DNA of 62,917 nt, the filler included, from Folioceros fuciformis (Eukaryota), in NCBI GenBank assembly GCA_049999805.1. It is 10 parts of 10 records of this genome, joined end to end, with 100 filler letters (N's around TTAATTAATTAA, not from the genome) between each part and the next. Parts side by side here need not be neighbours in the genome. Positions count along the whole stretch, not along the records: positions 20,806 to 25,510 come from JBNGIO010001674.1; 9 more parts are not named here. One strand, given 5' to 3'. A program made the translations under genes and the position numbers. Positions within the stretch are counted from its first letter, which is position 1, and every line of letters starts with the position of its first letter. Shown here piece by piece: positions 1 through 62,917 of this stretch. The notes beneath the pieces were generated by a model, which saw nothing but the letters and a program-made list of their open reading frames with translations, made no database searches and was not told the DNA's origin.

Positions 1-812
1 CCTCCTGCTTTCACCACCTCCTCGACCGGCTAGAAAGAACGCCTGCGCGGCCACCACACGCGGCACACATTCATGACGTGACATTCATTCAGTCATTCAT
101 GAGATTTGACACACAAAACTGCACACGCAGCAATCTTGCGATTGCGACCCCATCTTCACAAGGTTGCACAACTCTTGTGCCTATCCGGGTCCAAACCCGG
201 GATGTCGGCCCAACACAATTCAGATTCCCTTACGTTATATTCCCCGTTCTCTGATGCAGATGTATCGGCGAAGTCCAGGATGCGAAGCTCCTCACTGCCG
301 CTGTTGTACCACCATGAAGCTACTCCCCGCGGTAACGCAACGACATCGCCGCGCCTCACCCGACGGATTCTGGAGCTTTGCGCGTACCCGCTCAGAACGC
401 CCACGATGCCCTCACCTGCACATATAGGAGCGGAGCGCCCATCCACACTTTCAGCTCGACCTCACGTCGCAACAAAAGACCCATCTTCACCAACCATACA
501 CAACCAACATGCGTTATAATGCTCCAGAGCAACGTCCTTGTGGAGTCGTGTCGTCTCACCTTCTTCGACGTACCCGACGGCCGCAGCATCAGAGTACTTG
601 GGCAGGAACAGACCACGTTGCTTGAGCACCACCCTGGCGGATGCAACGTTAGCATCTCTCAGAGCCCGGTTATCGGGCTGCCATTGCTCGATCCGACCTC
701 CGTCAGTACGAAACACCTCCTCTGCCTCTCCCAGCCGAAGCTCCTCACGCTTGCCAGAGGCCAAGGACGCAACCAGGAGCAAGCCCAACACCCACAACAG
801 AGAGCGAGCCAT
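1..812 (-). CDS. 11S globulin/legumin-like cupin storage protein, 5' part (runs off the window)
   Basis: ATG at 812 with a signal peptide (MARSLLWVLGLLLVASLASG). Exons 812-560, 415-234 and 42-<1 are separated by GT-AG introns. Motifs GGRIEQW, GLFLPKYSDA, RGDVVALPRGVASWWYN and FFLAG are typical of the first cupin domain of 11S globulins. Confidence 0.85.
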
Positions 813-1593
813 GACGACACCACTAGTGCAGATCTCTATCCCAGACAACGCCAGACACCGAGTGCCGAGGAATGAGAAATGCAGCGACGAGTAGCCGCAT
901 TTGTACTCCCAGGAGAAGTGCTGTGCGAGTAAGGTGCTTTGAATCTGCACGGGCAGTGAACAACCACGCGCAAAGTTCCGGACTGAAGCTCCCACTGGGC
1001 CATCACTGCTAGTTCGTCACAATCCCACTGCACGAGTACTGGCACAATCCCACTCGTTCCAGAGTCCCCGGAGACGCAAGAATATGCCGTCGGCATGCCG
1101 TATGACACTTCACAATTTATCTTGACCAAACTTGCCCCTCAGTGAAACAAGGCATGCAAATCGAGCACACATCAACCATGTCGACGTAAACACAGGGCGG
1201 ACATCACTCCCAGCCGTGAGTCCAAAGACTTTCCTCACCGGATGCAGGAACAAGATGTGGAACTAAGCTGATAGGCCAGTTTGGAGGACACAAGCACCAA
1301 AGCTTGAGGAGTGATGTTTGGAGGAAATTTGTGAAGAGATTTGAAGCATACACTCCAAATAATGCTTAATGAGAACATTGCAAGCAACATATGTTGCAAA
1401 TCAACATCAAATATGAGTATGAAACTTTGTAATAGATTTGATTGTCCACTTGCTTAAAATAGCTTACTAAATAATTAGCAAACACCTAGCAAGTAGCATT
1501 CTTCATTAACCTAGCTAGAGTATTTTTCAATTGGAGTGAATAGGCTAATAACATAAGAGTTGGTTGCATATTATCTTATAAAAAATTTATTTA

Positions 1594-3983
1594 TCAATAA
1601 ATTATCCACTCTGTAAAAGCAGTTGAATGATTGACCCTAGAAAGGAAAAGCTCATTGTAGCATTGATTGACATCAAGTTTAATGTCAGAATTGCTAGATT
1701 TAGGAAGTAAGGGCTGGGTTCTGTAAGGTACCACCAGGTTTTGTGTCCTCTGGGTAAGCTGCAAGCTAGGTTTTGTAATTGACTCATTTAGTTGGAGTTT
1801 CTTATAAAGAGAGTCGTCAATGTTTGTAAGAAGTAGAGGACATAATCGATCAACTTCATAGCAAACTTTGCCTTCATAAACGTCTTTCACATATTGCATT
1901 AGTAGGTTGATGAATCTCTTGTCGCCGTCACATGATGAATTAATTTTGCTAGCCAACCAATTAAATACGGATGATTTAGCTTTGATATTTTGCAAACTTG
2001 ATAGACTAAAGACTTCCTGATAGCGAAGTACTAAACAATGACCCTTGCTATTGGGGCATGCAAATAGAGGGAACCATTGACTAAGCAATGAAGAATGTTC
2101 CAATGTACTAAGTCCTCTGTACAAAGACATAATACCTGGATCTTTGAATGAGAGATGATGTATGAACTGGTCTGAAGATCCGTCCATAAATTTGAAGTCC
2201 ACTTTGTGATTTTGAAGAGTTGAAACAGTCTCATTCAAGGCACTTTTGAGAAAGAAGAAAAAACTTCCATATATATCATGCTGAGGTAGAAGAAATCGAG
2301 ACAAGTGTTCAGCAAAAACCTGCAACATATCAAGAGTATTTATGATTTTTGCAAACTTCAAGCTACAAGTATGAGGAATGTGAGGGGCAGGGTTGAAAAG
2401 GGTGTTAGAGACTATACCTCATTGATGGGCCAACCGCCAAAGCAATCAAAAGCATTTGATGGACCAATCCACCCCTTACAAGGTGAAAACAAGGTGGGAT
2501 TAGGGATAACATGGTGACTTGACAATTGGCCAAATGGTAATAGCATTCCCGTACGACGAAAATGCTTCACAACTTCAACATGCTCTTGAATGAGGTAGTC
2601 CTCTATTGCTTGGCTACTATCAAATGTAGATACAATTTGTTGTCTAGTTGATTCATACCCTGCCTCAGACCAGTTCAATAATGTCATCTCCAACAAATAC
2701 TTCCAAATTTTGGATCCTTGGGTATGAAGATGGACACAACATTGGGAGTTGTGTGCGTCATTCACAATGCAATCCGTATTTCTTTCAGGAATGTTATCTA
2801 ATTTTCTTTGTAACCCTAGCATGCTTGAAGGGGCATTCATATCCAAAACCCCAGAGTTTTTAAGGATGATTGTGATGGTCTCCATAAGCACAAGGTATTG
2901 TGGCACTGTCAAGAAAGCAGAGTACCAAATAGCTATGATAGCATCCACAACAGAATGAGGATAAACTTGATTAGCCCAAGATGCTAGTAAAGAACAGATG
3001 ATGAGATTCCTAGCAATAGCATGGTGATTTGGACAATTGATGTACAAAGTGATCTCTCCTTTGTTATGCAAATTGCCAGGGCCCTCAAACCGACAATCAC
3101 CCTTTATTTGACGGAGAGTTTGAATCACGCTACTCAAGTCGGAACAACCATCAAAAGAGAAGCGTAACGGAGTTGGGAGAATCTTGTCTGGACCCTCATA
3201 ATTTAGTAAGGCAACAACAGGAGTAGTGTCCCATTTTATTGCAGCATCATTTTGTGCATATACATACTTATTCCTTCCTGATTCCTTGTTTTCCCTTTCA
3301 GGTGGTTTCATGATGCGGTCACAGAGTGGTTGATGTCCGTCTTCCCAATGCTCTGCAAAGCACTGGGAGCTACAATAAGGACTCATATTGCAACGGCTAC
3401 ATATGTGCTGTGCAATATTTTGGCAAGGGGGTCTTCCACTATTACAATCCCAATTAGCACACATATAATACATAGGACATACACCCATGTCCATGGCGGA
3501 ACCAAGTGTTCCTCCCCTTTCTGTACTTCTTCCAAGAGGTTCCAATTCGATGGGAAATGCAAATTTGAGAATGTGTGGTGGATAGATGTAATTGTTGAGG
3601 CACAAATTTACATAGGCAAGAAGACACTTGCCAACTTCTATACTTCTTCTTTGCAGCACATATGGATTGAATAGTTCTTGCATACCTTCTTCTCTTTCAT
3701 GATGCAAGAGCCCTTGCATTTCAGCGCGAATGTTAGGATGAGTCATGAGGTTTAGTATGGCTGCTCTCTTTTGTTGTTCATACATGAAGTCCACTTCCAT
3801 GTATGACTGATCTTCTGCATTGTGCCACGTTTTCAACAAGTTCACATGACTGTAGGATAGTGCCTTTAGTTTCTCTAGAAATTCAGCTGGGAAATAGTCT
3901 CTAAGAACATGTTTCAAGTTCATGGCACCAATAATGTTGGTTTGGAAGAGATAAGCCCAAGAAACATCCTGTAAGTAATCCAT
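1594..3983 (-). CDS. MYND zinc finger + DUF4470-like domain protein (at least 763 aa; possible further 5' exons)
   Basis: Exon 3983-2418 and exon 2319-1594 join in frame through a phase-0 GT..AG intron (2417-2320). It has a MYND finger (CSRC..YCSSQC..HW..GHQPLC) and DUF4470-type motifs (DLSSVIQT, ARNLII, AIWYSAFL, FRRTGMLLPFG, PNPTLF, DIYGSFFFFL). A possible upstream in-frame exon lies near 4060-4132. Confidence 0.7.
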
Positions 3984-4999
3984 ATTATATGGCTTCCTCA
4001 GCTCAAGCTGTTAACAATTACGAGCCCAATCGAATCTATTCAACCTGATTGTCTGCTTACTTCAGTTGTCAAGATTGATAGCTCGTAGTGCAATCCAACC
4101 TCCCTCACTCTCACTCTCTTGCTCCACTCAGCTGAAGGAAATGCTGTCTAGTTCATGTAACGACGCTACGTATCGAAATCGAATTCCACTGAAAAGTCTT
4201 CATACTTCTCGACGATTGCGTTGTCGATGTGTAACACAGAGCTTTTATATTTTCCGAAGGGGACAAAGAAATGGAGCGCCAGGAGCCCTAGAAGTGGACG
4301 AGGAGAGAGCAGTTGGATCGCATCCAGTTTGAGGACTGGAAGCAGAAATCTGCGATGGAGCCAGCTCGGTGAGGGGACGCGATGGGGATCTGGCTTCCTG
4401 CAACGCCGGCGTTTTGGTTGCTTGTGTCGGTGTGATTCGGGTGGCTTTCTAGTAAGGGGGTAGTGTACTCTACAGAGTTCATTCACTCAACCAATGTTCA
4501 ATCCTGGGTATCGTGAATCAACGTGGGAAAGGGGGTGAAGGTTTCAAGCAGGAGCCATTGTGTCTCAGTGGCACCGGGTTCAACTGCAACCTGGGTATAG
4601 CACTAGGATTAGTGGTTATAGTCATGGACTGCCGTGGATTAAGGGATGGTGTAGCATCCGTTTCAGTTTGCCCACTGCTGGGCTCCAAACGTCGCTCTTC
4701 CAAGGATAGCTGCTGAGGCTGTGATCAACAACGTCTTGTCGGTATAGGTCTTCTGTCGTTTGCCTGTGCTCGAACTCGACGGATCAGAGTAAGCAATGGC
4801 ATCATGAAGCACTGTTCTCCAAGGTAGAAGTTAGCATCGATTGACATCCCACACATGATCCCAGTCACCACTGAGACTAACTAGTACTACACATCTGACG
4901 TGGAGACTAGTCATGGCCCTTGTCACGAGACCGGGCCGAGTCGACTTCTTTAGTCAAGACTGATAAAGCGAGCCTCCATGTCTTCGATTCGTCAGCTGC

Positions 5000-6900
5000 T
5001 CATTCTGCCAGCCTTCTGCGCATCCTGCAACATGCAGGCCAACTCGTCTTTTTCTGCTTCCAAAGGAGCGACGTTCACAAGTGACTGTTCGAAGTTGCTT
5101 CTGACTCCTCCAATAACTGCTTACTGTGCATGCATGCATGCATAGTCAGAAATGGAGGAAAGCAAACGCTTCCTTCCAAAGATGTTTCTAATGTTCGCTC
5201 CAGATGACCCTAATCCGTTCTTCATGACTTAGCTGTGATTGTCTTTCATTTTCAAACCATGCTATCTCGTTAGCAGCTACCTCCAGGTTGGTCTCCAGAG
5301 CACAGATTTCCTGTGTAGCTTCTATCAACCTGCTTTCTACATGTGCAGTTACTGCTCGTAGGTCTCTCCAGGATCGTCATGCATAGCACCACTATTTGGC
5401 AGAGAAGGTTCTTGAGCAGAAAAACCTGAAAATTCGGTGACCTCAGCTTGCAAGCCAGCTACCGAAGTGCACTTTGTATTTAACTCCGCCTCTGCTTTGC
5501 TGAGACTCGTATGCAGGTGCACGTTCTCATTAGCCACCTCCCTTGCATCAGTTTCGAGGTTCTCCAACTTCTCATGCAAATGTCCTCCCTTGTTCTCCAA
5601 GCTCTGAACTACCTGATCCCCTCCCTTGACGTCTGCTTTATACGCTTCGACTGGCAGACTTGAATCAATTACTGCAAGCTGCACTTCCTGGTCATGAAGG
5701 TGTTGATCTTTGCGCTTCAACTTTCCCGGGCCGCAAACACTGCTTCGCTGTGTCTTTGCTGCTCACATAAGAATGACTTGAGATCACTGTTAGTCACGTT
5801 CAAGACTTTCTTGCTCTTTCTTTCGCTCATGTGGAGTCTCTCCCATATCTTGAATTGCAAGTACTAGCTCCATGGTTCATCATTGTGTCTTTTCTGCTGT
5901 TGCAGCTTCACATTGATGCGCATCTCCTCTTGGTAAGAAAGTTCCTCGTCCATCTCTTTCATCACGTGCTTTGCATCCTCAGCTTGCCTGTTCCCATAAT
6001 CTTCTCCACTCTCTCTCTTGAGAAGCGTCCTTCTCAGATTGTAGCTGGTCCAGCTCCAATTGAAGCCTATCGCTTTCTAATGTCCGAGCAGACTTCTCCA
6101 CATCAGCCTGGGCTCCGTGCTTGACCTGAGCTGCAAGCGTTTGTTTCCATCACTCTGGAGACAACTGCTTGGAAATCATCAGGCCGGAGCAGCCCAAGCC
6201 TGGCCAAACAAAGCAACCGAGCAGCAAAATTTGCTTCATGACCAGTAACTGTTGCATAATCATCCCTGGTGGCATTCCCAAAGCTGTCAGCAAAGTAGGG
6301 GAATATCTCTCCCACAGCAGCGCGGAGAGACACTGGTAGGATGGACACCTTGCTCATCCGACGTCATTCCCTGTGCGCTGGATTGCGGTACCTCACAGGC
6401 TGCTTCCTTGGGGAAATCTCATCCTCCCACTCGGTCATCACCGACAGCACCTTCAGCATTGCGTTCAGCGTGCGAGACTCCTTGCAGAAATCCGAGAGCT
6501 TATGACCCTTACTGGACTCGCTGAGGGCTACGATCAATCCCTAAACCGTCTTGCAAGCTTCAGACTGAGTCTTCTTGAAAAGCTCAATATCGTTCGAGTC
6601 TCGAGGGAGTAGTGACCCTCCCTGCAAACCGACAGCCGAGTCGGATACCTGAAGCGCAATGCTGCAATTCCAAGGGCTTGGAAACGAGCCAAGGCAGTGG
6701 GAGCAATGAAACTTGGTCGCCTGCTTGAGGGAGTGTGGATTCTCGTCCAGAAGGCAGCTCGCTGTCGGGAGCGACTGGAAAAGGGAATGAAAAGTTGTCT
6801 AGTCTGCGCAGCCGGGTGGAGTTCCCCGGTGTCGGACCTCTAACCAACTCCGGCCCCACCATACAGTCTGTTTTTTTTGTGTTTGTGGAATTTTGTCTCC
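5000..6900 (-). pseudogene. Decayed long reading frame with a coiled-coil C-terminal half; unknown family, possibly TE-associated
   Basis: ORF pieces 6357-6103 and 5720-5349 plus upstream codons read through isolated TAG/TGA stops and frameshifts. The sequence is E/K/L/Q-rich and heptad-like. Boundaries are approximate. Confidence 0.35.
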
Positions 6901-7169
6901 TGAACATGTACTGTACAGTATTTTGTCTCCCACCTGCCGGTCAAGGCATTGTCGTAGCGCCACTTAGACCTTCACGACGAAACTGTCCGCTTGGCAGGCC
7001 GAGAGGAGAACTCGGTGCAGTGTCCGGTGTTGCCAGCCAGCTCCGAATTCGTCGACATCGCTCAGGGTGATCGGCAGTACCGGCAAGGTCGAGCTCCCGC
7101 GTGTGGTGTGGTTTGCCAATGGAGGCAGAATTGGAGCAGACCGGGCCCGGGCTGCGCAATTCCCCGATG

Positions 7170-7269
7170 NNNNNNNNNNNNNNNNNNNNNNNNNNNNNNN
7201 NNNNNNNNNNNNNTTAATTAATTAANNNNNNNNNNNNNNNNNNNNNNNNNNNNNNNNNNNNNNNNNNNN
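7170..7269. other. Artificial contig-joining linker (N44-TTAATTAATTAA-N44)
   Basis: Identical 100-bp spacers with stops in all six frames also occur at 20706-20805, 25511-25610, 41826-41925, 45912-46011, 49159-49258, 52612-52711, 55864-55963 and 60028-60127. Confidence 0.98.
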
Positions 7270-8888
7270 CACCTGGTCAGGTCTTAATGCGCTCTACGAT
7301 GCGGTCAGCAGTGCCAGTGACGTGTGGGTGAATGAGCGTCGGTTTAGAATTGTGAGGCAGCTGGGGGAGGGTGGTTACGCGTTTGTGTATCTGGTGAAAG
7401 AGCAGGCAGGTGGCAGGCCGTCCCGGCCCCCGAAAGATCCTTCTCATGTTGCAGGTGAGGCTGCGGTCCTGGTGTTGGGGGCCATTTGCAGGTTGAAGAG
7501 TGGGGCGTTGACATAGGGTTCGCCTTATGTTTGTTCCTGTTACCTGATCATGTGTCTTGGAGTGGTGTAGAGGATGGGGAGTATGCACTGAAGAAAGTGC
7601 TGGTGCAAACAGACGAGCACTTGGCACTGGTGAGGCAAGAAATTCATGCGTCTTCTCTGTTCGATCATCCCAATTTGCTGCCTCTTTTGGACCATTCAAT
7701 CGTGGCGGTGAAGGTACGTTGCTTGGTTCATGAGAAGAAGTGCCTGTTAATCAGGGTTGGTGTTGTGTCGAGTTGGGCTTAGGCTCCCTCCCTTGGGCGT
7801 AGATTGCCTGTGAAGTTTACTGAAGATTGATAACTATAAACGTCACTTCTTCCAGGGCACACAAACTGGTACGTGGAATCAGGAGGCTTATTTACTCTTC
7901 CCTGTACACATGGAAGGGACACTGTTTGATCAATTGGTTAAGATGCAGGAAAGGAAAGAATATTTCCCCACTATCACTGTGCTCCACATCTTTAGACAGG
8001 TAGGTAGGCTACCTTGGCTTGATATAGGGATGATGGTTGGGGCAAGGATTGTTTTGATCTGACTGCGTTTGAGTCCATGGATGGCTTTGCGTCTCGTATC
8101 TGAGATTGTTCATGTTTGAGCCAGCTGTGTGCAGGTTTGCAGTACATGCACAACTTTGAACCCCCTTACGCTCACAACGATGTGAAAGCTGGCAACGTGT
8201 TGCTCACGAGCAGGAATGAAAAACCACCCTTAGCAGTGTTAATGGATTTTGGCAGTGCAACTCCAGCAAACAGACAGATACGCTCTCGAGCTGAGGCACT
8301 TCAACTCCAGGTGAGGTCGTATTGGTCACGTTGGTTGCCAAGTCTGCTTGTGGATGCGTCCTTTATCTCACTTATTTCGATATATTTGGGCTTTTGCAAC
8401 AGGAATGGGCAGCTCAACACTCATCTGCGCCGTACCGGGCACCTGAGCTATGGGACTGCCCAAGCCATGCCGACCTAGATGCAAAGACAGACATTTGGTC
8501 CCTTGGTTGCACTCTATTCGCTCTCATGTGAGTTTGTCTCAAAATGTTACTTGTCTTGTGCACCTGCCCCCCTGCATACTTGCTCATTTCTTGTGGTTGC
8601 TAACCTGGCAGGTATGGGGTATCACCATTTGAATACTCCCTGGGAGAAGCCGGAGGAAGCTTGCAGTTAGCTGCCATGAGCGGTCAGCTCAAGTGGCCTC
8701 CACCTGCTCGCCCACCATATCCAGAGACACTGCATGCCTTCGTGATATGGATGCTGAATCCTGAAGCTTCCTTGCGGCCAAAAATTGATGATGTGATCGT
8801 GCACCTTGAGAGGATGTTGGTGACTTTCCCACCTGGTTTACCCTTGGATGTTAAGATAGACATAGCCCCAATTCACAACACCATGTGA
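7270..8888 (+). CDS. STK16/NAK-family Ser/Thr protein kinase (first few codons cut off by the linker)
   Basis: Spliced exons give SGLNALYDAV..VWVNERRFRIVRQLGEGGYAFVYLVKE, YALKKVL, HNDVKAGNVLL, MDFGSA, SAPYRAPELWDC and TDIWSLGCTL. Stop at 8886-8888. Confidence 0.93.
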
Positions 8889-9239
8889 AGCTTGACGGTT
8901 GTATAATTGCAGATCGGCGCACCCTAACGGGTGTGGCAAACCATGTATGTTCGTAAAACTCTATCATTCTTGCAGGTCTATCGGACACTGTGCTCTGTGC
9001 CCTTGAATTACCATGAAAACGCCAGAACAGCCCACCAATTACCAGGAGCCGCTGCTGGTACTCTCTTTGGCAATCAGTGGCTGTGCCCTAAGCCCTAAAC
9101 TTGTTTTAAAAGTCTTTGTCAACGCCCCAGTCTGGCACGACAGTGCAATTTTCCCCCCTCTTAAAGCTCGTACGTGATTAAAGTTCTCTCGCTCTGTTTA
9201 GTCCCCATATGCAAAATCATTCCAGTTGAGAAAAGCTTT

Positions 9240-9408
9240 CGTTCTTATGTCGTCCACGTGCATAGTGGAGTACAGAAGCTTCGGAATGTAAACTATCGTT
9301 CTCATGTCATCCACGTGCGTAGTGGAGGACAGAAGCTTCGGAATGTGAATTTTCGTTCTCATGTCATCCACGTGCCTATTGGAGTGTAGAAATTTCGGAA
9401 TTTAAAAC
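9240..9408. repeat. Three tandem copies of a 57-bp unit, each with CACGTG
   Basis: Units start at 9240, 9297 and 9354 (cgttctYatgtcRtccacgtgc...cggaat). Confidence 0.9.
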
Positions 9409-9441
9409 AAGATTATGACTGTATCAAAGAGCCGGACCGGG

Positions 9442-9513
9442 AGGCCCCACCGAGATTCGAACTCGGGCTCTTGGATTCAAAGTCCAATGTCGTAACCACT
9501 AGACTATGGGGCC
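9442..9513 (-). tRNA. trnQ-UUG: tRNA-Gln (anticodon UUG)
   Basis: 72-nt cloverleaf: GGCCCCA/TGGGGCC acceptor stem, D-loop AGTGG, anticodon arm TTGGA-CTTTGAA-TCCAA, T arm CCGAG-TTCGAAT-CTCGG. No encoded CCA. Confidence 0.97.
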
Positions 9514-10079
9514 CTGACCACCACTGAAGCAGAAGTATTAAAAAGGCCCACTGAAAACTCACTTGTTATAAGATTCTATCCATTTACCCTAAGCTAGTGC
9601 AGATGGCGTAGTCCAAAAATCGTAATTAAGCGAGTCCAAAACATGAATAGCGTAACAAGTGCCGAACAGGATGATTAAGCATCCTCGAACGCGATAATTA
9701 GGCATCCTGTGCTCGGTATTGTATTAGAAGGGGTGACAAGGATGCAAGTAACTTACTTACATATGAAGTACCAAGTCCATCCCATGGAAATCCGCCCTCA
9801 GTGAACTCGCATAGTCTTTTCTTTCTCCTTCTGTTCCTTGTGGTTGCCCAATCATTTCACCTTATTCCTCTTGGCTGCCCACTTGATCGTGGTGTCGGAT
9901 ATGTAAACAGCTGAACGGCTCGCTCTCACTCAGCAACCCCGCTAACATGAGCAAGCTAGCAGACTTTGCAAATGCTGTGAGTGCAACCTCTTTGTTCAGG
10001 ACCACGTGTAATGCGCAGTCTTTCTTCGTTCTAATCTAAGGAAATGAGTCGCGGGATCACTTGATTGAACGTAGCCGTG

Positions 10080-11804
10080 TCACTCCAAAAGATGGTGCAC
10101 CCATTTGTCTAGGATGAACTTGGATCCGTACCAAGGTCTGTCATCGTTTGCTCCTACGGGAGAATGGTAGACGCCGTCCATAGAGATGTTCAAGGCTCCG
10201 TCAAGGTGGGCTGACACTTCCGGCACCACACCATCCCCCCAAACATCTGACCGACCACACACCTGCAAGAAATGGTTGCAGTGAGTTAGAAAAGAAATGA
10301 GGTTCTCTGTGATGACCACATCCTATCGCGGTCATCTTGCTTACCTGCTTGTATCCTTGGCCGATTAGGCGTGCTCGAAAGGTAGGTGCTGGGTTGTCTG
10401 CTGAGCTACCGGTAATTGTCCCGCTCTTGGATTCCTCTGGAAGCTCGGTGGCCACCACCGTCTGATTGCCATTGGAGGTTGCAACTGTACCTAGCCCTGT
10501 GGCAGCAACCGTTGTATCTTTGGCCGGGAAGAACTGTGCCCCCTTGAGGTATCTGCAGACGAGCCATGACTTAGGGCTACCGCGGGTGGGAAACCGGCAC
10601 CATTTGGTTCCTCATGTTGGAGGATTCATCTTCCACTGTACCTGCCTGATATACACACATACTTCACGTCTGGTGAATGGAACGCGCCGGGATACCTATC
10701 CTCGATGTAGTTGAGAAGGCCCCTTGTTTGGTCAACAACACCCTTCACCCCCTTGGGGGGTGGCCTGCATCATCATGCACAGCAGCAGATTCCAAGCATG
10801 TTTAGGATGTTGACCGTGGAGCCTGGGTGGTCAAACCGAGCAGAAATACGTTTGTAAGGTGTGCATTCGAGTTCCAGTACAGGTGAGGGCTTCCGAGAGT
10901 CAAGAGCAGGGCAACATCATGGATGCCAATTTCACCCAAGTACAACCGAGCCAGCCAGCCACCTGCTGAATGGCCAATTATCGAGATCTTGGCGCCTGCA
11001 CAAGGAAGCAATCCTTCAACAAACAATGCAAATGCAATTCATCAGCAGTTCAAAGGATTGTCCAGACTGCACAAGAGAAGTGAAAACGTAAAATTACCAG
11101 CCTGAGGGCAGAATGCTTTGGCTTCCTCTACGGCGGCTTGTACTCTCTCCAAGTACCTGAAAGTATTGCATGCAGCCTCAGTCACCAGCATGCCGGAGAC
11201 TTTCTATTGGCTCTGTGATGAAACAACCTCCATCAGCTTACCAGTCAAGAACAGGTCTGGGGCGCAGATTCCCAGCCCAGTAGTCTGCTTCCAGCAGGCC
11301 GGCAGCATTTTTAAGCCAGTCCGGGCGGGACACCTTGGCGACAGTCACGGACAGCCCTCTGGCGCTGAGAGAGGCTCCCAGCGAAGTGTAGTCAGACGAA
11401 TTGTTCCCCAAGCCCTGGACGACAAAGGACCGTAAGCTCAGGAAATCCAGCATCAGCACACTTGTTGCATATCAATGTGCAGGTCAATTTTGCGATAAGA
11501 GAGCTCGTGACTCCTTCCACAAACATCGATCCAGCACTCAGCGATGGAGGCGGTTCCGTGGACGAGATGAGAATTTCACCGGAAGGACGACAACCGGACG
11601 GTACGCAAGCGATCTCCCGGCTTCTCCCTCAGCGTCACCATCCACTGCCTCACGTTGAGTGCTCACTGACACCGCCCGAATTCGGACGCCAGAGGCTCCC
11701 CGTCCGAACCTAATGAAGAGCTGTTGCTGCTGGATATGCTCCCCGCGCGCCTTGTGGATGGGAGCAACATACGTCGCAACCTGCGACGCCAGACTTGCCA
11801 CCAT
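10080..11804 (-). CDS. Alpha/beta hydrolase (PGAP1-like/lipase fold), probably plastid-targeted
   Basis: Multi-exon. Motifs RPVVVLP|GLGNNSSDY, VSRPDWLKNAAGL, nucleophile elbow IGHSAGGWLAR, LTLGSPHL, WGDGVVPEVSAHLDGA and YHSPVG. Stop at 10080. Confidence 0.88.
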
Positions 11805-12182
11805 TATTTCTGGTGCCCGAGCCTGAGTCGCAGCGTGATCCTGCACACCTTACTGGTGCTGCCCGAGCACCAGACAGGAAGCCAATGGGCTCTGAGACGT
11901 CCACCCCTAGACGTACCGATTTCTAAACGTAAACAGTCACATTCCGGCGATTGGCTTGCCTGCATGCGGATCGTATCATTGTCCAAGCCCAGGGACGAAG
12001 GAGAATGCAGAGCCGGCTATTGAGTTGTTGTATCGTGTCTTTCTATGTCTTGTCCCCACATGCGTATGCAGGCAGCTTTGCGCGAACCGTACTCGACGGC
12101 CCATTGACTCCCTACGGTTATTGCGCAACAAGAGCTCACCTAATGAGATGCTCACATTGCCCACATGGGCAGCCGGTACTGT

Positions 12183-12213
12183 TCAGCTGCTCAGCTGCTC
12201 AGCTGCTCAGCTG
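12183..12213. repeat. (TCAGCTGC)n microrepeat, about 4 units
   Basis: tcagctgc x3 followed by tcagctg. Confidence 0.8.
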
Positions 12214-12288
12214 GCTGGATCCAACACACTGCTAAGAGATCGAGAGATTACTGGCAGACCCAGGACCCCACCTGGACACTCATTCCAA

Positions 12289-15200
12289 TCAAACAACAGC
12301 ACTCCTGTAGTTCTCCTCAAAGGGACTCCGGCCGAGTACCTTTGCGAACACCTGCTGCAAGACGAGAGCAGGACTTGGCTTCGCATCATCTTTTGATCTC
12401 CAAGCTATGTGGTTGTCAGGTCTCACCAGAATCGCTCCGGAATCAGAAATCCCACAAAACTGCCACCATGGCTTGGACGTTTCTTCAGCATACAGTACAG
12501 TGGCACGGTGATCAGGAAAGTGACAGGTGTCTGTGAAATACAAGCGCACTGATTGAGTCAGATTCTAAAGCCTGAGCGCTTCTAGTATGTGACACACTAA
12601 GATGCAGTCCTTGCACTCCATAGGCATTTACAAAGTCAAAGCCTTCCTGCCATCCCACATCCCCTCTCACCTGGTTCTCTACTCTGCTGCAGTTTTGCCT
12701 CCAGATGTAGCCTTGAGAATCCCGCAGGGCCGATGAACACGGTTTTCAGCACCACACCTAATGCTGGAGCTATTTTGAGGCCAGCACAAGCCCAATTGCA
12801 GCCGGTCTCATTAGGCGCCACAAATAGGACAAACTCTACTTGGTCGATGCTCACGAGATCCAGCGTGGAAAGAGGGTTCTGCCCCCATTCAACAACCATC
12901 ATCCCACTCAGTGTGACGTTACAACGTAAGGACCTCAATAACCTGCCAATGTCCGCGAATGTCATATACCTTGCTCGCTTTGGCTCCATCACTATCAGTC
13001 AGCCAGATATCCATGTGCGGAAGACGTGAACCAGGCAAGGTGGAAGGGACATATTCTTGTCGTCGACCTGAGGGCTCCTTGTGGCTAGCCAAATTATCTC
13101 CAGTGGTTTCAGCTACAATGGCCCCTTCTGTATACCTGGGAGATAATCAGGTTCACGACGCATTACATCAGAACGACTAGAAAAATGTCATCCACCCATT
13201 GGCTATCCAATTGCACCCTCTAGCTTTTCCACAGTGTCACAGGAGGGATGCGAGAGCCCACCTAAAGCCAAGGTCTTCAGCAGGAAACTGAAGCTGCAAG
13301 CTCCTTCCTTCTTCCAGAATCTTCTTAACTTGGGCCAATCTTGCTGATGCTAGGGGGTTGTACTTGTTTAGAAAGAACGGAGAAACTTGTGAACGCCCAA
13401 GGGCAAGAAGACCATCCATGATGTTACTCTGCATGTTCCTTGAAAGCCAGGAGCCGGTAGCTTTGTTCAACACTGTGTGCACAACCCTAGACCATGCCCG
13501 AACAATGTCAAACCGCTGTGATTGGCGTCAAACCCACAATAGGTGTAGCACATTAGCAGAGAAGTAGGTTACAGGCACACCTTGCAGAGGTTGGATTGAG
13601 GCCCAGAGCTGATGGAATTGACATTGCTGCTTTAAAATTAGCAACACTGAGAGCAGTATTTGCGAGAGCAATCTAACATGTCCAGTGCCACATCAGCTCA
13701 GTGTTGTATCTTCATAGCTCGCACTCAAATCACGAAAGATGAAACATGCGCAGGGTACATTTAAAACCTCAACAGTTAAGATGGTATTCTGTGTATACCG
13801 GTCGACGCTCCAGCTCGTATGTGTGAAGAAGACTTAGAGGAGCCGATCCATTCAGGATCAAACAGAGCTTCCAGGCCAAGTTGTGAGCATCCTGGATCCC
13901 TGTATTCATCCCTGCATGCCAACAGGAACAATTTTACAGACCCTATATGGACCTGCCAGCCCCTGGACAAAATGCAAGAAGGATTTATGCTTAGGCAAGC
14001 AAATTACCGAAACCACCAGCGGGAGGAAATCGATGAGCAGCATCGCCCACCAGAAAGACATGAGCGTTGCTACTGACAAACTTTTCAGCGACCTGTGCAT
14101 GCATGGTCCACTGTCTCACTGCTAGCACCTCCACAGGTATATTGGAAATCCCCGCTGCACTTCGGATGACATCTTTGCACACCTGCAATGACATTGATAT
14201 ATTCCTAAGTTAGCAACGACCTGCACGGAATATTTTTGCACGAATAGGGGAAAGAAACAGGTAGAGAGATTGCATTTGGAGAGAAATCTTGCAATGACTG
14301 CTGAGGAGGAAATATTGGTATCTGTTTCAACCAAGAAAACAAACTGATGAGACAAACTAGCAATAATCTTTGACTACACAAGATCACCATCAGAAGGCTA
14401 ATAAGTACCGGGCGAAAGAAATAGACACCTGAATAACAAACTCCCCAGCCTCAAGGTCGTGCGCAACGACCACAGCGATCACGTTCGAGTTGAAAACAAA
14501 GTAAAGCATTCCAGGTTCAGTACGGACAAGGTGTTGCCCCAGTTCCTTGCTCAAAAAATGAATGCTGACAAGGTGTTGCATATCTTCCACCCCTTCCATC
14601 GTTAACCCCATCAACCTCCTAGTGGAGCTTCCAGCACCGTCAGCAGCTACCAGATAATCAGCTCTGAAATACATGGGATCCACCAGATTGCTTTCCAAAG
14701 GTTTCACGGTTGCCACAATTCCGCCGTTAATGGGCTCAAAGGACACAAACTCATGACCCAACAAAACACCAGATGGCGACTCCTTGTTACCCAAAGCATT
14801 GGACAGCCTTGTAGCACGATGGTACAACAGTGGTACAAGCCTATGCTGTGAAAAATGAGCGACATGCTCTGGACTCCGAGGATGGCCAATGTCTGCAGGT
14901 AAAAAAGGCAAGTTCTCAATGATGAGCTTCTTAGTTCCATGTCCGAGAACAATTCACGGCTACCATTGACGGTTACTAGAAAAGAACGACAAGATGAAAT
15001 TTGAACTCGTATGTCACATTGCACATTCTAAAGCACCATGGAACCGTCAGAATGGCAAGTCCAGCTGAATCATACCACTAGGATGTAGGTGATCCACAGT
15101 TCCAAGAACAGGACCAGAAAGCGTGGTGCAGTACACGAACCTGCGCCAGTGCTCCAAAGGTGGCTGCAAAGCCATAATCTCCTCAGCCAGTCCATCCATT

Positions 15201-15679
15201 TTCCTGAAAATCTGGGCGAAAAAAGATAACCAAAACAATTTCTAAGGCAACAGGCCATGGCAAGCATCGTCCGATGTGCGATTCTTCCATAGATTCCACG
15301 TCACCTCCATGGTGCGGTTATTTACAAAGTGGGCTTGAGGATGCTGAGACAGTTTGACCATCCTGTCGATCACCAATGATCTGACACCTGTCGAGCAATT
15401 CCCCCTGCAAAGTGAGTTCCAGAACGTTCCCCCAAGCTGAAACCCATGTATGAACCAAAATTCACCAGCTACAAGCGACAATGCAGACTCACCAAGTTTT
15501 GACAGCAGAATTGAGAGAGTGAGACCCACTGGACCAGCACCAACAATAAGCACTGGCACATGCTTTTCCTGTGCACCGGAAGCCTTGATAGCAGGGCCTT
15601 GGCCTTCCACTGAGGAGGACGAGAGCCATCGGCGTGAAGTGCGAGCAGGAAACGAGCAGAAGAACCTGAAAGACCACAT
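12289..15679 (-). CDS. FAD-dependent monooxygenase (FAD_binding_3 family; EMB2421-like)
   Basis: Motifs VLIVGAGPVGL, HPQAHFVNNRTME, YLVAADGAGS, VFLVGDAAHRFPPAGGFG, PGSRLPH and ILVRPDNHIAWR across about 12 exons. N-terminus resembles a mitochondrial presequence. Confidence 0.92.
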
Positions 15680-15837
15680 TCCACCTAGGCGCTAGTTTTC
15701 TGTTTCTGGGAAACCGCGCTGTTTTCACCAAAGACGTTGGGTACAGGACGAGATAGGTCTGCCCTAACAGATCCCATCATTGCGACACCCTTTCGAACGC
15801 ACACCATCACGATCAATCCTTCATGGCCTGAAGCTTG

Positions 15838-16467
15838 ATGGCGTACCCTGCGTCCCGACAGTCAGCCTCTCGCTTGCTGCGAACAATTTTCAGAAGGTGC
15901 GAGGCTGTGTCAACGGGTTCCCCGTCTGCGTCGCACGCTGCAGCTTTTGCGCGGGTTGCACAATGTGAAGGCACGCACCCTGTCCACGAGGGGGAGATCA
16001 GGAAACAGGCTTGTGATGGCATGTGGAGAACGGAAAGATGGAGGCTCATGCCCGGTGATGCCATGAGGAGGACGGACAAATGGAGGCTCATGTCTAGTGT
16101 CGCCGTCGAGGATTCACTCTCCTCCTCTTCATCGGAAGGTCTGACCATCACGGACAGCTGCATCAGAAGGCTACGGGACATTCAGAAGGAGGAGAAATCG
16201 GAGAAGTTGCTGCGGCTGAGCGTGGAGGGTGGAGGCTGTTCAGGCTTTCTTTACTCCTTCTCGTTGGAGGACACTCAGAAACCAGATGACCGAGTTTTCG
16301 AGAAGGACGGAGTGAAGGTGATAGTGGACGACCTTTCCTTCTCCTTCCTCAAAGGATCCACGATCGATTTCACAGAAGAGCTCATCAGGTCTACCTTTGT
16401 GGTAGTGGGGAACCCGAATTCCACCTCGTCCTGTGGATGTGGGAGCTCTTTCACTGCCAAATCCTGA
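15838..16467 (+). CDS. ISCA2: Iron-sulfur cluster assembly protein IscA-like 2 (mitochondrial), intronless
   Basis: LRLSVEGGGCSGFLYSF, GSTIDFTEELIRSTFVV and CGCGSSF motifs. R/S-rich presequence. Confidence 0.93.
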   Translation: MAYPASRQSASRLLRTIFRRCEAVSTGSPSASHAAAFARVAQCEGTHPVHEGEIRKQACDGMWRTERWRLMPGDAMRRTDKWRLMSSVAVEDSLSSSSSEGLTITDSCIRRLRDIQKEEKSEKLLRLSVEGGGCSGFLYSFSLEDTQKPDDRVFEKDGVKVIVDDLSFSFLKGSTIDFTEELIRSTFVVVGNPNSTSSCGCGSSFTAKS

Positions 16468-16899
16468 CTCGGCATTTGCTCCTGACATTTTCAAAACAAT
16501 TTTCTGCGTCTTTGCAGTTCCATCTTTCATTACCCCTGTGCTGCATGTCACTCGTAACTATCTGCTGCTAAGCTGCATATGCAGCAGCTCCCTTGTTTAG
16601 CATGCTTTTGGAATCTGGTGCAAACAGAGGCAAGCCTGCGCAGCACAAGCAGCCTATCTTGCGGACTCATTGCCGGAGTGTCTTCGCGCTCGCATCCCTT
16701 GTACTCTGGATGAATGTTGTATAAGTTGAACAAGTTGGGCCAATGTACGAGTTCTTTTGAATATAGGTCAGTGTAATATCCATTTAAAATAGACTTAACA
16801 ACTCCTTTCCTGTCTTACTTCATTGCCTTCAGCAATTGCATACCTAGTCGAGGAGCAGCCATTGCAAACCAGTCGAGGAGCAGCCAGTGGTACCCGGTT

Positions 16900-18241
16900 A
16901 TGGCGGACGAGGAGGGACAGCAGGAGGTACATGTGTTCTGGGACGACGGCATGCTGGCTCACGCTCCAGACGATGGCGTCTTCGACACGCTTCACGATCC
17001 AGGCATATTGGCCGTGGTCGAGCAGCACCCCGAGAACGCGGATCGCGTGCGCAACATTGTGTCGATCCTACGACGAGGTCCGATCGCACCTTTCGTCCGG
17101 TGGCACGCAGGGCGCGTTGCGGAGATCGAGGAGCTTCTGTGCTTCCACTCGCAAGGTTCGTGCAGGGAGCCCGCCCCCGCTGCATGCTCTCGCCTTGCGT
17201 TGTAGTGGCTAAGAGAGAGCATGCATGGCGATGGCCGCGCAGACTACATTCAGCAGCTGGTGGAAGCGGACGCAGCGGGGGGAGCGGTGATCTGTCCCGG
17301 AACGCAGCTCAATCCGGGCTCATGGCGGGCAGCTCTCTTGGCGGCGGGCACCGCGCTGGAGGCCATGAAGTTTGTCTTGGAAGGGGAGGGCCGCCTTACG
17401 TACGCTCTAGTGCGGCCTCCAGGACACCACGCGCAGCCGACTCAGGCGGACGGCTACTGCTTCCTCAACAATTCGGCCCTGGCTGTGCATCTGGCGCTGC
17501 AGGCGGGATGTGAGCGGGTGGCTGTTGTGGATGTGGACGTGCACCATGGGAACGGAACGGCCGAGGGTTTCTATCGTAGGGACGACGTGCTCACCATCTC
17601 CCTGCACATGAATCACGGGGCTTGGGGGGACTCGCATCCGCAGACGGGCCTAGTGGATGAAGTAGGTATTGGGGACGGGATCGGCTACAATTTCAATATT
17701 CCTCTGCCGAACGGAACGGGTAACAAAGGGTACGAGCTGGCCATGCTCAAACTAGTGATGCCCGCCCTCGCTCGATTTAAGCCGCAGATCATAGTTATGG
17801 CAGTTGGTCAAGATTCCAGTGCAGTAAGTCATATTTACAGTTCCCTCTTTCTTTGACAATTTCTATTGAGAAACAATCTACCGTCTAATTAGTGTTCCAA
17901 CATCCCTGCAGCTCGATCCCAATGGGCGTCTCTGTCTCACGATGGATGGCTACCGACGGCTCGGTCAGATAATACGGAAGCAAGCTGACGTACATTGTGG
18001 AGGGAGATTGCTCCTGGTGCAGGAAGGTGGTTATCAGCTCACGTATGTAGCCTATTGCGTGCACGCAATCCTGGAAGGAATACTCGACTTGAAACAACCA
18101 CTACTTGAGGATCCAATAGACTCTTACCCAGAGGACGAAATCTGGGCTGTGGAAAGGATACTCGAGATAAAAGATGATTTTGAGAAGCACGTTGCGGTAG
18201 CGCAATCTCAACACTTGGCAACAGGGCGATCTCAGTCATAA
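16900..18241 (+). CDS. HDA8: Histone deacetylase 8-like (HDAC superfamily)
   Basis: Exons 16900-17155, 17243-17823 and 17912-18241. Motifs HPENADRVRN, RPPGHHA, GYCFLNN, DVDVHHGNGT, GQDSSA|LDPNGR and QEGGY. Confidence 0.93.
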
Positions 18242-18384
18242 CCTGGTTCGTAGCACTCTAGTTAGAATGCTAGTGCTTGCCGCCCACTTTCAGGTTGCGG
18301 TTGTAAGGGGTTAAGTTATCAACCGTGACGGCTCTTCGTGAATGGGATTCATCACAAAAATTGGGCAAAACTTTGACGAGTACC

Positions 18385-20633
18385 TCACGTCCGATGCAGA
18401 AAGTACTTCACGGCCTCGTAGAATGAAACGACTATAGCTACAGATGGCCCAGCTCTGGCCACTCGGGGCCCCACTCCCGCAAACAGACTTCGGGCGCCTC
18501 CATCCCTGTACTCGTCAGGCAACCAAACGTTACACTGGGATTCACATCACATGCAACCGATATACACAGTCCGTCAGGAAAAGTCATCACCTCCATACGG
18601 CCTTGAGAGTTTGCGTCGTGGTCATCTGCAAGGCTTTCACGGGATCTTTCTGTAGAACAACCTCGGGGTTAGGAGGTGATGAAAGCAACTAACACGAGGC
18701 GGCATGTAGAACGCCTATCGTGAAGAAGGTAACCTCAATCTGTCTCCGCGTCTTCACAACATCTAGAGGGCAGGTAGCAGCAGCAGCGAGAGAACCAGCA
18801 ACAACTCCGGCTGCAATGTTCGCGCCCAAAACAATTGAAACGCTAGGTTGAGGCCCTGCCTCCTGCAAGAGCTTTTGACGCAACTGCAAGACAGCATCGT
18901 TTTCTTCGTTAGTTTGCAACAGAGAATCAGTTCAAACCGATGTGCAAGGATCTGCATCCAGAGATTGAGGACTGAGGACATGAGAAGTGAGGTCTTACTG
19001 GTTCTAAGGTGGCCCAGCAAATTGCGGAGAAAGGGACATCACGAGCTAACTGTGCACTGACCCCGGTCCAGAGCAACCTAATTCCATGTACTGCAGGGGA
19101 ACCAGCGGCAGCAATGTGAAAAACGATACACGCACAGCTTGAAAAAAAGCAAATAAGCTTCACAACAGTCTTCAATGCTACCATCAGAGACGCAGGAGAG
19201 CCACAGGTTATCCGGCACTTACAGGGTCTACTATCACCACCTCTCACAGTTGAGACAACTTCATTGAGTATTGCATACACTCCTGGGGGGCTTGCACCTG
19301 CCCTCTGAGCCTGCGCACGTATAACACCCGAATTTAGTTTGCTAGAAGCAACTGCAAACAGAAATGAATTTTACTAGCTCGGTGAAAATCTGAGTAGCAA
19401 AGGAGTAAAGCACTTCACCTGCATCCTTGTTTTTGCTAGCTCGATTGGAGAGCAGACAATACAGGCAAATGATCGAGCTAAGGCTCCAGCAAATGCTGGA
19501 GAATAAGGCTTTAGTTTGGGGGAAACCCTATCTGCAAACTCCTCAAGCTTGTCCCGTAGAACATCATAACACGGGAGATAAATGCCAACCTGCAAAAAGT
19601 GTAGACACAGGAAACTCTGCGTCAATCTCAGACAGCATAAGATTCAATCGCGATACATGCCACCCACATGAAAGGGGACATTCCAATCCCGCAACCCCAA
19701 TCCTACACGATGTGGTGGCTATTTACCGTAGGGATGGCTATAGCTAGAGCAGCATTGGTACCTCTCCAAAGCCTGAAAAATCCTTCCTGGAAAAAAAAAA
19801 CAAAAACAAGGCCAATCTCACTTGACTGCATAAAGAAACAAAAGAGGTTCAAGGGAATGACGGGCAGTCAATAAAGCAAACCCATCAGGGTATCTAACCT
19901 GCCGTATGACTTTTGAAAACACATCGAAGGTTCCCGTATATTGAAAGCAGGAGGGAGGGCAGAGCGGTCCAATGTGAACATTACCAATTCTGGGACAAAC
20001 AGGTGGGCATTTGCCCTCTGCGAGGAACTGCATAAAAACATTGCCATGTCATACTCCCTTCAGAAGTGCCCACCTGTTACACACAGCTGTTGATGTGCAA
20101 CTTGCAAGAATACACGGATATAACCTTCTCAGCCAACTCCACCCTGAAGGATCCAGCCCTTGCTATATCTTGCCATGGCGAGTGTTGAAATGAGACACCG
20201 GCAGACTGGGCTTGCAACCTTGTCTGCACACGCAAGCCACCATGCAACTTTATTGAACAAGTAGAACCAACCTACCAATCCTGCAGCATTGTGGAATTCG
20301 TAGCTTAGCCGAAGAAGGAGAACGCAATAAGCTGGGCTGGAGGCTTGCGTCCACAACCTTTGCGACATCGAGTGGATTCACGATGATAGCCGAAATAAAC
20401 GCTGCTCCAGCAGCAGAAATCGCTTTCTCCCTGAAGTCGACGTCCCGAAGCACAGGACCCTCTATTTGTGGACCCATGTCACTCGACTCATCGGAGGCCC
20501 TGTGACCCTCTTTCTGCTGCGGACTTGGAGACTTCGGCCCTTCCGAAGCCAGATTTAAGGGATAATCAACACGCTGGGCCGGGGCGTAGGAAGACGGCAC
20601 CTGTGTGATTATCGACTTACTCCACTGACCTGC
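18385..20633 (-). CDS. MTM1: Mitochondrial carrier MTM1-like (SLC25A39/40 family), 5'-truncated by the linker
   Basis: Three carrier repeats (NPLDVAK, SPIELAKTRMQ, CPLDVVKTRRQ), ARDVPFSAICW, and last exon GPRVARAGPSVAIVVSFYEAVKYFLHRT*. Confidence 0.9.
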
Positions 20634-20805
20634 CTGCAGGCGCCGAGTTCAACAAAACATCACCAGTGGTTGCGCATGTATAGCACCACCTCAAAACCCT
20701 AAACCNNNNNNNNNNNNNNNNNNNNNNNNNNNNNNNNNNNNNNNNNNNNTTAATTAATTAANNNNNNNNNNNNNNNNNNNNNNNNNNNNNNNNNNNNNNN
20801 NNNNN

Positions 20806-23390
20806 TGGAGAGTCACTTATTCTCTAATTGGATAATTGACTCTAGAGCATCTTTCCATGTTACTCCGCATAGGAAGTGGTTTAGCTCTTGTGATGCTACT
20901 AGGAAAGGATGTGTTCGGCTTGGAAATAACTTCGCATGCGAGATGGCAGGCATTGGTGATGTGCAGCTGAAGTTCGACAACGGATCTTCATTCATACTAA
21001 AGGATTTTAGGCATGTTCCGAAGTTGACAAAAAGCATGATTAGCGCAGGGCAATTGGATGATGCTGGCTATCACTGTTGGTTTGGGGATCATTCTTGGAA
21101 GATCTCCAAAGATTCTCTTGTGTTAGCTCGTGGATCGAAGTGTGGCACTTTGTACTCACTTCAAGTAACCACTGTCAAGGATCATGTGATTTGTGTAACG
21201 GAACAACCAAGTGTTTCCTTGTGGCATTATCGCTTAGAACATATGTCTCAAAAAGGAATGAAGATCTTATCTCGTTTTGGTTACGTCCCTACTTTTGACT
21301 TCTCCGATTTCTTCGTGTGTGAGCACTATTTGTATGGGAAATAGATGAAGTCACCACATGGAGCAAGAGGTAAACATAGAAGTAAACCTCTTGAATAGGT
21401 TCACAGTGACGTTTGTGGACCTATGCCCACTGTATCGTTAGGTGGTGCATCCTATTTTGTCACTTTCATTGATGATTTCTCACGTAAGGTGTGGGCTTAT
21501 CCTTTGAGGAAAAAGGATGATGTTCTGACAGTGTTCCAGAAATTCGTCACCTTTGTGGAGAATCAGTCTGGCCTCCGACTAAAGTGTCTAAGAACAGACA
21601 ATGGGGGAGAGTATGTTTCGAAGGCTTTTCAGTAAGAAAAGAGAATTAACTGCTCCATATACTCCTCCCCAGAATGGTGTGGCTGAACGGATGAACAGAA
21701 TCATCCAGGAGAGGATGCGTAGTTTGTTGTCAAACTCTAGATTGCCTAACGGATTTTGGGCAGAAGCAGTGGTTACAACAATGCATCTTATTAACAGATC
21801 TCCTAATAGGGCTGTGGATGAACAGGTTCCAGAGGAGATGTGGTCTGGAAAGAAGCCGTCATACAAGCATCTACGAGTGTTTGGCTATGAGGTATACTAC
21901 CATGTTCCGAAGGAGTTTCGGGACAAGTTGGCTCCCAAGTCAAGAAAATGTATTTTTCTTAGCTATGGTGAATCTGGTGAGATGGGATACCGTCTATGGA
22001 ATCCAGAGGCCAAGAAGGTTGTACGCAGCAATGACGTGTTCTTCAATGAGACCAAGATGCACAAGAAGCCTACTCCAACTGTGGAGGTGAGATGGGTGGT
22101 CTTCCAAGAAGATGGACTTGACCGTCCTGCTCAGGTTGAATATCGTGATGTGTAGGAACAAGTTCCTCCACTTGTAGAAGAGGAGAGAGTGCAACCAGCT
22201 CTGATCGAGGCGCTAGTGCTTCGTAGGTCAGGAAGGATTTCACGTCCTCCTGACAGGTATGTTGCATCTCTTGATTATGTCATGCTGACGGATTGTGGGG
22301 AGCCCTCTTATTATCAAGAGGCCATGTAAGTGACTGACAAGGACAAGTGGGAGAAGACGATGTAGTCGCAAATGGATTCGCTCCATAAGAACCAAACGTG
22401 GGAGTTGGTTTGGTTGCCTAGGGGCAAGAAGGCGTTGCCATGCAAATGGAATGGTATTACAAGTTCCACAACGTAGCAATGAGGATCATTGCCTCTATAC
22501 AAAGCAAGCTAAGGATGAAAGCTTGCTCATTTTGGTCCTTTACGTGGATGATATGCTAATTGTTGGGACTAGCAGTGATGAGATTTCAGCATTGAAGTCA
22601 AAGTTGAATGCTCGCTTTGACATAATAGACTTGGGAGAGGCAAGTCATGTTCTTAGCATGCGTATTCGTCGAGACAGATAGAAGCATTTGCTTTACTTGT
22701 CTCAGACTGAATACATTAACAAGGTGCTTCAACATTTCAATATGGAGAAGGGAAGGTTTTGACTACTCCGTTGCCTTCATATGTGAAACTTTTGAGCAAG
22801 GATTGCCCAAGCTCTGCGGAGGACAAAGCTGAAATGGAGAAGGTTCCATACTCATGAGCTGTAGGGAGTTTGATGTATGCAATTATTACTACACGTCCTG
22901 ACATTGCCTTTGCAATGGGAGTGGTTAGCAAGTTTATGTCAAACCCTGGCAGGAAGCATTGGGAGGCAATGAAAGGAGTTATGAGGTACTTAAATGGTAT
23001 GAAAGCTTTGTGCTTATGTTTTGGTAGTGAAGATGCATATGTCGTGGGATATACGGATGTTGAATATGCAGGGTATATGGACAAAAGGAGGTCCACATCA
23101 GGTTATGTCTTCATGTGCACTAGAGGGGCAGTCTCATGGCGATCTCGTTTGCAATCTTGCATAACGCTATCTACCACAAAGGCCGAGTATGTTGCAGTGA
23201 CTGAGGCATGCAAGGAAGCCATGTGGCTTGCTCATTTAGTGGGAGATTTGGGGATCAAGGTTGAGTTGCAAGTGTTGCATTGTAATAGCCAAAGTGCTAT
23301 CCAATTGGCGAAGAATCAAGTGTTTCATGCGAAGACCAAACATGTGGAAGTGAAGTATCACTTCATTCGAGAGATGTTGGAAGACAAGAG
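20806..23390 (+). mobile_element. Degenerate Ty1/Copia internal region (protease, integrase, RT, RNase H) with stops, frameshifts and deletions
   Basis: WIIDSRASFH, LWHYRLEH, VHSDVCGP, LRTDNGGEY, PPQNGVAERMNR, LYVDDML and KTKHVEVKYHFIRE occur in Copia domain order. Confidence 0.95.
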
Positions 23391-23764
23391 AACAAGTTCT
23401 ACGCCTAACGGTCGTATTCTATGAAGCCCGTTTGGTGCACATTTGAATTTACACCATCTTAGTCACATATTCACATTTAAGCCGTTTTAAAAAAAAACAC
23501 TTGTTTTGACGTGTGGTGGACACCATCCATCTCCACAAATTTGCTTTCAGCCCACAACCAACTAGTACATAAGTTATTAAAATTATGAAAATTTCCAGAG
23601 AAAACGAATCGTACTTTGGGTGCGCTGGTCTGCTGGCGCACTCAACAATATGTTTGGGTGATAGAAAGTTGGCTATTTGCATGCCATGAAGTTAAAGGGT
23701 TTAACAGTCGAATTTAAATATACGCATAATGTACCATGGACTTCAGCTACTCTCCAAATCACCT

Positions 23765-24980
23765 CTACACCAAAACATGAACGTCTTGGTTGGCCTCAGA
23801 ATCAACAACTATATCTACATCTTTGAGGCGCTGGCGCTCTGTGTCTCCAAAGTTGTCTCCCTCCACGTCCAGGACAAAGAAATGTGGGTCGTCCACAATC
23901 TGAGGCGGAAGTGTGCCATTCTCATCCCATATCGTCAACGCGTACAGATCTTCCGTTGGTCTGTCGTTCGATTGAGAAAATATCTCTCCTTTTTTCCCCA
24001 GCAAACTGAATACCTGCATACGACGATCCACGCTACCGTCCGTGCAGACTTCTTTGGCCCAAAACTTCGTGGGCCCGTGCGAGAAGTGGCCTGTGCTGAT
24101 CTCCTCATCAGCGTCTGGCAAAGAGCCTATGCCATTCACTCTTTGCATCATATAAGTCGTGCATCATATATTAATGTCCATTGCGACAACATGCCTTCCT
24201 CTTTGAATCGCAGCCTGAAGGAATGACCCAGATCCTGCGCACGCATCCGCTAGCCAGTCTTCTTCAGCCGAAAACATATTGACCAACATACCCATTAACC
24301 CAAGGGCTTTTGATATGGCGAGATGACCATAGAATTTGCCGAGTGGAACTGACCACAGCTCCATGCCTTATAACTCTTGGCAAAAGAAATCCGTGATTCG
24401 CGAATAATCCATCTTTTGTGGTATGAGCTTCAGAGTGAACTGCACTTCCAACAATTAAATACTCCACAGTCTCAACTGCCCTTGCATTGGGAGGAATGTT
24501 GGTCTTCTCTCATACTAATGTCTGTACGGTGCCCTTCTTGCACCATGGCCGAAGTGCTTCCCTAGCCTGTGTAATGAGGTCCATGCCATGCATGAGGACC
24601 ATCCTATAAACATTACTGCTCGTGCATTCTGAAAACCCTCTGATCATGTCTTCAAGCTCTTCGCTAGTAAGCTGCCTGTCGAATTCATGGCATTGCAGTC
24701 CGCAAGGCAAATTAGCGAATAACAGAGTATAAGGTCATTTTACCAGAAATGCGTTCATCTCCAAAACGTTTCGCTGGATTACTTGATACTTAGTCTTCTA
24801 GTTGCTGCTTGGGACCCTAAACTCCGATAATCCTGCATCCATATTTGCGTCAGCGAGTTTCTGCTTTTCCTCTTCCATGCGCTTCCAGTTCTCGCTGAAT
24901 ACACATAATCTTGGAAAGGCTTCGGCAATGATTCAAGGTCATTGACGTCTGCGGGTTTCTGCCAACAAATAGTTTGGTCA
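23765..24980 (-). pseudogene. Beta-class N4-cytosine/N6-adenine DNA methyltransferase-like pseudogene with N- and C-terminal extensions
   Basis: Reconstructed order: YQVIQRNVLEM, YTLLFANLPCG (D-P/L-P-Y-like catalytic site), LV*EKTN, EYLIVG, SPYQKPLGL, FSAEEDWLADACAGSGSFLQAAIQRGRHVVAMDIN. It has four in-frame stops and about three 1-nt frameshifts. Confidence 0.78.
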
Positions 24981-25056
24981 GAAAAACCACACCACAACCC
25001 TAAATCGAGAGCTACGTTGACTCTAAACCCTAAAGAGAAAAACTCTTCTTGTGGTA

Positions 25057-25220
25057 GGAGTGCGTCGGTAGACCGGTGCACTACCCCCCAATCTACATCG
25101 TTTCGTGTGAAAGTGGCTGGAGTGCGCCGTTAGACCGGCGCACTCCAACCACTTTCACTCGAAACAATGGAAAACAAAGACCCATTCACCAGAGTGTGGC
25201 TGGGGTGCGCCGGTCTACCA
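25057..25220. repeat. Nested inverted repeats (34-bp-arm hairpin plus related palindromic motifs), likely DNA-transposon terminal region
   Basis: Arms 25096-25129 and 25136-25169 differ at 3 positions. Related GGAGTGCGYCGGTAGACCGG motifs occur at 25057-25085 and 25202-25219. Confidence 0.8.
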
Positions 25221-25743
25221 GGGTGTGAACCTCCAAAGTTTGGGGTAGTAGTTTGTTTTGGTTGAAAAAGGGTTAATAGTGGTATGGTTTGGTTTTCTTT
25301 TTCAACTTATTTTCCCTAATTTTCCTTGATTTTCTGATCATTTTTCCTATTTTTCTTTGTGTTAATTAGGTTAATTGACCAGGAAATAGTTGGTTTGGTT
25401 ATAGGAGTGGGTATAGGTTTGGTCCCAGACCTGGGAAGGTTTAGGTTCGGTACCAGGCCATAGGGTTGGGTGATTAGTTTAATATTAATTAAAGGTATAT
25501 AATATTAAATNNNNNNNNNNNNNNNNNNNNNNNNNNNNNNNNNNNNNNNNNNNNTTAATTAATTAANNNNNNNNNNNNNNNNNNNNNNNNNNNNNNNNNN
25601 NNNNNNNNNNGCTCTCTAGGTCTGCTGAGAGGGCGTTGTCTGTGCTCGTGTACGCACATTTGGTGGGTTGGGTATGAGTGCGAGTGGATGGCTGGTGGCC
25701 GAGTTTGTCTAGGGCTGGTTGCTGATTGGTTTTGTGTCAGCAG

Positions 25744-27774
25744 ATGCCGTTGCGGACGCAGACAAAGCTATCGAATTGGACCCCACGTTCTGGAAGGCTT
25801 ACTACCGGAAGGGGTACGTGAAGTTCGGTGTTGTTTGAGCACTTTATGGGTACCTGAATTTGTGTATTGTCCGACGTGAATGGCACCTGATTTTTGGTTG
25901 AGACTGGTGGGTCATTGGATCAGGATCGCTTTGCAGAAGTTGAAGGAGCACGCAAAAGCTAAAGCTGCGTTTGAGGCTGGTCTGGCAGCCAACCCAGAGT
26001 ATCCCAAGTTCAAGACGTTGATAGCAATATGTGATTCAAGGATAAATGGTAATCAATCTTTGATTATCCCCACCCTTGCGGTTCCAGAGATTGTCAAGTT
26101 GGGTGCTGCCAAGTTCGAGTTGTGGTGGTCCTCTACATCCTGAAAGCAACTCATAGGTCTGCAATTGGTTTGTTCAGGGGCTACTACTCCTGTGAATGGT
26201 GCACCGTCGGTAGATGGCTCTCACCCTACCACAGATGCAGACGACACCTCAATCGTCACCCCTCCAGCAGTGTCAGCAACCTCCTCCTCCACCACCTCCT
26301 CAGTTGCTCGAGCTGCAGCTGTTCAGGCCCCTGTGCAGCCGAAGTTCAGGTGTGGGTTTTTGTTCTCTCAAATATTTCCTTGCCTGTCTTGGCTGTTTTC
26401 TACTCTGCTTGGGAATTCTCCACCCTTGGCTGCTGAGTCTTCCTTTGCATCTCTGGTGACTGAGTCGAATAACTGTGTAGAGGGCAAAGATGTCTTCTAC
26501 CATGGCACACTTTGTTGTTGTTTGTGCTTCTTGTTTGTCTCTCGAGCTTCAAGATATTTTTAACTTAGAGATCATGGGTGTCTTCTCTTTTGTTGGTTAA
26601 CAGACACTCCTATTATCAGGGAACAGGATATGTGGTTGTTACCATATACGCAAAAGGTGTGAGCAAGGAGCAAGTGAAGGTCGACTTTGGCGAACAAGTG
26701 GTACGTCACATTACAGCTTATAGATGTGTTCCCTGATAATGAGATGAATTGTCTTGGTATGTGTGATATTGGGATAACGTGCTGACTGAAGTGTTCCCCG
26801 GCGGAAACAAGTGGGCTTGGCTTTCTCACAGCTTTGCTCCCTGTTTTTTCTGTAGTTGAGTGTTGTGATAACGGTTGGCGACAGTGAACCGTATGCTCTG
26901 CAACTTCGTCTTTTTGGTAAAGTAAGGACTCTTTACTTGCTTTTCTGCCTCCAGAGGCCAAGTAGTTTGTGCTCAGCCAACAGGAATCTCTAAGGACTCG
27001 CACGCCTGCGCCTTGTTACCAGATCGTGGTTTCTGAGTGCAAAGTAGCGATATTAAGCACAAAGGTTGACATAACTTTGGTGAAAGCGGACAGCATCCAG
27101 TGGAAGCAACTGGAGTACTCATCCCAGGCGTTGTTACCACCAGTTGCCGGTACAGTCACGGACTCTGGATTGCCAATGCAAACTTCCTTCTGTGCATGAT
27201 AATGACCGCTGAGCACGTGAAAGGAAGTTTTGGTCATCATTACCTGTTGAGTTGGCTTGTAGAGGTGAAACCGGTGAATGCGCAATACCCGTCTTCCAGC
27301 AGGAGAGGGAAGAAGGACTGGGATAAGCTGGAGTCAGAGGTGAAAAAAGAGGTTAAGAATCACAGTTACCCAATCGACGGTGATCATGGTTAGTTAGCTT
27401 GTCAGTGAGTTTGCCTGCTGATTAGTTTCACATTGCCTGCGGACAGGAAAAGGATGAAAAGCTGGAAGGTGACGCTGCCTTGAACAAGCTATTCCGTGAG
27501 ATCTACTCAGGTGCAGATGAGGATACTAGGAGGGCAATGAACAAATCCTACGTAAGTTCCTCTCTCCCTCACACCGTCTCAGCGCTCATTGGGGTGGATG
27601 CCCTGTTGCCAGAAATTGAGTCGGGTGAAGTTTGCCTTCAAGATCCCCTATTGAAGTGTGGGCACCTAACAGGTGGAGTCCAATGGAACTGTCCTGTCCA
27701 CCAACTGGAATGATGTTGGTTCCAAAAAGGTGGTGAGCAGCCCACCGCAAGGCATGGAGGCTAAGAAATGGTAG
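25744..27774 (+). CDS. SGT1: SGT1 co-chaperone (TPR-CS-SGS), 5'-truncated
   Basis: [14 protein letters not shown] (TPR); [10 protein letters not shown] and [22 protein letters not shown] (CS); [39 protein letters not shown] and [10 protein letters not shown] (SGS). Confidence 0.96.
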
Positions 27775-29488
27775 TCAGAACCCGCTCTTCGCTACAGGAA
27801 GCTCATTTGCTGAAATCCTCGTACTTTCTGACTTTGAGCTGGTGTTCATATAGTAGATGGCTGTACTTTGTGTTGGTAGTGGACTAAACGTTGCATGCCA
27901 TCCTAAAAATTTCCCAAAAACCTGGCGAGAGGAACACGCCCTAGTTGTCTTGTGCACGCATCCGCCTTTTCATCGTCCTTCAGAGTTCACATGCTTGGCA
28001 GCGAAAAAGAACAAGGCCCGGATGGTGCCCACGAACGCACCCATACACACTCTCACGTGGGCTGGCCCCACTTTATGGCAGGGATCCTGATCTTGGAGGA
28101 TTGGCAAAGTTCGCAGTAACGACTAGGGTCTGGTCCCCATCATTTCTGCAAAAGCGCAAAGTCGTGTCTGAAAAACCTCCAAGCGATACACGCTGTAACT
28201 AAGTACACTCACCGACAAGGGGAAGTGTTAAATCCACATGGGACAAACCACTGTAGGATTCAGGTGTGAACCTTGCAGGCGGACATGATCGTCATCAGGC
28301 TCTACAGTCCTGCTATCATTCCAAGCGTCGTGGTGGCAATCTTCAGAGTCGTATTTCCGGTATTACACCTGCCAATCGACTTACGGAGGTGGTCTGCTAG
28401 AAATAAACAGCACGCACTCTCAGCAGTGCACTCTCAGCAGTGCACTCCAGCAACTTGTTCTGGGTTGTGGACCACGGACCATGCCGAGCCTGTGCTACCA
28501 ACGCTGCGGCGCCGCGACAGTGTCTCAAACGCCGCAAGACCTACAGTATGTACGGCGCGTCACTTCTGTGAAACCGAGAGGAAGGTGCGAAGGAAATTGC
28601 GGCAGGGGCCCCGCCAGATGGCCGAATACTGATCGATGCATAACTCAGCTCCTCATTCCCATAGGCTGCTCCCAGATTGGTTGAAAAAGAGGATCGTCCC
28701 GCATGTTGCCGCGAGTGGACAGCCTGTAATCAGGACAGAACGCACGCTGATGCAATTTCATGAACCACAAGGCACGATCCAGGAAGAGAATGGATCTGTC
28801 TTTAAGTGAGTTGGCCGGTTCCAAATCCACACGTTTCTGCAGGGCAGAGCGAACACTCGCATCAGGATGACCTAGTCATGCCTTCACTGCTCGGAGTCCA
28901 ATTCACATGTACGCTGCCGATTGCCATCCAGATCTCCGACAGGACCCTTTCTTTCTGGAGCTAAAATACAAGACAAATGGAAACAGGTGATCCATGGCAG
29001 CTTTAGCCGGCTCCAAGTGCTCCTCACACGTATCTGTGGAAAGAGAAAGACTCTCCAAGCTTGCGCTTGGAAGCTGCTTTCAATCTGGTGGAAGAGGAAG
29101 ATGAATTAGCGACTTGGCTATTCGCCATTCTGCTTTCACACGCTCGGGCACGCTGCACTCTCCTCGCCATAGGTAGCCTTACCGGTAAGTTGCTGGGAGA
29201 GGAAAAGAATTCAGTACCTGAGACAACTTCTGCTTGATGATGAACGTCAAACAATCTACACCTACTCCAATAAAGCGGTGGGAATAGTGGGAGGGAGGCG
29301 GCGGATTCCTCCTCCAGATTTGCATCTCCCCACACTAGAGGCAACGGGCATGCGGCAGGGTGGGGTAGGCAAGGAATGCGCCAGAAGATGGGAAACTGTT
29401 TTTTTTTGCTTTTGTTTTGTTGTGTTTTGAAGGCGTCGTGTCCGGCTCGAGTCTAGGTACGTACCACGGTTGAGCTCCTGAGGGGATG

Positions 29489-30382
29489 TATGGCATACTA
29501 CAGAGGACAGAGGGGAGGTGTCAGAATTCTTTCTTAACACACCATGGCTCATGGCCACTGTGACGCATAGGATGAATAGATTGTTGTTCAAAGGAAAATC
29601 CCACAACGGACATCCTCCATCGTCCAAGAAAAAAAATCTCTCAAACCTTGACGCCTCCCTTTCACCCCCGACTGTTCCTTTCACATCATTCGCGACGTAG
29701 CGGGGGAAGGATGAGGATCAGGGGGATTTGTTGAAGGGCCAACACACGCTGCGAGGGAGAGTTGAGGACGGGGGTGGGGATCAGATGAAAGAGCCAGAGC
29801 AAGCTAGATTCTACTTGAATGCAGCCTTGCGGTAAGTAGAGGCCCTTGAATGGGTGTCGAAAGGGATCTCTGTGCCACATGGGGCTTCAAAAACGATGCT
29901 TGAAATGAGATAGGGGAGGGCGGTCCTGGATAAACGCTATGATTGAGGCAGGCCTCAATCACTGGCGGTGGCGAGAGATCTCGCGAGGCCCCCCCTTAGA
30001 AATGTCTCGTTTATCTGTCCCGGGACACGGGCCGCAAGCCCTGCAATAATGTAGTCAGACATAAGGGCATTAGGTGCGTGCCGGTGTCACAGGCTCACGG
30101 TCTAATTCAGAGGAAATGAGAGCATGAGCTGCGAGGGGCTGAGACCATGGAGAAGAAACCGTGAAGTGTGTCAAACACTGGAACCCTTTTATCTTCTCTT
30201 AGATGAAACGCGCACAATTCTGAAAGCATGGCCGCTGTGGGTGTACTGACCTCTTCAGGGAAGGCCCCGCAGCCGACAGTTCTCCACAGTGACGAACATA
30301 GATAGGTGTATCCTATGAGATCCCCAGGGAGATAAGTGCTAAAATTCTGACACCTCCCCTCTATCCGCTGTGGTATGCCATA
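29489..30382. mobile_element. Non-autonomous TIR DNA element (about 894 bp)
   Basis: 40-bp inverted termini at 29489-29528 and 30343-30382 (3 mismatches), flanked by the direct repeat GGGATG (29483-29488 and 30383-30388). No transposase inside. Confidence 0.8.
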
Positions 30383-32295
30383 GGGATGTCCGAAAGCATG
30401 TTCTCGATGAGTGTGAGGGGAGTGCTAGAGGCTTCTGCATTCCTTTCCTAGATATTCACAATAGGTAAAGCTCGGAGATGATATTAAATACTTTTGGTAA
30501 CGAGAACAGGATTAACAGCCGCAAAAAGGTGACAAACATTAGTCCCACTTACAGGTGATGCCCTTGTGCTCAAGGCTCCTTGTCCTCGTCCACATCCTTG
30601 AGCTAATGGTAGGAGCGGGTGCAACGTCGTCTGCATCGTAGTACCAAACGACTTTTACGAAATGTAGGGACCCCATGTCGTCACCACACATTCGATCGCC
30701 AACCCGTTATCGTTTCAGCGAGGGACACACCTCAAAAGCCTGGAAGGCTACAAAAGGTCTCTGGTGCATCTACCGGTACGCAGTACCTTGCCATGGAAAC
30801 AGCTGACAGGCCATATATCATACCATTTCCTGAACCGTGGCAATTAAGCCTTGGGCTTCTTTTTATGTAGGACGGTTGGAAAGATTTATGAGACAAATGT
30901 ACTTGTACCACCTCCAGTCACTATCCATAGCACATTCATGACCACAACGATCATTGCACATGGACAGTGCGCCAACAGAAATTCCTCATCAAGGATATTG
31001 ATGCAGTAAGGTATACATACATTCACAAAAAAAGATTCCCACACTACTGCGGGGACCCAGGCGAAACAGCTTGCTTACAGCAAAGCAGGGACCACAATGC
31101 AGGCCCTGACAGGAATCGATCACGGATGCCATACCTTGGATCCAGCGCCCGCGAGCTTCTAAGCACCGAGCTTTTGAATGCAGAACCATGGAGAAGGCGG
31201 TCCCGGCTCCACACTCTGCTACCACACTGGTTAAAGATCGCAATTCGCAGGCCTTGAAGCCAGGTTTCGTCACGTGTGTACGATGACACTCCAGAAACCA
31301 GACCGCGCTATAGCCTCTTAGAATGATCTTAGAAACCTTGGTTCCAATCAGCTCAGGACGTCACAGGCCCTCCGATCGTCGAACAACCGTCATGAGCTGA
31401 ATGGAATCAAGAGCTCGAAGAGAATTCTTAGAGAACATATCGCGGTCTGTTGCAGCTATTTCTCCAGCCTCCAGTCGAATGCTCTGAAATGAGACGAATC
31501 CATCCACCAAGTAGTGAACTTGCGACAGATCTTCAGGCCCTTGGATCAGCAGCTCCAACAAAGTGGAGCGTGACGATCCTCTCGCACAGGCAACCAAGAT
31601 TTGAGAACTTCCTCACAACAAGAGACAAAGAAGAGCGCAAGATGGCTGGAAACTGAGACAGCAGCCAAGAACTTTTTCAGAAAACTGGCTCGACAAGGAC
31701 GACTACAAAACACGCTGTCTCGTCGTCTGAGAAGAAGCTGTCACAAGATCGTGCAGGCACGATTACCATAGGTCGCACAAAACTGGAAGATGCAGCAGTT
31801 GCGTAATCTAGACGGCGGATGCTGCGACGCGGAAGGGAAAGCGGAATATGCTCGATGAAAAGCTCGGCCTAGCCGCCCGCCGCCCTAGGAAGGATCGCAG
31901 TGTGACAAAAGAGCTGGCGCTGGCGGTGCGGGGGCAGTAACGCCAGAAATCTGCTGCGGAAATTGAGGACTCCGGGTGCGAACTCGGAGGAAGCGAAGAG
32001 TGATGTGTGAGCTGTTGAACCAACCTATGAAGGTGAAGAGAGCAGGCTCTCGTACCGGTTCCGGTAATAATTCAAAGGCGTGACGTACCCGCTGCCCTGG
32101 ATGTACCACCAACTGAAGCGACCCTTTGAGCGAGTGAGTGGAGCAAATTTGTGCCAGACTGGTTCCAGCCTGGTCTCCGGAGCCGGAGCCGGTGCTGGCG
32201 CGGTGATTGGAAGCAAGAAGTAGAAGCAGGCGAAGCTTGGCGTGCTGCTGGCGGGCTGGACGCTGTGGATCGAGTGAACAGGGATGCCGCGATAG

Positions 32296-33746
32296 ATGGA
32301 TGGCCATCGCCCCGGGAGGCTCAGTCATCATGAGCGGGAGCCGATCAAGCAGGCGCGTGTCTATACTGTTTGCGATGAATCCAGGTCTGTTCTATCGCGT
32401 TTTGCTAGCCGGATGATTTGGAACCCTAGGTGTCTTGCAATTGTTGTGGTGACGGAGTTATTTCGATGTGCCGCAGATATTTGATTGTGAGGAACGTGCC
32501 TGCCTTGAAGTGTGCGGATGATCTGCGGAACTTGTTTGCGCGTCACGGGGACATCGCGGAGTGAGTTCCTCTTGCCTGACGCCGGGCTTCGCTTGTGCGG
32601 CTTTGTGAAGTTGAGCAGGTTGAATTCCGGTGCAGGTTCAGGCGGTTGGATGAGGAAGACTGTGAGCCTTTTACCGAATCGTATTGGATTAAGTTTGCGA
32701 AAATTAGCAATGCCAGGTAGCGATCTTTGGTGTTTTGCAACTCCTCCAGATGTGTTGGCCTGCAATGCAATTCGTGATCTCATTTTAAGGTGCAACTCCT
32801 AGTGCAGATTTGCCAAGAGAAAGCTTGATGACTGCAACTTCCTGAGCAACTTGTTGAAGGTCTCATATGCTCCAGAGTATGAGACACTGGAAGACACACA
32901 AGAAAAGCTAGAAGAAAGGCGGAGCGACGTCCTCCGCCACGGGAGAGTGAACTGTATGTCCCATGACGGCTGTCCATATGAGCCTTCTTTGCATATGGTC
33001 TGGTCACTCATTCGCCATTTCTTATTTTTCTACGCAGCAGCAGTAAGTTATCCAGGTTTGAGGCTGCCGGCATCGAAGCCAATTACGGAACATGAAATTC
33101 CTGGTCAAGACCCCCTGTTGGCTTCATATCTTTCAAGCTCTGTGCGTAAACACTACTACGCACCAGATCCTTCGCAACACCGCGTAGCCACGACAATATT
33201 GTAAGTTCGTCACGTGTTTTTTGATTTGCTGGAACACCGGAAACCATGGCCCTGCTCTTGGCCGCAGATTAATCTGCTTCCGGTTCTCCATGAGGTGACC
33301 CGCTGGTAGGCATGATTCAGACACAGAAATACCTTGGCTGGAGAGCAAATCCAGGCGGCAGGCGCAGACACGAACACACAGGTTGGCCATGACGCCATTT
33401 GCCTCCTTCAATTTATTTTTTCCTTCCTGTTACATGCTTAACCTCGCGCATGCTTCTAATGCAGCTGCTCACCCCGTCTATGCACGAAACGGTACAGTCA
33501 GTGAGGCACAAGTTGAATCAGGTGAGCGTACCGCCGTGGCTCCATGTTAGCAACGCAGTTGCCCCTCCTTTGATGCTTATCCAATGAAAATAATGCAGCT
33601 TTTTCTCAATAGATTGTCAGCACAGAAAGACATCTACCGGTCCATACTCCTGCGGCGGACACGCATTTGCCACCGGCAGGACAACCTAGCGCCAGAAACA
33701 CAGCACCTGCAAAGCGACCAAGACTGGACAATCGCAGACGGATATA
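32296..33746 (+). CDS. RBM48: RNA-binding protein 48 (RRM; minor-spliceosome factor)
   Basis: Spliced exons give RVYTVCDESR|YLIVRNVPAL, DEEDCEPFTESYWIKF, NAR|FAKRKLDD..KVSYAPEYETLEDTQEKLEERR, SMHETVQSVRHKL and C-terminal RLDNRRRI*. Confidence 0.9.
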
Positions 33747-33864
33747 ACAAAAGGAGTTTCCAACTTTATTCTTCCACCTGTGGCATCAAATTGTTGCACG
33801 ACTTGTGATGCCTCGTCAGATTGTCCAACAGCGTGCACTTGTTGCAGTGTCGCACGCCGCTACG

Positions 33865-34722
33865 TCACGCTACCACCTTGCTCCCTCGTATGATAAACTC
33901 CCTAATCTCCTCACTGCTCGCCCTGTCAACAGCGGTGCGGCCCTCGACGTCCGTAACGTCGCTCCTGGCACCCGCCCTGAGCAACTCCTCGATCTTGGGC
34001 CGGTCCCCTTCCGAGGCCGCGAGCAGCAGCAGGATGTCTACGGGATGGATGCCTTTGCCCAGCAGCGCCTCCATCTTGTCGTAGGTGCCTTCCGTGGCCA
34101 GCATACCCATGTAGTTGAAATACTACAACCCAACAAGAACCGAACCGATCAAAGCTTAGCGACTTACAACCCTTCAACTCACAACTTTCGTGTCTTCCTT
34201 CCATTCACCAGCAGCTTCGGCTGGCTCTCGTCTCAAACGCACCTGCTCCACATCGTCGCGGTCGAATTCATCCCTCCCCTGGCTGGCGTAGATCCCGGCC
34301 CCCTCCGAGTCCAACCCCCGGTTCCCGAACTTGAACCAGGCGGTCACCCTAGTCCTCCCCTGAGCTCCGATCGCCCGTGCTCCTCCTCTTCTCGATCCTA
34401 AGTATGGCACGCTGCCACACCACGCAAAACCAGCTTCAGCGTAAGACGGCAAAGCAGCCGCGCGCAGCAGCAAGCACGGCCATGGCCACCTCACAGGCGG
34501 CGTACTTACCGGCTACATTTCAAGCCCGAATATCGCACCCGACTGCAGCAGATACCATCCGCCGCCTGCCCTGCCGCAGCTGCCTTCCAACCTGCAGAAA
34601 GTTTCAGTCCAGTCTGTGAAGGAACAAGAAACAACGCTCGCATGCCACTCGTGCTCAAGCTCCAGCATGTCTTTCTCACCGACACAATGCACAGTCCAAG
34701 CCGACGCGGAAGACATGGCCAT
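33865..34722 (-). CDS. LTD: LHCP translocation defect ankyrin protein (LTD/GDC1); start position approximate
   Basis: AWFKFG..GAGIYASQGRDEFDRDDVEQ|YFNYMGMLATEGTYDKMEALL..HPVDILLLLAASEGDRPKIEELLRAGA. Confidence 0.9.
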
Positions 34723-35005
34723 GCCTCGGTCTCGTGTCTCTCGTCACACACGGTCGCACAGGAGCTGCTGCAACGCCCTCCCCTTCCTTTCCTTTCACCG
34801 ACCTCGAGGCGAGAAGGCTCTGCTGTTTAGAAGTAGATAATGAAGAAAACAAGCCGTCAAATATCGGATGTCTGGATTGTTCACGTCTGAGCGAGAATGC
34901 CTCGCCCGCAGGCCGTTGCATTGGATCCACCACAGCCGATGTTCTTGGCTACAAAAACGGTGCTCTCAGGCTTGCTGATCCGGAATAAGAAAAACGCAAA
35001 GCCTA

Positions 35006-37622
35006 CTACTTCTTCCTCAGAGCGCTCACAGCCTTTTTGGCAGCGTCGTCCAGATCTTCAGCAGTGATGATCGTCAGCCCACTTTCCTGCACCGGCGGCG
35101 GGGCATCAGCGCGCTGTGCAAGTTGCAGCACAGTGTGGTGGTGGTTTTGAGCGGCGGCTGGGAAGGTTAGGAGTTCTACCTTGAGGATTGTCTTGCCAAT
35201 ATCGACGTTGGTGCCTTCAAGCCGGACAACCAAGGGCACCTTCAAGTCCACCTGGGGTTCGTTGACAGCAAGGGGTTCAGGCTCTGCACGATGCATCTTG
35301 ACAAGCAGGAGATGGAGCAGTGATGAACCTGTTTTGCAGCGCTCACGATTCCGCTGGCGATTACATCGCACTTCATGATGCCTCCGAAGATGTTCACCAG
35401 AATGGCCTTAACCTTCGGGTCAGCTGTCAGAATCTTGAAAGCTTGCACCACCTGTAGAGCCAGGGTTTGGTCGCATGTGAGCAGGAGATTCGTGTTCGGC
35501 CATGCAGGGTTGGGGTAAAAGGATGCTGGAAATGTACCTGGCTTTCAGACGCATTACCCCCGACGTCGAGGAAATTTGCTGGTGTTCCACCGTGCAACTT
35601 AATGATGTCCATGGTGGCCATGGCTAATCCGGCTCCATTCACCATGCAACCGATCTCCCCGTCCAAGCCGATGTAGTTCAAATCTGATTCTGCTGCAGCA
35701 ACCTGCTTGGAACAGATATCCTGCTGCTTAGAAGATGATCTCCACCTCACACCCCTACTTGTGCAAAACAACGAAAGCGATTCCCCCAATGCACCTCTCT
35801 GGAATCCTCCTGAGATTTGTCCCGCATGGCAAATATATCCTTGTGGCGGAAACTTGCATTGTCATCAAAGTTGAGTTTCGCATCCGCGGAGACCAAGCGC
35901 CCGTCATCAGTTTCTGCCATCGGGTTCACCTGAGCCAGAGACACCACCAACCATCAATCTCAGACTAAGCTTTCACCATGAGCCAGCCAAGCTATTGGAA
36001 ACGAGTCAGCCTTTCTTACTTCGACCAAAGTGCAGTCCCCTTCACTGAAAAGCTTGTACAACGCCTTCACTTGTTCAACGCATTGCTCCCGATCAGCGTG
36101 CTTGGGACTCAGCCCATCTACAACCTGTGCAGCCTGATCATCTGTGATGCCGGCATTGATGTCAACAGGAACCTGCAGTTGTGGAACGCTGTCATTCCTT
36201 CTCCGGCAAATATCACATCCTCCTGAACCACGATGCGCAATTCCAGCCAATTGAAGCAATAAGACTGAAGCTACCTTGGCGTACCTTAATTATCATGTCA
36301 GGATACTTTTCGGCCAGGTCCTCTATGCTTGTACCTCCCTTGCTGCAAACAATAATAACCTTATTCCACCAAGAAGTAGAACATTAGAATCAAATCCATG
36401 CACACAGAATTGCACATGTTACGAGGTGTCCAACCCACTTGAAGGGCAACTGCATCAGGTTGGAAGCTTACAGGGCCTGCACTTGCACGATCCAATGCGA
36501 TGGCGAAATACATCTCATTCACTAGATTCAGCTTCTCACATAGGTAGACCTACATGAGGCGGGAGACAAGTCAGAAATCCCCGATTTGACAACAACCAAG
36601 AAGGGTAGCCATGCAACAGCCCCCAACAGCAGCCAACTCTACTCAGTGCCCAGAACCCGGTCACTTCTAACCTTGTTGACAGGCTTCCCTTGCGGACCGG
36701 TTTGCTTAGTGACAAGTATCTGCCCGAGCATCTTTCCTGTAAGATAGATGGTAACAACGATGAACATGAGCACTTCAGCTCGTGGCAGCAACCAAGCACT
36801 TCCCACCAAGGGCAGACGCTCACCTGCAACTGTCTCCACCTCGCTAGTTGGCACAACATGAACTCCACCCTTAAACCCATTCTTGAACGTGCCAAGACCT
36901 CTGCCACCAGCTAAAATTTGGCTCTTGACAACTAGCTGCCTCAGGATTCCCACAGAACACACCCTGTCAACACATTATACGTAACCTCCAATGGGTAACT
37001 TGTTACCAACTAGGAGCTTCACACACCACAAGAGGCCAGCTGACTCCTCTTCTACGGAACGTTAATTACTTCCGTACCTGCTGACTGTCGGGAAAGTTTT
37101 GGCGGATAGCCTTTTGAATTTCAGCCTTATTGCTCACGACAACTCCTTTTGGAACCTGGACTCCAAATCCTTTCATGATCTCCGAGGACTATCACAAAAG
37201 AAAGTCAGAATTCACACAGATGTTTTGCAGGACATGATAACGAGCGACACAGAGAACCACACAACCGATCGAATGCATCCAAAGACCAGTATCTCAGCAT
37301 AGCCTACAACACAATGCTTTCAACTGCACCATAACCTATTCCGTAAACAACGCACACTCCCCTAATTCGACACTCTCGCCCGCACCCACGATCCAGCCAG
37401 CCAAATCAAACAGACACCACAAGGCAACCGACAACACACACGATGAGAATGAATCACCTGGTACTCATGGACATTGAGATACCGAGCCTGTTGCTGCTGC
37501 CATGACTTCTGCCCCTCCACAGCCCCGGACGCAGCTGCAGCAGGATAATGAGATGCCAAAGAGCTCTGGGCGACAGCCGCAGCCGTCCTGGCCACAACTC
37601 TGCTGATCGTGCCCCTCACCAT
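35006..37622 (-). CDS. Succinyl-CoA ligase beta subunit, mitochondrial
   Basis: [81 protein letters not shown] and VVRLEGTN. Confidence 0.97.
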
Positions 37623-38686
37623 TTCGATTTCCCTTTACAGCCACACAAAGAGCGGAACTGGGCAGAGTCTGAACAGAACGACCTCTCCAGCCCAGCAACG
37701 TCCCTCGCCTGGCTCTCTGAAAGACCGAAGGTCTTGGACACGCAATGACGGGGAATCTGCTGGTCCGCCAAGTGACCACAAAAGCAAAACACAATGTGCT
37801 TAAATAAGAATCGACCTCCGAAATCCAGGGCCTGCAAACCTCCAGATCCAGTGCGTACTGTACCTCGACCCAGCCCCTCGGCAGCAGAGACTTGGCAGCA
37901 ACCCGACGCAGGGCATAGATGGAGCGTCATGTAAATGATAATTATATACTTATGCCTGACTACATACATATTCCACTGTCTTAACCCTGGTTATATTGAC
38001 CTACGGTTAGATAAGCAAAACGGGTCAGTCCTTTCGCCGGGACGGAGCGAGCATGTCCTGTCCTGGGACATGCTGCTCTGGTGGTCCCCGGACACCGTCT
38101 GAATTCGGTGCTCAGAAACGCATGCGAGGGAGGCGATGAAGGGAAGTAGGTTTCGTTCGGAGAGGAAGGGATTTCTCTGGAAGATGCAGCTTTTGGTGTG
38201 ATATGTACATGTAAATGTAAACGCGTAAAGACAGGAAGGTGTGACCGACTTCCCAGATGGCTTGCAGGAAGGTGTGGCATTCGGCTTGCGAAATGGCTTC
38301 CAAAATATCGGCTCTTGGTTCCTTGATTTTCCAGACAAGCGTGCACATCCGGCAACTTGCTGGCTTCAGGATCAGGCAGGTGAAGCCTGCCTGTGGGAAA
38401 TCTATGGATGGGTTCCAGTTTGGAGAACCCAATTAGGTGCCGTGCTTCCGTAAGGCTGGCGAGTCTGTCTTGGTTGGGCGCCCTGTCCAATCCCTGCGCC
38501 TGCGGCATGTATGTGGAGAGAGCTGTTTCTGCAAAACTGAGCAGGAGATGCTCATGTCCTGATTCCAGGATGTCGTGTGAAATTCTGGCTTCGGTTTGCG
38601 TACTCGGCGTTTCTCAAGGAGTGTACACGAAGAGATTGGGTGGAGCTGGTCGTGCGACAAGGAGATAGTGCGACTTGCGTCCCATC

Positions 38687-41600
38687 ATGGTATGTATAGG
38701 GTGATGATGGATTCAGAGTAGAAACAGAAGATTGTCTCGTCAAACAGCTGCTAGAGATCTCGTGAGCATACACAGGGTTGACGCGTTGTGGGTGGATTTC
38801 ATTCTTTCAGGGAGTCGCAGGGAGCATCAACGGTGGCTCCACCGTAACTTTGTGGTTGCTGGGCTTTCTATGGTCATGTTACGCGGTCGCTTGCACTTCG
38901 GCAGAATTTGGTGTGCGCAGTTCCTTCAGCAGGCAGTCCACGCAAGGTTACGTTGTTGATGTGAGAGACACTGGGTCAGGAGCAAGTGTGACTATTTTTG
39001 CTCCCAACAGGACTGACGGGAAGCCTATCGTTGGTGGCATGCTGCGGGCGGTTGTCTTTCCACTGGATGAATATTTCCCGTCGGCTCCGATTGATTCTGT
39101 CCCAGGGGCTTATGCAATAACAATCTCTGTTTTGGAAATGGGCTCTTATTCTTTCCATGTCCTTTCTTGCTCTGAGGAGGAGGTGTGTGAACCCGTCGAT
39201 GGCAGAATATATAAGTTTAACGTGGCAGGAAAGCTTTCAGCTAGTCACAGTTTTGTATCCGGGTACAACCCCCTTGTTGTTCTCGACTCTCTGACCTGCA
39301 TAAGTTTGCTTCTCAGGGAAATGACGAACTCATTTTCATGGCTGCCACAGATTCCAAGAAATGTATAGGGTGGGGCAGAAGGTGGGTTTCAACATTACGG
39401 CCAGAGATGAAAATGGACTGGTCAAGACTGTGATTATTCATCCTATTCCCTTCTCTGTTGACATAACGAGCTCAGATGGTACTTCGCTGTTAAGACCAGC
39501 GACGATATCGCCCCTTGGCCAAGGAGTCTATTCAGTTCGCTTCACACTCATCAGAGTGGAGACTTACTATGTATCGGTAACCGTGGACGGATCACCTGTT
39601 TCTGATGGTCAGCGAAACTTCAGCACGTTTCAGAACGAGTCAGAAGATGCAGAGAAGTTCTACCTAGAACCGGATCACGAGATATCTTCGTCGATAGTCC
39701 TGGTGGGCGAACACACGCTGAACATTAGGTTAGTGAAGTACCTGATTTAAGAAGAAAATCACACAGTGAGCAAACTAGAGCAATTGTCATCGACCAAAAC
39801 CTCTTCTGGGAGGACTGTATTTGAGTGAATTTGCTATCACTACTTATCTGGCTTCATATTTTTCATGGATGTATCTCTTGCAGATGCTCTGAAGCATCGT
39901 ATGCAGTGATCAATAACTTCACCATTGTTATGTCAGCAGCAAACAACGCCTCTCTAGTTCTGTTTACTGATCGCTGTCCAGATTCCCGTACTAATATACA
40001 CTGCGATTTTGCCATTAACGTCACCTATCCTGGAAAATACTCTGTTTCAGCTTTACTTGGTGACGCACCGATAATGAATATGCCTTATATTTTGACCGTT
40101 GTATCTGGGATGGCATTGGCATCCAAGTCATCAATAAGAGCTCCTGTTTCTAAAGTGAAAGCGGGCACCTCAGTCTCGTACAACGTTGAGCTGGTGGACG
40201 TATATGGTAAATTCTGGAAAGAGTTCTGGCTTTCAGATTTTGGACATTCATCTTGCTGATTTGATGGTTGAGGAGGGTATCCATGGTATTCGATAAGGTG
40301 TTTGTCATTTCAATTTCTGCAGCATTTGTACCCTCTATAATATGACAACACCCTTTCGTGATGTCTGTGGAGGGCTCAGGTAACCCAGCTGCCAGCTCCT
40401 TTCAAAATGGACTTGACACACTTCAACTAATGGTTGGACTCTTCGACACTGATGAAAATCCTCTGTTTGGAGACATCAACCCAGTTGTGGATGCCATTGG
40501 AGCCCCAGTTGCAGGGAACTATACTTCAGTATTTCACGTTAGATTAGCGCGTGAGTACACTGTGAGGGCCTATTTTGGTCAATCTACTCTTGTCGAGGAA
40601 TCTTTTCTTGGTGTGACCCCCCTTCTAGGATCAGGGGTCTCATTGACAGTCGAACCATCCAGTCCCTTTGGAGCCAACTCACTTCTTTTCCTCAGTAGCA
40701 ATGTCTCGGCCGGAAGCGCAACCTTGGTTAAGCTTGATGTTAGAGACTCATACAATAACAAGGTTGGGAGCAATGGACTAGCTGCAAATCAAGTCATCCT
40801 GAATATATTCAACGGAGGTCACAACTTTTCCTATCCCCTTTTAGGTGTTGGCGAACACTTTGAGGGCATAATTATTGGAATCACCATTGCTCAGGAATAC
40901 CAGGTGACACCTGTGCTTCGCTTTAGTTTGTAGGCAGAAAGAAGTAGTCTGCGTCTACTTCGCTGGTGTGGTGTACTGGTCTGGTCATTCTTGTGAAGAT
41001 TTCCTGTTATGCTCAAGCAGATTGTGAAGCTTGGTGGACGCTTGGATCTCACATGTCCCAAGTCCATGAAGGGATCCTATGTGTTTGCTGCAGGTGACTG
41101 TCTTGGTGGATGGCAAGCCTTTCCTTACTGGTTTCGAACTATCTGTCATTCCTGGTCCTGTCTCTCCACTAGACTGCATACTGAGTGAAGTCATGGACAC
41201 AATTGCTGGAGAAAGTGGCTCCTTCCTGTTGCAGCTTATGGACGGTTTTGGAAATAATGCCAGTCTTTATGACGATGCCCGCCTTGTTCATGAGTTTGTA
41301 ACCGTGAGGGCGACACATGAAGATGTCAATGCAGATGTCCAAGTTACTAGCATCTTCGGGAGTGTTTACAATGTGACATTCATCACCGAGAGAGCTGGGG
41401 TTTATGCCGTAGGCTTCGGCTGGGAACATGAAAAGTTGGAAACTTTAGTCTATGTTGCACCAGCGCAATTAGACTGTAGACAGACGCTATTCACCGGTCC
41501 AGGTTTGATTTACGGCCTTGCAGGTCAGAACGTATCAGTTCTTGTTACTCCTCGAGACTTGTATGGGAACATTGTGAAGGCAAATCCGGAGGACATGGCT

Positions 41601-41825
41601 TTGTTTAAAATAACAGGAACTCTCACCCCCTTTCCAGGAGCTGAAAACGAAGGTCCCTCTCTTCAAGTCCATGTTTATCCTTTACATTTGATTTTTTCGG
41701 CAAGTTTCTTCGTCTTCAACTTCACTACCTTGCAAGCAGGCGTGTCACATTTAACAATTGCATTCAAGAACCAGTCTGTCATTTACTCATCCGTACAGAG
41801 TACTGGTCCTTTGGATGTAAGGCAA
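38687..41825 (+). CDS. GEX2-like secreted/membrane protein with tandem filamin/Ig-like repeats, 3'-truncated by the linker
   Basis: Probable ATG|GT exon end at 38687-38689, then a hydrophobic signal. Repeats VGQKVGFNITARDENG, AGTSVSYNVELVDVYG, AGSATLVKLDVRDSYNN, AGESGSFLLQLMDGFGN and AGQNVSVLVTPRDLYGN. Confidence 0.72.
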
Positions 41826-41925
41826 NNNNNNNNNNNNNNNNNNNNNNNNNNNNNNNNNNNNNNNNNNNNTTAATTAATTAANNNNNNNNNNNNNNNNNNN
41901 NNNNNNNNNNNNNNNNNNNNNNNNN

Positions 41926-42052
41926 TGCTTACATGGTCGCCCCTGGAGATGCACACTCCTTTTGCTTACATGGTCGCCCCTGGAGATGCACACTCCTTTT
42001 GCTTACATGGTCGCCCCTGGAGATGCACACTCCTTTTGCTTACATGATCGCC
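41926..42052. repeat. 37-bp minisatellite, at least 3.4 copies, at the contig edge
   Basis: tgcttacatggtcgcccctggagatgcacactccttt starts at 41926, 41963, 42000 and 42037. Confidence 0.92.
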
Positions 42053-42570
42053 TCTATTCGATTTTCATCGAGTAGTTGCTAGGTGCCTCCATTATCTACT
42101 GTTGCTCTACTTGGATGCTGCTAAAACCAGTTTGGTGCCTGTCAAAAGTGCTCATCCTATTCAGAGACGAGAGGTCTGATCTCGTCGTGTGCGACACCGC
42201 TACACTTTGCTGGTCATATGATCCAAGGCGGGGATTCCATAAGGTGGCGGAAGCATTTTCAGATCTTCAGTCCTAGCTTGAACTCTACCTCCATTCATCA
42301 ACAAGAAGCGAGAACGCACTAAGAAACTAAGCAAACAGCCAAGCAACATTTGGCCAACTTCTTTTTCTTTCGTCTCTACTTCCGCGCAGCCCGTCAAGCG
42401 ACTCATCTGAGCCGGTTCAAAATGCGTAAGAGTACGCAACACATAGCCGAGGCTGGAGACCTTAGGATAAAATCGGATGAACGAACATAGGCTGCTTTAC
42501 GGCAGCATGACACGGTCCTTGGACGAGGGATGAGCCCAGCGCAGCGGTCCCAAAATGGCAAAACTCAGGC

Positions 42571-45500
42571 TTAGTGCCCATGATCGAGATTATCATCGTC
42601 GTCATCCTTAGGCCTGGATAAGATCGCCTCTATCCTTTTGGCTGCCTCTTTCCTGCAGAGACCAAGATTTCAGATTCCCTGACTCCAAGGACCTGATAAG
42701 TTATAAAGGCTGCAGGCAGAGCAATACACACCTGAGACACTTGGGAATGGAGTCCCGATCCAAAAGGCCAACTACTTTGCGACCACGATCCTGCCAGCGC
42801 TTCCCCCCTCGTGCCACCACAGGGACGTGATGCAGCCTTCTAGGCTCCATCAACTCCTGCGCCTCCCTCAACGTCAAATCTGGATATGCAACCACTATTC
42901 TCTCATCGTCTTCCCCAGCCCCCTTGTCGGTACAAATTGAGGCAACTAAAATAGAGTCCACCTGCAACAAGGCCAGAACTTATTTCGGACTATACTCTTC
43001 AAGGTAGCTGTAACAAATGCGCAAACACAACTCATACCTCGAACACAACCCTTTCCCCATGTGAAGCCTCCTTCATTGCCCTGAACACTTCTCTTTGCAA
43101 ATCATCTAATGTAAAAATGCCTTCCAGTAAGTCGTTGTCATCTACCACGAGAGCACACTTTTGGTTGACTTCAATCATGGCTGCCACAGTTTCCTTAACC
43201 GTGGCATTCGCAAGCACTTTCACAAAGCTTTTAGACATGGCCTGGGCCACCTGCAATTCGCAACACACTTTAATTTCCTCAATAGAACCAGTTTCGAGGT
43301 AAACATAATCACAGAAACGGGCGATAGATGCAGGTGTGTGTCAATGCAAACCTTCAAGGTATCAAGCAGCTCATCCTCCAATACCATCTCCGGTCCAGGT
43401 TGACCCTCCACCGTACACAGTTCAACATCCCCGGCTGACTGCTTCCTCCACACCCGCATCTGGCCTCCATTCACATGGTGGTCACCATCCGCACTTGGAG
43501 AGTAGCTAGTAGGTGACTGAGGGAGCGCTTGCAAGCCTGTTCTAATGCCAATCGAGCCTAGCAGTTGCAAAGCAGGAAAATTTTTGTCCTTGGCAATGGA
43601 TGCAACCCATATAGCAAGCCCAACTGCGCCCTGTCACCATGCGGAAAATTAGGCTCACGATGACATCCAGTCTTACTTCAGAACCATGTCAATATTCACT
43701 TCGAACAAAGTCGCTAAAAAGAAAGCATTACCATGAGAGGAAGCAGTATGTGATAGTCCTTAGTCAGCTCAAAAAGGAGCAAAACTGATGTCAGAGGAAC
43801 AGAGCATACAGCTGCCAGCAAAGCAGCCATTCCCACCTGCCAGAGACGACAAATGGGTATCAAAACCGTGGCATGTAGAGTTCTCGCCCAGACAGGAGGA
43901 GGAGGACAAGACACCCTGCTTCAAACACTTTAAACCACTGCTCCAGAGGGACATACCAGGGCATACGCTTGTGGATGTGCCACACCACCAGGTATCGCTG
44001 CATTTATTGCTCTTCCCGCTAAGCTTCCGTAAACTGAACCCACGGCCGAGCCTATGAACAAGCTAGGGGCATACACACCTCCGACGAGTCCAGAGCCGCG
44101 ACAGATAGATGTAGCGATGATTTTGGCTCCAGTCAACTGAACCAACAGAAAAGCTCCAGGCGCTGAGGCAGTCTTCCCAGAGTGCAGAATCTCGTCCACG
44201 TTTGTGAACCCCCAATACAGCACCCCAGGATATCTGAGCGCAATAATGCCAGTACAAAGCCCACCTAGAGCTGGTGTGACAGACAAGGGTATTCCAACGC
44301 GGTCCTTCAGGAAGTCAAACCATCGAGTGCAATAGGCAATGAGCCGAGTCAAAATGACGCAAACAACGCCGCAGAGCATCCCCAGCAGCAGATAGAGAGG
44401 AAGTTCTGCAAGGGAAAAAAAAGTACGAAAACGGAGTCAGCTAACAGGAGGTGCTCACAACGACTTGCAATGGAGATAAGCACCAACGTATACAATGGTT
44501 CAGAGCTTGCCTATAACAAGAGCTTAGGTATCATACATAGCTTGCTACACAAAGATTTTTGTATCCTATTGCCAGGTAAACTTTGCTGCCCACCTGCAGC
44601 GGATTTGAGTTCGTAGGTGGGCACATTAAAAGCTGGACTCTCCCCAAGCACAATCTGAGATACTGTTGACGATATCACAGATGCCAATATAATCATTGCT
44701 GTTGTGAGGGGTGGTGAGTTCTCAGCATGCGCGGGTCTCAAGACAGTCTCGATGGCAAAAAAGCATCCAGCAACAGGAGCGTTGAAGCCTGGACATAGAC
44801 AAGAACATCGATCAACATCAGTGAGCGGGGACACACAACGCGAGTAGACGAGCGCTGCACAGCCACCAGCGTCAAGGATCCAACCAACCTGAGGCAATGC
44901 CAGCGGCTGCTCCAGCAGCAGTTAGGGCTACCCTTCTCTCCTTGTTGTTCTTCATAACTTCTGCACAGCCATGAGCCCACGCCTTGCCAATGTCGACGCT
45001 CGGCCCCTCTGGTCCTAGAGAACATCCAGTACCGAGGGTGGTAGCGGCCTGGACCGCCTTGACAACAGGCTTAGCTCCCCGTATCCAGTCGATGCGCTTC
45101 CTGGGACCTCTAGGCTCGATGGCGCTCAGCTGGTCCAAGATCCCGAGGATGGAATGCATCAAGCCCACCAAAACGCCTCCAACCACAGGCAGGATCATGA
45201 TCCGATGCCACGTGTCCGCCAATTTCTGAACCCGGAGCCAGGCAGCTCCTTCGTGTGGCGTCCCTGCCCATGCCAAATCATGTATGGCATGCACCTGCAC
45301 CCAGAAGCAAGCATCTCAACACTCCTACCAGCCCTCCTCTGGCAACCAGAAAACCCCACAACACCAGACCTCTCCAGAACCCCATGACTCACCCCTTTGT
45401 TGAAGGCCACCACGCTGAGGCCCGTGGCGCAACCCAGTCCACATCCCAGCAACAGAAACGACCACTCCGGGGGAACCCGATCGGTCACCTGCTGTGACAC

Positions 45501-45710
45501 CTGCTGCGACAACGACTGCCTCCGCACCAGCACGGGAGGCAAAGCTCTAGCACTCACTGACTGTCTCGGGGGCGCGGCCTCCCTGGAAGTGCTGGACTCA
45601 CTCTGCCTCAAAATGGGGCGCAGCTCCCCACTTGCTTCCAAGTCCGAATCGGAGTCTGAGGAGGCCGAATGCAACAGTTGCCTGAAGCCCCCGCTTTGGA
45701 TGGCTGACAT
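42571..45710 (-). CDS. CLC-f: Chloride channel CLC-f-like with two CBS domains
   Basis: GTGCSLGPEGPSVDIG, GFNAPVAGCFFAIE, GSGLVGGVYAPSLFIG, CSVPLTSVLLLFELT and C-terminal CBS pair. Stop at 42571-42573. Confidence 0.94.
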
Positions 45711-45864
45711 CCTCTCCGCGTTATGCACAACTCTCGTTCCAGACGTTGAGCGATGCTCTGTCGTCGCTCGCCATGTCCCGGGATCCCGAAAAAGGCCTAT
45801 GCTACGGAGTGGATTTCTCCGACCTGCTCACCGCCAGGGAGGGCCGGAATTCGGCAGCCCTGTT

Positions 45865-45911
45865 CCCGTGCCCGTGCCCGTGCCCGTGCCCGTGCCCGTG
45901 CCCGTGCCCGT
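45865..45911. repeat. (CCCGTG)n microsatellite at the contig edge
   Basis: About 8 perfect units running into the linker. Confidence 0.95.
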
Positions 45912-46011
45912 NNNNNNNNNNNNNNNNNNNNNNNNNNNNNNNNNNNNNNNNNNNNTTAATTAATTAANNNNNNNNNNNNNNNNNNNNNNNNNNNNNNNNN
46001 NNNNNNNNNNN

Positions 46012-46540
46012 ATGTGGACTCAGGAGCTTCGAATCACATGACATGCCATGGGGAGTGGCTCAAAGAAATGCAAGTGCTTGATAAACCTGGATATATGGAA
46101 ACTGGAGATGATACAACACATGCAATTATGCATACAGGAACTGTACCTCTACAGATGCAGGATGGAAAAGTAAAGTGCTTGGTAGATATTCTTCACGTAC
46201 TCAACATCACAAAGAACTTGGTGTCGGTTGGGCACATGGTTGAGCAAGGGCTGCAGGTTAGGTTTACACCTATAGGACTCTTCGTTGAAGAGTGCAAGAA
46301 AGGCAATCGCCTGATTGCTCTAGGACAGAAGGTTGGACGGATGTTCACCTTGAACGTGGAGGTTCCTTTGCTGAAGTCAGCCATGTTTGCGAAGGGTACA
46401 AGGGTTGTGACAAACCTAGAGATGTGGCACAAACGCATTGGACATGTGAATGTGTAGAAGTTGACGTCCATGCAGCATCAGAAGGTTGTCACAGGCATAC
46501 CCGAGCTTACAGCAAATTGATTGCAAGGTGTATGTGAAAG
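46012..46540 (+). mobile_element. Ty1/Copia fragment (protease to GAG-pre-integrase)
   Basis: VDSGASNHMT, HVLNITKNLVSVG, MWHKRIGHVN and VCES, ending abruptly. Confidence 0.9.
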
Positions 46541-46543
46541 CCC

Positions 46544-46810
46544 AAGTTGTGACATGGAATGCTTGGATATCTGAGTATGTGGAACACGGGCTGGGACACA
46601 AGGCCCTTCTTATGTATGGAGAAAATGGAGCAGGAGGGCCTCCTTTTGGTTGACCACGTTACGTTTGCTTGCCTTGTGAAGGCTTGTGCAAGCACTAGTG
46701 CGTTACAGAAGGGCAGGCACTTGCACTCACTGATTGTTGAAAGAGGGCTGCTGGATAACCTGGTGTTGGGCAACTGCTTGGTGGACATGTATGCAAAATG
46801 TGGTGAACTG
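46544..46810 (+). pseudogene. PLS-class PPR gene fragment
   Basis: VVTWNAWISEYVEHG, then after a frameshift DHVTFACLVKACA..LQKGRHLH..LGNCLVDMYAKCG. Confidence 0.88.
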
Positions 46811-47965
46811 TCCATATATAATATCTAAAATGAGAACTCAAACAAATCAGAGCAAAGTCAAGACTAAAGCAAATCATGTCTACCAAGTTATAAATAAAGC
46901 GAAGAGTATTATAATCCCAACGGCTTGCTCCAATCCAATTTCTCATGATAGTCCAACAAAGATGGATTGCCTCCAAGAAGAAAGAAATATTCATCCCCTT
47001 TATAATCCTCGAACAAGGATGCTGAATTTTCATTTTCAAGCAAAAGAAGATGCTCCACCAGTTTATGACAATAGACTGAGGAAGCATACATGTCCAAAAG
47101 AAGGAAAACCAAGTATTACGCCTACTTCCAATAATGAATGGAGAATGGTGAATTGTCGAAGCAAAGGAAATGCTACACCAATTTATAATAATGAGAGGAG
47201 GAAGGAAGGAAGAATAAGGATGAACGTCCAAATAAAAGAAAAGAAAAGGAAATGTTTCCCCCACCTTCATCTTCGGGTGGGTGTGGCTAATGAATCGATT
47301 GTTCACAGAAAAAGAAAACTACACCAATTTACAATAATCAAAGTCCATGTCTAAAAACAAGAATAGGACAACAAAATACTACTCCTAATCATAATATTTG
47401 ATTAAGGACATGACAGGATAGGACAATAGATTGTCCAGACAACAAGAATGTTACATCTCCTTGGTGTTAACAATGCATCGAGTGAGGATCAATGTCCTAA
47501 AAAACAAAATGTGAATGTACTTTCATTGTTAATGTTCAATTGAGGATGGTGAATGGTTGAGGAAAAAGAAATACCACACCAGTAATTTCTTGGGCAGGAT
47601 TTAGGGTCTCCTGATTTCCAATGCAAAAAGACCATTGGGAAAAAGAAAATATCATGATGTGGCAACTTATAATACTACACTAAGTATGGAGGGTGATCCA
47701 GAGCTAGAGAGTCTTTCTGTGCCTACATTGGAACAATGTAGACGAAGAAGGCGCAAATGTGCCTCTACACCTCCATCCTCCTGCACGATCAAAATAAAGT
47801 CACAACAAATTCTTCAATACTAGGATCTTCTAAGTCTCCAATGGAGGTGCCCAATTTCGAACTTGATTCATTCAAATCGTACGAAAAGGTTTTGAAACAC
47901 ACTGTGGAAGAAGATCAACCAAGAATCCTTGATTGCTCTTGGATGCCAATCTACAAAGGTGGATA

Positions 47966-48185
47966 GCCATAGCCATTGGATAGGTTCTGCCATAGCCATT
48001 GGATAGGTTCTGTTTCAGAAAATAAGGCGTACACCGACAGGTTGCAAGCGCAGGTGGCGTGGAGGGCTAGCAACCATGCCTATGGTGGGCGCCATGTGCG
48101 TCGTGTTGATGTCTCACCGGCTTTCCCAACCTGAAACCGACAGAAACCTTCAGAAACCGACAGAAACCTTCAGAAACCGACAGAA
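47966..48185. repeat. Two short tandem repeats (23 bp x2 at 47966-48012; 20 bp x2.6 at 48133-48185)
   Basis: Units gccatagccattggataggttct and gaaaccgacagaaaccttca. Confidence 0.85.
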
Positions 48186-48527
48186 TTGGACCTGGATGGG
48201 TGGATCACGTAAACGCCATAAAAAAAATAGTATAAAAAGCTTAGCTTGTCACAAAAATATGGAGTAGAAAACTCCTTTTATCCTTTGCTGCAGTGATGCT
48301 GAGGTAAGCGGCACCACTTTTAAGGCAGCGTCCCGTCCACAATTATTGCATGTCCACGTGGGATGTAGGGTTGTAGGACGCGGGGCCGGCAAGCCCACGA
48401 GCACCAACCCAGTACAAAGAAGTTGTTGGAGAAAAGGATCGCTCAAGGCACACAGTTGGGAGACTGAACAGCAGCCCCTGCAGAGGAGAGGCATTGCTGC
48501 TGTTTGTAGCTGTGTCACCCAGCCATC

Positions 48528-49158
48528 ATGTTCAAAATTTCGATTCCGAATCCTCTGGATGGCGTGAAGGTTCAATCGAGCCAGCCGGCTGAAGCTACAG
48601 CTTCACCGGGCAGCCTCATCGATATCAACATTGGCATCCCCCGGCCGCTGATTCCCAGCCTCGCCGACATCCAGGGACTTTATGAGTCTGCAGCAGCAGG
48701 TAGCGCTGGTGAAAGTGGCAAATTCCAATTCCCAGTCAGCTTAGAGCACAAGGACCCCAAGGATGTGTATCCGCAGGTTCCCGGCTTGGGGGGCGACTAC
48801 AACACCTTCCGCCTGCGACCCCAAGGGCTGTCCCCAGAGGAACGCGCCCATGCTCTGCAGGTAGTTCGCAGCTTCCACGACCAGCTGCAGGGCACGTCCA
48901 TGGGCTTCCAAGCCAACCAGGACTTGGACCAGTCCCGGGATCTTTCCAGCTACTTGGACAAGCATGTGAGTGAACAGACGCCGGCCGGCTGCAGCTGCTT
49001 CGCTTACCAGACGTCCCTCATACAACTGCATCATCATCGTGCTCGCAGTCCTTGTGGGAGTTGCTGTTCATTTGTGCATGCTTGGATCCATTGGCTTCTG
49101 TGGGTGGTCAAGGAACAGAACTTAACCCTATATTATGTGACCTGCGCAGTTGAACAAC
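48528..49158 (+). CDS. Group II PLP-dependent amino-acid (His/Ser-like) decarboxylase, 5' part
   Basis: Exon 48528-48965 ends GFQANQDLDQSRDLSSYLDKH. A GT..AG intron (48966-49149) is followed by LNN, the start of the expected NNxGDP motif, before the linker. TATAAAA at 48231. Confidence 0.65.
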
Positions 49159-49656
49159 NNNNNNNNNNNNNNNNNNNNNNNNNNNNNNNNNNNNNNNNNN
49201 NNTTAATTAATTAANNNNNNNNNNNNNNNNNNNNNNNNNNNNNNNNNNNNNNNNNNNNGTGTCGTGAATAGAGATATCCAAAAAATCCAGAATAGAAAAT
49301 TTTGGGTTTTTTTTTAATTTATTTTTTAGTGGACTATGGAACATGCCACTCATGCATGAGTGCCTTAAGAGATGTGTTACCATCAGTCTATACGTTTATC
49401 ATGAAGTCGAGCTCCTAAGACCTCTAGCAGCTATATACTCGTGTGCTTTTGTATGAGCTCCTTTCATTACAACATTTAGCAGTAAGTTTGGTAACAAGCT
49501 TGGCTGCAAGAAATAGAACCAAGTTTAAATCATTATATCATATAATTATATAAATCAAGATAACATATTACATTTGGACTTGAGAAAAACAAGATGGAAA
49601 CCCATCTAGTTCAAAACGACTAAGACAAACCACCATACAAACCTTCAAACACATTA

Positions 49657-49893
49657 CCAAAGGTGACTAAGTCAGAGGATTAGGAGAGATTCAGACAACC
49701 CACTAAACTCAGACAACCCACTAAACGAGGTGATACAAACCAAGCTAATAGGAGACAAACCAAAGGTGACTAAGTCAGGGGATTAGGAGAGATTCAGACA
49801 ACCCATTAAACTAAGACAACCCACTAAACGAGGTGAGACAAACCAAGCTAGTAGGAGACAAACCAAGCTAGTAGGAGACAAACCAAAGGTGAC
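49657..49893. repeat. Hierarchical tandem repeat (103-bp unit with internal 18- and 20-bp duplications)
   Basis: ccaaaggtgac starts at 49657, 49760 and 49883. Confidence 0.88.
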
Positions 49894-50257
49894 GGGCCAC
49901 CGGTGAGAAAAACTTGAAGCCCAAGCCGTCAGGAGGAAGGATCAAGTGTATGAATTTGTGAACGAGGGTTATATACATCTTTAGGGAACAAATGGAAGAA
50001 TTAAGAGCTTAATTATTTACCAAGCCCCCAAAGTAAATATATTTATAGTTCTGCTGGTATAAATACGCCGCAACAATTGAGGCTACAAAGATGGAGAAGC
50101 TGGTGCAAGAATATGGTGTACAAGAAAATGCTATGCTAATGGGCTCGACCTACCTGCGCACAGCATCACAAGCTGGCAGTGCATGGCTGGCTATCCACGA
50201 TCCTCTCTTATCTCTATAGGATGATCTCAATTCTAGAAGGAACAGGCCGGATGTTGG

Positions 50258-52133
50258 TTACTGTACCTTTAGTGATGACACTGGCTGGAGCGTGTCACCT
50301 TTGGGATTGGTTGCACATGAGATCCTGTGTTGTCGACTTACAACAGTGGAATCACCGTCAGAGTCCACACCTGATCTGCGTTTGGATGTATCTCTTTGAT
50401 CTACAGGTCCCCCACTTGTGCCGTCTTGATGCTTCTCTCTTGTCTCGAACACACTTAGAGGCAAGGAATCCCGGAGCATGGCTTGAGCTTCAGCAATCAC
50501 TGTAGGACTGTCATCTGCAGCATACAGGATTCTCTGAACGGCTACGACAACCTGTGACAAACAGACAGACAAATTTTCACAACAACAAAACAAGAGGGTT
50601 GGAAGATTGTTATGCAAGCATGACAAACGATAGTAGAAAAACTGATGGGGTTCCCTACCGGTAAATGATCCAATTCTGGCGTTTGGCAGAGCATCTCTAT
50701 GTCTCTAAGCTTGGCGAAATAGAAGTCCCTCTCCTTTTCAGCGTTCTCCAAAGATAACTTCAGCTCCGTAACCTGATGCAGTCGCCACCCACTTCAGTAG
50801 CTGAGATTTAATTCCAATATCCTGCACACTGGACTGTCACTTGAACTCTGCATCCGCATCCCATCTCATCCCAGGGACCTTGCTTGCAAGTAGTCTGCAT
50901 GCTTACATGTTCATTGAGCATTTGGATCTCGGGAGAACTTGGCGTAGAGATGGTCATGCTCCTAGATCTTCCTGCAATTGCATTATCTGGATGAACAATT
51001 TCATGCTTCTTAGGCAGGCCAGGAAGTATCATACTTTGTTCCAGAAGAGCTCACCAGATCCATTGAAATGGGGCGTCTCAGCAGAACGAAGTGAGGAGGT
51101 TGAAGAAGATGGCCTTAAAGTTTGACCCCCAAGCTTGTGAGGTGTCTGTGACGATGCAGATATATGAGGAGGAGATAATGACGGCGTGAAACCATGCCCT
51201 GCATAATAAGGTGCTACTTTCCTATTCAGCTCCTTGCCACCCTTGCATGTTTCTCGCCGTTCCATAGGGTTGTAACTGGAGCCACATCACAAGAGCACTG
51301 CACATGTCACTGACAACATCTGTAATCCCACCACGATGTCCACAGGATGTTACACTGAGCACCGACCACCACGGAGTGTTGGTGCTCGAGGTCACCCGTC
51401 CCCAGAACGTGAAATCAAGAGCGTGCAATGAGAATGCAGCGCCTCACCTCGGGCTGAAAATACCGCCATTCACGGAATCGCAATAGCGCTTCAGCCATTG
51501 CAAAAACTCAAGATTGTCCAGAGGCCTACCCTTGATCAACTTATTAACTTCAATGTGCTGCGTCCAGAACAACAACAACAGCAGCACATAAGAGAGCTGC
51601 CCTTTCAGTTGGCACCAACCTGACTGCTCACTCCACACACAGCCCTTACCTTGGCAACCTTGAGCTTGGTAAAGACCTCCTGAAGCACCTTATAGTTCTG
51701 TATCATCTCATACTCGCTTCTGGCTTCAAAATTCACCTGAAACCAAAGAAGCCACCACTTCAACACACAACTTCCTCCTCAACCAGCACGCAACAACGTC
51801 AGCCACAAACAAGAGCCAACATACACCTTGTGCATCGGCACTACTCCAGGATGCGTTGCATCCATCAGCTGGCAATGTACTGCCCCTGGGTGCGCCTGCA
51901 AGAATCAAAAAGTTCGTTCAAAACACGACTCAAGTTTGCAGTCAGGTCAGATTAGCAAGAATCCCCAGCAATACAGAATCTCCTTCCCACACGACGAACT
52001 CAGGGTCACTGGAGTCAATCTATCCCCGCAAGGCCTGGATCACTACCTCTTCCACCTTCGTAAGGCAAAGCCATAGCGTGGAATTCACCCAGGCCAAAAT
52101 CTCGTTCCTGCCAACGAAGTAAGCACCGTCCAT
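50258..52133 (-). CDS. EB1: Microtubule end-binding protein EB1 (RP/EB family)
   Basis: [61 protein letters not shown] and [15 protein letters not shown]. Both ends approximate. Confidence 0.94.
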
Positions 52134-53729
52134 TTCTGCCCGCTCGTTCCACTCCTACCCAACACTAAATCCTTCAGCCCCACAATCCTCCTCGCTCCGC
52201 AACGTGATCTCACATCCCAGGCCGCACCCAGGGCCCGAAATCCCAGCAGCGCAACAACGCCGCCGGATCCACACGGAACGGCAACACAACATCCATGCAC
52301 ACTGCCCGAGGCCCAAGAAGGTCGGCCAGCACAACAGGCACAGATCTGGGGATTGCGGCAGGTGGGTCAGGCCAACTGCGTGAGCCCCGCAGGAAAGCGA
52401 TGGGAATGATGGGCACAGTAAGCAGTCGAGCGTGGTGATGGCGAGGCGCTGAGATTAAGTCGGCAATGGCCTGTCCTTCCCAGATTCAGGAAACACAGCA
52501 TGTGAGGCGAACATGGAGACCATTTGTACTTTTTCACCTCCCTGCCTGTAATTCGCGGCCTGATGAGGGCGGGGCGGTCCCACCACGACCTTCACGACCT
52601 ACACCAAATCCNNNNNNNNNNNNNNNNNNNNNNNNNNNNNNNNNNNNNNNNNNNNTTAATTAATTAANNNNNNNNNNNNNNNNNNNNNNNNNNNNNNNNN
52701 NNNNNNNNNNNCCTCACAAGAGGAGATATCTAAGTCAATTCATGTGAAGTAGCTACTCATCTTAGTTGCTAGCATTCCTCAGCCTCTTATTTATGACCAA
52801 GTTGTGAGCTACTATTGATTATGTCAAGGTCAGCATTGAAGTAGAGGAGTCTTGGTCTCCAACCTTTAGGAGGGAAAAAGCGATCCATGCTTTTGACAAA
52901 TGGTGAATTTGCATATTTTGATAAATTAGTAAGGAAAATGAAACATGCAAATGTAATCACTAAAATGAAAAACATGGAAGACATGGTTCAGGAACATGAA
53001 TTTGTGGTCACACAACAAAGAAAAATAGAATATTTAGCTTAATGCTAAGAAATGAGTGTTAATCTTTGGCAATCTGTTGTTGTCAACAAGTGTGATGGTT
53101 CTATGTATATACCCCGTTCGGAGCTCCGTAGTTAAGTGCCCTTGGGACATGCCCTTAGGATGGATCAATATTGGAATGGGAAACATGTTAAGCTAACGTT
53201 TTGTGCCCAAGTCAAAAAAAAAAATCAGACACATGGGGGTTTCTATCATAAGATGCCTCAAACGTATAGGGCGCCACATCCAAAACCCTGAATGTCCAAG
53301 GCCTTAGGCACAAAAAATACCCTAGATGTCTGAGTTTTTTTCTCCCTTGTCATTAAAAATCAAGACATCCAGGCTAAAGGGCACTAAATCCCTAATCCTC
53401 ATGACTCTAAAGGTGCAAAAAGACTTGTAAGTCTATAATGTCTATAATGTAACCATCTACTAGGTTTTAATACTTGCTTGTTGGATTTAAGAGAACTCTT
53501 AATCACTAGCAAAGTTGGAGGTGTATTGAATGTTTGGGCACGTACACTATTGTTAAAGGTTTTCAATGAGAAGGTTCTGGTTGTCCAATGAATGCCACCT
53601 TTCGCTAACATTTAGATCCATGCTCTTAGGAATGGTGACGATAATGATTGTGGTTGTGGGTTTGCGACATTGACAATAGTCTGTATAGTTATTTGTGAAT
53701 TTTTACATTCAAAACAACATCTTGTTAAG

Positions 53730-55863
53730 TGTTGCGCACCCAGAGGCAAAGTCCACACCGTAGATCACGTTCGTTGGCGAAGAAAGGCAAACTAACCAAA
53801 AGCCCGGGCACTGAACTACGCCAGAGCGATGACCGGACTCACAGAATCCCTTGGGGAGCCTTGTCGGGCCTGCAATCGTGTTGCACAGTTCGGAAGGATG
53901 AGGATGATGGAGACGGGGCAAGGCGCAAATGGTAAGCAGAGGTAGGGGGTGCGAGGTGGGAACACGACGTGGCAAATGCTCGTAGGGATGCTCTGGTCTG
54001 GGTGCTTACCACGAGGCGTTCCTGACTGGTCGTTGCAACAAGGCTTACCGGGTTTGTCCCTCGAACGTTGGAGTCATTCCACAATCTCTCACAAGGGCTA
54101 CAGACTCGATCATCGAACGGGAGAGTGTGAATGCTTGGTATCCAGTGGAGAGCGAGGGCCCCTCGACAACAAAAGTCCGGGGACACACTCCAGAGATGGT
54201 GGGCGAGCGGGGGAAGATGGAGAAGGGCAAAAGAGACTAGACACGAGCTTAGCACAATCCGAGGCTCATGCTATGATAGCAGGTATGTCCTTTATAGCAA
54301 AAGTGGGCTCCTAGCCCGAGAGACAACTATAAACGCAAAATTATCCTAAGACTTGGGTAGGCTAGTCCTACCAAACAACAGCTGGCTCATCTTAATGAGC
54401 CGACGGTGGAGTGGGCAATATGGGGTTGGAGGAGGAATTCGCGGGAGGTCTTCGTGTCAGTGAGGCGGGTCGCGGAGAAGATTCTGCCCCTCAAATCGCT
54501 ATTGGCAAATAGGTAGAGCCGGCTTGAGGAGAATGGACCAATAGCTGGAGGTCTGGTGAGTAAGGTCCGGCGACGGGGTGGTCAGGACTGCTCGGAGCCG
54601 TCTGTCTGCCCATAGGTGTTGGTCCTGTCAACACCGCCTACGCCATTTCGGTCAGGACCTGGAGTACCTCCCAAGAGAAGAAGGCGTGACTGTCATCTAA
54701 CTACTGGTTGGCGTCAACTACCATCCTCCAGAGCATCATGTACTCCGATCGCCATCGCACCTCCGGGAGTTCAGCGTGTTGGGCCACGACGGTGTTGACG
54801 TGCCGAAGGAGTTCTTCCAAGGCGGCAGAGGTGCCTATTGCCAATTCCCAAAGACGAAGAGCTGGCACAGCTTCAGTCTAAGCCTGAAGCAGGGTGACCT
54901 CACGCTAGTCCTCCTACACCTCGTAGTTAGCCAGCTGCGTTTGCAACTCCTAGGCCTTGCTCCGGAAGCCGGTCTCTCGGTTGACGAGTTGCTTCCGCTC
55001 CTGCTCCCAGACTCCTCCATGACTCTGCTTGGTCTCGCGAGTATGGATTAGCTCCGTCTTCAAGGTGTGGACCTCATGATGGCTAGCCTTTTCTGCCACC
55101 TGCGAAGTCCGCAGTTTGGCACGCATCTCCTCCACTTGCTGAACGACCTTTGTCAGCTTTCGAGAGGCCTCCTTCTCCGACTCGGGGGCCCGATTGCACT
55201 CCTTTCGATACCGATCCCTATCCGACATATGTTGTTGACAGGCAGCCAAGGAGTCCAAGTCCCGTTTCCTCCACGCCTATCGCTCCTCAGCATGGATGGC
55301 CTCCATCTCGGAGTGCGTCCTCTCTAGCTCCCCTTGAGTGGCTCCGAGTTGGTTCTCCAGGTCCGTATGTCAGCTAGCGAGTTGGACCTTGAGGTTCGTT
55401 AGTTCTCCCAAGTAGCCGTCCGGCTCTTCTCGGTACCTGGCTCACTCCTCCAACAGCTCGATGCTATGTCCAACTGCTTTCTCTCTTAAGTCGAATAATT
55501 GAGTAGCCAGCTCAGTCATCCTCCTCTGGAGGACGATGTTTTTGCCCTCCCGTGTCGCCATCTGTTCAAAGAACCATGCAAGTCCTTCTACCACACTAGC
55601 CACAATTCTTTGGGTTGCTTATGTGGCTCCCTCCGAGGTCACTCTAGTGTAAAACCGATAGTTGGGAGGTAGCTTGGCCCTCCCAAAGGATATCCAGGAC
55701 CGACCTCCTCGTGGGCTCTGGGTTCATGATTCCTCCGTCGATCAAATCCTCCAAGTCTACTGATCGCAGGAGAGCTCTTTGGCGGTCATCTTCCTCCTAG
55801 GCCGGAGTAGGAGCCGATCAAGGAGCCGGAGGTAGGATCACTACGGTGGGAGGTGGACAGGGT
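53730..55863 (-). mobile_element. Probable degenerate retroelement segment (LTR-like tract plus decayed coiled-coil ORF)
   Basis: TGTTG at 53730 and CAACA at 54376-54380 bound a non-coding tract. A decayed coiled-coil frame lies at about 55562-54950. No pol motif is visible. Confidence 0.3.
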
Positions 55864-58800
55864 NNNNNNNNNNNNNNNNNNNNNNNNNNNNNNNNNNNNN
55901 NNNNNNNTTAATTAATTAANNNNNNNNNNNNNNNNNNNNNNNNNNNNNNNNNNNNNNNNNNNNGCTCCTGATTTTTGCATACACTCCGAAAAGGCTGCCA
56001 AAATCATCCATCCACGGACCATACAGGAGTTAGTATACAGCATACAGCTGGTATCTAATGATGACCACGGAACAACCTGCTTTTCAAGACTTCAAAACTT
56101 CAAGGACAAACTTGAAGGGGGTGGGGTGTGTTGGTACCAGAAAACATATCCTCAAGTCGTGCTGTGTACTCGGCCGGTAGCATCATCTGTTGCTCTGTTG
56201 TATGTACAGCCTCGGTCTCGGAATCGATCGCCATGGTTTTGGAGGATGGGAACGCCATGCGCGCCTCACGCTGACCTTTGTACGCTGCTCCTTGGGGTAG
56301 GCTGATTTTTGTAAGGCACTTCCTAGTCCTCCACAAGACCTTTCGCGTGATTGTAATCTCTGGAGCTATCAAAGTATTGAATCTAGATAAATGCTTTATG
56401 TTAGAAAGGGCCGTGGCAACCACATATATAGCCTTCGCCGACACATGATAAGAGCCATTGATCCTCGGAAATCATCTCTGCAGTCTCGATGTTTCTATCC
56501 TTGCAGCTCGAGCACCTCGTCTCCAAGACGCATACGCGTAGTGACCCAGAGGTTTTAGTCAGCTCATAGCCTCCATCCCCATACCATAAAGCTTGTTTTG
56601 CGCCTCAATGATGCTCATAAGGCCTTTCCCGATGCCATCTTCGTCTATCAAGCTCTTCGAAATCCATTTCAGTCCACTAGCTTAGGGTGCTCAAACGAGC
56701 CCATGGTGAAGGATCGCAGCGTAGCGCTTTTTCCATGCCTCCAAGAGGAACATACCATTTATTTGAAGTATAAAACAATAGAGATCATAGCGCTGTGCCC
56801 TGACATTCCCTTCTTTTCTTCAAGCTTACGGATTGACACCTACTTGGGAGGGACAACATGAGGCTGTGCGCGAAGAAGCGAATCACATCACTCCCTCTCT
56901 TCAAGGATCGAAGGATATCCACCTGGGAGATCATTGGGACTGCACCTTCAAACGTCCTTGGGTGGGTGCTTTACTCCAAGCTTGATTATTGGAGTAAGCA
57001 CTCAAAATGCCAATCTTCACTGGAGTTGGAGTAGGGCCCAGCCGACTAATCACCGGCCCCAGAATTCATGCCTATGCCATGTTCGAGTTGTCAGCGCAGG
57101 AGGCGTGTAGAACGACGTTGTGGGGTCACGCGATTTCCTTGCGAAAACGCTGATAGAGTGCGACGTGAATCTACGGAATCTTTCCAAGTATCTTCTTCAC
57201 TGTCGAAAGGGCACATTTTACACAAGCTTATCACTGGCCATTTCACGACACGGGTAGCTAACCAAGTGTGCTGTGCTCAGCTGCAGCTTATCGAAAAGGT
57301 GTCAGCCGTAGTAAAGGGCCAAGAAGGTTGCAGCGCATCTCTACTACAGATTGAAGCTCGGGGGCTGAGGCCGACGGATCACGTCATTATCTTGGATCTT
57401 ATGGTGAGGGTGAGAGGGACCATTCTTGGCAACGGCGCGGGTATTCTTAATATGGACTCCTTCCTACGCTACAATCGTCGCTGCCCTACTCCCACTGATG
57501 CCGATGACCATCTCGATACGGAGAATTACGCTGCCTGCGCAGCAGAAATTGAAGAGGGACTGCGGATGCTGAAGGCGAGAGAGTACGATAACCTCCCAGA
57601 TGACGGCATTTTCGATGTGCACCGAGATCAGGGCTTCCACCAGGAACGCATCTCCACCGGGGCCAGGCTCTCCGTTAATTTTGTAGTTCGTCATTGTTGG
57701 GTGCAACAATAGTGCTGATATGCTTTGCACCATCAGCAACTGTCCTTCCATGCAGTAATCGACTCGGCCATGAGCGACCTGTCTGTTGGCGACGAGCCTA
57801 CGGGTCCTGAAGCCGCACTACTTTTGTGAGAACCGGATGCGCGGAAGATTTCGCGCGCCAGCGAGTCTGCAACAGAGCTTGACAAATGCAGCAGTGACGG
57901 TGGACGGAGTAACGAAAGGTGTGGAAACACAGGCTAATCGACGGGCCGCCGTCAATCGGCAAGTCTTCGGTGTCCATGAGCTACGGTTCAAGGCCGATTG
58001 TTCTATGATGAGGATTGCGCTTTGCTGAGATGGCATCCTGACATGGGAGATTGTGAACCAGGCCTGCGCAACCCTCCTGCTCTTTGTCCTAGTGCAAAGT
58101 CGAGCTGGCGACCCAACGCGGGAGTCGTGCTGTCGATCTACGCGTCTCCCTGGTACCTTTCTTCATAAAGTCAGGGTCGGTGGCTACGCTGGATCAAGAG
58201 GACACGAGAAGCGGTGAAAATAGATGCCTGAAATCCTAACTTCGGCCCTGGCTAGGTTGAATTCCTCAAGAATGAATGGCTGCTTCACTTAATATGGAGG
58301 AAACGGGGTGGGGCCATGGCAAATGGATCTCACCTTCTTGCAGCCATCATCCCACTACTGGTTGGGATTCGATAGCCCACAGTCACTAACACGGGTGCTG
58401 GCACCACAACCCAGCGAAGACAAGACAAAATACATGTTGCATATTGTGTAGGGTAAGGTTGCATATTTCCGTACCCACATACATATGCCCTAGTCAATAT
58501 CTCAAGCCCTTGGAAAAATGACCCATGGGCCGCCCGGGCCCTAACCCTACTGTGGAGTGAAATGTTGTGTTTGGGGACCCCTCGAGGTCCACACTTATAC
58601 TCTATGTCGTTGTAGTCATGGGATTCACTCCTAAGAGAATGAGTCCACGCTTATCCTCTATGTTGTTGTAGCCATGGGATTCGTTCCCAAGGGAATAATT
58701 TGTGCCAAATAACGTAGACTCCTTCTATTTCTGGCTCTTGCCTAGGTCAGGGTTCACCCACTACTGTTCTCACTTCTTAATAGCTCAACTACCCCTACCC

Positions 58801-60127
58801 TCAGGTAACCCAGCGACTGCAATTCCTATTCCATGACCCCGATTTCTACTCCACGACCACAGTCATTAGCTCTGCGACCGGTAATGACCCCCACTACCAT
58901 GGTGGGTCCCACCATGAACCCTAACTAGTGTCCCGGCGCATGCACGCCCACAGTTTCCACCCCGGGTTCTTGCCCCGAGCTCCTTGACTGGTCTTATGGA
59001 GTGCTAACCACACATGCATAGGCCAACCCTTGGAAGGAAAAAAAACCCACTGGTTAGCCACACTCCCTCACACCACGAGCATTACTCACACGCACACACA
59101 TCGGAACTCTGATGCACAATCGTTCCCTCAGGTTGAGCTCCAAATGCTTCCAGCAGCCACAAATCCCTAGCAGTCTCCCAGCTACTTCCCACAATCTTCC
59201 TCAAAAATCTTCCACAAATCACACCCCAGTTCAACAGTCTTTCACAACCATCCAGCAAATTCTCAACAGTTTCCTTTAGTTCTCCAGCAGTCACTTAGTG
59301 AGCTCTTTTATGTTAGTCGCAGTTAGTTCTTCTCCTCTTCTCTCACACACTCTCTTCAACACCTCGTCTACACTCTCTTCAACACCAGATTCGAAACGCA
59401 GCCAATAGCTCAGGGAATAAGGGAAGGAGAAGCTCCCCTTTCACACCGTGCAACTGGCGGATTCGTCCCCCTCCTTCAACTGCGGACCACAGTCGGCCGT
59501 TTAAGGGATAAGGGAATGAGCAGTTCTTCTTCCACTCAGTGCGGTGGGCTGATTCATCCCCTTCACCACCGCTGCGGAACACAACTAGCGATTCAGGGAA
59601 TAAGGGAAGGTGACCTTCCACTCAATAGGGAATTTGCTGATTTGTTCCCCTCATGACCAGCTACGGAGCAAAGGCTCTCGACCACCCCTAGGAGCGTCGC
59701 GCACACACTACCCACCCAGACACCTCCAATCCAGCCATGGTCAGCGCAGGGATCTCAACCGGGAGTTGTCTCTAACATTCGCTGATTATCGAGACCCAAT
59801 AGGCTCTTTGTACAACGCGTCCAGGGCGAAGTCGCAGCCGCTATTAAGTCTAGTCTAAGCAGTCAAGTGCTCTTAATTCCGAGCGGCGTTAGGTCCAAGA
59901 AAACATCTTCACCGGATCTTAACTAAATACTATTTTAAGATGCAATAAATTTTGGCCTATCTTATCACCGCGCTTGCCTCCTATCTAGCCTTTGTGTTCT
60001 CCTTCCCCGGCCGCCAAATCCTCGGGCNNNNNNNNNNNNNNNNNNNNNNNNNNNNNNNNNNNNNNNNNNNNTTAATTAATTAANNNNNNNNNNNNNNNNN
60101 NNNNNNNNNNNNNNNNNNNNNNNNNNN

Positions 60128-60320
60128 GGACAACGCCGGTAGCCGAAGGGGCTACCGGTAGTCGAGCGACAACGGAGGTAGCCGAAGGGGCTACCGGTAG
60201 TCGAGCGACAATGGAGGTAGCCGAAGGGACAACGCCGGTAGCCGAAGGGGCTACTGGTAGTCGAGCGACAACGGAGGTAGTCGAAGGGACAACGCCAATT
60301 GCCGAAGGGAGACAACGGTT
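60128..60320. repeat. Compound tandem repeat of 39- and 21-bp related units
   Basis: Recurrent ggtagccgaagggg-ctaccggtagtcgagcgacaacgga and ggtagccgaagggacaacgcc. Confidence 0.88.
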
Positions 60321-60619
60321 GCTGAAACCCTACCTACACCAGGAGGCCTGGAATAGCAATAATTGCAGCCAGAGTGACAGGAGGCAACCAGCATCCTTGG
60401 AGGGCAGAGAGTGGACAGCCAGGATGGGTCAGCCAGTAATAGGAGTGAGGAAGGATTTACCCAATCAGCAGCAAGGAGGGAGAGCCTGAAGATTTTGTGT
60501 GGCAGGGGAAAGTAGGCCAGAAGAATAAATAGGAAGAGAGAGAGTGGCGTTGAGGTAAAGCCAAGAGTGGTTGCATCTAAAAATAGTATTTAGATAAGAT
60601 TTGGTAAGATGCTATTCTG

Positions 60620-61712
60620 ACCTGGTGCCGCCTGCAACTAAATGGATCCGTTTGCAAAGATGTCAACCACCCGATACGGCCCCATCCACCTTAGATGCAA
60701 TTTCCCAAGAAAATGCATGTACTTGTTGTCATACAGCAGGGCCAAGTCCTCGGGTGTCACCCACTCCTGCTTCCTCCACTTGTGGTCATGCCACTCCTTC
60801 CGTTTCACCTGCATCTTCTGCATACCTTCCACTGCATGCTCCCTGCTTTCAGTGTATCTTACGAAACTGACCAGTCGTTCCAGCTCACTCTCCTCCACAG
60901 ACATGCGCTTTTCCCTCTGAATACTCAAAGTTGGAACTTCAAATTCCATTGGCATCATTGGATAATGCCCATAGTTGAGGTAATAAGGCGTCTTCTACGT
61001 GGTGATCCTCTTCACCGTCCAGTATGCCCATATTGCCAAATAAAGCTTGAGATCCCAGTTGTGAGCATATTCCACTGTGAGTTTGTTAAGAATCTGGCAC
61101 AAGAGTCCATTCGCCTTCTCCGTCAGTCCGTTGGCTTTCGGGTTGTAAGAGGTCGTCCTTCGGTGTCGCACATTAAAGTACTCAGTCAGATGGGAAATGA
61201 CTTCGTTCTCAAAGTGTGTACCTCGGTCACTTACCAGTTCTAAGGGACATCCATGGCGGGTGATCATCTACTCGAACAGAAACTTGGCCATCACATGGGC
61301 TGTATCTACCTGAAGAGGTTGTGCTTCCACCATGCGAGTATAGTAGTCTGTGGCCATGAGTATGTACTGGTTTTGTCGAATCCTTGTTTTTGGCTGGATA
61401 GGCCCCATGAATTCGATCCCCCATTTCTCAAACGGAGCCAAAGCGAGAATCGGGACCAAAGGCCACTGAGTGGTAGCAATTGGTTTACCAAACCTCTGAC
61501 ACGCATCGCATCTCTTGATAAATTCCCTGTTGTCCTTGTGCATAGTTGGCCACCAATATCTAGTTTCCAAAATCTTCCTACAAGTGATATGCGCAGCAAA
61601 GTGTCCTCCAGCCTCTTCCTCATGCAACCCTGCCAGCACTCAATCGATTCTTCCCTCCATTACCCACAGCCTTTCTCTTCCATCTGGCCCTACTCGATAC
61701 AAATTGTTTTTA
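60620..61712 (-). mobile_element. Degenerate Ty3/Gypsy integrase
   Basis: HEEEAGGHF..YWWPTM..CDACQR zinc finger, PFEKWGIEFMGP, ATDYYTR, LVSDRGTHF, YNPKANGLTEKAN and GKLHLRWMGPY. Confidence 0.92.
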
Positions 61713-61992
61713 TTACGGATGAATGGTGAAGTATGTAATACCGCATATAAGCGTGCAAATTTAACTTTTGAGATAGCTTCCATTATGGAGCAAACTCAAC
61801 AGAAGCTTAGATTAATAATCGCACAGGCAGATGAAAAACCTCAACGAAAACAAGTATTGGAAACTTTTGATGAGAATGAGCGAACGAATAGACTTGAAAC
61901 GATATATTGGTTTGGAGGAAGTTGTGTGCAAGAAAAGAAGACGGTGAGAAAGAACTTAGGCAATTGATTTGAATGATAAGGTGAAATAGGCC

Positions 61993-62328
61993 TTTGGTTT
62001 TAGATGCCGATAATCCTCTTATTAGAACGAATATTATAGAAGATAGCACTTTGGTTTTAGAAGCCGATAATCCTCTTATTAGAACAGATATTAAAGAAGA
62101 TAGCACTTTTTTGATCGAGTTTATACTTTTTCGTTTAAGAAAATTATGATCCATTGTTTTGGTTTTAGAAGGTGATAAGACATTAGTGATCACAACTTTA
62201 CGGTTTTTTTGGTTTGATGAAAAGTAGGTTTTACTCTTGGAAAGAAGAAATCCAAACGCTATGCATAATGGTTTGATGAACAGTAAGTTTTTACTCTTGG
62301 AAGGAAGAAATCCAAAGGCTATGCATAA
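61993..62328. repeat. AT-rich tandem duplications (57 bp x2 plus a partial copy; 59 bp x2)
   Basis: 57-bp units start at 61993 and 62050 with a partial copy near 62158. 59-bp units start at 62211 and 62270. Confidence 0.85.
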
Positions 62329-62917
62329 GCCTCAAATAGGCATACAATGAAGTAGTGGAATAGTAGCAAATAAGTCTGAACATAAATCGTAGCGTAAGCT
62401 AGAATATAATCGTATCGTAACATAAATTGTAAGCATGGTGAATAGACCGTAAGGATGGTGGATAGACTGAAAGCGGTGGATAGATTCTACCGGAAAATTC
62501 CAAGGCCCGGAGTTCGAGACACGAATGGGTTTAAACTCCCTGAGCCGCGGGTCTTCCGGGGGGCCCACGCTACGGTAGCTTGGCCTTTTGCAAGCTGGCC
62601 CATGGTAGAGCGGCGCGTTTGCGTTCTACCCATTGGGGAGCGAGGTCGGGTACCATCCGACGGCCAAGGCGTGCTCAAACAAGGTACAGTACGGTGGGAA
62701 GGACCTGAACACCAACTTACACCGTCGGCCGGCTGAACGCGTCCGGCTCTAAGAGTGCCTTTATAAACACTCGAAGCAAGGCCTTTCAGCGGCAGTATGC
62801 ACCAGGTAGTGGCGCACCTGTACCCTCCTCTGCTTGCTCGTAGACGCAGCCGTTGCGCGTCCCCGAGTTCTGTTGAAGGTGGCCGCTTCCCCTTCGATAG
62901 CACTGCGTGAAACAGCC

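Follow-up and report, generated by a model that had tools for sequence, protein, structure and literature searches.

Amino-methyltransferases of prokaryotic type are few in eukaryotes (published examples are N4CMT, DN4MT1 and PAG2), and each of them has shifted ideas about 4mC and 6mA. The catalytic tetrapeptide of the class is (D/N/S)PP(Y/F/W), and the aromatic residue of this catalytic loop serves in base stacking. N4CMT of bdelloid rotifers is presented as a bacterial gene in which PF01555 has been fused to a chromodomain (PMC8885841). MpDN4MT1a and MpDN4MT1b of Marchantia are described as beta-class 4mC enzymes with a TSPPY motif, encoded by a tandem pair of expressed host genes and needed for sperm 4mC (10.1101/2021.02.12.428880). 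PAG2 is reported from red algae, where giant Plavaka elements and further DNA transposons carry it; it combines PF01555 with a SET domain and has PAG1, PAG3 and a DDE transposase as neighbours (10.1101/2025.02.11.637652). In addition, 66 genes with a PF01555 domain are counted in Asparagopsis (PMC12115072). Going by the accounts given of red-algal PAG2 and of Polinton-like viruses (cited below), element-borne PF01555 genes are therefore already known in eukaryotes.

The window analysed here, that is, the whole stretch of 62,917 bases, is made of ten contigs with nine spacers between them, each consisting of 44 N, TTAATTAATTAA and another 44 N. The locus of interest has a contig of its own, of 4,705 bases (window 20806-25510). 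Plant-like genes are present elsewhere in the window, coding for a germin-type cupin, a DUF4470 and zf-MYND protein, an Fe-S assembly protein, a histone deacetylase and a GEX2-like Ig domain; they lie on other contigs, behind artificial spacers, and therefore give no linkage to the locus. An Rfam scan yielded one tRNA and nothing else.

On the minus strand, positions 24967 to 23765 read as one colinear, intronless protein interrupted by 4 in-frame stops and three 1-nt frameshifts. This is a broken pseudogene which makes no protein, called the relic below. The features of its contig are as follows, P numbers being those of database proteins retrieved in our searches.

20806..23424, plus strand: Ty1/Copia pol fragment, its start cut by the contig end and no LTR after it (Pfam Pol_BBD, gag_pre-integrs, SH3_retrovirus)
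23618..23643, no strand: GC-rich palindromic motif, downstream of the relic (15-mer matches)
23765..24029, minus strand: C-terminal tail, acidic and with little conservation, running open as far as TAG 23767-23765 (codon reading)
24030..24310, minus strand: SAM-binding half (family HMM 63.9-64.9 bits; PF01555 23.0 bits)
24164..24166, minus strand: in-frame TGA, aligned to P, R or K in relatives
24301..24348, minus strand: short middle-frame segment (tblastn frame -2 with P0005, P0008 and P0015; HMM 5.0 bits)
24420..24887, minus strand: catalytic half (family HMM 92.7 bits; tblastn with P0004, E 8e-17)
24510..24512, minus strand: in-frame TGA at the W of VW.K.N, a W in every relative covering the position
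24735..24737, minus strand: in-frame TGA, where 5 of 7 relatives have R and 2 of 7 have K
24798..24800, minus strand: in-frame TAG in a variable, gapped alignment column, where the ancestral codon is indeterminable
24886..24892, minus strand: third frameshift, a 1-nt loss in the window copy (frame change between HMM segments)
24890..24967, minus strand: N-terminal segment in another frame than the core (peptide ..DLESLPKPFQDYVYSAR; family HMM with N-terminal columns)
25058..25217, no strand: cluster of the palindromic motif, located upstream of the relic and containing a hairpin with 34-nt arms at 25096-25169 (15-mer matches)
25224..25510, no strand: terminal part of a hyper-abundant repeat, sharply bounded at 25224 (summed depth 1.3e5-1.6e5 in run X1)

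A first-pass annotation of the window had stitched five ORFs into a single protein, and this reading was borne out by the matches of the family HMM and of tblastn, which stay colinear across the changing frames. One minus-strand frame, starting from 24932, passes TAG 24800, TGA 24737 and TGA 24512; SPYQKP is found in a second frame, and the motif-I peptide in a third, which then runs on through TGA 24166. The HMM scored 92.7, 5.0 and 63.9 bits on frames -3, -2 and -1, in colinear order, and tblastn with database family members detected a single locus in the window, made of 24896-24420 in frame -3, 24348-24301 in frame -2 and 24310-24050 in frame -1. The four stops (TAG 24800-24798, TGA 24737-24735, TGA 24512-24510 and TGA 24166-24164) were all located where the annotation had put them, and every peptide that it gave was found. 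The two 1-nt shifts that it had reported are present, but the total is three, with an additional one near 24888-24892. Upstream of this point the homology runs on in another frame, from which the third 1-nt shift follows. Seven contigs of sequencing run X1, which come from other copies, have one more T directly behind 24888, and so do six of X2 and two of X3. The N-terminal segment, 24967-24890, gave a weak HMM match (3.7 bits, E 0.0036 in a search of three sequences) which is colinear with the rest; BLASTP of P0010 against this upstream frame of the relic produced no alignment.

The motifs of the relic can be followed from one frame to the other. The catalytic half contains QRNVLEM (24776-24756), a GD.LE-like motif with D changed to N, then the loop NLPC (24713-24702; DLPR in the family), V-stop-EKTN (24515-24498; VW.KTN in the family) and VEYLIVG. 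In the middle-frame segment, which has a 1-nt frameshift on each side, SPYQKP (24321-24304) is a motif of the HPTQKP type. The SAM-binding half has motif I as D-A-C-A-G-S-G-S (24247-24224), followed by VVAMDIN, TGA 24166-24164 and a conserved LP.(D/E).EEI stretch, and homology to the family extends about 45 residues beyond this stop. The annotation's acidic tail of about 130 residues after TGA 24166 was recovered as 132 residues with 25 D+E versus 11 K+R; relatives P0008 and P0015 likewise end in acidic, low-complexity tails.

Relatives were searched with phmmer, using the N-terminal read-through of the relic as query and a library of 1.84 billion representative proteins. Ten matches were obtained at E<=1e-3, 7 of which are true relatives (E 2.1e-11 to 7.5e-4). 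P0003, P0009 and P0011 turned out to be repetitive proteins and were dropped as low-complexity matches. A profile search added an eighth relative, P0015, and otherwise returned classical PF01555 enzymes only, with E near 5e-5; one of these, outside the family, came from NCBI. The sources of the 8 relatives are without exception run or metagenome assemblies (Logan, ENA), and annotated protein names are missing for all 8. Full-length single ORFs among them are P0006 (288 aa), P0005 (323 aa) and P0008 (446 aa). The encoding contigs measure 16.2 kb for P0004, 9.1 kb for P0015, 8.3 kb for P0006 and 4.6 kb for P0008. From N to C terminus, the family layout is GD..M, DLPRG, VW.KTN, TNVF, SPYQKP, D.C(S/A)GSG, NV.AVDVDP and an acidic tail. 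P0014 and P0013 have an N-terminal extension, which corresponded to no Pfam or PHROG family and matched nothing within the window. Word-indexed protein searches with two read-through pieces, covering near lengths only, gave no matches; a locus search with a 4-row family alignment gave classical enzymes only, at 2 metagenome loci and 3 IMG/VR loci, and a protein atlas search with P0008 gave phage PF01555 clusters only.

We then asked which enzyme class the family belongs to. The PF01555 check proposed in the annotation gave a divided answer: the window copy stays below the cut-off of 26.7 bits, its motif-I piece scoring 23.0 bits (E 8.5e-5, profile positions 165-213 of 221), but it is passed by each of the 4 relatives in which the C-terminal half is present, with 50.1 bits for P0005, 47.3 for P0006, 30.0 for P0008 and 39.7 for P0015. 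The N-terminal read-through of the relic had no Pfam match. The single-frame score of the relic is lowered because this copy is split across four reading-frame segments. Aligned with hhalign to three classical PF01555 proteins, the family profile reached a probability of 98.6% (E 1.2e-15) over 226 columns, pairing GD..M with GDCLE, DLPRGL with DPPYFL, VW.KTN with ITWVKPN, TNVF with SVW, YQKP with HPTQKP, and CSGSG with FLGSGTT. The permuted motif order, with the catalytic loop N-terminal and SAM-binding motif I C-terminal, is present in the family, as are the glycine loop of motif I and the acidic strand end (D.C(S/A)GSG and AVD(V/I)DP in the family, DACAGSGS and AMDIN in the window).

Structure databases gave the same picture. 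A profile search of the PDB returned 11 matches at E<=0.0013, all of them beta-class DNA N6A/N4C methyltransferases, among which were M.RsrI, TTHA0409, M1.HpyAVI/DpnA, CcrM, M.BceJIV, MboIIA and rotifer N4CMT. M.RsrI was best at 1.4e-7, the others ranged from 1.6e-6 to 1.3e-3 and M.PvuII was at 0.64; these alignments span only the C-terminal ~85 profile positions. With the window piece alone, the PDB search gave a chance-level match only. P0006 was modelled with AlphaFold, with poor confidence (pLDDT 55.5, pTM 0.57), and the Foldseek matches of this model listed at E<=2e-3 were all beta-class DNA methyltransferases, but with low TM-scores (0.32-0.53). A better match to RNA or small-molecule methyltransferases, which the annotation had named as an argument against its reading, was found neither among the PDB profile matches at E<=0.0013 nor among the Foldseek matches listed at E<=2e-3. 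NCBIfam leads were adenine-specific models, far below their cut-offs, and 6mA versus 4mC is not readable from these scores. The SET domain, PF00856, was matched in none of the 10 phmmer proteins nor in P0013-P0015. As PF01555 scores, hhalign, PDB, Foldseek and phage tblastn (see below) agree, the layout of the family, and probably its fold, are those of a divergent homologue of beta-class amino-methyltransferases. The class call of the annotation, a decayed, intronless homologue of the PF01555 type, stands.

The catalytic loop sets the family apart. Of the 7 clusters in which this loop is covered, 5 have DLPRG, and the two most distant have DIPFG and YIPYG. The (D/N/S)PP(Y/F/W) tetrapeptide was found nowhere, the window having NLPC, five clusters DLPR, one DIPF and one YIPY; since this defining element is missing in the family, activity on DNA is uncertain. 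Compared with DLPR, the NLPC of the window differs by D>N and R>C, two transitions. Codons AAT 24713 and TGC 24704 are each one transition away from Asp and Arg, and we conclude that the window copy decayed from DLPR. The annotation had considered DLPY as a possible ancestor of NLPC; the state of the family is DLPR, and it is in the nearest phage enzymes that DLPYG occurs. The Arg that takes the position of the aromatic residue is kept across members just 35-55% identical, which points to selection of a change that would alter activity rather than merely lose it. A DLPR-type family of eukaryotic PF01555 genes came up nowhere in literature searches made with terms other than the motif itself. 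Judged from its sequences, the family is a separate and divergent one, and a DLPRG type of eukaryotic PF01555 protein lacking SET is unreported in the literature as searched.

A search of phage genomes by tblastn with P0006 matched 390 records, 46 of them with at least 80% of the protein covered, and identity was 24-27% in the ten long matches listed. Among phage and metagenome enzymes, those nearest to the family (Pseudomonas phage HU1, Ralstonia phage RS-CA1 and the metagenome loci L001 and L002) have DLPYG and DN(C/T)MGSGTT. This loop and motif I would fit a descent of the family from DLPYG-type enzymes. In an 11-row tree, the family was grouped (100/99) on a long branch and was not placed with the DLPYG enzymes as its sister group.

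Decay of the window copy is visible at conserved residues, which are altered by G>A or C>T at three D>N sites and one R>C site, plus V>M and V>I, the last two calls being our own reading of the relic codons against the family alignment. The annotation had taken all four stops for single transitions. This holds for three of them, which align with W or with R/K/P and are one transition from TGG or CGA, but not for the one at 24800, placed in a gapped column. It had also called the copy a methylation-decayed relic. A decayed relic it is, but the proposed cause does not follow: CpG depletion is absent, with a CpG o/e of 0.78 in the relic compared to 0.50-0.76 in the other contigs, and since the relic is not below these, methylation-driven decay is not specifically supported. 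One possible RNA run contained no sequence across 23475-25201.

The surroundings of the relic are made of repeats. The truncated Copia that the annotation had seen next to it was recovered, as a pol fragment with no recognisable 3′ LTR. The palindromic 15-mer, allowing 3 mismatches at most, has 6 of its 7 window matches inside 23618-25217 (shuffle mean 0.87), and the hairpin arms have variable inserts between them in other copies. The motif thus lies on either side of the relic; a cut of the gene by a palindromic element, as read in the annotation, is at this point a conjecture. At the far end, 24 X1 contigs have unrelated sequence ahead of 25224. Summed word depth in X1 was 1e4-4e4 over 20806-23474 (the Copia part and the first bases past the pol stop), 140-600 over 23475-25201 and 1.3e5-1.6e5 over 25202-25510, bearing in mind that depth summed over contigs is no copy number and that a single contig has a depth of about 10. 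The high Copia depth ends inside the bin starting at 23475.

The sequence was present in runs of one organism only, X1-X3 being from one sample, possibly the source of the assembly itself; run X4, from another sample of the same organism, had nothing on the relic. In X1, 23 different contigs pass over position 24253, all of them unlike the window there, and the listed X1 pieces over the relic are 8-12% different from it. We conclude from these 23 differing contigs and their divergence that tens of diverged copies exist, as seen in the runs of this one organism. The multicopy part of the transposon-borne family that the annotation had proposed is in this way confirmed in X1, but its carrier is not: neither a transposase, nor a TIR pair, nor a target-site duplication was found on the 4.7-kb contig.

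Taken as a whole, the explanation that we consider likely is that the relic is a pseudogene of a dispersed, multicopy eukaryotic family homologous to beta-class enzymes, with the following steps. In intact members, motif I and the acidic VDVD strand would serve to bind S-adenosylmethionine, and these proteins might dock on DNA by analogy with their phage relatives. Where the class has its base-stacking aromatic residue the family has Arg, and the base-methylating step may have been altered or lost. The family would have originated from phage or bacterial enzymes of the DLPYG type, and would have multiplied either on a mobile element that carries it or as a small repeat in itself, with a unit of some 1.7 kb (23475-25201). 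Spread of the intact members on a mobile element is the probable route.

Polinton-like viruses, virophages and giant-virus relatives often carry PF01555 methylases, and the copies could be the remains of such integrated eukaryotic DNA viruses rather than transposon cargo. We hold this to be unlikely. The gene is intronless and its relatives are phage-like, N6_N4_Mtase is listed with the ten domains that are most abundant in Polinton-like viruses (10.64898/2026.05.28.728513), and chloroviruses are described as rich in methyltransferases (PMC7248222). Against this, a pattern scan of IMG/VR gave 3 loci with 35% identity over about 70 C-terminal residues, all classical enzymes, there is no other viral gene on the contig of the relic, and the repeated unit, of about 1.7 kb, is short. 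An ordinary gene family, grown by segmental or tandem duplication in which no mobile element took part, might also leave such a pseudogene. The lack of a transposase or terminal repeats beside the relic is in line with it, and so is one diverged contig across the junction of Copia end and spacer (23431-23561), which fits block copying. We nevertheless find it a rather improbable origin, given tens of copies with 8-12% divergence, the absence of any relative named in annotated sources, and the placement of the relic between other repeats.

The 3′ end of the relic, which is on the strand opposite to pol, is 340 bp away from the pol stop, and the very abundant repeat from 25224 could be an LTR; the methylase-like gene might on these grounds be antisense cargo of a Copia subfamily, inserted between pol and the 3′ LTR. 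Summed depth speaks the other way, with 1e4-4e4 for pol versus 140-600 for the relic, and at most a few percent of the related Copia copies could therefore carry the gene. Moreover, no PPT or LTR was identified, and an A-run (23485-23497) follows pol. This makes Copia cargo a very remote prospect. Finally, bacterial or phage contamination, or a chance resemblance, could be invoked, as the class is found mainly in prokaryotes and the window piece by itself stays below the Pfam threshold. The relic, however, is broken by stops and frameshifts, it sits on one contig with Copia sequence whose family is highly repeated in the same runs, and it exists in many diverged copies; its nearest relatives form a separate family and are not bacterial enzymes, and E-values down to 2e-11 were obtained among 1.84 billion proteins. 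As far as the data go, such a reading is already refuted, and we give it next to no credit.

Within the preferred explanation, that of a dispersed family of beta-class homologues, the copy in the window is a fossil, and its value lies in pointing to the family. It is conceivable, although we doubt it, that the DLPRG proteins make up a working mobile-element family, either 6mA/4mC writers with an Arg-based base pocket or repurposed SAM-binders, which spread unnoticed in plant or algal genomes, since repeat masking excludes such copies from gene sets. If true, this would add one more independent entry of a phage-type amino-methyltransferase into eukaryotes to those of bdelloid N4CMT, Marchantia DN4MT1 and red-algal PAG2. 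Should intact members be active, they would provide a testable candidate for element-borne DNA marking; should they be inactive, they would offer a parallel to METTL14, in which catalysis has been lost.

Comparison with known systems places the family as follows. Its best PDB profile and Foldseek matches are to beta-class enzymes of solved structure, the N6-adenine enzymes M.RsrI, CcrM, M1.HpyAVI and MboIIA and the N4-cytosine enzymes rotifer N4CMT and M.PvuII, the last of these with a PDB profile E of 0.64 only; the loop of these enzymes is DPPY or SPPY, compared to DLPRG in the family. As described, MpDN4MT1 resembles it as a gene of a plant lineage that encodes a beta-class amino-methyltransferase of prokaryotic type, and differs by its TSPPY loop and its expressed pair of genes, whereas the relic family has DLPRG, is multicopy and is decayed; no (T)SPPY motif of the kind given for MpDN4MT1 and rotifer N4CMT was found in it. 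PAG2 shares PF01555 in many copies with the family and, going by its published description, is carried by eukaryotic mobile elements. It is a SET fusion, in contrast to the relic family, which has no SET in the proteins scanned, and it is described together with PAG1, PAG3 and a DDE transposase. The DLPYG phage and bacterial enzymes have in common with the family the whole motif order, a Leu at the second position of the loop (DLP.G), and an unusual Cys or Thr before the GSG of motif I, followed by RN.I..(E/D).D. Those of HU1 and RS-CA1, annotated methylases, are 24-27% identical over 81-84% of P0006; enzymes of this type differ from the family by a Tyr in place of the Arg, and have neither the N-terminal extension nor the acidic tail.

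The window contains nine artificial spacers, all identical (44 N, TTAATTAATTAA, 44 N), and is therefore a string of ten separate contigs, in which adjacency across a spacer carries no meaning. The spacers and two features on contigs other than that of the relic are as follows.

7170-7269, 20706-20805, 25511-25610, 41826-41925 and 45912-46011: spacers 1 to 5
49159-49258, 52612-52711, 55864-55963 and 60028-60127: spacers 6 to 9
2412-4010, minus strand: open frame of 532 codons with zf-MYND and DUF4470 domains
9442-9513, minus strand: tRNA gene (Rfam, 69.2 bits)

The 532-codon frame is long for a single exon.

On the contig of the relic, the broken methyltransferase-like copy, the Copia pol frame stops at 23424, and a stretch of ten A lies beyond it at 23485-23497; the high repeat depth ends inside the bin starting at 23475. 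No LTR was recognised after pol in window positions 23425-23500. This Copia copy may be truncated or processed.

Members of the relic's family were recovered from run assemblies (P0013/P0014). The family protein of one organism has an N-terminal extension of 200 residues, which matched no Pfam or PHROG family, and on a second contig this extension is separate from the methylase half.

On the two sides of the relic, the following elements were found.

25224-25510: end of a hyper-abundant repeat, by word depth in sequencing run X1
23618-23643, 25058-25083 and 25196-25217: GC-rich palindromic motif
25096-25169: hairpin among the motif copies, with arms of 34 nt

Summed X1 word depth in the repeat reaches 1.3e5-1.6e5. 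Its edge at 25224 is abrupt, the sequence ahead of it being unrelated in 24 X1 contigs, and a 2,053-nt contig of X4, a possible RNA run from another sample, terminates in the same repeat. Isolated units of AACCCTAAA, the plant-type telomere repeat motif, lie near the relic (24986-25035) and at a contig end (20685-20703).

The palindromic motif is clustered on both flanks of the relic. In other genomic copies of the hairpin, the insert between the arms is 20-39 nt long and varied in sequence; with such varied inserts, the motif resembles a small foldback element.
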